The notes under the pieces are model-generated. The model ran no database searches. It was given only the letters and a program-made list of their open reading frames with translations, and was not told the DNA's origin. The position numbers were made by a program, and so were the translations under genes. From the IMG/VR virus record IMGVR_UViG_3300045988_037151, positions 1 to 44,018 of that record: a DNA stretch of 44,018 nucleotides; one strand, written 5' to 3'. The stretch is from a virus. Each line of letters begins with the position of its first letter. Position 1 is the first letter of the stretch. Below, one piece after another: positions 1-44,018 of the stretch.

Positions 1-207
1 GTACACCTGAGCGTCGCCGTACACCCAAGCGTTGCCGTACACCCAAGCGTTGCCGTACACCCGAGCGTTGCCGGACACCCAAGCGTTGCCGTACACCTGA
101 GCGTTGCCGTACACCTGAGCGTTGCCGTACACCTGAGCGTCGCCGTACACCTGAGCGTCGCCGTACACCCAAGCGTTGCCGTACACCCAAGCGTTGCCGG
201 ACACGTC
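1..207 (-). repeat. 18-bp tandem repeat array (coding; Y/S-G-N/D-A-W/Q/R-V hexapeptides), left part of the copy A array
   Basis: Contiguous units gccgtacacc[ct][ag]agcg[tc][tc], with no spacers, in frame with the CDS. Confidence 0.9.
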
Positions 208-348
208 AAGGTTTTTCTCCGTCTCAATCCACCCGCCGATGTCACCGGCTTTGACGAGGCCGAAATCTTTTATTGCTTTGATGCGGCGTACTACAGCTCC
301 GCCGTCCAGTACTTTTTCTTCGCCGGTGAACTCATACTTGTCATTCAT
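1..348 (-). CDS. YdcK-like hexapeptide-repeat (left-handed beta-helix) protein, copy A, N-terminal part; continues at 43966..43655
   Basis: ATG at 348, in an ATGA overlap with the stop of 345..581. Translation starts MNDKYEFTGEEKVLDGGAVVRRIKAIKDFGLVKAGDIGGWIETEKNLDVSGNAWVYGNAWVYGDAQV... Codon phase at position 1 matches the ORF 43655..44008 once the 52-nt overlap is removed, giving 660 nt (219 aa). The N-terminal motif VKAGD.GGW plus hexapeptides recalls E. coli YdcK (from memory). Confidence 0.8.
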   Translation of the reverse strand, partial: MNDKYEFTGEEKVLDGGAVVRRIKAIKDFGLVKAGDIGGWIETEKNLDVSGNAWVYGNAWVYGDAQVYGDAQVYGNAQVYGNAQVYGNAWVSGNARVYGNAWVYGNAWVYGDAQVY

Positions 349-581
349 GTGTTGTCTCCCCCACTATCCAGATAATACGTTGCGTACTCCGTCCTGTGCC
401 CGGTGCGGCTCTTGCCTTCCGTGCGCTCGGTCAGGATGGTGTAGCCCTCTGCCCTCAGGTCGTAAATACGACCGCTCAATCTTGTGCACCCGAACAGCTC
501 AAAGGATTCCATGCTGGTGATTTTGCCGTGCTTTTTCAGGTGCTCCAAGATTTGCTTGCGCTGAGTGGTCAGGTTGTCCAT
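345..581 (-). CDS. Small winged-helix DNA-binding protein (HTH_39-like phage family)
   Basis: 78 aa: MDNLTTQRKQILEHLKKHGKITSMESFELFGCTRLSGRIYDLRAEGYTILTERTEGKSRTGHRTEYATYYL. The pattern (ITS.E.F...G.TRLS.RI.DLR..GY.I) matches a common phage HTH family recalled from memory. Confidence 0.65.
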   Translation of the reverse strand: MDNLTTQRKQILEHLKKHGKITSMESFELFGCTRLSGRIYDLRAEGYTILTERTEGKSRTGHRTEYATYYLDSGGDNT

Positions 582-585
582 ACCC

Positions 586-771
586 TCACTCCTTTTCCAG
601 CCCGAACCGCTGGAGCAATCTCCTTCGGGGGACTTTAACCGGGTTATCCAGTGTGAACAGTCCCTCTTTCTTCATTTCGGCGTTGATCTTGCGCAGGACT
701 TCCCGCGCTGACTGTTCGCCGATGCCCAGCAGAGCTGCCGCTTCGCGGGCGGTGATAAGCTGTCTGGTCAT
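586..771 (-). CDS. Small HTH DNA-binding protein (excisionase/MerR-like fold)
   Basis: 61 aa. The segment ITAREAAALLGIGEQSAREVLRKI looks like a helix-turn-helix. The gene is tightly packed in the early operon. Confidence 0.5.
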   Translation of the reverse strand: MTRQLITAREAAALLGIGEQSAREVLRKINAEMKKEGLFTLDNPVKVPRRRLLQRFGLEKE

Positions 772-972
772 TTATTTCACCTCTGCGTCATCTTCTAGCA
801 ATTCGCTGATTTTGCAGCCATAAAGTGCAGCAAGCTTTTCAAGGTTACTCCTTCTCGGGAGAGCTGCTCCGCTTTCCCACAGGAACACGGTCGGTCTGGC
901 CACTCCAATAGCCTTGCTCACATCATCCTGAGTCAGCCCAGCGACCAGACGCAGGGCTTTCATTTTCATCAT
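772..972 (-). CDS. XRE-family HTH protein, Cro-like first gene of the early operon
   Basis: 66 aa. LRLVAGLTQDDVSKAIGVARPTVFLWESG is a canonical XRE HTH. AGGAGG lies upstream of the ATG, and a consensus promoter sits immediately upstream. Confidence 0.8.
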   Translation of the reverse strand: MMKMKALRLVAGLTQDDVSKAIGVARPTVFLWESGAALPRRSNLEKLAALYGCKISELLEDDAEVK

Positions 973-996
973 TTGCTCACCTCCTTTTGCTCTTTC

Positions 997-1063
997 TTAC
1001 GAACTGTAAATCTATTATATTACAATATGTTAAGTTTGTAAATACAAAAATACCGTTTCGTAA
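997..1063 (-). promoter_or_regulatory. Early leftward promoter with flanking inverted repeats (candidate operators)
   Basis: On the minus strand: TTTACA (1042..1037), a 17-nt spacer, then TATAAT (1019..1014). It is flanked by ttacgaa (997..1003) and ttcgtaa (1057..1063). ATTTAC(A/G) occurs three times. Confidence 0.55.
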
Positions 1064-1065
1064 AT

Positions 1066-1251
1066 TTATTTCAGCAGGTTTTTCACGTTCTCAGAGGTCA
1101 AAGCACATTCCCGTTTGTAGCTTCCGTCGATGTCATACACTAGCAGCCAGCCACTGACATACTGGACAAAACCGCCATTCGGCAGCTCGAGGATTGCGAG
1201 CTCGTTTTGCCAGAGCCAGTCGGAAATGGCCTCATAAATGGAGGTGGTCAT
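1066..1251 (-). CDS. Hypothetical small protein
   Basis: ATG at 1251, 3 nt after the stop of the DUF932 gene. 61 aa starting MTTSIYEAISDWLWQNELAILELPNGG... The longer ORF-track start at 1446 overlaps the upstream gene and is unlikely. Confidence 0.5.
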   Translation of the reverse strand: MTTSIYEAISDWLWQNELAILELPNGGFVQYVSGWLLVYDIDGSYKRECALTSENVKNLLK

Positions 1252-1253
1252 GT

Positions 1254-2180
1254 TCACACCCCCTTTCCGACCGCAGCGGCCATCTGGTCGATGAGATAAT
1301 GGCCGCTCATGACGCGGTTCCAGTTGTTGGCCTGATAGCTGGCGGTGTTGCGGTGGGGCTTGGTGTGCGTCACCATATCGGACATGGCATTGACTGCGCC
1401 CCATGCGGTGTTGCGGAATTTGGCGATGTCGGGGGCGAACCAGCACACCATATACTCATCTTTGAGCTGCTGGACGTGACGCTTCTGGAGATCGCTCATG
1501 TCGTCGTTCGCCGGGAACAGGTCGTTCAGGATTTCCCGCAGCCGGTCATCGGTGACGGTCTTGTTCGCCAGCCGGTCGGCCTGCTCCGCCAGATCGGTCA
1601 TATAGCCGTTGGCCATATCGAGGCAGTGCCGCGCCTCGCTCAGTTTAGCGGAGATGTCGCCCACATGGTGCACGCTCCAAGCACGCTGTGCACCGTTGAG
1701 AGCGAGGTTCAGGGTGTTGTTGCAGACGACCCGGATGGGGGTCATGCAGACGCGGATTGCGCCCGTGCCGTCGTGACTATTGGTAAATACCATGTAAGGC
1801 TCGGTCTTATCGCCGCAAATTTCGGTGTCCGGCATCTTTGCCAGCAGCCAGATCTTCTTGCCGCCGCAAAGGCTTCCGGCGGTTTCATAGTGGACGTCGC
1901 TACCAATCAGGGAGTCGGTGAAGCTGAATGCCTCTGCATTCTGAACGACGCGATAGCGGTTGCCAACGATGCCCAAGCAGGAGCCGTCGCTATCACGGAT
2001 GTTGGCCTTGTAGCCGGGAATTTCCATGCCGTCAGCAAAGACGGGGTGCTGTTCTACCGTCCAATCAAGGCCAGCCAGCCGGAGAGCTTCCTCACTGTTG
2101 GGTGCTTCCTGCACCATCGTTCCCAGACCGTGCCAGGGCTTTTCGCGGACATACATCATCGTTTCAACGTTTGCGCTCAT
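1254..2180 (-). CDS. DUF932 (phage/plasmid-like, TIGR03299-type) protein
   Basis: 308 aa. The N-terminus MMYVREKPWHGLG..V......EALRLAGLDWTVE and the segments GIVGNRY..VQN, NSHDG. and CNNTL match the DUF932 pattern as I recall it. Confidence 0.75.
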   Translation of the reverse strand: MSANVETMMYVREKPWHGLGTMVQEAPNSEEALRLAGLDWTVEQHPVFADGMEIPGYKANIRDSDGSCLGIVGNRYRVVQNAEAFSFTDSLIGSDVHYETAGSLCGGKKIWLLAKMPDTEICGDKTEPYMVFTNSHDGTGAIRVCMTPIRVVCNNTLNLALNGAQRAWSVHHVGDISAKLSEARHCLDMANGYMTDLAEQADRLANKTVTDDRLREILNDLFPANDDMSDLQKRHVQQLKDEYMVCWFAPDIAKFRNTAWGAVNAMSDMVTHTKPHRNTASYQANNWNRVMSGHYLIDQMAAAVGKGV

Positions 2181-2261
2181 TTGAATAACCTCCTATATGT
2201 GTGACCTGCCATCATCAGCGCCGGGCGGTCAGCCCCGACGGACGCCCGAAGGCGTTTCGGC

Positions 2262-2456
2262 TCATCTAAGCGCGAAGCGGATAACGTGTTCCTGGCGGAA
2301 GGTCACGGTTCCGAAGAACCCACTGAAATCAAGAATCTGATCCTGATACCAGTTGCCGCGAGTGACGAAGTTCCCGAGTGTATCGTAGATTTCGATGGTG
2401 TCATCGTCCGTGATGGTCTGGCTCATAATCAAACTGCTCAGTTTGTAGATTTTCAT
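2262..2456 (-). CDS. Hypothetical small protein, first gene of the DUF932 operon
   Basis: ATG at 2456 preceded by GGAGG (caggaggaaaagctATG). 64 aa starting MKIYKLSSLIMSQTITDDD... Confidence 0.5.
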   Translation of the reverse strand: MKIYKLSSLIMSQTITDDDTIEIYDTLGNFVTRGNWYQDQILDFSGFFGTVTFRQEHVIRFALR

Positions 2457-2497
2457 AGCTTTTCCTCCTGTCTGTCTGCTTTGTCTTTTCTGACTAT

Positions 2498-2583
2498 AAT
2501 ATAGCATAAATCTAACATATTGTAAAGTACTGTTTTTCATTTTGTTAGATTTTATTTACACGGCGTTATTTTTGTTGTAAAAT
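2498..2583. promoter_or_regulatory. Divergent promoter pair with an inverted-repeat operator (genetic switch)
   Basis: Leftward promoter: TTTACA (2526..2521), 17 nt, TATATT (2503..2498). Rightward promoter: TTTACA (2555..2560), 17 nt, TAAAAT (2578..2583). The inverted repeat aaatctaaca (2508..2517) / tgttagattt (2543..2552) overlaps the leftward spacer and abuts the rightward -35. Confidence 0.55.
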
Positions 2584-2610
2584 ATACTCAAATTAGGGAG
2601 GTGTTACCCT

Positions 2611-2958
2611 GTGCCGAACCGAATCAGAGCCGTGCGAAAGCAAAATCGTTTTAGTCAAGCCGAACTAGCGCAAAGACTCGAAGTGTCGGAACCTACTATA
2701 AGCAATTATGAAACAGGAAAAAGAGAGCCGGATAAAGCAACGTGGGTCAGGCTTTCTCGGATACTTGGTGTATCCGTTGATTATCTAATGGGGCTGGACG
2801 CAGAAAAAGCCGCCACCCCAGAGGGTAGCGGCTTGGATGAAGGCGCAAGATACTTGCTCCAACGGTATAAAGATGCAAAGACGGACGAAGAGCGCAAGCG
2901 CATTATCACGGCGGTTGAGATCGCGGTGAACCTAGACAAGAGCACAAAAGATGAATAA
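2611..2958 (+). CDS. XRE-family repressor (CI-like candidate)
   Basis: GTG start at 2611 with AGGGAGG at 2595..2601. The 115-aa product contains RFSQAELAQRLEVSEPTISNYETGKREP, an XRE HTH. It is divergent from the leftward operon. Confidence 0.8.
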   Translation: MPNRIRAVRKQNRFSQAELAQRLEVSEPTISNYETGKREPDKATWVRLSRILGVSVDYLMGLDAEKAATPEGSGLDEGARYLLQRYKDAKTDEERKRIITAVEIAVNLDKSTKDE

Positions 2959-3268
2959 GCAGGATTTACGCCTGTTGAAAGCAGTGGTAGCCAGTGAAAA
3001 GAACAGCAAAGAAGAAGCTGGGATAAGAGTAAGTCCGGAAGATATGCAAGTTGCAAAGCGATTACATTGTGACGGGTATATTGTGTTGATGGGGCCGAAT
3101 TCAGATGGAGTTGTTGCCGCCTTTGCAACGGATGAAGGAAAGCAGCTGCTTACCGATCTCCGCAAAGAACGTGCAAACAGCATCCAGAAATGGGTAACGG
3201 CCAGCGCAGCAGTAGTCGCCGCACTGGCCGCAGTGGTCGGTGTTGTCTTACAGGTTGTGCTGCATTAA
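2951..3268 (+). CDS. Hypothetical protein with a C-terminal transmembrane anchor
   Basis: 105 aa, overlapping the repressor stop by 8 nt. The C-terminus WVTASAAVVAALAAVVGVVLQVVLH is hydrophobic. Confidence 0.5.
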   Translation: MNKQDLRLLKAVVASEKNSKEEAGIRVSPEDMQVAKRLHCDGYIVLMGPNSDGVVAAFATDEGKQLLTDLRKERANSIQKWVTASAAVVAALAAVVGVVLQVVLH

Positions 3269-3582
3269 ATCAGGCTGACTGCAATCACGGTAAAGATTGC
3301 GATACAAAAGCCGGAGATGCAGCCGCAGATAAACGTACCTTCCCCGCCGGAGCCAAAACGGCGAGAGGATACGGAAATGCTGCAATTCCCGTCTTTTGTT
3401 GTCAGCGCAGAATAGTCATCGGCAATGAAAAGGTCATCCCCGTCAGTTGATTTGTGGTGGCCGTTTTCAAAAACCCTATTTTTCCGCTCCTTGATGTACT
3501 CAAATGCGTGGATAAATACGATGGTATAGCTTGCGAAAAAGCTAACCAATGCTAGGATGATCTGCACTACTTTCATCGTCAT
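3265..3582 (-). CDS. Hypothetical membrane protein (TM segments at both ends)
   Basis: 105 aa, with VVQIILALVSFFASYTIVFI near the N-terminus and CGCISGFCIAIFTVIAVSLI at the C-terminus. It converges on 2951..3268. Confidence 0.5.
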   Translation of the reverse strand: MTMKVVQIILALVSFFASYTIVFIHAFEYIKERKNRVFENGHHKSTDGDDLFIADDYSALTTKDGNCSISVSSRRFGSGGEGTFICGCISGFCIAIFTVIAVSLI

Positions 3583-3693
3583 TCTCCTTTAGTAGGTCTA
3601 TTGCACGGTTGATTTGTTCGGGCGTCATGCTCTGTACAAGCTTTGCAAATTCAGTTTGCGTAAGTATGCGTATGTTTGTCGCTGCCTCTTTCA
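3541..3693 (-). CDS. Possible small protein (50 aa)
   Basis: Not in the ORF track because it is under 60 aa. My own translation is MKEAATNIRILTQTEFAKLVQSMTPEQINRAIDLLKENDDESSADHPSIG. It overlaps the start of 3265..3582. The evidence is weak. Confidence 0.3.
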
Positions 3694-3823
3694 TTTTGTT
3701 TCCCCTCTCATTTTAGTACACATGTCCTAAATTTTCAATTATTTTTTCTTGTTGGGCTGATAGCAGCACAGATGTTCCATTTGCGCTATGCAAATTCTAA
3801 ATTTATATAGGTGGTGTTGCGCT

Positions 3824-4773
3824 ATGAATGTAAATTCGGCGATCAACTTCGGGTTTTTGATCTTATGTATAATCGCATTGATCGTACTCGCTGCGTGGTT
3901 TATATACGAGGCCATGTACTACAAGAGCGACAAATTCGTTGCGATTAAATCCCGCATCCAGACTTATATCGACGATTGCAACGCCCTGAATCAGCACATC
4001 GACGAGCTGAAGCTCACGGCAATGCCAGGCGGTCAAGTCGAGACAGGCTCTGCAGATTATACCGACACGAGCAAGTGGAACTCGAAAGCAAGCGTGGCCA
4101 GCGGAAAATTTGTGCCGAATGTTTACAAGTGCTCCGCTACAGTCTGTGACAACGCACGCCGCAACCCAGCCGCAACCCATTTAAGTACATCTGTAAATAT
4201 TTCGGTATTCCAGCGACTGAAGAAAGCCTGTCTCAGATCGAGGAAGTGCTGAACAGCTTCGACGCGGCTGAGGAAGGCAAAGCTGCTTTGGAAGCTGAAC
4301 GGAAATTCATCCTGAGTGGAATTCAGGGTGAAATCCCCCTCCTTATCCGTAAGCTCAGTGCGAAAAAGCTGGAAAGCAAGCTGGGCTTTGCACCCGTCGA
4401 TCTTAAAACCGCCTACTATCCCCGATATATCTTTGAGTATGTCAGTGCTGGCGGGAACAAATCAAAAAGATGCGAAATTGCCCTAGACCCAGCCAACCTG
4501 AACAAATTCATCGCCTACCTGTCGGAAACGGTGAAATTTAAGAAAAGCGTTGCCGGTCAGCGGGCGCTCATGACAAGCAAGCTCCGCCAGCAGATCAAGG
4601 AGCGAGACAACTTTACCTGCCGCCAGTGTGGTGTGTCTCTGGCGGATGAGCCGCATCTGCTGCTTGAGATTGACCACATCGTACCAGTGTCTAAAGGTGG
4701 TCTCACGACGGAGGACAACTTGCAAACACTGTGCTGGCGGTGCAACCGCAGCAAGGGTGCAAAGACCGCCTAA
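3824..4773 (+). pseudogene. Membrane-anchored HNH nuclease gene disrupted by an 11-bp tandem duplication
   Basis: ATG at 3824 with AGGTGG upstream and an N-terminal TM segment (FGFLILCIIALIVLAAWFIY). The C-terminus carries an HNH motif (CRQCG...EIDHIVPVSKGG...NLQTLCWRCNRSKG). ORFs 3788..4252 and 4246..4773 are in different frames. Removing one copy of gccgcaaccca restores a single 312-aa frame reading ...CDNARRNPFKYICKYFGIPATEE... Confidence 0.7.
4158..4179 (+). repeat. Perfect 11-bp tandem duplication gccgcaaccca x2 (cause of the frameshift)
   Basis: Read directly: 4158..4168 equals 4169..4179. Confidence 0.95.
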
Positions 4774-4940
4774 GTCTTCTCACCTCCCCTAAAATGACCA
4801 TCTTGTAACTGCGGCACAACGTAGTGCCAGAAAAGTCGGGCATCCTGCTCAGATATGCGGCCAATGTCGTCCGTTCCAAACATTGCGACAAGGGCGTCTG
4901 CATACTCAGGGTGCTCGGCTATTTTTTTACGATAATTCAT
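4770..4940 (-). CDS. Possible small protein (56 aa)
   Basis: My own translation is MNYRKKIAEHPEYADALVAMFGTDDIGRISEQDARLFWHYVVPQLQDGHFRGGEKT. GGGGGA lies upstream of the ATG at 4940, and a TATAAT-type -10 sits upstream. It converges on the HNH gene. Confidence 0.35.
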   Translation of the reverse strand: MNYRKKIAEHPEYADALVAMFGTDDIGRISEQDARLFWHYVVPQLQDGHFRGGEKT

Positions 4941-4963
4941 CTGCCTATCCCCCTTTAAGCGTT

Positions 4964-5000
4964 ATTATACAAACAATTGTTTATCCTTATCATGGATAAA
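4964..5000. promoter_or_regulatory. Intergenic operators between divergent genes 4770..4940 and 5047..5646
   Basis: Minus-strand TATAAT at 4969..4964. A perfect 12-bp palindrome aaacaattgttt lies at 4971..4982. A second inverted repeat is tttatcc (4980..4986) / ggataaa (4994..5000). Confidence 0.45.
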
Positions 5001-5046
5001 GTGTATGTTTGAATTTAAACCTAAACACTAAAAAAGGAGGAATAAC

Positions 5047-5646
5047 ATGAGAACACGGGAAGAATTGCGGGATGGATGCGCCCTTTTGTTGCAAAATTTG
5101 CGGAAGCGTGTCGGACTGCCAAAATACAGGATGGCAGAGATGGTAGGTGTAGACTTGCGCACATGGGATAAGTACGAGTCTGGGAAAGCTTCTCCCCGTG
5201 TAGATGAATTTATCGCATGGTTTGATCTCTTTCGTGTTGATGCGCTTGCCGCCGTGCTGGAATACCTTTACCCGGATGTGTATACGCTAACGCAGGATAG
5301 CAGTATTGACGAGCTGCGCCGTGCAGCGCTACACTATATAGGCAATGTCGCATCCGATCGCACAATCCAGAAGTTTGATTTTCTTGTTTTCGGGAGACAC
5401 GGATCGAACATCGGGGCGCAATCTGAGGAGTTTGTGATGTTAGATCACCTGCCGCTGACTATGCGTCTGGCGGTCGCATCCTTAATTGACATCCTGTATG
5501 AGACGGCCAGTGCAAACGGTCTACTGGTCAACACGGAGCATGCCATGCCAAATGTGGAGACATTCCGCGACGGCCTGAGGAAAGGCCGGGAGGCCGTCAT
5601 GGAGGGCAAGACGAGCTATACAACGTCGGTGGTGAGCAAGGTATGA
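5047..5646 (+). CDS. XRE-type HTH protein with an uncharacterised C-terminal domain, translationally coupled to the integrase
   Basis: AAGGAGG upstream. The 199-aa product contains LPKYRMAEMVGVDLRTWDKYESGKASP, an HTH. Its stop overlaps the integrase ATG (ATGA). Confidence 0.65.
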   Translation: MRTREELRDGCALLLQNLRKRVGLPKYRMAEMVGVDLRTWDKYESGKASPRVDEFIAWFDLFRVDALAAVLEYLYPDVYTLTQDSSIDELRRAALHYIGNVASDRTIQKFDFLVFGRHGSNIGAQSEEFVMLDHLPLTMRLAVASLIDILYETASANGLLVNTEHAMPNVETFRDGLRKGREAVMEGKTSYTTSVVSKV

Positions 5647-6713
5647 GCGTGTCTAAAATGCCGGATGGCCGTTGGAAGGTGACCTGCCGTTATACTACCT
5701 TCGATGGCTCGCGGAAACAAAAGAAAAAAGAGGGTTTCCAAACAAAACGGGAAGCCCAGCAATTTGAAAAAGAGTTTTTGCAAAAGATGAATGGCAGCTT
5801 GTCTATGTCCATGTCGTCGCTGTTTGATCTGTACCTGGAGGACGCAAAGGCGAGGGTGAAGCCGACAACATACTCATCAATCGAATTTACGATCGAAAAG
5901 AGTCTGCGCCCAGCGTTTGGCAAAACCGCCGTGCAAGATGTCACACCGCTGGCCATACGCAAGTGGTACGGAGAGCTGCAAAAGAAAAAATCGCGCATAA
6001 CCGGCGGTGCACTATCTCAAACGACGACCACCATGATAAAATCTAGGTTATCAAGCATTTTTAATTTTGCCGTCCGGCTATACGGACTGCCGTCAAATCC
6101 GTGTGCAAACGCAATCGCCGAAAAGCGGAAGGAAAAAAGGCGGGAAATGAAATTTCTGACCGTGCAGGAGTATACAAAATTCCGCGCCTGTGAGCAAAAC
6201 GAGCTTATGCGGATTGCTTTTGATACGCTATTTTGGACGGGTATGCGTGAGGGTGAGCTGCTGGCACTTGCGCCGGAAGATGTGCGCGACGGGAAAATAT
6301 CCATAAACAAAACCTATATAAAGCTCAACAGAGAGGAAATTATCGGGGTTCCGAAAACCGCAAGCTCCGTCAGAGTAATATCAATCCCGCGCTTTTTGCA
6401 AGACGAACTGGAGCCACTTATCACCACCATGTCAGGCGGTAGGATTTTCGAGGGCGCGAGCGCATCTATGCTCCGCAACCACTGCAAGCGCAACTGCGTC
6501 AAGGCAGGCGTGCCGGTCATCAGAGTGCATGATCTCCGACATTCTCACGCTTCAATGCTGATAGATCAGGGCGTTCAGCCGCTACTTATAGCGGAGCGAT
6601 TAGGTCACGAAAACGTGACAATAACACTCCGCGTTTACTCTCATCTCTACAAAGCCAAACGGGACGATTTGTGCTCAGTTTTGGAGAGTTGCTACGATTC
6701 TGCTACGCAATAA
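5643..6713 (+). CDS. int: Tyrosine recombinase / phage integrase
   Basis: 356 aa. The N-terminal arm-binding-like segment is GRWKVTCRYTTFDGSRKQKKKEGFQTKREAQ. Catalytic motifs: WTGMREGELLAL (Arg), HDLRHSHAS (HxxR) and LGHENVTITLRVYSHL (Tyr). Confidence 0.92.
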   Translation: MSVSKMPDGRWKVTCRYTTFDGSRKQKKKEGFQTKREAQQFEKEFLQKMNGSLSMSMSSLFDLYLEDAKARVKPTTYSSIEFTIEKSLRPAFGKTAVQDVTPLAIRKWYGELQKKKSRITGGALSQTTTTMIKSRLSSIFNFAVRLYGLPSNPCANAIAEKRKEKRREMKFLTVQEYTKFRACEQNELMRIAFDTLFWTGMREGELLALAPEDVRDGKISINKTYIKLNREEIIGVPKTASSVRVISIPRFLQDELEPLITTMSGGRIFEGASASMLRNHCKRNCVKAGVPVIRVHDLRHSHASMLIDQGVQPLLIAERLGHENVTITLRVYSHLYKAKRDDLCSVLESCYDSATQ

Positions 6714-6953
6714 ATTCACATTTCTATTTTTTACATTTAAAAATTGCAGATTATGGCTGTTTGCCGTCGTTTTCTCCGCTATTGATGTGTAAATATTTGT
6801 GTATTTTTTAGGTGTTTTATTGTATCATAGACTGACAAAACACGCAATCCATTGTGCGCTAACGCATTTTTGTGTGTTTTGATGAAGATTAAGGCTTGTT
6901 TCTGTGTGAATTAAGTAGCGTGAATTTTGCCTTTTGATACGTTTTTGATACGG
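6714..6953. other. Candidate attP region
   Basis: AT-rich non-coding stretch directly downstream of int. It has a 10-bp direct repeat ttttgatacg at 6932..6941 and 6943..6952, and repeated tgtgt-containing motifs. The core cannot be defined without the bacterial attB. Confidence 0.35.
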
Positions 6954-6984
6954 CAATCCCCCAGCTTTTTCGGCTGGGGGATTG
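6954..6984. terminator. Strong GC hairpin at the end of the cargo cassette
   Basis: caatcccccagc (6954..6965) pairs with gctgggggattg (6973..6984) around a 7-nt loop. It starts 2 nt after the stop of 6987..7316. There is no clear U-tract, so termination efficiency is uncertain. Confidence 0.45.
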
Positions 6985-6986
6985 CA

Positions 6987-7316
6987 TTATATTTGCTCAA
7001 TCTTGCGCATGACTCCATCATACGTCCGCTGGTTTACGACCTTGAGCGTGTCCATCAGCTCGTCCATAATATCCCACGCTTTTTGCTGGTCTTTATCCGA
7101 CACCGTGCGCAAAAAATCGCTGTCGCCAGTAATGCCAGCAGAGACAGCCGCCGGGGCGGCAGAATAAGATCGTTCGTAGGCTAACGGTTTTTCTGCGTTG
7201 CCTTCCATTCTGTCACGGATGATGTATAGGTCTGCCAGCTTCGCATAATTAGGGTAGCTGGATTCAACGTATTCGAGCCGCGCAATTTCGGCGTTGATCT
7301 CTTTGGCATCCAGCAT
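6987..7316 (-). CDS. Hypothetical protein (cargo cassette H)
   Basis: 109 aa: MLDAKEINAEIARLEYVESSYPNYAKLADLYIIRDRMEG...KAWDIMDELMDTLKVVNQRTYDGVMRKIEQI. No motif recognised. Confidence 0.5.
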   Translation of the reverse strand: MLDAKEINAEIARLEYVESSYPNYAKLADLYIIRDRMEGNAEKPLAYERSYSAAPAAVSAGITGDSDFLRTVSDKDQQKAWDIMDELMDTLKVVNQRTYDGVMRKIEQI

Positions 7317-7332
7317 ATTTACTCACCCCTTA

Positions 7333-7725
7333 TTATGCGCGCTCGAGCTGATCTTTGCAACGGCGGATTGCGTCTTTCATCTCGGCGGTGTCCGCCTGCT
7401 CCATCATCTCGTCCAGCTGGTCGATCATATGAGACTTTGCGTCGTCCCGGCTGTATCTGCCTTTGCTGTAATGGCCGCGCACGTAGTGCGTTCCGCGTCT
7501 GGCGTAGCTGTTGCCGCGCCGGTACATATCGCGGTCATCGTCCCAGTCGCCGCTGTAACCATCCAGTTCCTCGAACATCTCAATCTTGTAGATATTTTTG
7601 ATGGAGCTGGTAATATCGCGGATAGCGTCCAGTGTTTCGGCGGACGCGCCACGGCTCCGCATATCATTTTTGATGTCCTCCAGCTCGTCGCAGAGCATTT
7701 TCATCAGGTCGTCATAGTTCGCCAT
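7333..7725 (-). CDS. Hypothetical acidic/basic low-complexity protein (cargo cassette G)
   Basis: 130 aa. GAGGAGG upstream. The central segment is R/Y/G/D-rich (DRDMYRRGNSYARRGTHYVRGHYSKGRYSRDD), flanked by helical acidic segments. Confidence 0.5.
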   Translation of the reverse strand: MANYDDLMKMLCDELEDIKNDMRSRGASAETLDAIRDITSSIKNIYKIEMFEELDGYSGDWDDDRDMYRRGNSYARRGTHYVRGHYSKGRYSRDDAKSHMIDQLDEMMEQADTAEMKDAIRRCKDQLERA

Positions 7726-7738
7726 GTTTCTCCTCCTC

Positions 7739-8161
7739 TCAGCTTACGCGCTCGACAATCAGATTGCTGTTGGCAAAGCTGACGGCCTGAGTGCTGGTGT
7801 TTTCGGCGGCAATGGTCACGCAGCAGCCACGCGGAACTTCTACGAAGGCCGCTACATAGATGTTCCAGTAATTTTCCACAGCGGCAGGAGTCACGGTAGC
7901 AGTTGCGCTGGTCAGCGGCTCACCATTGATTGCAAGAGCGGCGGTGATTGCCTCCACCGTGCCACCCGTGGGGATGGCAACATTCGCGCCGAAGGAGACC
8001 TTAAAACGTGCTTTGCACTGGTTAGTCAGTCCACGCAGTGTGACGATGCCGGCGCCTTCACGATGCACGATGCAGGGCTTGCCCGCAACGGCGGTTTCGG
8101 GCAGAGGCACATTCTGCCCGGCGGCAACAGACGTAATATTGGAGTTTGTGTATTCAGCCAT
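7739..8161 (-). CDS. Beta-rich small protein; possibly a BclA C-terminal (C1q/TNF-like) domain
   Basis: 140 aa. The order NVPLPETAV...GIVTLRG...ARFKVSF...LAINGEPL...NSNLIVERVS parallels the B. anthracis BclA C-terminal domain as I recall it (PVPFNTV...YKITV...IQVNGVPV...SASIIIEKVA). No collagen-like repeats are present. Confidence 0.4.
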   Translation of the reverse strand: MAEYTNSNITSVAAGQNVPLPETAVAGKPCIVHREGAGIVTLRGLTNQCKARFKVSFGANVAIPTGGTVEAITAALAINGEPLTSATATVTPAAVENYWNIYVAAFVEVPRGCCVTIAAENTSTQAVSFANSNLIVERVS

Positions 8162-8176
8162 TTTCTCAGTCCTTTC

Positions 8177-8205
8177 AAAAAACGGCGGGGCATATCACCC
8201 CGCCG
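8177..8205 (-). terminator. Intrinsic terminator/attenuator inside the cargo cassette
   Basis: cggcgggg (8183..8190) pairs with ccccgccg (8198..8205) around a 7-nt loop. On the minus strand this is followed by TTTTTT (8182..8177). It sits 16 nt upstream of the ATG at 8161. Confidence 0.55.
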
Positions 8206-8271
8206 CAAAATCTCAGTATCAACACGGGGTTGACCATCCGAGGATTTCTCGGAAGCTGATGTGTTCGGTTG

Positions 8272-9024
8272 TCAGCAGGAGGCGCAGCACCCCAGAGCCG
8301 CGTTACTAGCCCACGGGTTACAGGACTGGTAGGCAGGGATAGGGGTAGGTCTAAGGGTGGTGACCAGATAGTTGTTCTGCGCCGCCTGAGACGCAGCCAG
8401 CTGGGCGGCGAAGAGCTGCTGATTCTGCTCGGCAATCTTCGCATCCTTCTGGGCAATCTCCTGAGCGGTCAAGCGCTGTTCGATGCCCCGGAAACCGGCG
8501 TTCATGCTGTCGATGATGTCGCGGGTGGTATTCTGCACGGTGTTGCGGGTATCACAAGCCTGAGTGGCCATGTCATACCGCACCTGAGCGATTGCCGCCC
8601 GGTTTTCGCAGCAGCACTCCTGCGCCTGCATCTGCATCTGGGACAGCTGCTGCATCAATGCAGCCTGCTGGTTTGCGCGGGACAGTTCAGCGGACATAAA
8701 GCCATTGCTCATGCTCTGCTGGACGCCGTTGACCAACTGCGCCTGCTGGTAAAAACCGTCGCACAGACCGTTGTTCACTACGTCGATTTTGCGCTCAATA
8801 TTGGCAAAGTCAGAGGTGAGAATGTATCCATCGACAGCGCCAGAACCATTGCCGCCGAAGCCACTATTGCCCCAGTTTCCGCCCCAACCGCAAAACACGA
8901 ACAAGAACAGGATAATAATCCACCATGCACCGTCTCCGCCCCAGCCGAAGCCATTACCATTGCCAGTGTTGGCAGGCTGAACCGGCATTGTCATCACAGT
9001 GCCGCTATCGGAATTAAGACTCAT
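8272..9024 (-). CDS. Gly/Trp-rich membrane protein with a Q-rich coiled region and a Cys-rich C-terminus (cargo cassette E)
   Basis: 250 aa. The N-terminal segment GNGNGFGWGGDGAWWIIILFLFVFCGWGGNWGNSGFGGNG has YjcZ-like composition. The middle is Q-rich and contains ECCCEN. The end is LRPTPIPAYQSCNPWASNAALGCCASC. Confidence 0.55.
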   Translation of the reverse strand: MSLNSDSGTVMTMPVQPANTGNGNGFGWGGDGAWWIIILFLFVFCGWGGNWGNSGFGGNGSGAVDGYILTSDFANIERKIDVVNNGLCDGFYQQAQLVNGVQQSMSNGFMSAELSRANQQAALMQQLSQMQMQAQECCCENRAAIAQVRYDMATQACDTRNTVQNTTRDIIDSMNAGFRGIEQRLTAQEIAQKDAKIAEQNQQLFAAQLAASQAAQNNYLVTTLRPTPIPAYQSCNPWASNAALGCCASC

Positions 9025-9072
9025 TGAAAGACTCCTCTCGTTTGATTTTATTTGTAATTTGCGGCCACAAAT

Positions 9073-9255
9073 TTACATCAAATTCTGAAACATTTTCGCC
9101 ATTTGCTGAAGCTGGTTTAGCTGTTGCTGGCTCATCTTGCCGGACTGGAGCAGCTTTTCCACCTCGGCTTTCGGGTCGCCCTGAAACGATTGCTTAAACT
9201 GCTGAAACTGGTTCATCATCTGCTGAAACTGCATCATCGGGTTCCCGTTAAACAT
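9073..9255 (-). CDS. Small Q/M/F-rich protein (cargo cassette D)
   Basis: 60 aa: MFNGNPMMQFQQMMNQFQQFKQSFQGDPKAEVEKLLQSGKMSQQQLNQLQQMAKMFQNLM. Confidence 0.5.
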   Translation of the reverse strand: MFNGNPMMQFQQMMNQFQQFKQSFQGDPKAEVEKLLQSGKMSQQQLNQLQQMAKMFQNLM

Positions 9256-9679
9256 CTGGCTCTGCCTCCTTTGCCCTTCTTGTAGGCTTTTGCTCCAATT
9301 TGTTCACCTTTTGTACGAGTCCGTCAAACTCGTCCCGGGTAATGTATTCCGGCGTAACCTGTGGAGCTGTCGGTTCGTCATCGTCCGTGTAAGACATGGT
9401 TTTCATCGGGTAAGGAGATCCATTCATATCACGGCTTTTCCAGAAAAACTTATGTCCAGCTCTCCACCAAAGGAGGACGGATGCACCGGCAGCGACAAGA
9501 TAGCCTGTTGCCTCGTTCTCACTGCCGACCTCGACCACATTGATTTGCTGCGTAGGTTGTGCCATGTTCTGCTGCTGTGCAGGCTGTGTCATCGCGGTGT
9601 TAGGCTGATTCATCATCGGCTGGAACTGCATCTGCGGATAATAGGGGTTTCCGTACATATAGGGGTTATAGGCCATCAC
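9248..9679 (-). CDS. P/Q/M/Y-rich N-terminus plus a small globular domain (cargo cassette C)
   Basis: 143 aa. It starts MMAYNPYMYGNPYYPQMQFQPMMNQPN..., continues VVEVGSENEATGYLVAAGASVLLWWRAGHKFFWKSRDMNGSPYPMKT, and overlaps both neighbouring genes. Confidence 0.55.
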   Translation of the reverse strand: MMAYNPYMYGNPYYPQMQFQPMMNQPNTAMTQPAQQQNMAQPTQQINVVEVGSENEATGYLVAAGASVLLWWRAGHKFFWKSRDMNGSPYPMKTMSYTDDDEPTAPQVTPEYITRDEFDGLVQKVNKLEQKPTRRAKEAEPDV

Positions 9680-10064
9680 TGCTCATTCCTTTCCTAGTTT
9701 CCCAGTAATACAATGGGACTTCGCCGCTGGAATCCCAGCTGTCCCATAAATCGCCCTCTGACACACAGGCGACGTGGCCGGACAGGGCGAGGATATATGT
9801 CCCGCGTGGGTGATCCGTGGCAAAATCGGCCACGGTGTAGCAGTCCGGGCAGGTGTCCGGGATTATGTGCCGCGTCCAACCCTGCTGCCTGAGATATGCG
9901 CCCCACACGGCGTTCGCGCTGGGTAGGTCGCCCATCAAGTAGCCTTGCAGGGCAAGGGCGGTATATATCTCCTCCCAGCTGCGCCCAAGCCCTTTTGTTA
10001 ACGCCCTTACAGTGCAGTCACCCACGTTCTTCCCGGTGGGGTTCGGGTTATAGGGCCGGAACAC
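9666..10064 (-). CDS. Putative papain-fold Cys/His peptidase- or amidase-like protein (cargo cassette B)
   Basis: I chose the GTG at 10064 because GAGGGA lies 7 nt upstream. The product contains NVGDCTVRAL (Cys), SGHVACV (His) and DSWDSS (Asp), the order seen in NlpC/P60 and C39-like folds. The fold assignment is inference. Confidence 0.45.
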   Translation of the reverse strand: MFRPYNPNPTGKNVGDCTVRALTKGLGRSWEEIYTALALQGYLMGDLPSANAVWGAYLRQQGWTRHIIPDTCPDCYTVADFATDHPRGTYILALSGHVACVSEGDLWDSWDSSGEVPLYYWETRKGMSSDGL

Positions 10065-10197
10065 GTTTCCGTCCCTCGATCTCTGCAATGTATTTTTCAA
10101 GGGCGTTATCATCGCCCTGCAACTTATACCATTCGATGATCTCTGCCGCTTCCCATACGGGGACACCGGCGCGAATCAGCCGTTCAAACGCTTTCAT
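10048..10197 (-). CDS. Hypothetical small protein (cargo cassette A)
   Basis: ATG at 10197 preceded by AAGGAG. 49 aa: MKAFERLIRAGVPVWEAAEIIEWYKLQGDDNALEKYIAEIEGRKRVPAL. Confidence 0.45.
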   Translation of the reverse strand: MKAFERLIRAGVPVWEAAEIIEWYKLQGDDNALEKYIAEIEGRKRVPAL

Positions 10198-10271
10198 CTG
10201 ACTTCTCCTTTCCCTCTCATTATCCGGCATTTCAGGGGAGCGTTTCGGCGGCAAAGCGGATGAAAAGCGGC

Positions 10272-10346
10272 AAAAAAATAACCCCCTCGATTTCGAGGGG
10301 GTAAAAAAATAAACCCGCCAAATCCGTTTTTATCGGATTCAGCGGG
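10272..10346 (-). terminator. Two tandem intrinsic terminators separating the HTH module from the cargo cassette
   Basis: Hairpin 1: ccccctcga (10282..10290) pairs with tcgaggggg (10293..10301) and is followed on the minus strand by a T-run (10278..10272). Hairpin 2: cccgc..aatccg (10314..10326) pairs with cggatt..gcggg (10334..10346) and is followed by a T-rich run (10313..10303). Confidence 0.65.
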
Positions 10347-10359
10347 TGAAAAGAAAATG

Positions 10360-10839
10360 TTACAGGAACAAATCCTGCGGGGCTACTCCTAGCCCTTCGG
10401 CCAGCGCCATTAGATTTTTTGCGGTGATATTCTCAATATTGATTTCGCCCTGCTCGAGTTTCGTGATTTGGCGGATGTTGACGCCGGTTTTAGCGGAAAG
10501 CTCTTGCAGCGTGAGGCCGCGCTGGTTCCTGATTTCGCGGACATTATTGTTTTTATATCGCCATTTCAGCGCGGTGGTATGGTCTGTCCCGTCGTGCCAG
10601 ACGAGAACGGGGTTATCGGAAACCGCTTTGATACAGTCGCCAACAAGATAAACCGTCCCGTCCGGGCTTTCGACCAAAGTCTCTCCGAGCGCATTTTTGT
10701 ACGCTTCCCAACCTTTGGGGAGGTCTACCTCAATCAGCTCATACGGGTTTTCAGGCGGGCAGCATTCTGCATCGGCGTATACCGGTTGCAGTTCATGCCC
10801 TAGCGTCCCGTAGATTCGATACAGCTGGATGGATTTCAT
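10360..10839 (-). CDS. Two-domain protein: unknown N-terminal domain plus a C-terminal XRE HTH
   Basis: ATG at 10839 in an ATGA overlap with the upstream stop. The C-terminus IRNQRGLTLQELSAKTGVNIRQITKLEQGE is an XRE HTH. Confidence 0.65.
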   Translation of the reverse strand: MKSIQLYRIYGTLGHELQPVYADAECCPPENPYELIEVDLPKGWEAYKNALGETLVESPDGTVYLVGDCIKAVSDNPVLVWHDGTDHTTALKWRYKNNNVREIRNQRGLTLQELSAKTGVNIRQITKLEQGEINIENITAKNLMALAEGLGVAPQDLFL

Positions 10840-11171
10840 TTTTTCTCTCCTTCTGCGCGTTTGCGCTCTCTGCATTGCCTAATCTTGATAGCGTTATATG
10901 TTTTGTTCGCGGTGAGATAACTGCCCTTTTGATAGGGCGTGTTGACCGAAACGGAGGAGCTGGAAACTCCGAGTAGCTCCGCTATATCTTTGAGCGGCAT
11001 TCCTGCCGCACGGAGTTCCGTGATCCTGCGGGTCGTTGCAGTCTCCACAACGCCCGCGCCGATCAGGTGCTTACGCACAACGCCTTCGGAGATTCCCAAT
11101 TCCCGCGCAGTTGCCTTGATTGATTTTCGCCTATTGTAGGCGCTCAATACCAGTTGCTCATTGATTTCCAT
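10836..11171 (-). CDS. Double-HTH DNA-binding protein
   Basis: 111 aa. SIKATARELGISEGVVRKHL and MPLKDIAELLGVSSSSV are both HTH-like. The tail is basic. Confidence 0.5.
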   Translation of the reverse strand: MEINEQLVLSAYNRRKSIKATARELGISEGVVRKHLIGAGVVETATTRRITELRAAGMPLKDIAELLGVSSSSVSVNTPYQKGSYLTANKTYNAIKIRQCRERKRAEGEKK

Positions 11172-11191
11172 TTTTGCCCCTCACTTCCGCA

Positions 11192-11707
11192 TCAATCGAA
11201 TTTTGTGGAAATCTGACCGACGTTCCACAAGATGAGAGACACAGGCTCGGACGTTTCCGAGTTGACCATGCAGCCATGTTCGGCGCTGAACACCGCCCCA
11301 GCTAGGTGGATGTCTCTTGCCTCTCTGCGTGCGGAATCTTCGCACATACGGCGGAATTTGTCGATGATGATGGATGCATCATGCAACTTTTCATTGTTAA
11401 TGATCTGATGGGTGATATACTTTCGCAGCTCGAGCAGGTCGGATTCGGTATAATCCTTAGTATTCCGGGAAATCAGGGTGGTTCCATCTTTCTTGACCCG
11501 CTTCAAAACCTTGCCGTCGCGGTGGGAATAGATGTTGTAGGCCGTAAACTCGATTACACGGTAATAGTTGGCGATCAAGTCTCTCGCATAAGCAATTTGC
11601 TTTTCCGTGCCAGTCAGTCCGAGCGTAGCCACATCTTCGGGGACATAGCTAATTCCCATGTCCGGCGCGGGGGCATCGTTGATATAATTGCAAATCTGTG
11701 TGGTCAT
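11192..11707 (-). CDS. Hypothetical protein, first gene of the operator-controlled module
   Basis: ATG at 11707 preceded by GGGAGG. 171 aa starting MTTQICNYINDAPAPDMG...LTGTEKQIAYARDLI... No domain recognised. Confidence 0.55.
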   Translation of the reverse strand: MTTQICNYINDAPAPDMGISYVPEDVATLGLTGTEKQIAYARDLIANYYRVIEFTAYNIYSHRDGKVLKRVKKDGTTLISRNTKDYTESDLLELRKYITHQIINNEKLHDASIIIDKFRRMCEDSARREARDIHLAGAVFSAEHGCMVNSETSEPVSLILWNVGQISTKFD

Positions 11708-11737
11708 AATCGTAGCCTCCCTTGTTTTGTTGTCTAT

Positions 11738-11787
11738 ATTATAAGCCAATATTGGCACATCGTAAAGTGTAATTTGCCAATATTGGC
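11738..11787 (-). promoter_or_regulatory. Promoter with two perfect 12-bp palindromic operators GCCAATATTGGC
   Basis: On the minus strand: TTTACG (11766..11761), 17 nt, TATAAT (11743..11738). The palindromes lie at 11745..11756 (inside the spacer) and 11776..11787 (upstream of the -35), 31 bp centre to centre. Confidence 0.6.
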
Positions 11788-11824
11788 AAAAAAATAAAGG
11801 GCGGCAAGCCGAAGCTCACCGCCC
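11788..11824 (-). terminator. Intrinsic terminator after the lysis operon
   Basis: gggcgg (11799..11804) pairs with ccgccc (11819..11824), followed on the minus strand by tttattttttt (11798..11788). It lies 13 nt after the stop at 11837. Confidence 0.65.
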
Positions 11825-11836
11825 AAAAGGAGAAAA

Positions 11837-12139
11837 CTAAATTAAATTTGTTAAGATAGGCATTGCGTCATCGATTTTTGCCCGAATGGTGCGCTCGGAA
11901 TAGCCAACCCAGTCGGCAATCGTGGCATAATCCTGATGCTTGCAAAAGCGCCTGTGCAAGATGTCCTTTGTGACGTCATCCAGGTTCGCGGACTCAATCA
12001 GCTCTGCTAGGTCATAAGACCGTGCAATCCGTTTCAGGCGGCGTTTTACGTCCGCCGGATTAGGATCAAGTTCGTTCAGCGCGTCCAGCAGGATGCGGAT
12101 GATTTTAAGCCGGGTTTCGGCCAGAACAGCGTCGGTCAT
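11837..12139 (-). CDS. Small HTH / sigma region-4-like protein downstream of the endolysin
   Basis: 100 aa. DYATIADWVGYSERTIRAKIDDA resembles a sigma-70 region 4/DUF1492-type HTH. The start overlaps the endolysin stop. Confidence 0.4.
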   Translation of the reverse strand: MTDAVLAETRLKIIRILLDALNELDPNPADVKRRLKRIARSYDLAELIESANLDDVTKDILHRRFCKHQDYATIADWVGYSERTIRAKIDDAMPILTNLI

Positions 12140-13044
12140 GCGTTAAGCCAGCGCTGAAGCGCTTCTGCGGATTCTGCACCGAATACGCCATCAACGGAGC
12201 AGGGGAACCCCTCGCTGCGCAAGAAAGACTGCAACGATCTTGCCGTACCTTTTCCCAATGACCCGTCAACAGATGCACCTACCGCAGATTGCATTGCGGC
12301 CACAAACTGAGACTTGCCGCCAGTCCAGCCACAGGCAGAGTCACAAATCGCAGGCCAATACTTTTTGCGGGATGCGGGCTGACCGGAAATATAGCCGTCA
12401 ACAGGAGTCCCAAGAAGCCGCTGAAATGCCTTAATTGTTTCCGCACCAATTTCTCCGTCTACGGTCAGCTTGCCAGACTGTGGATCAACAGGCGCGGCCT
12501 GAGTTGTAGTTTCGGCAGCATTGCCCGTATCTGCTGCGGTCTGGCCGGTGATACCCCGCACAATGGCGGCGGCCATTTTGTTGGCTTCAAAGCGCTGCGC
12601 ATCCGCGACGGAGTCCACAAAGCAGCACTCCACCAGCAGCGCGGGGGCGGTGGTGCGGCGGAGCACATAGAGGTTCTTGCGCTCCTTCACGCCGCGATTG
12701 CGATAGCCAAGCTCGGCGATAGCCGCGCAGATTTTGGCGGCATAGCCCGCCGCAACGCCGGTGTCGGAGTACACCAGCACCTCGGTTCCGGTGCCGCCGC
12801 CAGCGTTAAAGTGGATGCTGACATTCAGGTCTACATCGCGGGCGTTGCACTCGTGGACGATGTTGGCCAGGTTCTGACCCTGAGTGTGGCCGGAGTCGTC
12901 GGTGCAGTCATAGACGGTGTGCCCCAGCGCCCGGAGCTTGGCGATGACCTGCGCGGTGACGGCTCTGTCCTCGGTCACCTCATCCAGATACCCGGACGCA
13001 CCGGGGACAATGCGGTTGTGACCGCCATGTACGTTGATAACCAT
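12136..13044 (-). CDS. Endolysin: N-acetylmuramoyl-L-alanine amidase (Amidase_3) with C-terminal peptidoglycan-binding repeats
   Basis: 302 aa with VINVHGGHN...SIHFNAGGGTGTEV...YVLRRTTAPALLVECCFVDS. The C-terminus has two PG_binding_1-like repeats (GAETIKAFQRLLGTPVDGYISG and GAESAEALQRWLNA). Confidence 0.9.
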   Translation of the reverse strand: MVINVHGGHNRIVPGASGYLDEVTEDRAVTAQVIAKLRALGHTVYDCTDDSGHTQGQNLANIVHECNARDVDLNVSIHFNAGGGTGTEVLVYSDTGVAAGYAAKICAAIAELGYRNRGVKERKNLYVLRRTTAPALLVECCFVDSVADAQRFEANKMAAAIVRGITGQTAADTGNAAETTTQAAPVDPQSGKLTVDGEIGAETIKAFQRLLGTPVDGYISGQPASRKKYWPAICDSACGWTGGKSQFVAAMQSAVGASVDGSLGKGTARSLQSFLRSEGFPCSVDGVFGAESAEALQRWLNA

Positions 13045-13065
13045 ATTCTTAGTTCCTCCTGATTC

Positions 13066-13281
13066 TTATTTGAGTTTGGGCAGCTTGTCCACCGGGATTT
13101 TTACATTTCCGACAATCTTGTCAAAGTACCCGGCGGGGAACTTGATGGTCGGCACCGTCACGCTGATCTTCGGCAGCGTCGGCAGCTTGGGCGGCTTGAG
13201 GGTGGGCGTGACGGCGGATGCACTGCCGACAAGGCAGGCCGCAAGGGCGGCGGTGACGATGAGATACTTGATCTTTTTCAT
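13066..13281 (-). CDS. Small secreted protein/lipoprotein
   Basis: 71 aa. The signal peptide MKKIKYLIVTAALAAC has a lipobox-like LAAC. The remainder is P/K-rich. Confidence 0.5.
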   Translation of the reverse strand: MKKIKYLIVTAALAACLVGSASAVTPTLKPPKLPTLPKISVTVPTIKFPAGYFDKIVGNVKIPVDKLPKLK

Positions 13282-13505
13282 TTGGATTCCTCCTCTTCTT
13301 CTGCTGGCGCGGATGCGGCGTCCAGCGCGTCGTAATATGCCTGTGCCAACGCCTCGATCTCGGCGATGTCGCCCTCCGTCAGTAGGCCACTGTCCAGATG
13401 GGTATACGCCTTATCCAGCCAATAGGCCACGTCACGTCCAGCGGCGATCTCCCGCTTGATGGAGCGCAGGGTCAGGTCGTGCCGGGCTTTGGATTTAATT
13501 GCCAT
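13278..13505 (-). CDS. Hypothetical small acidic protein
   Basis: 75 aa, overlapping start and stop with neighbours, located between the tail fibre and lysis genes. Confidence 0.45.
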   Translation of the reverse strand: MAIKSKARHDLTLRSIKREIAAGRDVAYWLDKAYTHLDSGLLTEGDIAEIEALAQAYYDALDAASAPAEEEEESK

Positions 13506-13510
13506 AAGCC

Positions 13511-15493
13511 TTATGTGGTAGTCATGGACGCAATGGCGTCCTCAAGATTTTTGACGACGAGATTTACGTCCCGCTGGTAGTCCAGCCTGATGCCAGCGCC
13601 ATCGCTTGCTTGCACCACGGTGTCAGGCGCATAAGCGGTGAGGGCATTATATACAGCTATCTCATCAGAGGTGAGTGGTGTTTCGATGGGGGGCGAGAGA
13701 GTCGCGTTTTGTTCGGTGAGCGGTTTTGTGTCGTCGAGAGCCGCAGTATCAATCCGCTGCACCTTCACCCCTCTTGCCAAATCAACCTCATCGCACACCC
13801 ACTGCTGGCCGCTCTGGTCAGTGTAGTTGCCGCCAGAGGTGACAGGGATGCCGGGTAAGCCATTGGGCGTGTGCAGGGTAAGGAGCTGTTCACGGTAGGG
13901 GGAGTAGGCAGTGGCGGTTGTGCCAAGTTCAAGCTGAACTTTTACGCCAGTGAGATTGTATGTTTGTCCTTCAGTGACAATAAAAACTATTCTGGTTGCC
14001 GTATCAGATATTTTGCCAGCGGTGTTTTGAGCTAGAACAACTTCCCATGTTTTTGATACAAGTTTCACTTTTGGAGATGTGATGCTAGACGATAAAATCA
14101 CCACACCGGATGCAATAAATGGTTGGATGTTTAAATTTGCGTAGCCAGAACTAATTGCCGTTCCTGAAATTGATATTAACCCATCTTTTACAGTAGTCGT
14201 TATACCTCTAGCAGTCACTGACCCGTCAGGAATATTCAGAAGATTCTTCCCTGTCGTTTTCACCGTCACGCTTCCGCCGTCACCCGCACTCACAATGGGC
14301 ACAGGCGCATCAGGAGTCGGTGTGCCGTCCTGTGTACTCTTGCCGTACACGGTCAGGCCGCACAGCGGGGCAGAATATGCGTCATTACAGCTGACCGGGT
14401 TGCCAGTCTCACTGCCGACAAGGATATTCTGTCTGGCTTGCAGTTTTTCCACGGATGACTTTAGCGCAGGCAGCTGTTTTTCGCGCTCCGCTTCTGCTTT
14501 CACTCGGGAGGATTCGGCTTCTACACGCCCCTCCTCTGCCGTCTGCCGCTCCTGCTCGGCGCTGGCACGCTTGGATTCAGCGTCTTTTCTGGCCGTCTCT
14601 GCGGCCGCACGGGTACTCTCTGCCTTTACACGGGCCTGCTCTGCGTCAGCGCGTTTGGATTCTGCGCCAGCTCGGGCTGTTTCGGCCTCCTGCCGCTTGG
14701 ACTCGGCAGTCTGGCGAGCGGTCTCATCGGTAACGCGCTGGGTTTCGTGATCTTTTCGTAACCTTTCGTCATCGGCGCGCTCCGCTTCCGCATTTACGCG
14801 AGCGAATTCTGCGGTTGCCCGGTCAGTCTCGGCACTTTCGCGGGCTGTTTCCGCTTTTGCCCGGGCCGTCTCCGCGCTCTGACGGTCATTCTCGGCGGCA
14901 ATACGAGCGCTTTCGGCGGTTTGCCTCTCCTTTTCAGCGGCGGCGCGGCCAGCCTCTGCCTCCGCTCTGGCCGTCTCAGCCGTGACGCGCTCAGACTCCG
15001 CTTCCGCACGGTCGGCTTCGGCGGTTTCCCGCCCAGACTCCGCCTCCAGCACCTTGTCCATGTCCGCCCGGACTCCATCGGCGGTCTTGACCGCACCATT
15101 CGCAGCGGACAAGATCTGCTGCACCAGATCAGGGGTTGGCGCGTCGCTGGTTGTGCCGTCTGTGCCAGCCTGCGCAATCACCGTGTAGGCGATATTACAG
15201 GATGCAATCTGCACACCGTCCGCCATACCTGCGATCACAAGCGCACCACGGCCAGCAGACGCAGTTGCCTCCGAGGGCACGTCAGACAGTCCGTCTGACG
15301 GCACGAGCACACGCACCGGCTCCGCCGCTTTGGGCGGATGATACACTGCTACAATGTCAAGCCCGTCCCAACCGGCACCGGCGACAACGGCAATCTGCTC
15401 CACGCCATAGCTCTCGACTGTACCAAGCTGGATCTGGGCGGGCATAGGTGCGTACCGATCCAGGTGTATCTTGTGGACGATCTTGTCCGGCAT
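13511..15493 (-). CDS. Tail fibre / receptor-binding protein with a long A/E/R heptad coiled coil
   Basis: 660 aa. It sits after the baseplate genes, has about 190 aa of AE(T/S)AR-type heptads, and has a beta-rich C-terminal half. Confidence 0.7.
   Translation of the reverse strand: MPDKIVHKIHLDRYAPMPAQIQLGTVESYGVEQIAVVAGAGWDGLDIVAVYHPPKAAEPVRVLVPSDGLSDVPSEATASAGRGALVIAGMADGVQIASCNIAYTVIAQAGTDGTTSDAPTPDLVQQILSAANGAVKTADGVRADMDKVLEAESGRETAEADRAEAESERVTAETARAEAEAGRAAAEKERQTAESARIAAENDRQSAETARAKAETARESAETDRATAEFARVNAEAERADDERLRKDHETQRVTDETARQTAESKRQEAETARAGAESKRADAEQARVKAESTRAAAETARKDAESKRASAEQERQTAEEGRVEAESSRVKAEAEREKQLPALKSSVEKLQARQNILVGSETGNPVSCNDAYSAPLCGLTVYGKSTQDGTPTPDAPVPIVSAGDGGSVTVKTTGKNLLNIPDGSVTARGITTTVKDGLISISGTAISSGYANLNIQPFIASGVVILSSSITSPKVKLVSKTWEVVLAQNTAGKISDTATRIVFIVTEGQTYNLTGVKVQLELGTTATAYSPYREQLLTLHTPNGLPGIPVTSGGNYTDQSGQQWVCDEVDLARGVKVQRIDTAALDDTKPLTEQNATLSPPIETPLTSDEIAVYNALTAYAPDTVVQASDGAGIRLDYQRDVNLVVKNLEDAIASMTTT
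14458..15043 (-). repeat. Degenerate 21-nt (heptad) coding repeats of the fibre coiled coil
   Basis: Translation: ETAEADRAEAESERVTAETARAEAEAGRAAAEKERQTAESARIAAENDRQSAETARAKAETARESAETDR... This region produces several long spurious ORFs in other frames. Confidence 0.8.
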
Positions 15494-15496
15494 GTC

Positions 15497-15697
15497 TTAC
15501 ACCTCCACCTCCGGCAGGCCAGCCACGCTGGTCAGCAGGCTGAGCACGCCCGCCAGCACCGACGCGCTGACCACGGCCACCCAGTTCACGTCTCCCAGCA
15601 CCGCGCTGGTGCCGATGGTGGCCACGGCGGTCTGAGCGGTGGTTTTGATGGCGCGGATGCCCGCTGCCTTAAACCACGTTTTCCAGTTCTCTTTCAT
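15497..15697 (-). CDS. Holin (phiLC3/LL-H-like family)
   Basis: 66 aa: MKENWKTWFKAAGIRAIKTTAQTAVATIG...VNWVAVVSASVLAGVLSLLTSVAGLPE. The pattern RA.KT.AQT....W.....S.LTS.AGLPE matches that holin family from memory. Confidence 0.65.
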   Translation of the reverse strand: MKENWKTWFKAAGIRAIKTTAQTAVATIGTSAVLGDVNWVAVVSASVLAGVLSLLTSVAGLPEVEV

Positions 15698-16020
15698 ATA
15701 TGTTCCTCCTTCTCAAGGTCAAGCGCTTTCACCCGCTTATACAACTCCGTGCCGGTTCCGTTTCCGCCGAGCGCATGATACGCCTTGTAGATGTATTCGA
15801 TGTTTTTCATCGCTGTCAGGTCGATTTGTCCCGCATCAATGTGTCTGCTGCACTCCGTGTAGAGCCTGTCGTGCAGGATGGCAAGCAGGCCGCCCTTGAT
15901 CGCCTCATCCTCAGCCTGACGAGCTTTCAGCTTTTTGGCAATCTTACGGTACGCTCCGCCTAGAGCAGCGATCACAGCGCCGAACACAGCTTCAATCCAA
16001 TACCTTTTTATCCATTCCAT
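15694..16020 (-). CDS. Membrane protein (N-terminal TM), possibly a holin accessory
   Basis: ATG at 16020. 108 aa starting MEWIKRYWIEAVFGAVIAALGGAY... The stop overlaps the holin start. Confidence 0.45.
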   Translation of the reverse strand: MEWIKRYWIEAVFGAVIAALGGAYRKIAKKLKARQAEDEAIKGGLLAILHDRLYTECSRHIDAGQIDLTAMKNIEYIYKAYHALGGNGTGTELYKRVKALDLEKEEHI

Positions 16021-16030
16021 CGTCTCTCCT

Positions 16031-17776
16031 TTACTTCCACCTTCCCAGCACCAGCACCGCCACGGTAAGCGCATCTGCGCCGCCGAAACTGCCGGACGGG
16101 TTATGCACAAAGACGCGGGCATTCTTGTTATCGCTCTGCGGGACAACCTTCACATTCCAGCCAAGCGCAGCACCGGAATTGCTCCCGACGCCCTCCAGCG
16201 TTCCGAAGGCCGCCACGCCAGCCTGTAAGGCGAACGGATAGCTCACCCATTTTTCCAGCACGGATGCGGCGGAATACTCTGCTGTCACGTTGCACCACAT
16301 CATGGCAAGGCCGGATGCACACTTGACGTATGACCAATCCCCGGAAGTTCCCGGCTCGGTCATAATGTCCCCGATCTGATTGTCGCCCAGCATCACCTTC
16401 CCGCGAAACTTGGTGTCATATCCCACGTCAAACACGTTTTCCAGCTCCGCCGTCTTTCCGAGGGATAGCCCGTCCCCTGACGCATGCAGGTCAAGAATCA
16501 CCTTTGCAGACAGGACGGATACAGTCCTGCGGTCGCTGGTAAAGTAGTCCGCAACGACCATGCGAAAATCATACTGATAGTCATTTGAAAACACAGTGTC
16601 CGGAACTACGGATGTTTCTTTGCTGTATGCGGGGTCTGTCAAAAGCGTTGTCCACTCCGACTCCGTGCTCCGCTTGTACTCAATCGTTACCGCATGGGTG
16701 TTTTTCTGGTCAACCTCTGCGATTGCATAGCCGTATTTGATGAGCACATAATCCGCGTCCTCCTGGTATGTGCCGCCTTTTGTTGCGCGGTTGACTGCAA
16801 AGGATTTAATCGTCGGCCTATAATACTCCTCGATGTATACCGTGACTTTCGTGCTTGCCGTTCTGCTTCTGGTGTCCGTTACACTCACATAGACCGGTAT
16901 GACGCCATAAGTCGTGATCGTATTGGTCGTTATGGACTGCCCGGAATATTTCACCCCACCTACTGATGTGGCGTAGTCCCAGATTTTGCTGCCATAAGCG
17001 CCAGACGCAGTGATCTTTACGTTCAGTCGTGATTTATTCTGCACATATACACCGAATTGCTTTGCGATAACGGATTCTGCTTCCGAAAAAGCAACGTCCG
17101 AAATAGTGGGCACCATATCGTCCGGGACGGACAGCGTGATTGGAAAATCCTGAGTTGCGATCACGTTACCCCCGGAATAGGTGATGAGTTGGAGCTTTCC
17201 CGTGCCGGATACCGCGTTGGGAATTTGCTCTGCAAGCGATTCAGGCGGGTACCACTCGTACCAGCCGGATGGTTTATCGTCCAGAACCCACTCGCTGGCG
17301 GAACCGAAGGTGTAAACAACGCGGTGCCTGAAGGCGTCAGACTCCGCCGAAATATGCAGTACCACCTTTGAGCCGATTATGCCGCCGTCAATGGTCATCG
17401 CACTGCCGCGTGGGATGGTGTCCAGCGCCTGACTTGCAGACACACTGCCTGTGATTTTGCCGGATACGCTGCCGCTCAGACTGAGTGTCATGGAGCCGTC
17501 CGAGTTGTGCGCAATGGTAGTCGTACCGGATAGCAGACTTGCTGCCCCACCCGGTGAGACCCGCACCTGACCGCTGCCGCTGTAAGCGTTTCCGCCGATG
17601 TTGGCAGCGTAGGAGCAGTTGCCCCATGTGTCCGATGTGGAAGAGCCGGACTTGCGGACTCTCAGCCACCAGCTGACTGTAGTGGTGTTATTCTCGACGG
17701 ATTGACTATCCACCCGAGTCTCCAGCTCGATTGTAATGTACTGGTTGCTGGACGCCTGATTTGAGTAGATTGCCAT
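16031..17776 (-). CDS. Tail/baseplate protein, DUF859 (siphovirus) family
   Basis: 581 aa. The N-terminus ...YITIELETRVDSQSVENNTTTVSWWLRVRKSG matches the DUF859 signature recalled from streptococcal phages (..NtS.VsW.L). Confidence 0.6.
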   Translation of the reverse strand: MAIYSNQASSNQYITIELETRVDSQSVENNTTTVSWWLRVRKSGSSTSDTWGNCSYAANIGGNAYSGSGQVRVSPGGAASLLSGTTTIAHNSDGSMTLSLSGSVSGKITGSVSASQALDTIPRGSAMTIDGGIIGSKVVLHISAESDAFRHRVVYTFGSASEWVLDDKPSGWYEWYPPESLAEQIPNAVSGTGKLQLITYSGGNVIATQDFPITLSVPDDMVPTISDVAFSEAESVIAKQFGVYVQNKSRLNVKITASGAYGSKIWDYATSVGGVKYSGQSITTNTITTYGVIPVYVSVTDTRSRTASTKVTVYIEEYYRPTIKSFAVNRATKGGTYQEDADYVLIKYGYAIAEVDQKNTHAVTIEYKRSTESEWTTLLTDPAYSKETSVVPDTVFSNDYQYDFRMVVADYFTSDRRTVSVLSAKVILDLHASGDGLSLGKTAELENVFDVGYDTKFRGKVMLGDNQIGDIMTEPGTSGDWSYVKCASGLAMMWCNVTAEYSAASVLEKWVSYPFALQAGVAAFGTLEGVGSNSGAALGWNVKVVPQSDNKNARVFVHNPSGSFGGADALTVAVLVLGRWK

Positions 17777-17777
17777 G

Positions 17778-18446
17778 TCAAGCCTCCCCGACGGCGTACC
17801 ATTTATAGGTCGTATTTTTTGTCAGATACTCTCCCTTTGTGGATGTCGCTGCCAGCACAACATCTCCGCCAGATACGGACACGGTAGGATTGCTCGCGCT
17901 GTATGTGTATGTGTATGGCGGATAGGTTCCAGACTTTGCCGTCGTTCCGACCCCGTTTATGCGCCCCGTGCCCCAATCTTCACAATAATAGCCACGGACA
18001 AAACCTAAGCCAGCCACACCATCAACGGTCAGAGCCAGCAGTGCAACATTACTTAACCCGGTCGCTATCACTGTTGCCGCTCCGGAGCCGCCTCCTGTTA
18101 CCGTCCCGCTCTTGCTCACCATCCCTCCGGCGCCTCCCGCCTCTAACGTTCCCGCCACACCGAAGATGGACACGCCCTTTTTGATGTTCACGGCGCTCAG
18201 ATTCCCGTCACCTTTGATGGTCTGTGCTCCGGTGAGATACTGGTTCGCAGCAATCGTCTGATTTTCCGTGCCGGGCGTGATGCTTTCCGCCGCCTTGCGC
18301 GGTACATCCGCGCCGACGTAAGTTGGCAACTCTTTCTCGATCTCCGCAATGGCGGAGGCATTCGCGCTTGCGCCGGATTCCAGATTATTCAGCGCTTCCG
18401 CTGTGATCGTGTCGCCAGTGCTCCACGTTTTCTGCGTATAACTCAC
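17778..18446 (-). CDS. Tail fibre/baseplate upper protein
   Basis: 222 aa. The N-terminus KTWSTGDTITAEALNNLESG is the conserved fibre N-terminal motif (W..G..ITA..LN..E.G). Confidence 0.5.
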   Translation of the reverse strand: MSYTQKTWSTGDTITAEALNNLESGASANASAIAEIEKELPTYVGADVPRKAAESITPGTENQTIAANQYLTGAQTIKGDGNLSAVNIKKGVSIFGVAGTLEAGGAGGMVSKSGTVTGGGSGAATVIATGLSNVALLALTVDGVAGLGFVRGYYCEDWGTGRINGVGTTAKSGTYPPYTYTYSASNPTVSVSGGDVVLAATSTKGEYLTKNTTYKWYAVGEA

Positions 18447-20257
18447 TTCATGGCCTCCTTTACGGCGGTGATTTTGCTGTCTGTACTGGCGTTGCTCTCC
18501 TCAATCGCATTCAGGCGGGCTGCGATGAGTCGGTCTCCGCTGTCAAGTTCAGCGCTTCCGACAACGGCTTCGCCGACGACGTTGGAGGTGTTTTCTGCCT
18601 CTTCGTGTACGCGGATCAGGCTCAGGTTTCCAGACCTGCGGGGGACAAACGCAAACTTTCCGATCCTCAGCGAGTTCAGGAAATGCGCATCTGTGATATA
18701 CAGCTGCTTATTGCTGATATACGCCACTTCCAGCCCGCCGTCCAGAAAGCTGATCCGATCATTGTCGACTTTGAGGGTGATCTGATTGCCTTCCTCGCCG
18801 ATCACCAGTCCGTCGACCGTAAAACGGAAATACTTATTGATCTCCGTGCGGACGTCCTGCACATCGCCGGATACATCTGTGATCTGGTCACTGGCCGCCG
18901 TGAAGCGCAGCTCGATCTGATCTGCGAGGATCTGGAGCTGACTGCTCACCGTCTCCTTGTAGGTCTCAAAATCTGACGTTCTGGTATACTCCTCCAGCGC
19001 CGACATGATAATCTGCTTGCTGTCCTGCAAGACCTGCGTAATCTGGCTGCTTGTAGTCTGAGCCAGTGAGGACAAATCGGTCTTCGTTTGGTTGATTTCC
19101 GCCTGCTGCCCGTCGTTTTGGTCTCTGATGTCAGTCAGTGCGCCCTGTACCCGGTCTGTCTGGGTCTTGATCGTTGCGCCAAAGGTGATGCGCGTGTTTC
19201 CCGGGTCTTGGATGTCAAGGTCAAGCTGGGTGAGCGCATAGCTTACATCAATACCATGTGGATCGCTTGTTATTGACGTGTAGCGCCCCACCCGCATCTC
19301 GGCGATTTCATCGTTCGTGCAGTGCAGGTCTACTGCTGTAACCGTGATTGTACGGGCAAGCATGATGCCGTCCTTTGCCAGTAGAGCCGCAGCCTTGCTG
19401 CGCAAGTTGGTTGCTTCCGCGACATCGTCCCACGTCTGGATTGAGGTGATGCGTCCGTACTTTTCGACAGCGCTTTTGGAGTAGATGACCGTCCCCTCCT
19501 TGACAAGATCATTCGTCACTGCACCGTCTGCAAGGTCTTTGATAGTCAGCTTTTCTGCGCCGACCGGCAAGATGGCCGTGTACAGTTCAGAGCCGTCCAG
19601 CTCATCCGATAGATCGAGCAGATTTTGCGCATACGCCACGCTCTGCGTGTTGGTCAGGGGGTAGTCGGCCAGATAGTCCAGATAGGTACCATCGGACTCG
19701 TAGCGCACCAGAAAATGTCCTCCCAACGCGGAGTCACGCAGTCTGGAGGTTATGCAAGCCCATGTGGTCTGGAAGTCCTCGCAGCTACGGGCGATGTAGT
19801 TGTTCGGGTCGGTGACGGTCACATTTCCAAGCTTGATTTTCTGCTCATCCGACACCTGCGCATTGTGACTATCCAGTAAATGGGAAAGCAAAAATTCCAC
19901 GACATTTTCTGTCGCCTCATATTCGGTGTCATTTTCGTAATCCGTTGGAAAGTCAAAAGGCGCTACAATAGAGTCATTGAGGCAGGCCAGCTGCCCCTCC
20001 GCCTCGATTTTGCGCGAGTTGTAAAAGTCTGTCGCGTCGCTCAGGATGCGCCCACGCCAGATGGTCACTCCGTCGCTGGTCAGCTCAAGCCGTCCGTGCA
20101 GCTTTTTCAATTCATCCGCGTGCGGATGGGTAGGCGGTACGGTAAAGCTCATATTGCCTGCCTCATCAACCGCCAAATGGACGCTCACGTCATAGATGTC
20201 TCGGTCGGTTAAGCGAGGGTCGTAGATTGTAAGGCCATCATAGGTAAGTACATACAT
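18443..20257 (-). CDS. Tail-associated lysin-like / prophage tail endopeptidase-family protein (Tal)
   Basis: 604 aa, directly after Dit. The size and the N-terminal region (YVLTYDG..IYDPR...) are typical of siphovirus Tal. Confidence 0.7.
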   Translation of the reverse strand: MYVLTYDGLTIYDPRLTDRDIYDVSVHLAVDEAGNMSFTVPPTHPHADELKKLHGRLELTSDGVTIWRGRILSDATDFYNSRKIEAEGQLACLNDSIVAPFDFPTDYENDTEYEATENVVEFLLSHLLDSHNAQVSDEQKIKLGNVTVTDPNNYIARSCEDFQTTWACITSRLRDSALGGHFLVRYESDGTYLDYLADYPLTNTQSVAYAQNLLDLSDELDGSELYTAILPVGAEKLTIKDLADGAVTNDLVKEGTVIYSKSAVEKYGRITSIQTWDDVAEATNLRSKAAALLAKDGIMLARTITVTAVDLHCTNDEIAEMRVGRYTSITSDPHGIDVSYALTQLDLDIQDPGNTRITFGATIKTQTDRVQGALTDIRDQNDGQQAEINQTKTDLSSLAQTTSSQITQVLQDSKQIIMSALEEYTRTSDFETYKETVSSQLQILADQIELRFTAASDQITDVSGDVQDVRTEINKYFRFTVDGLVIGEEGNQITLKVDNDRISFLDGGLEVAYISNKQLYITDAHFLNSLRIGKFAFVPRRSGNLSLIRVHEEAENTSNVVGEAVVGSAELDSGDRLIAARLNAIEESNASTDSKITAVKEAMK

Positions 20258-20913
20258 CAGAGCGTCACCTCGTTCCAGCGGATGGTGATCTTGCCCGTGC
20301 CGGACTTGGTCTTTGCCTTTAGGCTATTCGAGCCATTGGCCAGCCGGATAGCCGGTACAGTATGCGTTCCCGCTGAAACAGCGGTGCTGCTGCCTTGCCA
20401 CGTCAGCACAGTTTCGGCGGTGCACTCGATAGTCGGGACAACCGCTCGCCCGCCGTTTGAGAGTGTGATTGTTGTGTCTGTTGTGGTCAGCGACTTGCTC
20501 ACGGATGTTTCGGTGACTTTGGCGCGGAAGGGCTGGCAGTCGCAGGTCACGACGATTTTTTGCATTCCACCGCTCAAGGTGTGCTTGCTTACCGTGCATC
20601 GCCCTGTGTAGTAATGGCCTGTGTCCTCACCAAAGATGATTTTGCAGTTTTGCCCATGCACAGCCGAGCAAAAAGTGCCGAGTATGTCAGCCCATGTCTT
20701 TTCAGATTTTGCAGCCACAAATGTCAGCTTGATTGTGCGGTTTTTGTAGTGGATTTCGCCATCAAGAGCCGTAGACAGGTCAAGCAGCCCGTCCCGACCC
20801 GGGACGAGCTGCGTATTCGTTTGAGCCTGCGGGAGGCCGATTTCCTTTTTTGCAAGGAGGAGGCCATACTCCGAGTAGGTGTCTTTCCCGTCGAAAGATA
20901 CTTTTGCTATCAC
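20257..20913 (-). CDS. Distal tail protein (Dit)
   Basis: 218 aa, immediately downstream of the tape measure gene, starting FDGKDTYSEYGLLL... Confidence 0.7.
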   Translation of the reverse strand: MIAKVSFDGKDTYSEYGLLLAKKEIGLPQAQTNTQLVPGRDGLLDLSTALDGEIHYKNRTIKLTFVAAKSEKTWADILGTFCSAVHGQNCKIIFGEDTGHYYTGRCTVSKHTLSGGMQKIVVTCDCQPFRAKVTETSVSKSLTTTDTTITLSNGGRAVVPTIECTAETVLTWQGSSTAVSAGTHTVPAIRLANGSNSLKAKTKSGTGKITIRWNEVTL

Positions 20914-23435
20914 GTCGTTCTTGCCCTCCTTGCGTCGATTTGCCCAAGTGCCGTGTTCAGCAGCGGTGCGAATTCTCCAACCGTCTTACCGGAGTCCAAT
21001 ACAATCTGTCGGGTAGACAGCATCGGGAGGTATTCGGTCAAGATGGATATGAGCTGCACCAGCTTCTCTGAAATGCCAGTGGACATATCCGAAATAGCGC
21101 CAGGTGCGCTTTCGGTTGCGTATTCCGTTCCGGCACCGGCATATTTAATCCCCACCGAAATATCGCCGTTTGCCGCATTCTGTGCGGACTGCATTGCCTT
21201 TTCCACCGACTTTTCCACCGTCGGGATGGAGTTGTCGAGGCCGACGGCCATACCAGCGCCCAGCATAAAGCCCACTTCATCGCGCCATACTTTGGACGGA
21301 GATGCGATTCGCGCCTCCGCCTTACCAGCTTTGACGGCCTGATTCATCACATTCCTGGTCGCCCTTTTGACAGTCTCGCAGCTAAATTTAATGCCGCTTG
21401 CGAGTCCCTCCATCATGTAGGAGCCTATGTCCTCCATGTCAGAGCGGTAGGAGCTTGCTGTGCTCACGATTCCAGCGCAGCCGGATGCCATCTCGACTTT
21501 GGCTGCTTCGGTTGCGGCGTCGGCGTTGTCGCGAAACGCAGAAACAAGCCCCTGCAATTCATCATCGGATGCATCGACCATTTCCTGCACAAGCTGGGCA
21601 GATTCAGGTCCGGCTTCTTGAAGCTTGGCAATCAGGCCCTCATCTAGTCCCCTTGCCGCCAGCGTTTGCATATTGGACGCCCAGTTACGCATGGATTCGG
21701 TCTGCTTTTGCATATCGGCGATCAGCTCGTCGATGCTTGCATCTGTATCATCGCTGATCTTATCCCACATACCGGTGATGTCATACACAAGATCATCGGC
21801 GGTATCGGAGATGTCGGACTCCATCTCGGCATATGCAGATGCAATGTCGCTTGCATCGTCAGACATACTGTCGGCAGTATCGCTAGATGCGTCGCCCACG
21901 TCAGACATATCGTCGGTTACGCTGTCGGACATCTCGTCGGTTGCATCAGCCTGCTTTTGTGAGTTGTCTATCCAGTCGTTTACAGCTGCGGCTTGTTCAG
22001 CCGACAAGTATTGCGTCGCCCACTTCATCTCGCTTGTGCTTGCAAGCGTGGACTGTGTGACCTCGTCCATAGCATCTTTGCTGCCAGACACCCACGCGCT
22101 GATTGCATCCGGGATTTTAGAGACGGACTGCAAAAAATCGTCCAGCCGACTGACGAGGCTTGCCGCAGTGTCTACGCAAAACTGCATCGCCGGTTCGAAT
22201 TTCTCGTAGAGGGTGAGCTGCAAATGCTCTGTAACGGAGTCAAGCGTTTTAATCGACCCAGCGAGATTGTCATTCATGGTGTCGGCCATCTCAGAGGCCG
22301 TTCCGCCGCAGTCATACAGCGCTGCTTCGTAGTCCGCCACATTGTCAACGCCCTCATTCAGGATGAGGTTAACGCCTTTGATGGAGTCTGCGGTAAAGAC
22401 AGCGCTCAAGGCAGCTGCCTCTTCTGCATCGCCCATGCCCTGTGTTGCGGCATCCACATCTTTCAGGATGTCCGTCAGATTGCGGTAGTTTCCGCTTGCG
22501 TCCTGCACGGCAATATTCGTGCCGCCGATTGCGATGGAGCCATCTTCCATGTTGGCTGTGAGATCGCGCATCATAGCGGCCAGCGCAGTACCGGCGCGAG
22601 CGCCCTTTGTGCCCTGATTGCTCATGGCCTCGATAAGGGCGGTGGTGGTCTCCATCGACTGACCGGCAGCGTTCATGTTGGCCGCGCAGTTCTGGTAGGC
22701 TTCTCCAAGCTGGGTGACGTTCGTATTGCTGTTGGCCTGCGCATAAGCAAGGCGGTCTGCAAATTCGGATGCCCGGTTTGCCTCCCAGCCGAATGCGGAC
22801 ATATAGTCCGTGACCAGATCGGAGGCGCTTGCCAAATCCATAGCACCAGCAGATGCAAGGTCAAGGACACCATTTAGCGCAGACGTAGACTCGTTTGCGT
22901 CCCATCCGGCGAGTGCCATATAGCCCAGAGCATCGGCAGCATCGGTGGCCGAGAAAACAGTGGTTGCGCCAGCTTCCTCCGCAGCCGCTTTCAGCGATTC
23001 AAATTCTTCACTCGTCGCGCCAGAAAGAGCCTTTACCTTCGACATGGACGATTCAAAATTCATGCCGGAGGTGACTGTTTCTTTCGCAAAATCACCGATA
23101 GCCCTAGTACCCTTTATAATCGCAAATGTAGCTAGATTTGATGCGATTGTTGTTTTTGCGAAATTGGCAGCTGTTCGCATGAGCGAGTCGCCGGTTCTGC
23201 TCGCAGAGTCTAGCATTTTAGACCATCCGCTTTTAGCAGCCTTTTCTAGTCCTGTATTCGAGTTTTCAGCTTCTTTTCCTGTTATTTTAAGCGCATTCGC
23301 CGCAACCTTCGTAGAATCCGAGAACTTTTCCAGTGTGTTTGATGTCCATTTTGCAGACTCGGCAATTTTTTCAATTTGGGGAGACGCCTGATCTGTTGCT
23401 TTGATCGTTACTTCGGCGGTATAAAGGTTCGCCAC
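20910..23435 (-). CDS. Tail tape measure protein
   Basis: 841 aa, helical and A/S/D-rich. The TP901-type core is SMSKVKALSGATSEEFESLKAAAEEAGATTVFSATDAADALGYMALAGW. Position is after the G/GT genes. Confidence 0.9.
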   Translation of the reverse strand: MANLYTAEVTIKATDQASPQIEKIAESAKWTSNTLEKFSDSTKVAANALKITGKEAENSNTGLEKAAKSGWSKMLDSASRTGDSLMRTAANFAKTTIASNLATFAIIKGTRAIGDFAKETVTSGMNFESSMSKVKALSGATSEEFESLKAAAEEAGATTVFSATDAADALGYMALAGWDANESTSALNGVLDLASAGAMDLASASDLVTDYMSAFGWEANRASEFADRLAYAQANSNTNVTQLGEAYQNCAANMNAAGQSMETTTALIEAMSNQGTKGARAGTALAAMMRDLTANMEDGSIAIGGTNIAVQDASGNYRNLTDILKDVDAATQGMGDAEEAAALSAVFTADSIKGVNLILNEGVDNVADYEAALYDCGGTASEMADTMNDNLAGSIKTLDSVTEHLQLTLYEKFEPAMQFCVDTAASLVSRLDDFLQSVSKIPDAISAWVSGSKDAMDEVTQSTLASTSEMKWATQYLSAEQAAAVNDWIDNSQKQADATDEMSDSVTDDMSDVGDASSDTADSMSDDASDIASAYAEMESDISDTADDLVYDITGMWDKISDDTDASIDELIADMQKQTESMRNWASNMQTLAARGLDEGLIAKLQEAGPESAQLVQEMVDASDDELQGLVSAFRDNADAATEAAKVEMASGCAGIVSTASSYRSDMEDIGSYMMEGLASGIKFSCETVKRATRNVMNQAVKAGKAEARIASPSKVWRDEVGFMLGAGMAVGLDNSIPTVEKSVEKAMQSAQNAANGDISVGIKYAGAGTEYATESAPGAISDMSTGISEKLVQLISILTEYLPMLSTRQIVLDSGKTVGEFAPLLNTALGQIDARRARTT

Positions 23436-24013
23436 TTATCCCACACCTTCTTTCGCTCTTTTGATTATGTCTGCGACGATCTGCTCAATCGACCTATTGT
23501 CAGTGGGTTTCGGTTGGAGCAAATCGTAAAAGCTATCTGCGGGATAGAAGCCGCCGTTTTTTGCAATCGTTCTGAGCGCGTTTGCTGTATAGATGTGATA
23601 TAACATCATCTCGCGCTGTGCCCTAATTTTAGATTTTGCGATATGCAAAAATGTGCTGATTAACCAGCCTTTTTTCCAGTTTTCGACGCAGAGCCAGAGG
23701 ACGCCCCAGTCTTCCTCCGACCCTGAAAGCCAAAAAGCTCGATCATGTCCTCGTCCGTGATAAGTTCCAGCACATCGTTATACAGCTCCGCCGCATTGGG
23801 CGCATAGTCTTCACTTTCTGACAGCGTTGCGATGATCTCCTTCATAGCGGCAGGTTCTTCAGCGAGGGCGCAACGGATATAGTCAAGCAGGGTGCAGCCC
23901 TTTTTCTTGAGAGCGGACACCTTTGCGCTTGTCGCAACGGTAAAGCACGGGGGCAGCAGCTTATTCACAACGGCGAACGCTTCGTCTCCGGTAAAGTCTT
24001 TCAGTCGTTTCAT
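23436..24013 (-). CDS. Tail assembly chaperone GT (product of a programmed -1 frameshift)
   Basis: A -1 shift at 23675..23669 reads ...KKGWLISTFLHIAKSKIRAQ..., continuous with ORF 23436..23648. The frame arithmetic is consistent: first-base coordinate mod 3 goes from 1 to 2. Confidence 0.6.
23660..24013 (-). CDS. Tail assembly chaperone G
   Basis: 117 aa, between the major tail and tape measure genes. It ends ...KTGKKAG, just after an A_AAA_AAG slippery site. Confidence 0.7.
   Translation of the reverse strand: MKRLKDFTGDEAFAVVNKLLPPCFTVATSAKVSALKKKGCTLLDYIRCALAEEPAAMKEIIATLSESEDYAPNAAELYNDVLELITDEDMIELFGFQGRRKTGASSGSASKTGKKAG
23669..23675 (-). promoter_or_regulatory. -1 slippery heptamer A_AAA_AAG
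   Basis: The plus strand reads ctttttt. The zero-frame codons are GGA AAA AAG. Confidence 0.65.
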
Positions 24014-24027
24014 CGCTTACCCCTTTC

Positions 24028-24609
24028 TCAAGTTTCACCGGTTCCGGCCTTGACGTAGACCTCGAAGGGCACTTCATCCTGATTCTCCATGCTATAATGT
24101 GCGGTGAATTCAGCGGCAAAATTGCCCTTCGCCTTATCGCTGGACTTAATCTGGAAACCGCCGGTAGAAAGCGTATTCATCATGTGGATTGCGATAAAGC
24201 CGCCGTTTTTTTCGCCGTTTTGGTCGCTGTAGTCTCCTACCCACCAAAGATCGGCGAAATCAGAGTCCTTAATGTCATTGCGCGGGACAATTTTTGTGCT
24301 GTCAGCAGATGCAATGTCTGCGGCACCAACCAGAGCCTTCGCAGCTGCGGCAGTGATTGTGACAAAAGTGCCGGACATTTTGATTTCCCAAGATTCGAGC
24401 TTTTTCAGCTCCTTCATGTTTTTGGGGCAATTATCGATGTCATCGCCCCAATCGGAAAACGTGGGAGTCGCAGTAAAATTCCAGCCGCCGGTAGATGCGC
24501 CGATAATCCCAGTGAGTGTACCGTCGCCGGGCGTGAAGCTTGTGCACAGGCAACCTGCGTTCAGCTGGATTTCCTTAAAAGCGTTTTCGGGGATCTGTGT
24601 ATATCGCAT
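24028..24609 (-). CDS. Major tail protein
   Basis: 193 aa. Position is upstream of the chaperones, the protein is beta-rich, and GGAG lies upstream. Confidence 0.7.
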   Translation of the reverse strand: MRYTQIPENAFKEIQLNAGCLCTSFTPGDGTLTGIIGASTGGWNFTATPTFSDWGDDIDNCPKNMKELKKLESWEIKMSGTFVTITAAAAKALVGAADIASADSTKIVPRNDIKDSDFADLWWVGDYSDQNGEKNGGFIAIHMMNTLSTGGFQIKSSDKAKGNFAAEFTAHYSMENQDEVPFEVYVKAGTGET

Positions 24610-24620
24610 AAAGTCTCCTT

Positions 24621-24992
24621 TCAGCCGGTCGTCAACCAGTTGGTTTCGATGTTGATATAGCGCTGACGGATTTTATCATCGTCAGTGTTTTTGATTGGCT
24701 GCCACGCGGGTTCTCCGCGCTTCAGCCATACCGCGCCGCCATCACAAGGGATGATCTTCCCGCCCATACCGATTGCGGCACAGATTTCTTCGGCCTTTGC
24801 GTTCGCAACAGCGCCACTGGTGTCTCTGTAGTACAGATTGACGGTCAATGGAGAGTCGGTGTCTCCAAAGCAGCCAAAAGAGGCGTCATACGTCATGTAT
24901 GGATAGGAGACTACATTCGGCACCGCATCAACGGCATAAGCCGTAAGGCCAAACCCGGACAGCCAGCTATAAATGGCTTGTCCTCTTGTCAT
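24621..24992 (-). CDS. Tail completion/terminator-like protein
   Basis: 123 aa. Called from position in the head-tail joining block only. Confidence 0.45.
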   Translation of the reverse strand: MTRGQAIYSWLSGFGLTAYAVDAVPNVVSYPYMTYDASFGCFGDTDSPLTVNLYYRDTSGAVANAKAEEICAAIGMGGKIIPCDGGAVWLKRGEPAWQPIKNTDDDKIRQRYINIETNWLTTG

Positions 24993-25345
24993 GCGCCAAT
25001 CGCCCCCGTTCTGGAGACATCGGCTTGCATCAGGGGCAAGGTAGAGATTTTCGGGGCTTTTTTTTCTCGCGGGTCACTCGTCACTCGGTATACGATTGTG
25101 TTGTCATCAGCCTTGACGAGATAGTGATCGCGCAGAATCGGGGCATTGTTGCGGAACAGCGCTGTAGTGGTCACACTTGCTTTGAGTCCTTCCGCAATCA
25201 ATGTTTCGGTCGTAGTTGGGAAGGAAATAGCCGCCTCAATCGTGCCGATCTCCACATACTTCCGCGTAAAATCGCCTTCTCCATCGGAGACGGTCTGCCG
25301 CTCATACAGCTTATAATCAGAGAACATCGTTTCAAAAAGCGTCAT
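24989..25345 (-). CDS. Head-tail adaptor/head closure protein
   Basis: ATG at 25345 in an ATGA overlap. 118 aa. Called from position only. Confidence 0.45.
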   Translation of the reverse strand: MTLFETMFSDYKLYERQTVSDGEGDFTRKYVEIGTIEAAISFPTTTETLIAEGLKASVTTTALFRNNAPILRDHYLVKADDNTIVYRVTSDPREKKAPKISTLPLMQADVSRTGAIGA

Positions 25346-25752
25346 AATTTCCTCCATCTGTTCAGGCGCGAGGCGAAAACATTCTTCCACGTCAGCGGCT
25401 TTCCATTTTTGTCGGTTGCCCTCTGATAGGAATAACCGCCGAACGATTCGCTGACGAGTGTGGAATTGTCGCTGTTTTTCTCCACCCATTGATTGATTTC
25501 GTCAGAGAGCGCAACTACCTCAGGCGGAATTTTCAGGCTCCAAATTGACCCTTCAAAAGTCTCTGTCATGAGATTGTCGGCTGGGTATTGGTAGACACCG
25601 TCGTTAAACATCGAGCCGCAGATGCGAAAATATTGGCCGTGAACGAGAAACGGGAGCGTAATGCTCCCGTTTTTGATCTCGTATTCATCTTTGTGGATGC
25701 CGTCAGGGGCGACGAACCAGTTCCGCAGGTGCGACAGTACCTCTCCAAGCAT
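25342..25752 (-). CDS. Head-tail connector protein
   Basis: 136 aa, directly downstream of the capsid gene. Confidence 0.45.
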   Translation of the reverse strand: MLGEVLSHLRNWFVAPDGIHKDEYEIKNGSITLPFLVHGQYFRICGSMFNDGVYQYPADNLMTETFEGSIWSLKIPPEVVALSDEINQWVEKNSDNSTLVSESFGGYSYQRATDKNGKPLTWKNVFASRLNRWRKL

Positions 25753-25767
25753 CTACAATCACCCCTA

Positions 25768-26799
25768 TCAGCCGAGCGTCTTCATGACACCCATGCGGAT
25801 GTTCTCGGCATTCCACTTGAGGCTCCAGTTCGCCTTTGTACCCAGCTCGGTGGTGGTGGGAGACTCCTTTGCGATGTTGTCCACAGCAAGGCTGAAGCCG
25901 TTCGGGTGCAGCACTCTGCCCTGCTTGGTGTACAGCATCTCGACACCTGCCTTTGTCTCAGGGTCGTAGTCGGTGTAGTAAGGCTCCTCGTAGTTGGTCT
26001 TTGTAGCGCCGACAAAGCAGCCGGTGCCAAAGGTGTAGGTCTTATAAACCACAGTATCAGCCTTGCTGCCGACAGTCTCCTTGCTCGCGGTGTACTTGTT
26101 GTTGACCAGCGCAACCATGCCGCCGATGCTGGGCAGCTTGACCTCTCTGCCGAGTGCGTCGGTCACAGTGTACTTGTCGTAATCGACCAGCTTCAGCGCC
26201 TTGTAAGCGGCCATAATCTTGCTGTTCAGGACGATCAGGCCGGTGCGATTGTCGGTATCACCAAAAGCGGCCTCCTGCGCATACATGAGGGAGGTTTCAT
26301 CCGCGAATCCGGTCTTATTTTTGTTGTTTGCGGCGGTGGTAAGATTGTAGACGTGGGAGGACATCGCATCAAGGGACAGGATAGCGTCGGCAATGGTCAT
26401 CAGCTCGTGCTGCCACACCTGCTGATAATAGCCGGTGACGGCGTTCGCCATGTGCTGCATAGGATCAGCGCCGGTCAGCTCCTTTGTAAAGTCCTGAGCC
26501 TTCCATGCCTTCATGCGCTGGATCAGCATACAGGTCTGCTTGCCTCCGGAGATAGTCTCAGGGGTGTTGTCGGTCTCGCCATCGTTGTTCTTGGGCGCGT
26601 AGTCGTCGATGGTGATCTCCTTATAAAACGGGATGGTCGCCACGTTGCCCTTTGTGCCGATCAGAGACATGATGGAGGGACTTTCGGCCACAATGCCGGA
26701 TGCGATGATATTGGTGTTATACAGCGGCTGTTCCTGCATATACTCTGCAAAAACTTCCTTGTCAAAGTCAAAGCCGCCAAATGTGCCGGTTCTTGCCAT
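25768..26799 (-). CDS. Major capsid protein
   Basis: 343 aa, following the scaffold gene. Size and position fit, and the antisense shadow ORF is discounted. Confidence 0.8.
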   Translation of the reverse strand: MARTGTFGGFDFDKEVFAEYMQEQPLYNTNIIASGIVAESPSIMSLIGTKGNVATIPFYKEITIDDYAPKNNDGETDNTPETISGGKQTCMLIQRMKAWKAQDFTKELTGADPMQHMANAVTGYYQQVWQHELMTIADAILSLDAMSSHVYNLTTAANNKNKTGFADETSLMYAQEAAFGDTDNRTGLIVLNSKIMAAYKALKLVDYDKYTVTDALGREVKLPSIGGMVALVNNKYTASKETVGSKADTVVYKTYTFGTGCFVGATKTNYEEPYYTDYDPETKAGVEMLYTKQGRVLHPNGFSLAVDNIAKESPTTTELGTKANWSLKWNAENIRMGVMKTLG

Positions 26800-26804
26800 T
26801 TACA

Positions 26805-27380
26805 TCAACCTTTCTTCAGTTGTTCGTAGCGCTCAGGGTCTTCATGCTTCAGTCTCATCTTTTCGTCAAGGGTCATGTCTCCCCAAGCCTTTTCCTTGCC
26901 TTTGTTGCCGGGCGGGGTGCTTGTATCCGCGCCCTTTTTGCCGGATTTGCCGATAAAATCAGCCCATTCAGTTTCAAAGTAGGACTTTGCACCGTCCTTG
27001 TCCTTCAACTCGCCATCATCGTCGATTTCGTACTTATCGACATCGACGACCTTTAAAATGGCCTGAATGCGCTTTTCGGTAATACCGGCCTCGCTTGCGA
27101 CCTTTGCCAGAGCGGTTTCTTTCGCCCGGCGGGTGTCCTTTTTGGACTGGTCAGCCTTATAGTCGTCAAACTGCTTCTTGACGTCATCGTATTTGGTTTT
27201 CCATTCGTCAGAGCCTTCATCCAATTTCTTCTGGAGGTCGGCTGCGGTGTCCGCTTTATCGGACAATGTCTTGATCTGCTCTTTCAGCGCGTCAACAACT
27301 TCGGTGTGGCTTTCAATGATCTGGTCGATTGCCGCATCTTCGATGCCGAGAGCCTTCAGAAATTTACGGGTAAATGCCAT
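26805..27380 (-). CDS. Scaffolding protein (GP20-like)
   Basis: ATG at 27380 preceded by AAGGAG. 191 aa starting MAFTRKFLKALGIEDAAIDQIIESHTEVVDALKEQ..., helical and charged. Confidence 0.7.
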   Translation of the reverse strand: MAFTRKFLKALGIEDAAIDQIIESHTEVVDALKEQIKTLSDKADTAADLQKKLDEGSDEWKTKYDDVKKQFDDYKADQSKKDTRRAKETALAKVASEAGITEKRIQAILKVVDVDKYEIDDDGELKDKDGAKSYFETEWADFIGKSGKKGADTSTPPGNKGKEKAWGDMTLDEKMRLKHEDPERYEQLKKG

Positions 27381-27553
27381 GTGTTGCACTCCTTTTCTTC
27401 GGTGGCTGTACTTCGCCATGTGCTTATATAATCCTCAGTCCTTCGAGGTTTATAACAAAACTGCCAACCAGAATTGCACTGGGGGACGTGGCCATGCCAC
27501 GCCAGCTGCTTTTACGGCGGCAGCTTATAGGGAGGTGAAAACAATCCGTCTGG

Positions 27554-27628
27554 TGGGGCTTGCGGTCGGACTCGAACCGACAACCCGACGCTTACAAGGC
27601 GCCTGCGCTTCCATTGCGCTACGCAAGC
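27554..27628 (-). tRNA. tRNA-Thr (anticodon UGU), CCA encoded
   Basis: Hand-folded cloverleaf: GCTTGCG-TA-GCGC-AATGGAA-GCGC-A-GGCGC-CTTGTAA-GCGTC-GGGTT-GTCGG-TTCGAGT-CCGAC-CGCAAGC-C-CCA. All stems pair, with one G-U. Confidence 0.85.
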
Positions 27629-27630
27629 AC

Positions 27631-27657
27631 GAAAAAGGACTGACTAAAAGCCAGTCC
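27631..27657 (-). terminator. Hairpin plus U-run just upstream of the tRNA
   Basis: ggactg (27637..27642) pairs with cagtcc (27652..27657), followed on the minus strand by TTTTTC (27636..27631). A weaker A/T-rich hairpin lies at 27671..27697. Confidence 0.4.
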
Positions 27658-27707
27658 AAAAGAGTTTGAAAAAAGGCCGACAAAAAGCCAGCCTTTTAAC
27701 GGTCTGT

Positions 27708-28025
27708 TTACTTTGTAAATCCACGATCAAACGCGGCCTGCAACTCGCTTACATGGTCAGAAACGGAATGCACAAGGAAACCGTTTCTCGCTTCCTGATA
27801 TTGCGCATATTCGACTTCTGAGCCGATGCGTCCGGTGTCTCCGTTGACCTCATATGCAATACTATTGCGCAATCGTCCTGTTTTTACCGGGCATCTGCCG
27901 CCCATCGCTTTCGAGATTTTCGCATAGCCGGTTGCGACACCGCAAGCAAGTTCCAGCCCCAGCGTAACGCCCTGCTGGATGTCAGACAAGACGGAGCTGG
28001 TATTGTCAATTTCGTTTATGCTCAT
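27708..28025 (-). CDS. HK97 gp10-like morphogenesis protein
   Basis: 105 aa. KTGRLRNSIAYEV...VEYAQYQE resembles the gp10-family motif (TG.L..SI....veYA.yve). Confidence 0.5.
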   Translation of the reverse strand: MSINEIDNTSSVLSDIQQGVTLGLELACGVATGYAKISKAMGGRCPVKTGRLRNSIAYEVNGDTGRIGSEVEYAQYQEARNGFLVHSVSDHVSELQAAFDRGFTK

Positions 28026-28215
28026 CTGTTTCCTCAGTCAGCGGGATGCCGTATTCTTCGAGTATTTTTTTCCCCATATACGCTTGATAGCGATCTATAT
28101 CCTCATCGACTCCATCAAACGGTAAGGAGCGCACCTCTTCCTCCGTGTACGGGTCCGCAGAAGCAGCCCAACGCCGGAATTTTTTAATTTTCTCCGATGT
28201 CATAGTAAACGCCAT
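28006..28215 (-). CDS. Hypothetical small protein
   Basis: 69 aa, overlapping both neighbours, within the head module. Confidence 0.4.
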   Translation of the reverse strand: MAFTMTSEKIKKFRRWAASADPYTEEEVRSLPFDGVDEDIDRYQAYMGKKILEEYGIPLTEETDEHKRN

Positions 28216-29329
28216 ATTTTTCGGCCTCCTCTAAGACGCGGTTCATCTCCTGCAAGTAACTTTCAACATCCCCGTTCTTCACAAGTCTAAGCAACTTCTT
28301 TGCTACAGTTGTCATAAACTCGGAAAATCCCACTTTATCATAGTTGACCGTTTTAAACGCCCCATAAACAGTTCCATTATTGCCGACAGCGGTTAACCCC
28401 ATCATGTTTTCTCGTTCCACAAACCTGAGCAAATCGGAATGTGTAAAGGTTGTATTTGTCGGATGGTTATGTATGCCGATGTAGGGATATTTCCTGTCTG
28501 GGATAGTCACACTTTCATCTCCAACGATGATATGTTCATCAAGCAGCATATCTGGGTAGCGCAACGTGTATGCGCATTCCTTATTCGGGAATTTCTTTGC
28601 ATATCGCAGCAGCTTCTTGTGAGCGAACAAAAGGCGTTCTGTCTGATCTTCTGTCCAACCGGGTGCGCTGATTTTGGGCAAAGATGCTATCGTTCTATCC
28701 GTGACCGCATAGCGCTTGATTTTCTTGGACGCCTTTCCGATGGACTGGAACCTGTTTTCCTGCCACCGCTCAAATGCCGCCTGCGCATCTTCGGTATACT
28801 GCGCTGCGCTTTCGCTGTTCACGCCATCCAATACCGTTCGCATGGAGCACCGGCAGTTGTAGACCTCAGATGCAGCACCGTCCGGGTCTCCTGGGCACAG
28901 AAGGCCGTTGCTGAATCGCTCTTGCGGTTTGACGATTTCACCGTTGACCGCCATGTGGCTTTCGCGGGTTCGTTCGTCGCCTGTGGCCAGCCATTGCTTG
29001 CCAAGCCCGGACACGCCAGCAGCTTCAAGAGCTTGCAGCCGGGAAAGCCGCCCGCCATTCTCTGCACTGGTTACTGCCGTTCGGACACTGCGAACAGCGC
29101 TCGACATATTGGTTTTGGAGATATTAGCCAGCGTAAACGCCATTCCATCGACGGATTGACCACGCAAAATGCCTGATAGCACGATGCTATTTATCCTGCT
29201 TCTATTATAAGCCACATCCGCGCCCTTGTCTACTTTGAGATGCGGCAAAAGGTCAGGATCGTCAAACCAGAGGCGGCGCACAGTTTCCTCGTCCACCACA
29301 TCAAATGCGATGTTATCTTTGCTGATCAT
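28184..29329 (-). CDS. MuF/SPP1 gp7-like minor head protein (core) with an extra C-terminal domain of about 180 aa
   Basis: WLATGDERTRESHMAVNGEIV...PGDPDGAASEVYNCRCSM is the Phage_Mu_F signature. The C-terminal extension contains GIHNHPTNTTFTHSD. Confidence 0.8.
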   Translation of the reverse strand: MISKDNIAFDVVDEETVRRLWFDDPDLLPHLKVDKGADVAYNRSRINSIVLSGILRGQSVDGMAFTLANISKTNMSSAVRSVRTAVTSAENGGRLSRLQALEAAGVSGLGKQWLATGDERTRESHMAVNGEIVKPQERFSNGLLCPGDPDGAASEVYNCRCSMRTVLDGVNSESAAQYTEDAQAAFERWQENRFQSIGKASKKIKRYAVTDRTIASLPKISAPGWTEDQTERLLFAHKKLLRYAKKFPNKECAYTLRYPDMLLDEHIIVGDESVTIPDRKYPYIGIHNHPTNTTFTHSDLLRFVERENMMGLTAVGNNGTVYGAFKTVNYDKVGFSEFMTTVAKKLLRLVKNGDVESYLQEMNRVLEEAEKYGVYYDIGEN

Positions 29330-29699
29330 TCACGATTTCCTCGTACTCGAAAAGTGCATAGTTCGCATTCAGGGCGGCGATTGTGGGAAGGTCTTTGTTC
29401 CCCTCCTTTGCCGCCTCTTGATTTGCTCTGTACAGCAACTCCGCGATTTTCTGGTTGATCTCCTTCGCCTTCTTGCCGCGGATGAGCTTCTCCATCTTCC
29501 ACTGACGGAGCTGTGCTTCTGTTTTCTTCCCGTCCTCCACCCACTTTTCCCACTTCCCCAGCTCTGGCTCAAGCTCTGCCATAAGCTGTTCAATGTACTT
29601 TTTGAGCTGCGTATCGGCCTTGCGATAAATCCTGCCGATGCGGGTTTCAACGTCGCCCAGCATCTCGTCAGTCATCTTTCGCGCGGGGTCTGGCTTCAT
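29313..29699 (-). CDS. N-terminal segment of the MuF-like protein, encoded as a separate overlapping ORF
   Basis: 128 aa. ...RIYRKADTQLKKYIEQL...AQLRQWKMEKLIRGKK...NANYALFEYE resembles the usual MuF N-terminus. It overlaps 28184..29329 by 17 nt in another frame. Confidence 0.5.
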   Translation of the reverse strand: MKPDPARKMTDEMLGDVETRIGRIYRKADTQLKKYIEQLMAELEPELGKWEKWVEDGKKTEAQLRQWKMEKLIRGKKAKEINQKIAELLYRANQEAAKEGNKDLPTIAALNANYALFEYEEIVNDQQR

Positions 29700-31102
29700 T
29701 CTGCCTCATCCTCTTCGCCCTGTGAGCCGTCAGTCTCGTTCTGCGCTGCGAATTGCATTCTACTGACAGATTCATCATCCATTTCCGAAAGCCGCTCCTG
29801 CACCTCCTCAGGGGTCAGGAAGGGGAGCTTCTGCAATGTGAGCTTGTCGCCCAGCACAGTGGCCGCTGTCATAACCATCTGGGTTTCCTCCGTCTGGTTG
29901 GCAATGCGATTCCATTTGAATGACGGTTCATCATCAATTCCGGCCAGCGCGAAGATGCGGTGAATGCACTCGATCAACGCATACTCGAATGCACCGCACT
30001 TGTCATCCTGAGCCTGATATGCTGCCCTGATCTCTGTGGCAGTCTTATCAGCAGCTGAAATGTTATCTACGTTTAGGATCTGGAAATCTCGGTACATATC
30101 CTGCTCCAAGATTTCCATCATCTTTACTCGCGCTTCGTGAGGAATACTGATCGTGTTCGGTGTTGCGTCTCCACCATCATCAGAGTCAACGACCATCGCC
30201 CGGACTGTTCGTAGTCGTTGCAGCCAATTGGTCATGTCCAGATCATCCATGCCGCCCGCATTTTTGATAACCCAGTAAATGCCGGATGTATCGTCAATCT
30301 CGTTGGCGAGGCCGCTCTTGATAAAATCCATGCAGTCGATGGAGTCCCGGACAAAATTCAGCTCGCTGACGTGTAGGTCATTTGCGTAAAATGGCACAAT
30401 CGGGAACGAGCCATAATTTTCGCCGCTTACAATTTCCTCACCGGCGATTTCGCTGGTTACGGTATGGAGGATATACGTCCGCTTTTGCTTGTAGACCTCC
30501 ATATCATCTTCGCCGCGCTTGATGTACTCTGTGTACCCGTCCTCCTCATAGAGGGTGTAGCGCCGCACATCATCTCTCAGCGCCCAGTATCTCACACCGG
30601 CCCGCAGCATCCCGCTGTCGGCATCCTCAAGCGGCGCAAATCCGGGAGAAGTCGGCGTATCGGCAAACCCGAAAACCTCAACATGATCTGCATTCCAAAA
30701 TGCAAACGACACCCCGTCGATGCAGCCCTTTGTTGCAAGGGTTACAAGGCGGGTGTCAAAGTCGTCTCCGACTTGTTTTCGGGTCTTCTCCTTCTGGAAG
30801 CTCGTGCCGTTGGATAGCACATACTGAACCTGCTGGGTGACGGCGCGGCGAAAAAAGCCGGTTTTCAGCCGGTAGTCAGCAGACACCAGATCTGGGATTT
30901 TCTCGCCATTCACGGTGTACAAAAAACGCTGAAAGCGCTCCATCGTCACATTGTGCTTTGCATAATACGCCTCAGCCGCCGCCGCATCTCTGTATGCCTC
31001 CGAGCTTTTATGCACAGCCACCACAGATTCGATAAACTCCATGATGCCCGATTCCGGCATACCATGCTCCCGCATTTCGGCCAAATCCTGATAGTAATAC
31101 AC
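29696..31102 (-). CDS. Portal protein (SPP1 gp6-like)
   Basis: 468 aa, between TerL and MuF, with an acidic C-terminus and an N-terminal pattern typical of SPP1-family portals. Confidence 0.85.
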   Translation of the reverse strand: MYYYQDLAEMREHGMPESGIMEFIESVVAVHKSSEAYRDAAAAEAYYAKHNVTMERFQRFLYTVNGEKIPDLVSADYRLKTGFFRRAVTQQVQYVLSNGTSFQKEKTRKQVGDDFDTRLVTLATKGCIDGVSFAFWNADHVEVFGFADTPTSPGFAPLEDADSGMLRAGVRYWALRDDVRRYTLYEEDGYTEYIKRGEDDMEVYKQKRTYILHTVTSEIAGEEIVSGENYGSFPIVPFYANDLHVSELNFVRDSIDCMDFIKSGLANEIDDTSGIYWVIKNAGGMDDLDMTNWLQRLRTVRAMVVDSDDGGDATPNTISIPHEARVKMMEILEQDMYRDFQILNVDNISAADKTATEIRAAYQAQDDKCGAFEYALIECIHRIFALAGIDDEPSFKWNRIANQTEETQMVMTAATVLGDKLTLQKLPFLTPEEVQERLSEMDDESVSRMQFAAQNETDGSQGEEDEAE

Positions 31103-31110
31103 GCTTCACA

Positions 31111-31347
31111 TCACCCTGTTTCTCTCTCGTTTTTCTTCTTTCGCCGCAGGATTGTGTACGCAAAATACCGCACATCGTCCATGCAGTTATGTACGATTAT
31201 CCCGCCATTTACGGAAAAGTTATGGAAATCATCAACTTCCATGTTGTACACAGCTTCTTTCCCCGCTTTTTTTATGCTGGTTATTCCAACGAAGTTTATC
31301 CCCACAGGATGCTGAGCAACATTTCCTTTTTGTGTATTTGTTTGCAA
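31111..31347 (-). CDS. terL: Intein C-terminal splicing half fused to the TerL C-extein (start uncertain: 31305, 31347 or 31395)
   Basis: ...ITSIKKAGKEAVYNMEVDDFHNFSVNGGIIVHN|CMDDVRYFAYTILRRKKKNERETG carries Hint blocks F/G, then Cys+1, then the terminase D..RY motif. The TTG at 31347 has GGAGGTG at 31360..31354. This ORF is in a third reading frame. Confidence 0.6.
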   Translation of the reverse strand: MQTNTQKGNVAQHPVGINFVGITSIKKAGKEAVYNMEVDDFHNFSVNGGIIVHNCMDDVRYFAYTILRRKKKNERETG

Positions 31348-32201
31348 CAAACTCACCTCCACACACGATGCAGTGCCGAACCTCGTCATCGACACCGCTC
31401 AGCACTCTAGCCTTTGTTTTGCACCTATTTGAGCAAAACTTAACTGTACCAAGTGGCTTTTTATAAAACACCTTACCGCAGCATTCGCATGTGTACGGTC
31501 TTTCTTCTAAATTTTCGATGGTTTCTTTTGCGTGTGCAGAGTGCCACGCCCACCCCTCTTTGCTGTGATGCCACTCTGCTGCTTTTGGCGTCGCATTCGT
31601 CACAAGATTTCTACACATTGCGTCGTAATTCTCTTTTGCCCTTTTGGCGGAGTGATAACTTGTATGGGAAGTACCAAGCACACATATCAGGTTTTCGATG
31701 GAATTGTTTCCCTTATCCTCGTCTTTGTGGTGAATGTGGTACCCTTCTGGTACCGCCCCGTTATAGCGCCTCCAAACATAGCAGTGGAGCCGTTCACGCT
31801 TCCCTGCGTCTGTCCTCCTAGAGGATAGGTAATAGCCCGTCTTCATGTCCCTTCGGAACTTATAGCCATCGCAGACGGCAACTCCTTTATTTTCACTGTA
31901 CTTAATTTCCACTTTCTCAACCTCCAATACATGCAATCCTATCATTGCTGCGCAGGTCTCTTACTGCAACCCATCCTCTTTCCGTCAAAATAGGGTGTTC
32001 AGCGGTTGCTTTTACCTTCTTTCCGTTAGCTAACTCAATTTCGAACACTTCCGCTTCTGCTTGCGTCATTCTCACATTGTGAAACCGGCGCTCCTTTGCG
32101 GTGCTTCCATCCGTACAAATGGCAAATCCATTCTTTCCGACAAGGTCTTTTATGCGAACCTGCCCGTAAACCGTATCTACTAGCGTATCGCCCGTTAAGC
32201 A
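31186..32201 (-). mobile_element. Intein/homing-endonuclease element inserted in terL (split arrangement)
   Basis: Bounded by Cys1 (codon 32201..32199) and the terminal Asn (31188..31186). The length is 1016 nt, not a multiple of 3, and three reading frames are used. Confidence 0.75.
31232..31912 (-). CDS. Free-standing HNH homing endonuclease lying between the intein halves
   Basis: GTG at 31912 with GGAGG at 31925..31921 (8-nt spacing), 4 nt after the IntN stop. Motifs: HIHHKDEDKGNNSIENLICV...H (HNH) and two zinc ribbons, CECCG...FCSNRC and CIVCG...CCSASC. Confidence 0.8.
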   Translation of the reverse strand: MEIKYSENKGVAVCDGYKFRRDMKTGYYLSSRRTDAGKRERLHCYVWRRYNGAVPEGYHIHHKDEDKGNNSIENLICVLGTSHTSYHSAKRAKENYDAMCRNLVTNATPKAAEWHHSKEGWAWHSAHAKETIENLEERPYTCECCGKVFYKKPLGTVKFCSNRCKTKARVLSGVDDEVRHCIVCGGEFVANKYTKRKCCSASCGDKLRWNNQHKKSGERSCVQHGS

Positions 32202-33338
32202 ATGGTCATTCTCTTTGATCGGCTTGTCCTCTGTGCTTTTGTCGTCCCATCGGTACAGGCCGAACTCCCGGATGCAGTCTTTGCAACTGCGATGCACCCT
32301 GATTGTGCCGTCCTGCAAATACCGGGCAGTTGTGTTGATTCCGGCGATAACGTCGTTTTTCGCCTTGCGGACGATAAACCGCTTGTGCCGCCGAATGACC
32401 TCTATAAACGATGCAGCCGACGGGTCAACAATGACACTCTTGATGTATAGATCGCCGGCCAGCTTCTCCAGCTCGGTGTAATATTCCTCGTCGGTCTTGT
32501 TGGCCTGCGTCTCGCGCCCGGAATAGTAATACTCGCGGATGCGCGTCGCTGTCTTGCCGTCCCAGCACCAAAGGCCAGCCGAAAACGGGTTCAGCGTGCC
32601 GTAGTCACAACTGATAAAATATTCTCCCTGCTTTGGCTCATCATCCACAATGCAGTCATCGTTAAACATAGGATAGATCAAGCCCTCAGCCAGCACCCAG
32701 CGGCCTAAGATGTAGCGCTCATAAAAGACGCCGGTGTACATCGACTTGTAGCGTTCAAGCACTTTTGCAGACAGCGCCGGGTTGTCGTCCATTGAAAAAT
32801 GCAAATAGAGGGCGTTGTGGTCGTCCGCCCTCTGAATCCAATTCGTGTAAAACCAATGCTGGGGGGAAGCAGGGTTACATGAAAACCAGATTCTAGACCC
32901 GTCCACAGAGCAACGCGCCAAAGCCTGATTGACGAACGATTCCGGCATAAGCACGACCTCGTCTAAAAGGACACCGGCCAGCGTTCGACCCTGAATCAGC
33001 ATAAAGGAACTTTCATCCTTGCCGCCGAACACCTCAAAATAATTCTTTCGGCCTTTGTACGCCACTTCGAGGATGTGTTCTCCACGCCGCCACCGGAGGC
33101 CGTATGTCTTTTTCGCCTCCGTCATTGAGATAAACGGCACGATGATATTCTTCGCCGCCGAATCAACGGTCTTCCCGCAGACGCCGAACCGCATTCCATC
33201 GAAATTATCCATCGCCCAGCGGATAAACGCCCACATCATGAATGTGGTCTTACCAGAACGAACGGCTCCGTCGCAAATTAGCACATCCTTATCAGTGTAC
33301 GGATATGCCAGAATCGCCTTTTGCTTTTTGCTGATCAT
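31917..33338 (-). CDS. terL: Terminase large subunit N-extein (ATPase plus most of the nuclease) fused to the intein N-terminal splicing half
   Basis: Walker A DGAVRSGKTT and Walker B GVLLDEV. At residue 380 the sequence switches to CLTGDTLVDT (Hint block A), then ...KATAEHPILT (block B), and stops 94 aa into the intein. Confidence 0.85.
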   Translation of the reverse strand: MISKKQKAILAYPYTDKDVLICDGAVRSGKTTFMMWAFIRWAMDNFDGMRFGVCGKTVDSAAKNIIVPFISMTEAKKTYGLRWRRGEHILEVAYKGRKNYFEVFGGKDESSFMLIQGRTLAGVLLDEVVLMPESFVNQALARCSVDGSRIWFSCNPASPQHWFYTNWIQRADDHNALYLHFSMDDNPALSAKVLERYKSMYTGVFYERYILGRWVLAEGLIYPMFNDDCIVDDEPKQGEYFISCDYGTLNPFSAGLWCWDGKTATRIREYYYSGRETQANKTDEEYYTELEKLAGDLYIKSVIVDPSAASFIEVIRRHKRFIVRKAKNDVIAGINTTARYLQDGTIRVHRSCKDCIREFGLYRWDDKSTEDKPIKENDHCLTGDTLVDTVYGQVRIKDLVGKNGFAICTDGSTAKERRFHNVRMTQAEAEVFEIELANGKKVKATAEHPILTERGWVAVRDLRSNDRIACIGG

Positions 33339-33514
33339 AAGTCAATAATGCAGTTCTCAATCGTGGGCGCCGCCATAATACCATCGTATACCTCGTATTG
33401 GCTCCCATCTTTGGCCTCGATGATGGCCGCTCTATGCGGGTTGCTGTTATGTGTGATCTTCGTCACCTCAGCCAGCGGGATGTAAATATCACCCCGACAC
33501 TTAACAAACTTCAT
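33335..33514 (-). CDS. Hypothetical small protein between terS and terL
   Basis: ATG at 33514. 59 aa starting MKFVKCRGDIYIPLAEVTKITHNSNPHR... The stop overlaps the terL start. Confidence 0.4.
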   Translation of the reverse strand: MKFVKCRGDIYIPLAEVTKITHNSNPHRAAIIEAKDGSQYEVYDGIMAAPTIENCIIDL

Positions 33515-33887
33515 CGCTTTCCAACCCTTCCGCAAACTCCCGCAGGCTCTTGCTCAGCTCATCTTCACGGCCTGTATCGCTGTCGGTGTTCTGTTCACCG
33601 GTCTCCGTCTGGTTGAGCACCTGCTTACCGAGCCAAATCGCCATGCCAGCGTTCTTTTTTGCCAAATTCCACTGGTAACGGCGTAGTGAGATTTTACCTA
33701 CACAGCGCTTCTTTTTATATACATCGGAAAAACCTTCCTTGTATTCGCGCTTACACCATGCTGTGAGTGTCTTTTCGTCGATTTTGAACCATGCGCAAAT
33801 CTCGTCCTTTGTGCATTGGAGTGCGCACAGCTTTTCAAACGCTTCTTTGTCAATCTCTTTTCTCGGTCGAGCCACTATTCTCACCAC
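33501..33887 (-). CDS. terS: Terminase small subunit
   Basis: 128 aa. ARPRKEIDKEAFEKLCALQCTKDEICAWFKIDEKTLTAWCKREY is the typical TerS N-terminal HTH. The exact start (33887, 33884 or 33875) is uncertain. Confidence 0.7.
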   Translation of the reverse strand: MVRIVARPRKEIDKEAFEKLCALQCTKDEICAWFKIDEKTLTAWCKREYKEGFSDVYKKKRCVGKISLRRYQWNLAKKNAGMAIWLGKQVLNQTETGEQNTDSDTGREDELSKSLREFAEGLESDEVC

Positions 33888-34833
33888 TTTTCTTGACCTT
33901 TTTCGTTTTCACAAGTACCTTGTCCGGGTTCTGTTTTGCATACTTGCGGAATGTCTCTGTTATCGCAGCGTCGATTGCTTTCCTGTCCTTCACCAACACG
34001 CCAACTTTGAACGGTTTTAGGATATGCTTGAACCACTGTTCACCAGGTTCGTTTTGCGCTGTGATGTTCTGTCCTCTCGACCGCATACCGCACTTATACT
34101 TATCGCCATATAGGCGTCGCATATGTTCTCCGCGTTTCACTCCGGCGGCAGCGTATGCTTTGCGGCACCCAGTCAAGTCTTTGTTTTTCGCTTGCCCGGT
34201 TTTGGAGTAGCGTAAGCAAGCGACCTGAATAGAGGGAACGCCCATCTGCCAGCATTTTAGCCGGTATTCGATGTCGTCCTCAAAGTCGCCGTGAAATATA
34301 GGGGGGCAAATCTCTAAGTTGAGTGCGAAAAAGCTATATACATACCGCTCGGACATAAATGTCATATCCGGGTTAGAGCAAGCAGCCAAATTGCACCCAG
34401 CCATTCCGGCATTTGTGTTTTCAAGGATTGTTACAAGGATATTCACAAAATCATCCAACATATTCTGGGTTTCATGCACTCTATAACGGCGAATGATTTT
34501 ATCCTTGCGCTTGTCCTGATAGGCAAGCTCGAGAAAATTAATGTTATCGTCGAGCTGCACCAGATACTTGTAGCCATGCTCCTTCGCATATTTGATTGCG
34601 AAGGAACGGTTCATCGGTGCGTACCATGCGCTATCCGAGTTTTTCACAGTGCTTTTGTACCACTCTGCATAATCGTCAGGGACGTTCACAATCTCCCATT
34701 CGGATTCGTAGCCATTGGAGTCGTTGGAGATAATGCGGTGCGGATAAGACACGTTAAAGCGCTCCGTTTTCCGCGCCTGAGATGTTCCGGGTCGTTTGCC
34801 GGATATTTCACACACAAGCACGTCATTCCTCAT
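33850..34833 (-). CDS. Uncharacterised enzyme-like protein, possibly a GT-A-fold glycosyltransferase
   Basis: 327 aa. VLVCEISGKRPG looks like beta1; KYLVQLDDNINF is DxD-like; HGDFEDDIEYRLKCWQMGV is a second acidic motif. The C-terminal tail is basic. The fold call is inference from motif spacing only. Confidence 0.35.
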   Translation of the reverse strand: MRNDVLVCEISGKRPGTSQARKTERFNVSYPHRIISNDSNGYESEWEIVNVPDDYAEWYKSTVKNSDSAWYAPMNRSFAIKYAKEHGYKYLVQLDDNINFLELAYQDKRKDKIIRRYRVHETQNMLDDFVNILVTILENTNAGMAGCNLAACSNPDMTFMSERYVYSFFALNLEICPPIFHGDFEDDIEYRLKCWQMGVPSIQVACLRYSKTGQAKNKDLTGCRKAYAAAGVKRGEHMRRLYGDKYKCGMRSRGQNITAQNEPGEQWFKHILKPFKVGVLVKDRKAIDAAITETFRKYAKQNPDKVLVKTKKVKKSGENSGSTEKRD

Positions 34834-35365
34834 CGCTTTGTTCTCCAGCGCTCTCTATCTTTTCCATTTGTTCCCGCATAGACTGAATGCGCTTAATCTT
34901 TTCCTCGTTCTCGCTCCTGAATACAACCTCGTAAGTCACGCCGTACTCGTTATCGTCCAGTGCGCTATTGTCTTTCTCGTCGAGCGTATTGTCGAAAACG
35001 TCGCTCAGCTCAAACCCGGTGAAAATATCATCCAGATCGTCAAGTTCTTCCAGCAGCTTTTTGTTGTCCCAGATGGAGTTATCAGACACTCGGTTATCGG
35101 CAAGACGGAATGCCTTGACCTGCTTGGGCGTAAGGTCGGCGGCAATCACACAGGGCACTTCGGTCAGGCCAAGCTGCTTTGCTGCCTTATATCTGGTGTG
35201 ACCGCAAACAATGACATAATCTTTGTCCAGCACGATTGGCACTTTGAACCCGAATTCGGAAATGCTTTTTGCGACAGATTCGACGGCGCCGTCATTCATG
35301 CGTGGGTTGTTCTCATAAGGCGTGATTTCATCCATGCTGACATATACAATATCGAGACTGTCCAT
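34823..35365 (-). CDS. ParB-like nuclease (ParB N-terminal) domain protein
   Basis: 180 aa. ITPYENNPRMNDGAVESVAKSISEFGFKVPIVLDKDYVIVCGHTRYKAAKQLGL is a ParB/Srx-fold signature (..NPR.....GH.R). Confidence 0.8.
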   Translation of the reverse strand: MDSLDIVYVSMDEITPYENNPRMNDGAVESVAKSISEFGFKVPIVLDKDYVIVCGHTRYKAAKQLGLTEVPCVIAADLTPKQVKAFRLADNRVSDNSIWDNKKLLEELDDLDDIFTGFELSDVFDNTLDEKDNSALDDNEYGVTYEVVFRSENEEKIKRIQSMREQMEKIESAGEQSDEE

Positions 35366-35440
35366 GTTTCCTCCATTTTCTCATCGCCCGCCCCCGCCCC
35401 TGTCCAATAATGCGATGTTGATACCCGCCTTTCGGCAACA

Positions 35441-35464
35441 CAAAAGGAGCACCCTTTCGGATGC
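35441..35464 (-). terminator. Possible terminator between the early and late (packaging) operons
   Basis: gcaccc (35449..35454) pairs with ggatgc (35459..35464) with one mismatch, followed on the minus strand by a T-rich run. Confidence 0.3.
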
Positions 35465-35515
35465 CCCTTTATCTACGCTACTATTTTACCACGCAAAAAT
35501 GGCTTTAAACGGCCA

Positions 35516-35914
35516 TTATTCAAGGAAATTCATATTTCGTCCGACCTGCCGGGTAAAATCGACGCTCCAGCGCCGTGCCGTGCGCTCTGAAATATGACAC
35601 TCTTGCGCCGCGCCATAGATAGTGTAACGCTTGTGCTTTTGCCAGTACAGCAAGGTCAGCAGCCGCATCAGTTCCGGGTTGCCTTTTACGGCGATTGCAT
35701 CGTATACAGCCTTATACTCCCTGTATTCTGGTGCGGTCATCGCTTTCACTGTAATTTGCTCGACCGTCCTGCTTGCCGTATGCCCACCAACCTGCTCGCA
35801 ATACCCGGGCGTGATATTCTGCCGCAGCATTTCCTGATGCTGACGGCACCGCTCAGGGTACAGATAGATAATCTTGCGGGCATACCCCCACCACGGGTAT
35901 CTTGTGTTGCTCAT
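35516..35914 (-). CDS. Late-gene transcriptional regulator (RinA/ArpU/sigma-like)
   Basis: ATG at 35914 in an ATGA overlap. The 132-aa product has a C-terminal HTH, YGAAQECHISERTARRWSVDF. It is the last gene before the packaging operon. Confidence 0.5.
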   Translation of the reverse strand: MSNTRYPWWGYARKIIYLYPERCRQHQEMLRQNITPGYCEQVGGHTASRTVEQITVKAMTAPEYREYKAVYDAIAVKGNPELMRLLTLLYWQKHKRYTIYGAAQECHISERTARRWSVDFTRQVGRNMNFLE

Positions 35915-36381
35915 AAGCCCGCCCCAGCAGTTTTTGTTCCGTACTGCTCCAATCTGTCGCGCCACCGTTTGGCCTTCTCCATCATGATTTTATCCGGTAA
36001 TCCGGGGATTCCAAACACCATCAAGCAGAGCGCAACGTCGGCGATTTCTTCAATGAGGTTATCCATTGCCGCACGGCTGGACTTCGGTGTTGGGCTAATG
36101 TATTTTTCTGCAACTTCCGTCTCCAGCGCACGATCATACTTCAGTGCGGCTTGCGCTAACTCAGACGCTTCTTCTGCCAGTTGTTTCAACATCGCGCTCA
36201 CAGAGAGTTCGCCTTCAATGTCAGCCGCGAGGTTCCAGATTTCTTGGCTCATTTCCCCAGAAAACACGGGCTTGAACTCTTTGAGTGCGCGGATCACCTC
36301 GTCCGCAGGGATATTTTCTCCCGTATGAAGATAGGGCGTAAACCACGCAATCACATCATCCAGGTTAATATAATCAGCCAT
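35911..36381 (-). CDS. MazG-like nucleotide pyrophosphohydrolase domain protein
   Basis: 156 aa. LAEEASELAQAAL...LIEEIADVALCLMVFG are the paired EExE/EE.AD helices typical of MazG-type all-alpha NTP-PPases. Confidence 0.55.
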   Translation of the reverse strand: MADYINLDDVIAWFTPYLHTGENIPADEVIRALKEFKPVFSGEMSQEIWNLAADIEGELSVSAMLKQLAEEASELAQAALKYDRALETEVAEKYISPTPKSSRAAMDNLIEEIADVALCLMVFGIPGLPDKIMMEKAKRWRDRLEQYGTKTAGAGL

Positions 36382-36559
36382 GCATTCGCTCCTCTCTGTC
36401 GATCATATACTCAATGTATTTGATAGCTGCACGCAAGTCCTCTACGCCGTTGTTTTCCTTCCAGTGCCATAGCTTACCGACTGCATTCGCGGTACATAAG
36501 CGCTCCACTGCCGGGAGTCCGGCTGCTGCGGCTTCCATCGCGTCAATGCGGTCAATCAC
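36374..36559 (-). CDS. Small protein, DUF3310-like
   Basis: GTG start. NAVGKLWHWKENNGVEDLRAAIKYIEYMI resembles the DUF3310 motif (GNaiKY..R...K.g.eDL.KA..Y). Confidence 0.4.
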   Translation of the reverse strand: MIDRIDAMEAAAAGLPAVERLCTANAVGKLWHWKENNGVEDLRAAIKYIEYMIDREERMHG

Positions 36560-36797
36560 TTGACTTTACCCCCTTCATATCCGCGCCGCATTTAGGGCAA
36601 TAGCCATACGTTTCCTCTGTTGCGTCATACGCAAATCCGCACTTTGTACACTCCGCATAGCCGTCATTTGCCTTCATCCACCACCCCCGGTGTCTCCGGG
36701 GCTTTTCGTGCCAGTCCGCCGCGACGATGCAGGCGGTCAGCACTACGCCGATAATAGCGCCAGCGCAAAAGGAGATAATGTTAAAGAGTAGGCACAT
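36552..36797 (-). CDS. Membrane-anchored zinc-ribbon protein
   Basis: ATG at 36797 with AGGAGGG 6 nt upstream. The TM segment is CLLFNIISFCAGAIIGVVLTACIV, followed by CTKCG...CPKCG. Confidence 0.45.
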   Translation of the reverse strand: MCLLFNIISFCAGAIIGVVLTACIVAADWHEKPRRHRGWWMKANDGYAECTKCGFAYDATEETYGYCPKCGADMKGVKSSD

Positions 36798-36972
36798 CTT
36801 CGGCCCTCCTGTTCCATGCCTTTCTGACATCATCTATGGTTGCATGGCAGGCATCCAACGTAAAAACAGAATCGCACATATCGCAATAGACCACATAATC
36901 ATGGAAATAGGAATATCCAGTTTCTATGTGTACGCTCCCGCCGCAAAACGGGCAAGGTTTCAGTTCATGCAT
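36781..36972 (-). CDS. Lar-family restriction-alleviation-like protein
   Basis: 63 aa. The start MHELKPCPFCGG and the later KAWNRRA are Lar-family hallmarks from memory. Confidence 0.6.
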   Translation of the reverse strand: MHELKPCPFCGGSVHIETGYSYFHDYVVYCDMCDSVFTLDACHATIDDVRKAWNRRAEDVPTL

Positions 36973-36985
36973 GGTTGTTCCCCCG

Positions 36986-37186
36986 TCAAAATCTGAAAAG
37001 ATCGTTTGAAATCTCTTTCGTTAGTTTGTCTGCGATAATGCGTGCATGGTCGAACTGACTTTTAATGCCAATATGCATTCCCATATTGCGCTTATCCTCG
37101 CGCCGCTTGACCGCATCCTGCCGCATAATATCAGCCATGTACAGATGTAAGAGCCGTACAAGCTCTTTTTTGTTTTCAAGCGTCAT
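36986..37186 (-). CDS. Hypothetical small protein
   Basis: ATG at 37186 preceded by GGAGGAGG. 66 aa. Confidence 0.45.
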   Translation of the reverse strand: MTLENKKELVRLLHLYMADIMRQDAVKRREDKRNMGMHIGIKSQFDHARIIADKLTKEISNDLFRF

Positions 37187-37793
37187 CTGATACCTCCTCC
37201 AGCTTGATAGGCGGTTCGTCGCTTTCGCGGTATGTGTCCCGGTAAATTTCCTGCTTAAATGACTCCGGTTGCAATTCCCGCCGCAGAATACGCCACATAT
37301 CAATGGCGATCATATCTTCTTCCTGCTTGGGAATATCATAGCGATCGACTAGGATTTCGCCTACCGCGTTAAGCATACGCCTAGCTGCATCTTTCTTTGT
37401 CATACGCCGGACAAGCTCAATGTTGTTGTTGGGGTGGTCGTTTAAACCACGGAAAGCTAAACGTTCTGCCAGCAAATCCCACTGGCCAAGCGCCGCCCGG
37501 AAATACTCCTCCAGCGCTGCGTTGATGACTCGGAGCTGTTTCTCCGTCAGCGTAAGTCTATATTTTTTGCCCATATTATTCCTCCTTGCGTTGAATCTGC
37601 AACTATCCGTCTCTGAATCATAATCGCAGCCATCAATAAATTGGCATTCGCTGCACAGCATAAGCCGCTTTCCGCAATGCGGACAAAATGCCTTATAGCC
37701 AAGCTCCCTTACATCCCACTGCATTGTGACCTCGATCTCACATTCTGGGCAATACTCAGTTACAACACACTCTGCACATCCGTTACTGCTCAT
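37176..37793 (-). CDS. Cys-rich zinc-ribbon N-domain plus helical C-domain protein (possibly two cistrons; internal start at 37574)
   Basis: ATG at 37793 overlaps the stop of the copy B gene. The product starts MSSNGCAECVVTEYCPECE...CPHCG...CSEC. An in-frame internal ATG at 37574 has AAGGAGG upstream. The part of the 349-aa track ORF upstream of 37793 is an alternate frame of the repeats. Confidence 0.5.
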   Translation of the reverse strand: MSSNGCAECVVTEYCPECEIEVTMQWDVRELGYKAFCPHCGKRLMLCSECQFIDGCDYDSETDSCRFNARRNNMGKKYRLTLTEKQLRVINAALEEYFRAALGQWDLLAERLAFRGLNDHPNNNIELVRRMTKKDAARRMLNAVGEILVDRYDIPKQEEDMIAIDMWRILRRELQPESFKQEIYRDTYRESDEPPIKLEEVSDDA

Positions 37794-38379
37794 TTGCGAC
37801 AGCCTCCAGCAGTTCTGGCGCATATCTCCTTGCGGCCAGCTCGATATATAGGCGCATTTCAGCTGCAAGTTCCGGTGTTTCTCCTGTCTCGGCGGCGTGC
37901 CGTTCATTGTTCGCGAGCCACCATGCGATCGTATGCACCTGACAGCCGATGCGCAACTCAGTCGCACTTGCCATGTTGACGTAATATTTAGACGTCTGGA
38001 TTTGGAGCGGCGAGACATCCCACGCATCGCCGTACACCCACGCATTGCCGGACACCCACGCATTGCCGTACACCTGCGCATTGCCGGACACCTGCGCATT
38101 GCCGGACACCCACGTATTGCCGTACACCTGCGCATCGCCGTACACCTGCGCATCGCCGTACACCTGCGCATTGCCGTACACCTGCGCATTGCCGGACACC
38201 TGCGCATCGCCGTACACCCACGCATTGCCGGACACGTCTAAATTTTTTTCATTTTCGACCCAGCCGCCCAGGTCTCCCTCTCGGACACCCGCAAAGCTGA
38301 TCCGCGCTTTTATCCTGTGGAGTACAGCACCGTCATCTGTGACTAACGTGTCACTCGTAAATTCATACTTGTTATTCAT
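37783..38379 (-). CDS. YdcK-like hexapeptide-repeat protein, copy B
   Basis: 198 aa: MNNKYEFTSDTLVTDDGAVLHRIKARISFAGVREGDLGGWVENEKNLDVSGNAWVYGDAQV..., about 12 hexapeptides, then WDVSPLQIQTSKYYVN...IGCQVHTIAWWL. It is a paralog of copy A. Confidence 0.8.
   Translation of the reverse strand: MNNKYEFTSDTLVTDDGAVLHRIKARISFAGVREGDLGGWVENEKNLDVSGNAWVYGDAQVSGNAQVYGNAQVYGDAQVYGDAQVYGNTWVSGNAQVSGNAQVYGNAWVSGNAWVYGDAWDVSPLQIQTSKYYVNMASATELRIGCQVHTIAWWLANNERHAAETGETPELAAEMRLYIELAARRYAPELLEAVANEQ
38019..38238 (-). repeat. 18-bp tandem repeat array of copy B
   Basis: Units are cgcat[tc]gccg[tg]acacc[ct][ag]. The peptide period is the same as copy A, but the synonymous codons differ. Confidence 0.9.
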
Positions 38380-38779
38380 GCTTTACCTCCTGTATATTTA
38401 CCTCAACTCTCGGAGTTTCCGAGTAATATTTGGCCACCGTACAGCGTACAATTTGTGCATCATCCTTGTATGCGCATCCGTTCAGCGCATCGCAAATGAT
38501 CTTTGCCACATTATCGCAGTCCGGCTTTTTGGCTGGGCGGATATGCCCCAGCAGCATTTCCATCCGTTTTGCCTTGCTGGTGCTCTTTGGTATGGGGCAC
38601 CATGCCACGATAAGCACATTCAGCGCGGCATCATTCGCAAAGCGCTCCCCGCCCGCTTTCGCCCAGCAAGCTCTTACAAGCCCCTCATAGCGTCTTGTTT
38701 CCTCCGGGGTATAAGTTCCCCTCCTAGTCACTCTAGGCCGCGCCTTGCCCCGTGGGGCGCCCGGAATCGTAATTCTCAC
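38372..38779 (-). CDS. rusA: RusA-family Holliday junction resolvase
   Basis: 135 aa. Matches the RusA pattern: PGAPRGKARPR, then PIPKSTSKAK, then KPDCDNVAKIICDALNGCAYKDDAQI. Confidence 0.85.
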   Translation of the reverse strand: MRITIPGAPRGKARPRVTRRGTYTPEETRRYEGLVRACWAKAGGERFANDAALNVLIVAWCPIPKSTSKAKRMEMLLGHIRPAKKPDCDNVAKIICDALNGCAYKDDAQIVRCTVAKYYSETPRVEVNIQEVKHE

Positions 38780-38931
38780 GCCATGCCTCCTAACTTCATC
38801 TGCTCCGGGGTTATTTCCTCAACAGAAACAACCACTGTATCGCCCCAGCGCTCCAGATCCATTGCTATCTGCTCCTTCACGCCGATAGCCTGACCGGTAG
38901 GTGCATCGACCTCAATCGTAACTCTGAGCAT
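38776..38931 (-). CDS. Possible small protein (51 aa)
   Basis: My own translation is MLRVTIEVDAPTGQAIGVKEQIAMDLERWGDTVVVSVEEITPEQMKLGGMA. Its stop overlaps the rusA GTG (GTGA). Confidence 0.35.
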   Translation of the reverse strand: MLRVTIEVDAPTGQAIGVKEQIAMDLERWGDTVVVSVEEITPEQMKLGGMA

Positions 38932-39286
38932 TTCTTCGCTCCCTCTGCGTTGGCAGTCCGCGTTTGCGCCGCCAATAACCGATCGTCGTATGGTTCAGGC
39001 CGGTTTCGGCGCTGATCTGGTAGTCCGTCAGCCCCTGCTCCCACATGGCCGTCAGCTGGTCGTTGATCTGTGCCGTCACATTCCACGGCTCCTTTTCCGG
39101 CTCAATGTCGGCTTTCGGCATCGGAGCCGGTAGCCGGTTCTTCTCCTTTGCGCCCCTAAGCGGTTCATACGCCGTGCATTCTTTGCCCGGCGGGCATGGG
39201 CGGCGCTTGTTTGTCGCGCCGATGTAATCGCACCAGCCGCTCCCAAAACCGTATTTGCACTTACGGCACTTAACTCCAGTGCTCAT
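38912..39286 (-). CDS. Zinc-ribbon plus C-terminal HTH protein
   Basis: ATG at 39286 with GGGAGG 6 nt upstream. The product has CRKCKYG...CDY...CPPGKEC, then LTDYQISAETGLNHTTIGYWRRKRGL. Confidence 0.5.
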   Translation of the reverse strand: MSTGVKCRKCKYGFGSGWCDYIGATNKRRPCPPGKECTAYEPLRGAKEKNRLPAPMPKADIEPEKEPWNVTAQINDQLTAMWEQGLTDYQISAETGLNHTTIGYWRRKRGLPTQRERRNAQSYD

Positions 39287-39611
39287 AGCGTTCCTCCCAG
39301 CTAAGATATTCGGGGCCGAAGATCTGTTCCTGCTGACGGTCGATGCGGTCTCGGATGTAGTCGGATTCCGGGTTTTTGCTGATAGCCTGCATATACTCTG
39401 GCCAGCGGGCGTTAAACTCCTCGGAAATCTTTGTGAGTCGTTCCGCTCCGAATCCGTAGCAGTCATTTAGCAGCCCCGCCATAACATCAAGCGTTAGCTG
39501 AGTGGCCCACATAGTGATAATCCGGTCTCGGGCTTCCCGCCGCTTTTGCAGTTCCTGCGCATAGGTCTGTCCCCGCATCTGGCGATGCGTCGAGTGCTTC
39601 TTATTCGCCAT
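39270..39611 (-). CDS. Hypothetical protein
   Basis: ATG at 39611. 113 aa, in the early operon. Confidence 0.45.
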   Translation of the reverse strand: MANKKHSTHRQMRGQTYAQELQKRREARDRIITMWATQLTLDVMAGLLNDCYGFGAERLTKISEEFNARWPEYMQAISKNPESDYIRDRIDRQQEQIFGPEYLSWEERYEHWS

Positions 39612-40233
39612 TTTCGACCTCCTGCACATCGATAGTCACCGAGACTCTTTTCCCCGCAAACATATTGGCTAGTATCTTAACCGCGTCGAAATCGAAGCGG
39701 TTAAGCTCACTTCGCGCCGAAATAACGGGAGTATCAGCCAGCTGATCGGTCTGAAGGTCTGGCACTTTCTCGATTTGAGCGTCTTCTTCAGCAGCGCATC
39801 CGCCACCGGCGCTGGATTCTAAGACCTTCCGGATAGCTTCTGCGGTTTCGGGGGTGATTTTCGCCCCCTGTTTACGCTTGATCTTTTGGGATATTCCCAC
39901 CCGTTTCGCATGTGCACTCAGTGTACCGGGGCTTAACTGCCAGAAATGCTGCCCAAGCGTACTCACGCCAACCCCAAAGCGCTCCATCCAGTGGTTAAGA
40001 TAGTCCGCCTGAAAGTCTACCGGGAATCCTTTGAAATCTTTGTAGCTATACACCTTGTCCAAACTGTACACTACGCACTTCCCGTTCATTTTTTTGAGCT
40101 GGGAGGGGGTAAGTGCATCGCTTGGCAGGGAACACGCCCTTGATCTGCTTCCGCGCTTCACATGAGAAGCACTGTGCGCGATTTGCTTTTTCTCGCGGCA
40201 ATCGCTCACAAAGGTTCGTTCATACTCGTTCAT
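39601..40233 (-). CDS. Hypothetical protein of the replication module
   Basis: 210 aa, downstream of and overlapping the replication organiser gene. LSPGTLSAHAKRVGISQ may be an HTH. Confidence 0.45.
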   Translation of the reverse strand: MNEYERTFVSDCREKKQIAHSASHVKRGSRSRACSLPSDALTPSQLKKMNGKCVVYSLDKVYSYKDFKGFPVDFQADYLNHWMERFGVGVSTLGQHFWQLSPGTLSAHAKRVGISQKIKRKQGAKITPETAEAIRKVLESSAGGGCAAEEDAQIEKVPDLQTDQLADTPVISARSELNRFDFDAVKILANMFAGKRVSVTIDVQEVENGE

Positions 40234-41026
40234 CCTGTTTCACCTCTTCTTCCGCGTCCATTTCCGCTAAAGCATTCTGCATCCACTCCGCGTTCTGTTT
40301 CGCCCTACTGGGCACACGCGGCGCTTCTCCCGGCTTTGCCGGGGTCGGGAAGCTGTCCTTGCGGGGAGCGTCTTTCACTTCGTCCTCCCAGCCTTCGGCG
40401 CGTAACCATGTTGCGGGGTTAGGGACGTACTGCCCTCCCTCCTTCGTCCAGTCGTGGGAGGCGACTAACAGTGGCAGCTTCGCCATTATGGCCGAGATGA
40501 TCTCTCTGCTAGGCTTTAACTGCGCCCACGCCTTCTTGGCCTCGCCTTTGGATTTTTTCCGGGGATATAAAGCCCAGAAAGCATCAAAATCCGGATCAGG
40601 CAGCTCTTGCGTGGTTTTCTTCCGCCCCCTTGAGGGGGGTAAGGGGGGTGTCTCTCCGTTAGGAGAGATAGAACTTGTATTTGAACTTGAATTTGAATTA
40701 GGTTTTTTAGGTTTCGCTAGGTTATCTTCGGTTTCGCTAGGTTTTTTAGGTTTCGCTTGGTTATCTTCGGTTTTCTTAGGACGTCCACCCATGGCCCCGT
40801 TTTGCCTTCTAGCTTCGCTTGCTTTGCTGTAGGAGTCCTGCATTCGATCTTCCTGAGCGATAATCCGCTTGATGTAAAACCGCTCGTTTCCACTCGGCTC
40901 CAGCTGCTCACCGGTTATGCTGTATGTAAGCAGCATCCGGCACAACCGCCCGAATTCCTCGTCGGTAAGCTCTGACATCTCGTCAAGGTAGTCATGCATC
41001 AGAGCTACGTAATTTCGCTTGCTCAT
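40220..41026 (-). CDS. Replication organiser/initiator-like protein
   Basis: ATG at 41026 in an ATGA overlap. The C-terminal motif FDAFWALYPRKKSKGEAKKAWAQL...PNPATWLRAEGWEDE is typical of phage replication proteins from memory. The central low-complexity linker is encoded by repeats. Confidence 0.55.
   Translation of the reverse strand: MSKRNYVALMHDYLDEMSELTDEEFGRLCRMLLTYSITGEQLEPSGNERFYIKRIIAQEDRMQDSYSKASEARRQNGAMGGRPKKTEDNQAKPKKPSETEDNLAKPKKPNSNSSSNTSSISPNGETPPLPPSRGRKKTTQELPDPDFDAFWALYPRKKSKGEAKKAWAQLKPSREIISAIMAKLPLLVASHDWTKEGGQYVPNPATWLRAEGWEDEVKDAPRKDSFPTPAKPGEAPRVPSRAKQNAEWMQNALAEMDAEEEVKQDERV
40699..40776. repeat. 39-bp tandem duplication inside the replication gene (iteron-like)
   Basis: The two units are taggttttttaggtttcgctaggttatcttcggtttcgc and taggttttttaggtttcgcttggttatcttcggttttct. 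ggtttcgct occurs three times. Confidence 0.8.
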
Positions 41027-41250
41027 TCGACACCACTTCTTCGGTTCCAAGCCTTTGCGAGTCTATCACAAGCCTTGTTGTCCCACGCATCGTTTTTTGC
41101 TGGGTCATCTGCACTTGAGCATCCTTTAGTCCTTGCGCCACAGCAATCACATTCAATCCACGCGAAGTATACATCCAGCCGTTGATTGAAGTTGCGATTA
41201 AAGTAAACGTCTTCACTGCCGCAGAACGGGCACTGGAGTAATTTGTCCAT
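41023..41250 (-). CDS. Lar-family-like zinc-ribbon protein (second copy)
   Basis: 75 aa, with LLQCPFCGS, then CDCCGA, then AKAWNRR. Confidence 0.55.
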   Translation of the reverse strand: MDKLLQCPFCGSEDVYFNRNFNQRLDVYFAWIECDCCGARTKGCSSADDPAKNDAWDNKACDRLAKAWNRRSGVE

Positions 41251-41261
41251 GTTATACCTCC

Positions 41262-41660
41262 TTAAAACGGCAGGTGGTCGTCGTTGTCATCCAGCTCGTC
41301 AAATTCAGGCACGGTGGGCGGTGCCGTTTCTTCCTTGCGGGTGCTGTCGGCAAAGTATACGTTGTCTGCAACAACTTCCGCTGTGCGGCGTTTATTGCCG
41401 TTCCTGTCCTGCCAGTCGCGCATCTGCAATCGGCCTTCCACGACCGCCTGACGGCCTTTGGTGAAGTACCTGCTCACGAACTCGCCGGTATTGCGCCACG
41501 CTACGATGTCGATGAAATCCGTCTCCTTTTGACCGCTGGCTTTGTCCTTAAAATCTCTCTCCACCGCAAGGGTGAAGGAAGTAACCGCCGTACCGCTGCC
41601 GGTGTGTCTCAACTCAGGGTCTTTAGTCAATCTCCCCATGAGGACGATTTTATTCAGCAT
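41262..41660 (-). CDS. ssb: Single-stranded DNA-binding protein
   Basis: 132 aa. Starts MLNKIVLMGRLTKDPELRHT, continues with F..IV.W and the OB-fold pattern, and has an acidic tail DDNDDHLPF. Confidence 0.92.
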   Translation of the reverse strand: MLNKIVLMGRLTKDPELRHTGSGTAVTSFTLAVERDFKDKASGQKETDFIDIVAWRNTGEFVSRYFTKGRQAVVEGRLQMRDWQDRNGNKRRTAEVVADNVYFADSTRKEETAPPTVPEFDELDDNDDHLPF

Positions 41661-41961
41661 TGCTATACCCCTTCCTGTATGTCAGCTTGTTTTCGTTCCA
41701 ATAGGGATATTTACCTTGCAGATACATCTTGATGTACCGCCGGTATTCGTCCCGCCTGTGGCTTTGGTCGTAAGTCTGGTGGCACATCCAGCAGAGTGTC
41801 ACGATGTTCTGCTCGATGCCGAGTCCGCCTTGTGCGCGGCTGATATAGTGCGCCACTGGGTCACCGGGCTGACCGCAGATGATACAGCGGCCTTTGTCCC
41901 GATCATATACAGCCGCTTTGACTTTAGGCGGGATGTTCGTCGCTTTGGTCTGCTTTCGCAC
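41650..41961 (-). CDS. HNH endonuclease
   Basis: 103 aa, with CIICG, then AHYISRAQGG, then NIVTLCWMCH. Confidence 0.8.
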   Translation of the reverse strand: MRKQTKATNIPPKVKAAVYDRDKGRCIICGQPGDPVAHYISRAQGGLGIEQNIVTLCWMCHQTYDQSHRRDEYRRYIKMYLQGKYPYWNENKLTYRKGYSNAE

Positions 41962-42475
41962 CGCTGTCCTCCTTCCATTGATTCAAAAGGCTGTCGATCT
42001 CTTCCTGCGGGCGGGTCTCAACGCCCAGTGCCTTGCAGTCTTGCACGCAGTTTTCGATAAGCGTTGCCATCTGTGCTGCATCAAAGTCAGATGAGCCGTA
42101 GTAAGCGAGGACGGTAGTGCATCCCTTAATTTTGCTTTCCCGTGTCTCAATCTGCCGCCCGTAGTGGTCTGAGCACCAAAGTTCGGTAAATTTTCCGACT
42201 GCATCCGTGACCATGCAATAAGTCTCGTAGTTGCTCACACCAACGATGTGCCGCCGGTATACCTCATGTGCTGATACGCCCATATGACGTGCAAGCTTGC
42301 CGCATAACTCCCAGTAGTAAGCATTTGCATCCAGACTGCGCCGCTTTGTCTTGCGCTTGATGGTAACGGTGTAGTCCTTATCTGCAACCACCTCACCCTG
42401 CTGTTCCGCAGGGGAGGGGACGCAGATATAACCGGCAAAATACTGGATGTCGGAGCCTTTGCAATTGATGGTCAT
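41924..42475 (-). CDS. NinB/Orf-like recombination mediator
   Basis: 183 aa. KRRSLDANAYYWELCGKLA parallels lambda NinB RNRSLDQNRKLWACLGDV (from memory). Confidence 0.5.
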   Translation of the reverse strand: MTINCKGSDIQYFAGYICVPSPAEQQGEVVADKDYTVTIKRKTKRRSLDANAYYWELCGKLARHMGVSAHEVYRRHIVGVSNYETYCMVTDAVGKFTELWCSDHYGRQIETRESKIKGCTTVLAYYGSSDFDAAQMATLIENCVQDCKALGVETRPQEEIDSLLNQWKEDSGAKADQSDEHPA

Positions 42476-43110
42476 GCAGGATGTGCCTCCGCATCAGCTT
42501 TGAGCGCTCGTTTTGCTTCCTCTTTGGCTTCCTTCTTCTGTGCATTCTTCATGCACAAGGCGCAGAGGGGGCGACCAAAGCGGCCGGAAGAGTAAGTAAC
42601 CATATCATGCACCGGCCATGCGCTGCCATCTTTCCGGGTGACGCTCGTGATCTCAGAGCCGCAGTCGGAGCACGGTACAGCCGCCGCTCTGCGTTCCGCT
42701 TCCTCAGCGTCCAACTGTGCAGAACTGATCTTGTCCGGGTCTTCGCCGGTCGGAATGCCGAAAACCCGCAGCCACATATACTTGTAGGCATATGTCATAG
42801 CCTTGCCAGCGCCCTTGTCCTGCGAATCCGCACCATCGCCGCAGGAAACAACCTCGATATACTCATCCGGCGATTCCGTGTTGACGATGCGATACCTCAC
42901 ATCGACGTGGGAAATCTGCCCGTTTCGGCTCGACGTCATGTCCACCGGGAAAACGATAAGCCCCTGCTCTACCATCTGCTGGCGCATGATGGTAGTAACC
43001 TTTTCCTCCGACAATGCCTTGTAGGCCGTCTTGCCAAACTCGACTTTATCATCTTTGGCCATGCGCTGGACGTTTTTCCAGATGTTTGCCAACTTTTCAT
43101 AGATGTTCAT
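42472..43110 (-). CDS. ERF-family single-strand annealing protein with a C-terminal zinc ribbon
   Basis: 212 aa. IYEKLANIW, then YKALSEEKV, then GDGADSQDKGAGKAMTYAYKYMWLRVFGIPTGEDPD, then CSDCG...CALC. Confidence 0.65.
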   Translation of the reverse strand: MNIYEKLANIWKNVQRMAKDDKVEFGKTAYKALSEEKVTTIMRQQMVEQGLIVFPVDMTSSRNGQISHVDVRYRIVNTESPDEYIEVVSCGDGADSQDKGAGKAMTYAYKYMWLRVFGIPTGEDPDKISSAQLDAEEAERRAAAVPCSDCGSEITSVTRKDGSAWPVHDMVTYSSGRFGRPLCALCMKNAQKKEAKEEAKRALKADAEAHPA

Positions 43111-43358
43111 CCGATCTTAATCTCCTTCCACATCTTTTCCCGGAGGCAGTCCGGGCAAATGCCGTCGGCCAGCTTCCACGGCTTCCACCAGTCGCCGCAT
43201 TCCTCGCACTGTTCTGCGTCAGTGTATTCCGTATCGCCGCAGTTCGGGCAGCAAGCCCACCATTCGTGCCGCCAGCTGATTCCGTCCTCAAGCGGGATGT
43301 CTCGGATGTCAGGGCGGTCAAAAATCAGGCCGCAATCCTCGTTCGTGCATACAAACAT
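43107..43358 (-). CDS. Cys-rich zinc-ribbon protein
   Basis: 83 aa. GAGGTG upstream. Four C..C pairs are present. Confidence 0.5.
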   Translation of the reverse strand: MFVCTNEDCGLIFDRPDIRDIPLEDGISWRHEWWACCPNCGDTEYTDAEQCEECGDWWKPWKLADGICPDCLREKMWKEIKIG

Positions 43359-43385
43359 TGACTTTTCACCTCATTCTGCTATAAT
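43358..43385 (+). promoter_or_regulatory. Strong plus-strand promoter: TTGACT, 16 nt, TGcTATAAT (extended -10)
   Basis: TTGACT at 43358..43363, TG at 43377..43378, TATAAT at 43380..43385. The -35 overlaps the ATG of the minus-strand gene 43107..43358. Confidence 0.55.
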
Positions 43386-43391
43386 AAGGGA

Positions 43392-43451
43392 GTACCATGT
43401 CTTACCCCTAGTGGCTCTCACGGCGTTGCCTCGCTGTGAGAGCCGTTTTTT
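43392..43451 (+). ncRNA. Predicted small antisense RNA of about 60 nt
   Basis: Defined by the promoter above and the intrinsic terminator 43413..43451. It contains only a 4-codon ORF and is antisense to the intercistronic leader of the minus-strand early operon. Confidence 0.45.
43413..43451 (+). terminator. Intrinsic terminator (plus strand)
   Basis: ggctctcacggcg (43413..43425) pairs with cgctgtgagagcc (43432..43444), 13 bp including one G-U, around a 6-nt loop. It is followed by gTTTTTT (43445..43451). Confidence 0.7.
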
Positions 43452-43453
43452 GT

Positions 43454-43651
43454 TCACAGGCTGATTTCCTTGAGGTTGCGCCAGAAAAGCTGGTGCCGTG
43501 CAGCCTTCTCCGCCGCAAGACGCGCTCTGCGCTCCCTCTCCTGCCGAATCTTGCGCCGCCGGTATGCCCGGACTGCTGCTGCGCCCAACGTGTCCAGCAG
43601 GGCGAATCCGGCTGCACCAAGTGCCAGCCAATAAAGTGTTGTGCTTGCCAT
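43454..43651 (-). CDS. Small membrane protein with an Arg-rich tail
   Basis: 65 aa. TLYWLALGAAGFALLDTLGAAAV is a TM segment, followed by RAYRRRKIRQERERRARL. Confidence 0.5.
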   Translation of the reverse strand: MASTTLYWLALGAAGFALLDTLGAAAVRAYRRRKIRQERERRARLAAEKAARHQLFWRNLKEISL

Positions 43652-43654
43652 GTC

Positions 43655-44018
43655 TTAAACCTCCTTTTTCAAAAGCTCTGGGGCGTATCGCTTCGCCGCA
43701 AGCTCGATATACAGCCTCATTTCCGCTGCAAGCTCAGGTGTTTCCCCTGTTTCAGCGGCGTGTCTCTCGTTGTTATCTAGCCACCAAGCAATCGAGTGCA
43801 CTTGACACCCAATTCTGAGATCGCCCAGAGAAGCAGCATTGACGAAGTACTTGGAGGACTGGATTTGCAGCGGGGATTCGCTCCAAGCGTCGCCGTACAC
43901 CCAAGCGTTGCCGTACACCCGAGCGTTGCCGTACACCCAAGCGTCGCCGTACACCCAAGCGTTGCCGTACACCTGAGCGTCGCCGTACACCCAAGCGTTG
44001 CCGTACACCCAAGCGTTG
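43655..44018 (-). CDS. YdcK-like hexapeptide-repeat protein, copy A, C-terminal part (joins 348..1 across the circular junction)
   Basis: ...YGNAWVYGDAWSESPLQIQSSKYFVNAASLGDLRIGCQVHSIAWWLDNNERHAAETGETPELAAEMRLYIELAAKRYAPELLKKEV. It is in frame with 348..1 once the 52-nt overlap is collapsed. Confidence 0.8.
   Translation of the reverse strand, partial: NAWVYGNAWVYGDAQVYGNAWVYGDAWVYGNARVYGNAWVYGDAWSESPLQIQSSKYFVNAASLGDLRIGCQVHSIAWWLDNNERHAAETGETPELAAEMRLYIELAAKRYAPELLKKEV
43883..44018 (-). repeat. 18-bp tandem repeat array, right part of the copy A array
   Basis: Same unit as 1..207. About 16 units in total after collapsing the overlap. Confidence 0.9.
43967..44018. repeat. 52-nt terminal overlap identical to positions 1..52 (circularisation signature)
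   Basis: Read directly: both are gtacacctgagcgtcgccgtacacccaagcgttgccgtacacccaagcgttg. The overlap lies inside an 18-bp tandem array, so the unit count could be mis-assembled. Confidence 0.9.

Follow-up and report, generated by a model that had tools for sequence, protein, structure and literature searches.

The terminase large subunit gene (terL) of a siphovirus-like phage is very likely a true fractured gene, in which three separately translated ORFs on the minus strand encode two TerL pieces, predicted to be joined by protein trans-splicing, and an HNH endonuclease between them. The locus lies in a 44,018-nt stretch of viral DNA that was analysed as a whole (the window). An earlier note, made from the letters of the window, had already read terL as fractured. 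This reading gains from the occurrence of the same layout in 26 diverged loci with varying frames and in cultured phages, from purifying selection and from stand-alone HNH homologues. The novelty of the finding had been overestimated, since fractured genes, a terminase locus included, were described in 2009 (PMC2677866). The arrangement is thus real and conserved, but well documented and not new.

Layout and products of the locus

The three ORFs occupy three frames of the minus strand, with codon-start coordinates of 2, 1 and 0 modulo 3 in the order TerL N-extein plus N-intein, HNH endonuclease, and C-intein plus C-extein. All coordinates were re-derived and agreed with those given before. The features of the locus are:

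32202..33338, minus strand: TerL N-extein, 379 aa; ATPase domain and the greater part of the RNase H-like nuclease domain; ends ...PIKENDH
31917..32201, minus strand: N-intein (IntN), 94 aa plus TGA stop; Cys1, block B TAEHP, block N4 ...RIACIGG
31921..31925, minus strand: Shine-Dalgarno sequence GGAGG of the HNH gene, within the last IntN codons, 8 nt before GTG 31912
31232..31912, minus strand: free-standing putative HNH homing-endonuclease gene, 226 aa plus stop; HNH_3 core HIHHKDEDKGNNSIENL; two zinc ribbons
31356..31360, minus strand: Shine-Dalgarno sequence GGAGG (extended GGAGGTG) of the C piece, within the HNH coding sequence
31186..31350, minus strand: C-intein (IntC) ORF; probable start TTG 31350 or 31347, giving 55 or 54 aa; ends ...GGIIVHN
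31232..31350, minus strand: overlap of the HNH 3' end with the IntC 5' end, 119 nt in different frames
31111..31185, minus strand: C-extein, 24 aa plus stop, CMDDVRYFAYTILRRKKKNERETG; stop at 31113..31111

The first ORF (31917..33338, 473 aa) contains the Walker A motif GAVRSGKT, opens into CLTGDTLVDT at residue 380 (codon 32201..32199) followed by KATAEHPILT, and ends 94 aa inside the intein at a TGA (31919..31917). A spacer of 4 nt separates this stop from the GTG of the HNH gene, and the third frame reads ...VYNMEVDDFHNFSVNGGIIVHN directly followed by CMDDVRYFAYTILRRKKKNERETG and a stop. Recounting of the intein span (32201..31186) again gave 1016 nt, which is no multiple of 3. Identical copies of the 473-aa ORF were found on 3 contigs. 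L001, which was assembled independently, shares 99.87% identity over 13.4 kb and differs by one 18-nt indel elsewhere. Dozens of loci have homologues of the three pieces in this order (tblastn E 1e-14 to 1e-95), such that the layout is not a product of chance. The genome in the window is probably complete, since it carries a full structural module (head and tail) and a 52-nt exact terminal repeat.

The N-extein matches Pfam Terminase_6N (E=1.5e-10) and is 95% identical to the intein-free TerL P0001, which in turn matches the structure of phage D6E TerL (5OE8, E=3.7e-127). In the alignment of the C-extein to P0001 (...ENDH/AMDDVRYFAYTVL...) Cys+1 takes the place of the Ala of intein-free alleles. 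The C-extein aligns with D6E TerL residues about 402-418 and by this alignment contributes the last nuclease-domain helix along with the C-terminal arm; PMC5727402 gives a description of helix alpha6 and of the arm (residues 418-427). The intein is thus inserted in the TerL nuclease domain between ENDH and (A/C)MDDVRY. The intein-free allele places the boundary at ENDH/A, in agreement with the insertion point and spliced junction that had been proposed. Among the best 120 TerL homologues, 17 end a few residues past the same split point at only 65-75% identity, and the longest (534 aa) is a contiguous mini-intein allele without HNH.

Profile searches confirmed the domain assignments of the earlier note. 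Pfam Intein_splicing is matched at profile positions 9-93 of 155 in the first ORF (E=6e-9) and at positions 118-155 of 155 in the third (E=3e-5), while the middle ORF matches HNH_3 (E=3e-13; 49.6 bits vs a cut-off of 24.8). IntN shares 44-72% identity with its counterparts in 28 related loci, and the alignment of the IntC core to P0055, a contiguous mini-intein allele, begins at AHINYVGIQ... The class 1 nucleophile Cys1 follows the N-extein directly in the window and in all 29 related loci. Block B reads TAEHP (T-x-x-H) in the window and (T/S)xxH in relatives, and blocks F and G of the window read VYNMEVDDFHNFSV...GGIIVHN before the Cys, the HN/C junction being found in 29/29 loci vs Ala at +1 in intein-free alleles. 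The search for related loci used patterns of IntN blocks B and N4, which partly accounts for the conservation of these two blocks; the patterns did not include Cys1, the terminal His-Asn or Cys+1, all of which are kept in 29/29 tabulated loci. The break falls between blocks N4 and F (stop after ...RIACIGG), a position kept in 26 loci. Charge complementarity between IntN and IntC, as in some natural split inteins, was looked for and not seen.

The HNH ORF is preceded by GGAGG (31925..31921) and an 8-nt spacer, and runs from GTG 31912 over 226 codons to 31232; a 226-aa HNH gene is also called on the ENA contig. Its product matches PHROG 15471 'HNH endonuclease' (E=2.5e-40) and carries two zinc ribbons of the form CxxC...CxxxC. 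H61, H62, N74 and H83 are invariant in 44 HNH homologues. An AlphaFold2 model has a pLDDT of 93.7, dropping over the last ~16 residues to below 50 for the last three. The top PDB fold match of this model is the homing endonuclease I-HmuI (1U3E; probability 0.99, E=1.7e-3), a weak match with a TM score of 0.27-0.33. No fusion to a Hint domain was found among the best 120 HNH homologues, all 120 of which stand alone. Relatives start with ATG at the aligned position (M-K/I-V-x-Y-S), directly after or overlapping the IntN stop, and in Gemella and Oceanobacillus prophages HNH homologues lie between intein-less terL and portal genes. Judged by its own GTG and Shine-Dalgarno sequence, the ATGs of relatives after stops, the stand-alone homologues and the presence beside intein-less terL, the HNH ORF is an independent gene and not an in-frame domain of the intein. 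A search for a significant hairpin in the spacer before the endonuclease gene found none.

For the C piece, candidate starts are present at TTG 31347, the adjacent TTG 31350 and GTG 31305, near which the intein-homologous IntC core begins (40 aa). The GGAGG at 31356..31360 lies 5 nt upstream of TTG 31350 and 8 nt upstream of TTG 31347, and is in part imposed by the HNH codons (C-G-G-E) that overlap it. The start position of the window is shared by L002-L004 (TTG), L005 (ATG) and L168 (ATG). TTG 31347, the start suggested by the earlier note, coincides with the ATG of L005, and its neighbour TTG 31350 aligns with the ATG of a called 78-aa IntC-ExtC gene in L168 that has the same GGAGG-N5-start geometry. 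Since they align with ATG starts in relatives, TTG 31350 or 31347 is probably the start of the C piece. Elsewhere (L010, L018, L020, L013/16/17) IntC opens with an ATG after a Shine-Dalgarno sequence, in L010, L018 and L020 with a stop codon at most 1 codon upstream. Near that position L006 has only a TTG without Shine-Dalgarno sequence and L007 and L008 have no start codon; the C pieces of these three loci would need an ATG ~13 codons further upstream.

From this layout three products would be expected. ExtN-IntN (473 aa) would comprise TerL residues 1-379 and the 94-aa N-intein, ending at the canonical split point, which is also the site at which inteins take up homing endonucleases. From GTG 31912 a free-standing I-HmuI-like HNH endonuclease of 226 aa would be made, and from TTG 31350 or 31347 an IntC-ExtC protein of ~78 aa, i.e. 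a 54-55-aa C-intein and a 24-aa C-extein. After association, IntN and IntC would trans-splice in the standard class 1 manner by means of Cys1, the T-x-x-H of block B, the terminal His-Asn and Cys+1, thereby joining ...ENDH to CMDDVRY... in a TerL of 403 aa. Spliced TerL would regain the last nuclease helix and the C-terminal arm, such that splicing should be required for packaging and for DNA cutting. The HNH protein, predicted to cleave the cassette-free allele site-specifically, is a putative mobility factor: a free-standing homing endonuclease gene may have invaded a contiguous mini-intein with a cassette that supplied both the stop ending IntN and the ribosome-binding site and start reopening IntC.

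Related loci and alleles

A survey of 29 related loci gave 26 with a split intein and 3 with a contiguous mini-intein. The 26 diverged split loci keep the same three separate ORFs, and their IntN frame closes 91-133 residues past Cys1. Depending on the lineage the IntN-to-HNH frame relation is +1, 0 or -1, and the HNH-to-IntC relation is +1 in nearly all loci; the stop/start pairs include TGAaatATG and ATGA overlaps. IntN, HNH and IntC-ExtC are each under purifying selection in their own frame, with pN of 0.17-0.34 vs pS of 0.6-0.9; since synonymous sites are saturated, selection is seen as pN far below pS and not as a reliable dN/dS ratio. The same layout is present in cultured phages (Lactobacillus phage CL2, Brochothrix phage BL3) and in isolate prophages (Megasphaera cerevisiae DSM 20462, Clostridium botulinum CP031097). 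Homology to HNH stops short of the IntC-homologous core in L010-L012, L018-L020 and CL2, and the two ORFs may still overlap by a few tens of nt.

Empty, contiguous-intein and fractured alleles, which the earlier note had proposed to look for, all occur among the related loci. The empty allele L083 aligns over 2636 nt at 92.3% nucleotide identity, up to precisely the final codon of the N-extein. Removal of 617 nt from L004 would give the mini-intein allele L082. This 617-nt cassette comprises the stop of the N-intein, the HNH gene and the start of the C-intein, has a GC content of 40.7% vs 47.6% in the flanks, and shows no microhomology at the L082/L004 junctions. The L082/L004 difference could have arisen either way, by gain of the cassette in a mini-intein or by its exact loss from a fractured allele. 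Mobility of HNH is indicated by its sporadic presence among near-identical alleles (absent from L083, which is empty, and from the mini-intein L082), by the discrete cassette with deviating GC, and by an intein that is more conserved than the exteins (72% vs 42% for L002).

The contents of the endonuclease slot vary. It holds a D12 DNA methyltransferase gene in place of HNH in L013/16/17, an out-of-frame nested HNH gene in phages phiCDHM19 and TJE1, and only a C-terminal HNH remnant in BL3. In L006 the HNH gene has an in-frame stop, and in L170, from a C. botulinum strain, IntN is frameshifted. The alternative put forward earlier, that the arrangement is an intermediate stage from which a split intein arises, is supported by mini-intein and fractured alleles that differ only by the 617-nt cassette. 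We regard it as evenly balanced whether these near-isogenic alleles preserve a single step from a cis-splicing mini-intein to a trans-splicing split intein via a ~617-nt HNH cassette, the slot having since become a general cargo site in an essential packaging gene.

Alternative explanations

An ordinary contiguous HNH-containing intein could appear split due to two single-base assembly or sequencing errors, one at the GGAGG run near 31921 and one at the A7 run 31269..31275. Both junctions are indeed +1 shifts (1016 - 2 = 1014, divisible by 3), and reading through the A7 homopolymer at the HNH/IntC junction would give ...WNNQHKK-AGKEAVYNMEV. However, three contigs and an independently assembled sequence carry the same ORFs, and 0 of the best 120 HNH homologues are fused to a Hint domain. 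The split also recurs at the same place in 26 diverged loci, whose frames relate to each other differently and whose stop/start pairs are genuine. In addition, the K-K codons that form the A7 run are not conserved in relatives, and homology of the IntC frame to the mini-intein begins at ~31305, upstream of the run, such that the frame change cannot lie there. Sequencing errors are therefore almost certainly not the cause. It is also conceivable that the C piece has no start of its own and that ribosomes shift frame by +1, or transcription slips on the A7 run inside the overlap, which would yield an HNH-IntC-ExtC fusion as the trans-splicing partner. The nearly constant +1 relation between HNH and IntC would fit this mechanism, but is explained by joint inheritance of the cassette 3' end and the IntC start. 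Most relatives lack the A-run, the IntC ATG directly follows a stop in L018 and L020, L168 has a separately called 78-aa gene with ATG and Shine-Dalgarno sequence, and in L010-L012, L018-L020 and CL2 HNH homology ends before the IntC core, which makes a fusion extremely improbable.

The split could be real but dead, with an invading endonuclease gene having broken TerL and left a packaging-defective relic. Decay is seen in relatives, namely in the interrupted HNH of L006, the frameshifted IntN of L170 and the HNH remnant of BL3. We nevertheless consider a relic very unlikely: IntN and IntC-ExtC show pN far below pS across lineages saturated at synonymous sites, the tested splicing residues are retained, the isolated and propagating phages CL2 and BL3 have a split TerL, several split-allele protein clusters hold >100 member sequences each, and in the window the head and tail module is complete and terminal repeats are present. 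As to the HNH protein, it might serve as a terminase packaging cofactor rather than as a homing endonuclease, as is reported of the HNH proteins of HK97-like phages, whose genes adjoin those of the terminase (Kala et al. 2014). HNH homologues always adjoin terL, even in intein-less prophages. However, HNH is absent from the near-identical alleles L083 and L082 and thus dispensable, is replaced by the D12 methyltransferase gene in L013/16/17, degraded in BL3 and interrupted in L006. With the foreign GC of the cassette and I-HmuI as the top, albeit weak (TM 0.27-0.33), fold match, we give a role as packaging cofactor very little credence. Finally, the intein halves might only dimerise the TerL pieces without splicing, for which an HNH-split gene rescued by protein-protein interaction provides a precedent (PMC3045599; nrdA of phage Aeh1 in PMC2677866). 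Such a non-covalent reassembly appears quite improbable, since 29/29 loci have Cys1, the (T/S)xxH of block B, the terminal His-Asn and Cys+1 at an overall intein identity of 44-72%, and these residues serve catalysis and not association. Furthermore, position +1 is Ala in intein-free alleles and Cys in all intein alleles, the signature of a splicing requirement. Trans-splicing of a fractured terL is the preferred reading.

Comparison with known systems

Fractured genes were described by Dassa, London, Stoddard, Schueler-Furman and Pietrokovski (NAR 2009, PMC2677866). Like them, the window has on one strand ExtN-IntN, a free-standing endonuclease gene and IntC-ExtC, a break at the canonical endonuclease-insertion region of the intein, an endonuclease 3' end that overlaps the IntC 5' end, and a phage origin. 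Its IntN (94 aa) is within their range of 88-105 aa, and an IntC of 40 or 54 aa is within 33-54 aa, while 55 aa (TTG 31350) would be one residue over. In their model the invader supplies an upstream stop and a downstream start, exactly as the 617-nt cassette does. The window differs in its endonuclease type (I-HmuI-like HNH_3 vs GIY-YIG or Vsr-like), although this type is not defining and HNH genes were predicted to be able to fracture genes (PMC2677866). It also differs in the spacer before the endonuclease gene (4 nt vs 27-51 nt) and in the endonuclease/IntC overlap (119 nt vs 6-69 bp; PMC2677866). The single terminase locus of that set is gp17-like, with an atypical break point and a 122-aa IntC, and is unlike the window. 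In contrast to the set of 2009, the family of the window extends to cultured phages and isolate prophages.

A PolB intein locus likewise has an HNH-family ORF between ORFs with blocks A, N2, B and N4 and with blocks F and G; its host gene is PolB instead of TerL, it has Ser at positions 1 and +1, and it represents a single genome without comparative or allelic series. Gosselin, Arsenault and Gogarten (bioRxiv 10.1101/2025.01.02.630785) described non-canonical endonucleases, out-of-frame or in-frame, in actinobacteriophage inteins, TerL included. As proposed for the window, free-standing endonuclease genes invaded the endonuclease slot of the intein, with TerL among the host genes. Homologues of the window HNH are nested out of frame in contiguous intein ORFs of Clostridium phage phiCDHM19 and Tetrasphaera phage TJE1. 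In such inteins the intein frame is open across the endonuclease gene, which allows splicing in cis, whereas in the window it is closed, such that the intein would have to act in trans. With the split inteins Npu/Ssp DnaE, gp41-1 and NrdJ-1 the window shares class 1 features, Cys1, T-x-x-H, His-Asn, the split site and similar half sizes, and the contiguous allele matches the solved Npu DnaE (4KL5, 2KEQ) and NrdJ-1 (8UBS) inteins with E of about 1e-8. While the DnaE halves are encoded at distant loci, those of the window are adjacent and parted only by the endonuclease gene.

Reading frames and insertion site of the terL locus

The earlier note had read the locus as a fractured gene, in which split-intein halves flank a free-standing endonuclease gene (Dassa et al. 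2009, PMC2677866). Checking the minus-strand ORFs with their motifs and Pfam matches, we found its three-ORF description to be exact at every coordinate. The profile searches that it had proposed matched Intein_splicing to ORF1 and the third-frame ORF and HNH_3 to the middle ORF.

Features of the terL locus in the window
31917..33338, minus strand: ORF1, TerL N-extein and N-intein (IntN), 473 aa; Walker A GAVRSGKT; Pfam Terminase_6N, E=1.5e-10
32201..32199, minus strand: start of IntN, residue 380 of ORF1; CLTGDTLVDT...KATAEHPILT...RIACIGG; Intein_splicing positions 9-93 of 155, E=6e-9
31925..31921, minus strand: GGAGG before the HNH ORF, 8 nt ahead of GTG 31912
31919..31917, minus strand: TGA stop of ORF1, from reading the sequence
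Start GTG 31912, minus strand: HNH ORF, second frame, 226 codons; HNH_3, E=3e-13 (above gathering score); two CxxC...CxxxC ribbons
Third frame, minus strand: C-intein and C-extein (IntC-ExtC) ORF, reading ...VYNMEVDDFHNFSVNGGIIVHN, then CMDDVRYFAYTILRRKKKNERETG and a stop; Intein_splicing positions 118-155 of 155, E=3e-5

The codon-start coordinates modulo 3 are 2, 1 and 0 for the ORF1, HNH and IntC frames, and the intein span 32201..31186 measures 1016 nt. In the window the GC content is 52.2% in the N-extein and declines to 47.5% in IntN, 46.8% in HNH and 43.1% in IntC plus C-extein. An RNA hairpin over the endonuclease ribosome-binding site is a feature of other fractured genes; here the fold of 31880..31975 was not significant (z=-1.1, 30 of 200 shuffles at least as stable). 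Charge complementarity between IntN (net charge +1) and IntC (0 or -1) gave no signal.

Alignment of the exteins with an intein-free TerL, also suggested in the note, allowed us to observe the insertion site directly. The intein-free protein P0001 (407 aa, 95% identical) reads ...PIKENDH followed by AMDDVRYFAYTVL..., which places the insertion point at ENDH. Its contig L083, the empty allele, is 92.3% identical to the window over 2636 nt, and the aligned stretch runs precisely to the last N-extein codon (empty-allele junction AATGACCAC / GCGATGGAT). Past this point the C-extein tail has diverged (window 31111..31185 vs L083 5140..5224) and the portal proteins share 36% amino-acid identity. Due to this collapse of identity at the insertion point, the intein/HNH element is seen to sit on a recombination (mosaic) boundary.

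The phage D6E TerL structure 5OE8 is a match to P0001 (E=3.7e-127), with NDH-AMDDVRYFAYTVL aligned to its residues ~402-418. The C-terminal arm of TerL touches the ATPase site (PMC5727402). The 24-aa C-extein thus provides a structural element that is probably catalytic too. In RNase H-like terminase nucleases the conserved Asp of this C-extein motif would be a metal ligand.

Origin of the frame changes and related loci

The simplest rival explanation is a contiguous HNH intein in which two 1-nt insertions made the three frames. Both frame junctions are indeed +1 shifts, and an A7 run is present at 31269..31275. However, homology of the IntC frame to the contiguous mini-intein (AHINYVGIQDIKK...) begins at ~31305, upstream of this run, which therefore cannot be the frame-change site; slippage on the run, which is not conserved, was rejected as well. 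The identical 473-aa product was found on three contigs, and an independent 43.9-kb assembly (L001) was 99.87% identical over 13.4 kb, its sole gap being one 18-nt unit of a tandem array (38119..38136) far from TerL. Among the best 120 TerL homologues, 17 have a Hint domain and end 0-39 residues past ...IACIGG, or past the corresponding point in a second intein class, at just 65-75% identity to the window TerL. Frame relations moreover vary in related loci, which contain genuine gene junctions (TGAaatATG, TAGaaaATG, ATGA overlaps) that errors would not recreate. Selection was seen on all three of IntN, HNH and IntC-ExtC when each was read in its own frame, with pN of 0.17-0.34 far below pS of 0.6-0.9; since pS was saturated and often not correctable, dN/dS ratios were dropped in favour of these two values. 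The two indel errors, about which the earlier note had been cautious, are thus excluded.

For the locus survey, an IntN alignment was run against IMG/VR and GTDB genomes; GenBank phages and ENA contigs were included in addition. It yielded 29 related loci, 26 of them split and three contiguous mini-inteins. Together with the empty allele L083, all the allele types anticipated in the note were thus recovered. The frame changes from IntN to HNH by +1 in the window, L002-7, L015, L018 and L020, by -1 in L012 and L019, and by 0 with a stop in between in L008-11 and L014. The longest of the best 120 TerL homologues (534 aa) contains a contiguous mini-intein without HNH. A megablast of the 2.4-kb region against GenBank phages gave no match, such that relatives were reached through protein-level searches only. 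These relatives point to Clostridia and Negativicutes; no close genome match indicating the host of the window phage was found.

At the same TerL site, L168 (4001..6262 and 7829..9428) carries a second, unrelated-looking IntN class (CLTGDTVVNTVFGGRKIKDLVGKFGFVW...). This intein is also split, and its HNH is 47.5% identical to that of the window; a Mu-F-like gene on the same contig has a Pfam Intein_splicing match too. Signs of decay were seen in L006, whose HNH is interrupted by an in-frame stop 110 codons from its start (~4169), and in the C. botulinum strain L170, where IntN is frameshifted into a separate 61-aa ORF (2771..2956). The intein-free TerL homologue P0011 (501 aa, NCBI source) contains two internal duplicated segments (QKKILAFPYSRFDAIICDGAVRSGKT..., GRYYISCDYGTLNPFSAGLW...), which are probably an assembly artefact.

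The HNH cassette and the predicted start of the C-terminal piece

The boundaries of the cassette were read directly from two closely similar alleles. The mini-intein allele L082 (TerL P0055) and the fractured L004 share 94.6% identity to the left of the cassette and 96.3% to its right, and L004 5278..5894 is exactly what L082 is without. The cassette of 617 nt is not a multiple of 3, has a GC content of 40.7% vs 47.6% in the flanks, and shows no microhomology at its junctions in this comparison. Its left edge lies within the codon after IACI-G, and the L082 junction reads TGTATTG / ATGCGCAC. Within the cassette lie the stop of IntN, the HNH ORF and the TTG opening IntC, as proposed in the gene-breaking model of Dassa et al. 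(PMC2677866).

The best 120 HNH homologues are all stand-alone proteins of 160-238 aa with PF13392 only. Prophages of Gemella and Oceanobacillus have a homologue next to the portal gene, on whose other side lies a Terminase_3 terL devoid of an intein; the HNH family is thus genuinely free-standing. Several loci show stronger conservation of intein and HNH than of the exteins (L002 vs window: IntN 72%, HNH 62%, N-extein 42% identity), indicating horizontal transfer. The AlphaFold2 model of HNH (pLDDT 93.7) is confident apart from its final ~16 residues, the stretch that overlaps the IntC core. Among PDB folds the homing endonuclease I-HmuI ranks first against this model (1U3E; probability 0.99, E=1.7e-3, TM 0.27-0.33), a resemblance of the model that is suggestive, not conclusive; the HNH sequence search against the PDB returned zinc-finger noise only (E >= 0.017).

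In L013 (5282..6529), as in L016 and L017, a 415-aa D12-class N6-adenine DNA methyltransferase (Pfam E=1.5e-13) takes the place of HNH between the split halves of the same intein family in a Terminase_3-type TerL. In L013 the methyltransferase gene begins in an ATGA overlap with the IntN stop, and a QGLQSL-type repeat lies inside it. HNH homologues nested out of frame in a contiguous TerL-intein ORF were seen in the Clostridium phage phiCDHM19 (TerL 443..2842) and the Tetrasphaera phage TJE1 (terL 1020..3206), with 39-41% identity to the window HNH and a low-complexity TerL-frame translation.

In the distant relatives L010, L018, L020 and L013/16/17 the start is clear: an IntC of 39-42 aa opens with an ATG downstream of a Shine-Dalgarno sequence, with a stop at most one codon upstream of the ATG in the first three. 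The clade of the window has a common start 32 codons ahead of VYNMEV (TTG in the window, L002, L003 and L004, ATG in L005). L168 has a called 78-aa IntC-ExtC gene, whose ATG after GGAGG-N5 aligns with TTG 31350 of the window (MLRTNTKK vs LLQTNTQK). Owing to this common start and alignment, the C piece is predicted to start at TTG 31350 or 31347, after GGAGG 31360..31356, a Shine-Dalgarno partly dictated by the overlapping HNH codons. IntC would then have 55 or 54 aa and overlap the HNH gene by 119 nt. As a caveat, all that L006 has close to this position is a TTG without Shine-Dalgarno, and L007 and L008 lack a start codon at this place; in these three the C piece would need an ATG ~13 codons upstream. 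GTG 31305 is less likely, because it has no upstream Shine-Dalgarno and no conserved start in relatives.

Proposed trans-splicing, viability and comparison with known systems

We consider it quite probable that the locus is a fractured gene completed by trans-splicing, and the note's interpretation is supported by the layout in 26 split loci, the selection, the insertion site and the cassette. IntN and IntC would come together and splice in trans through the class 1 pathway, yielding a 403-aa TerL joined at ENDH-CMDDVRY, and the HNH protein may drive mobility. All 29 loci keep Cys1, the terminal His-Asn and Cys+1 unchanged, and the +1 residue is Ala in empty and Cys in occupied alleles, in support of catalysis over mere association. 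The contiguous allele matches solved mini-inteins and split inteins, namely the Mtu RecA mini-intein (E=2.4e-10), Npu DnaE and NrdJ-1.

A packaging-dead relic is unlikely given the full structural module (tape-measure, tail, major-tail, scaffold, Mu-F-like, portal), the terminal repeat, and split TerL in CL2, BL3 and isolate prophages. The 52-nt exact terminal repeat lies in an 18-nt tandem array at both window ends (1..204, ~11 copies; 43883..44018, 7.6 copies), so that the contig is probably a circular assembly, consistent with a complete genome. The cultured Lactobacillus phage CL2 (KR905067) has the same layout, its IntC-ExtC ORF (~2530..2733; ...VYNMEVESHHNFAVDGGFIVHN, then CMDATRYF...) lying in a 144-nt unannotated gap between the HNH and portal genes. 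In Brochothrix phage BL3, TerL-IntN is gp2, IntC-ExtC is the unnamed gp3 (98 aa, 2311..2607), and of HNH the C-terminal third alone survives. Prophages of Megasphaera cerevisiae DSM 20462 and Clostridium botulinum CP031097 carry a fractured terL as well.

A related 18-nt array occupies 38023..38235 of the window (11.8 copies). Upstream of the terminase genes lie a 327-aa ORF (33850..34833, minus strand) matching Pfam PF20691 (TAGT) and, just upstream of it in transcription order, a ParB_N gene (~34823..35365, minus strand; L001 3974..4516); the pair is also present in L083.

The small IntC-ExtC ORF is usually missed by gene callers, as on the ENA contig of the window phage and in CL2; as a result TerL appears truncated and the HNH gene an unrelated neighbour. 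As a set of natural canonical split inteins with Cys1/Cys+1 and halves of ~94 aa and 40-55 aa, the family offers new candidates for protein engineering. Should the halves splice, an essential enzyme, the packaging ATPase-nuclease in a widespread Firmicutes phage group, would be completed only after translation.

The window locus agrees with the definition of a fractured gene in PMC2677866. The novelty was rated too high in the earlier note, as a gp17-like terminase locus is part of that set, though its break lies at an atypical point; the same work reports an overlap of endonuclease gene and IntC and predicts HNH genes able to fracture genes. Actinophages have out-of-frame endonucleases within contiguous inteins whose host genes include TerL (bioRxiv 10.1101/2025.01.02.630785), a state matched for the HNH family of the window in phiCDHM19 and TJE1. 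In the literature searched we found no description of an HNH-type fractured TerL family at the canonical site. What the family adds is a near-isogenic allele series and culturable hosts (CL2 on L. paracasei, BL3 on Brochothrix, the M. cerevisiae DSM 20462 and C. botulinum prophages). With all the relevant allele states available in the family (empty, mini-intein, fractured, nested out-of-frame, endonuclease-gene remnant), the 2009 model of split-intein origin becomes testable in a tractable genetic system.
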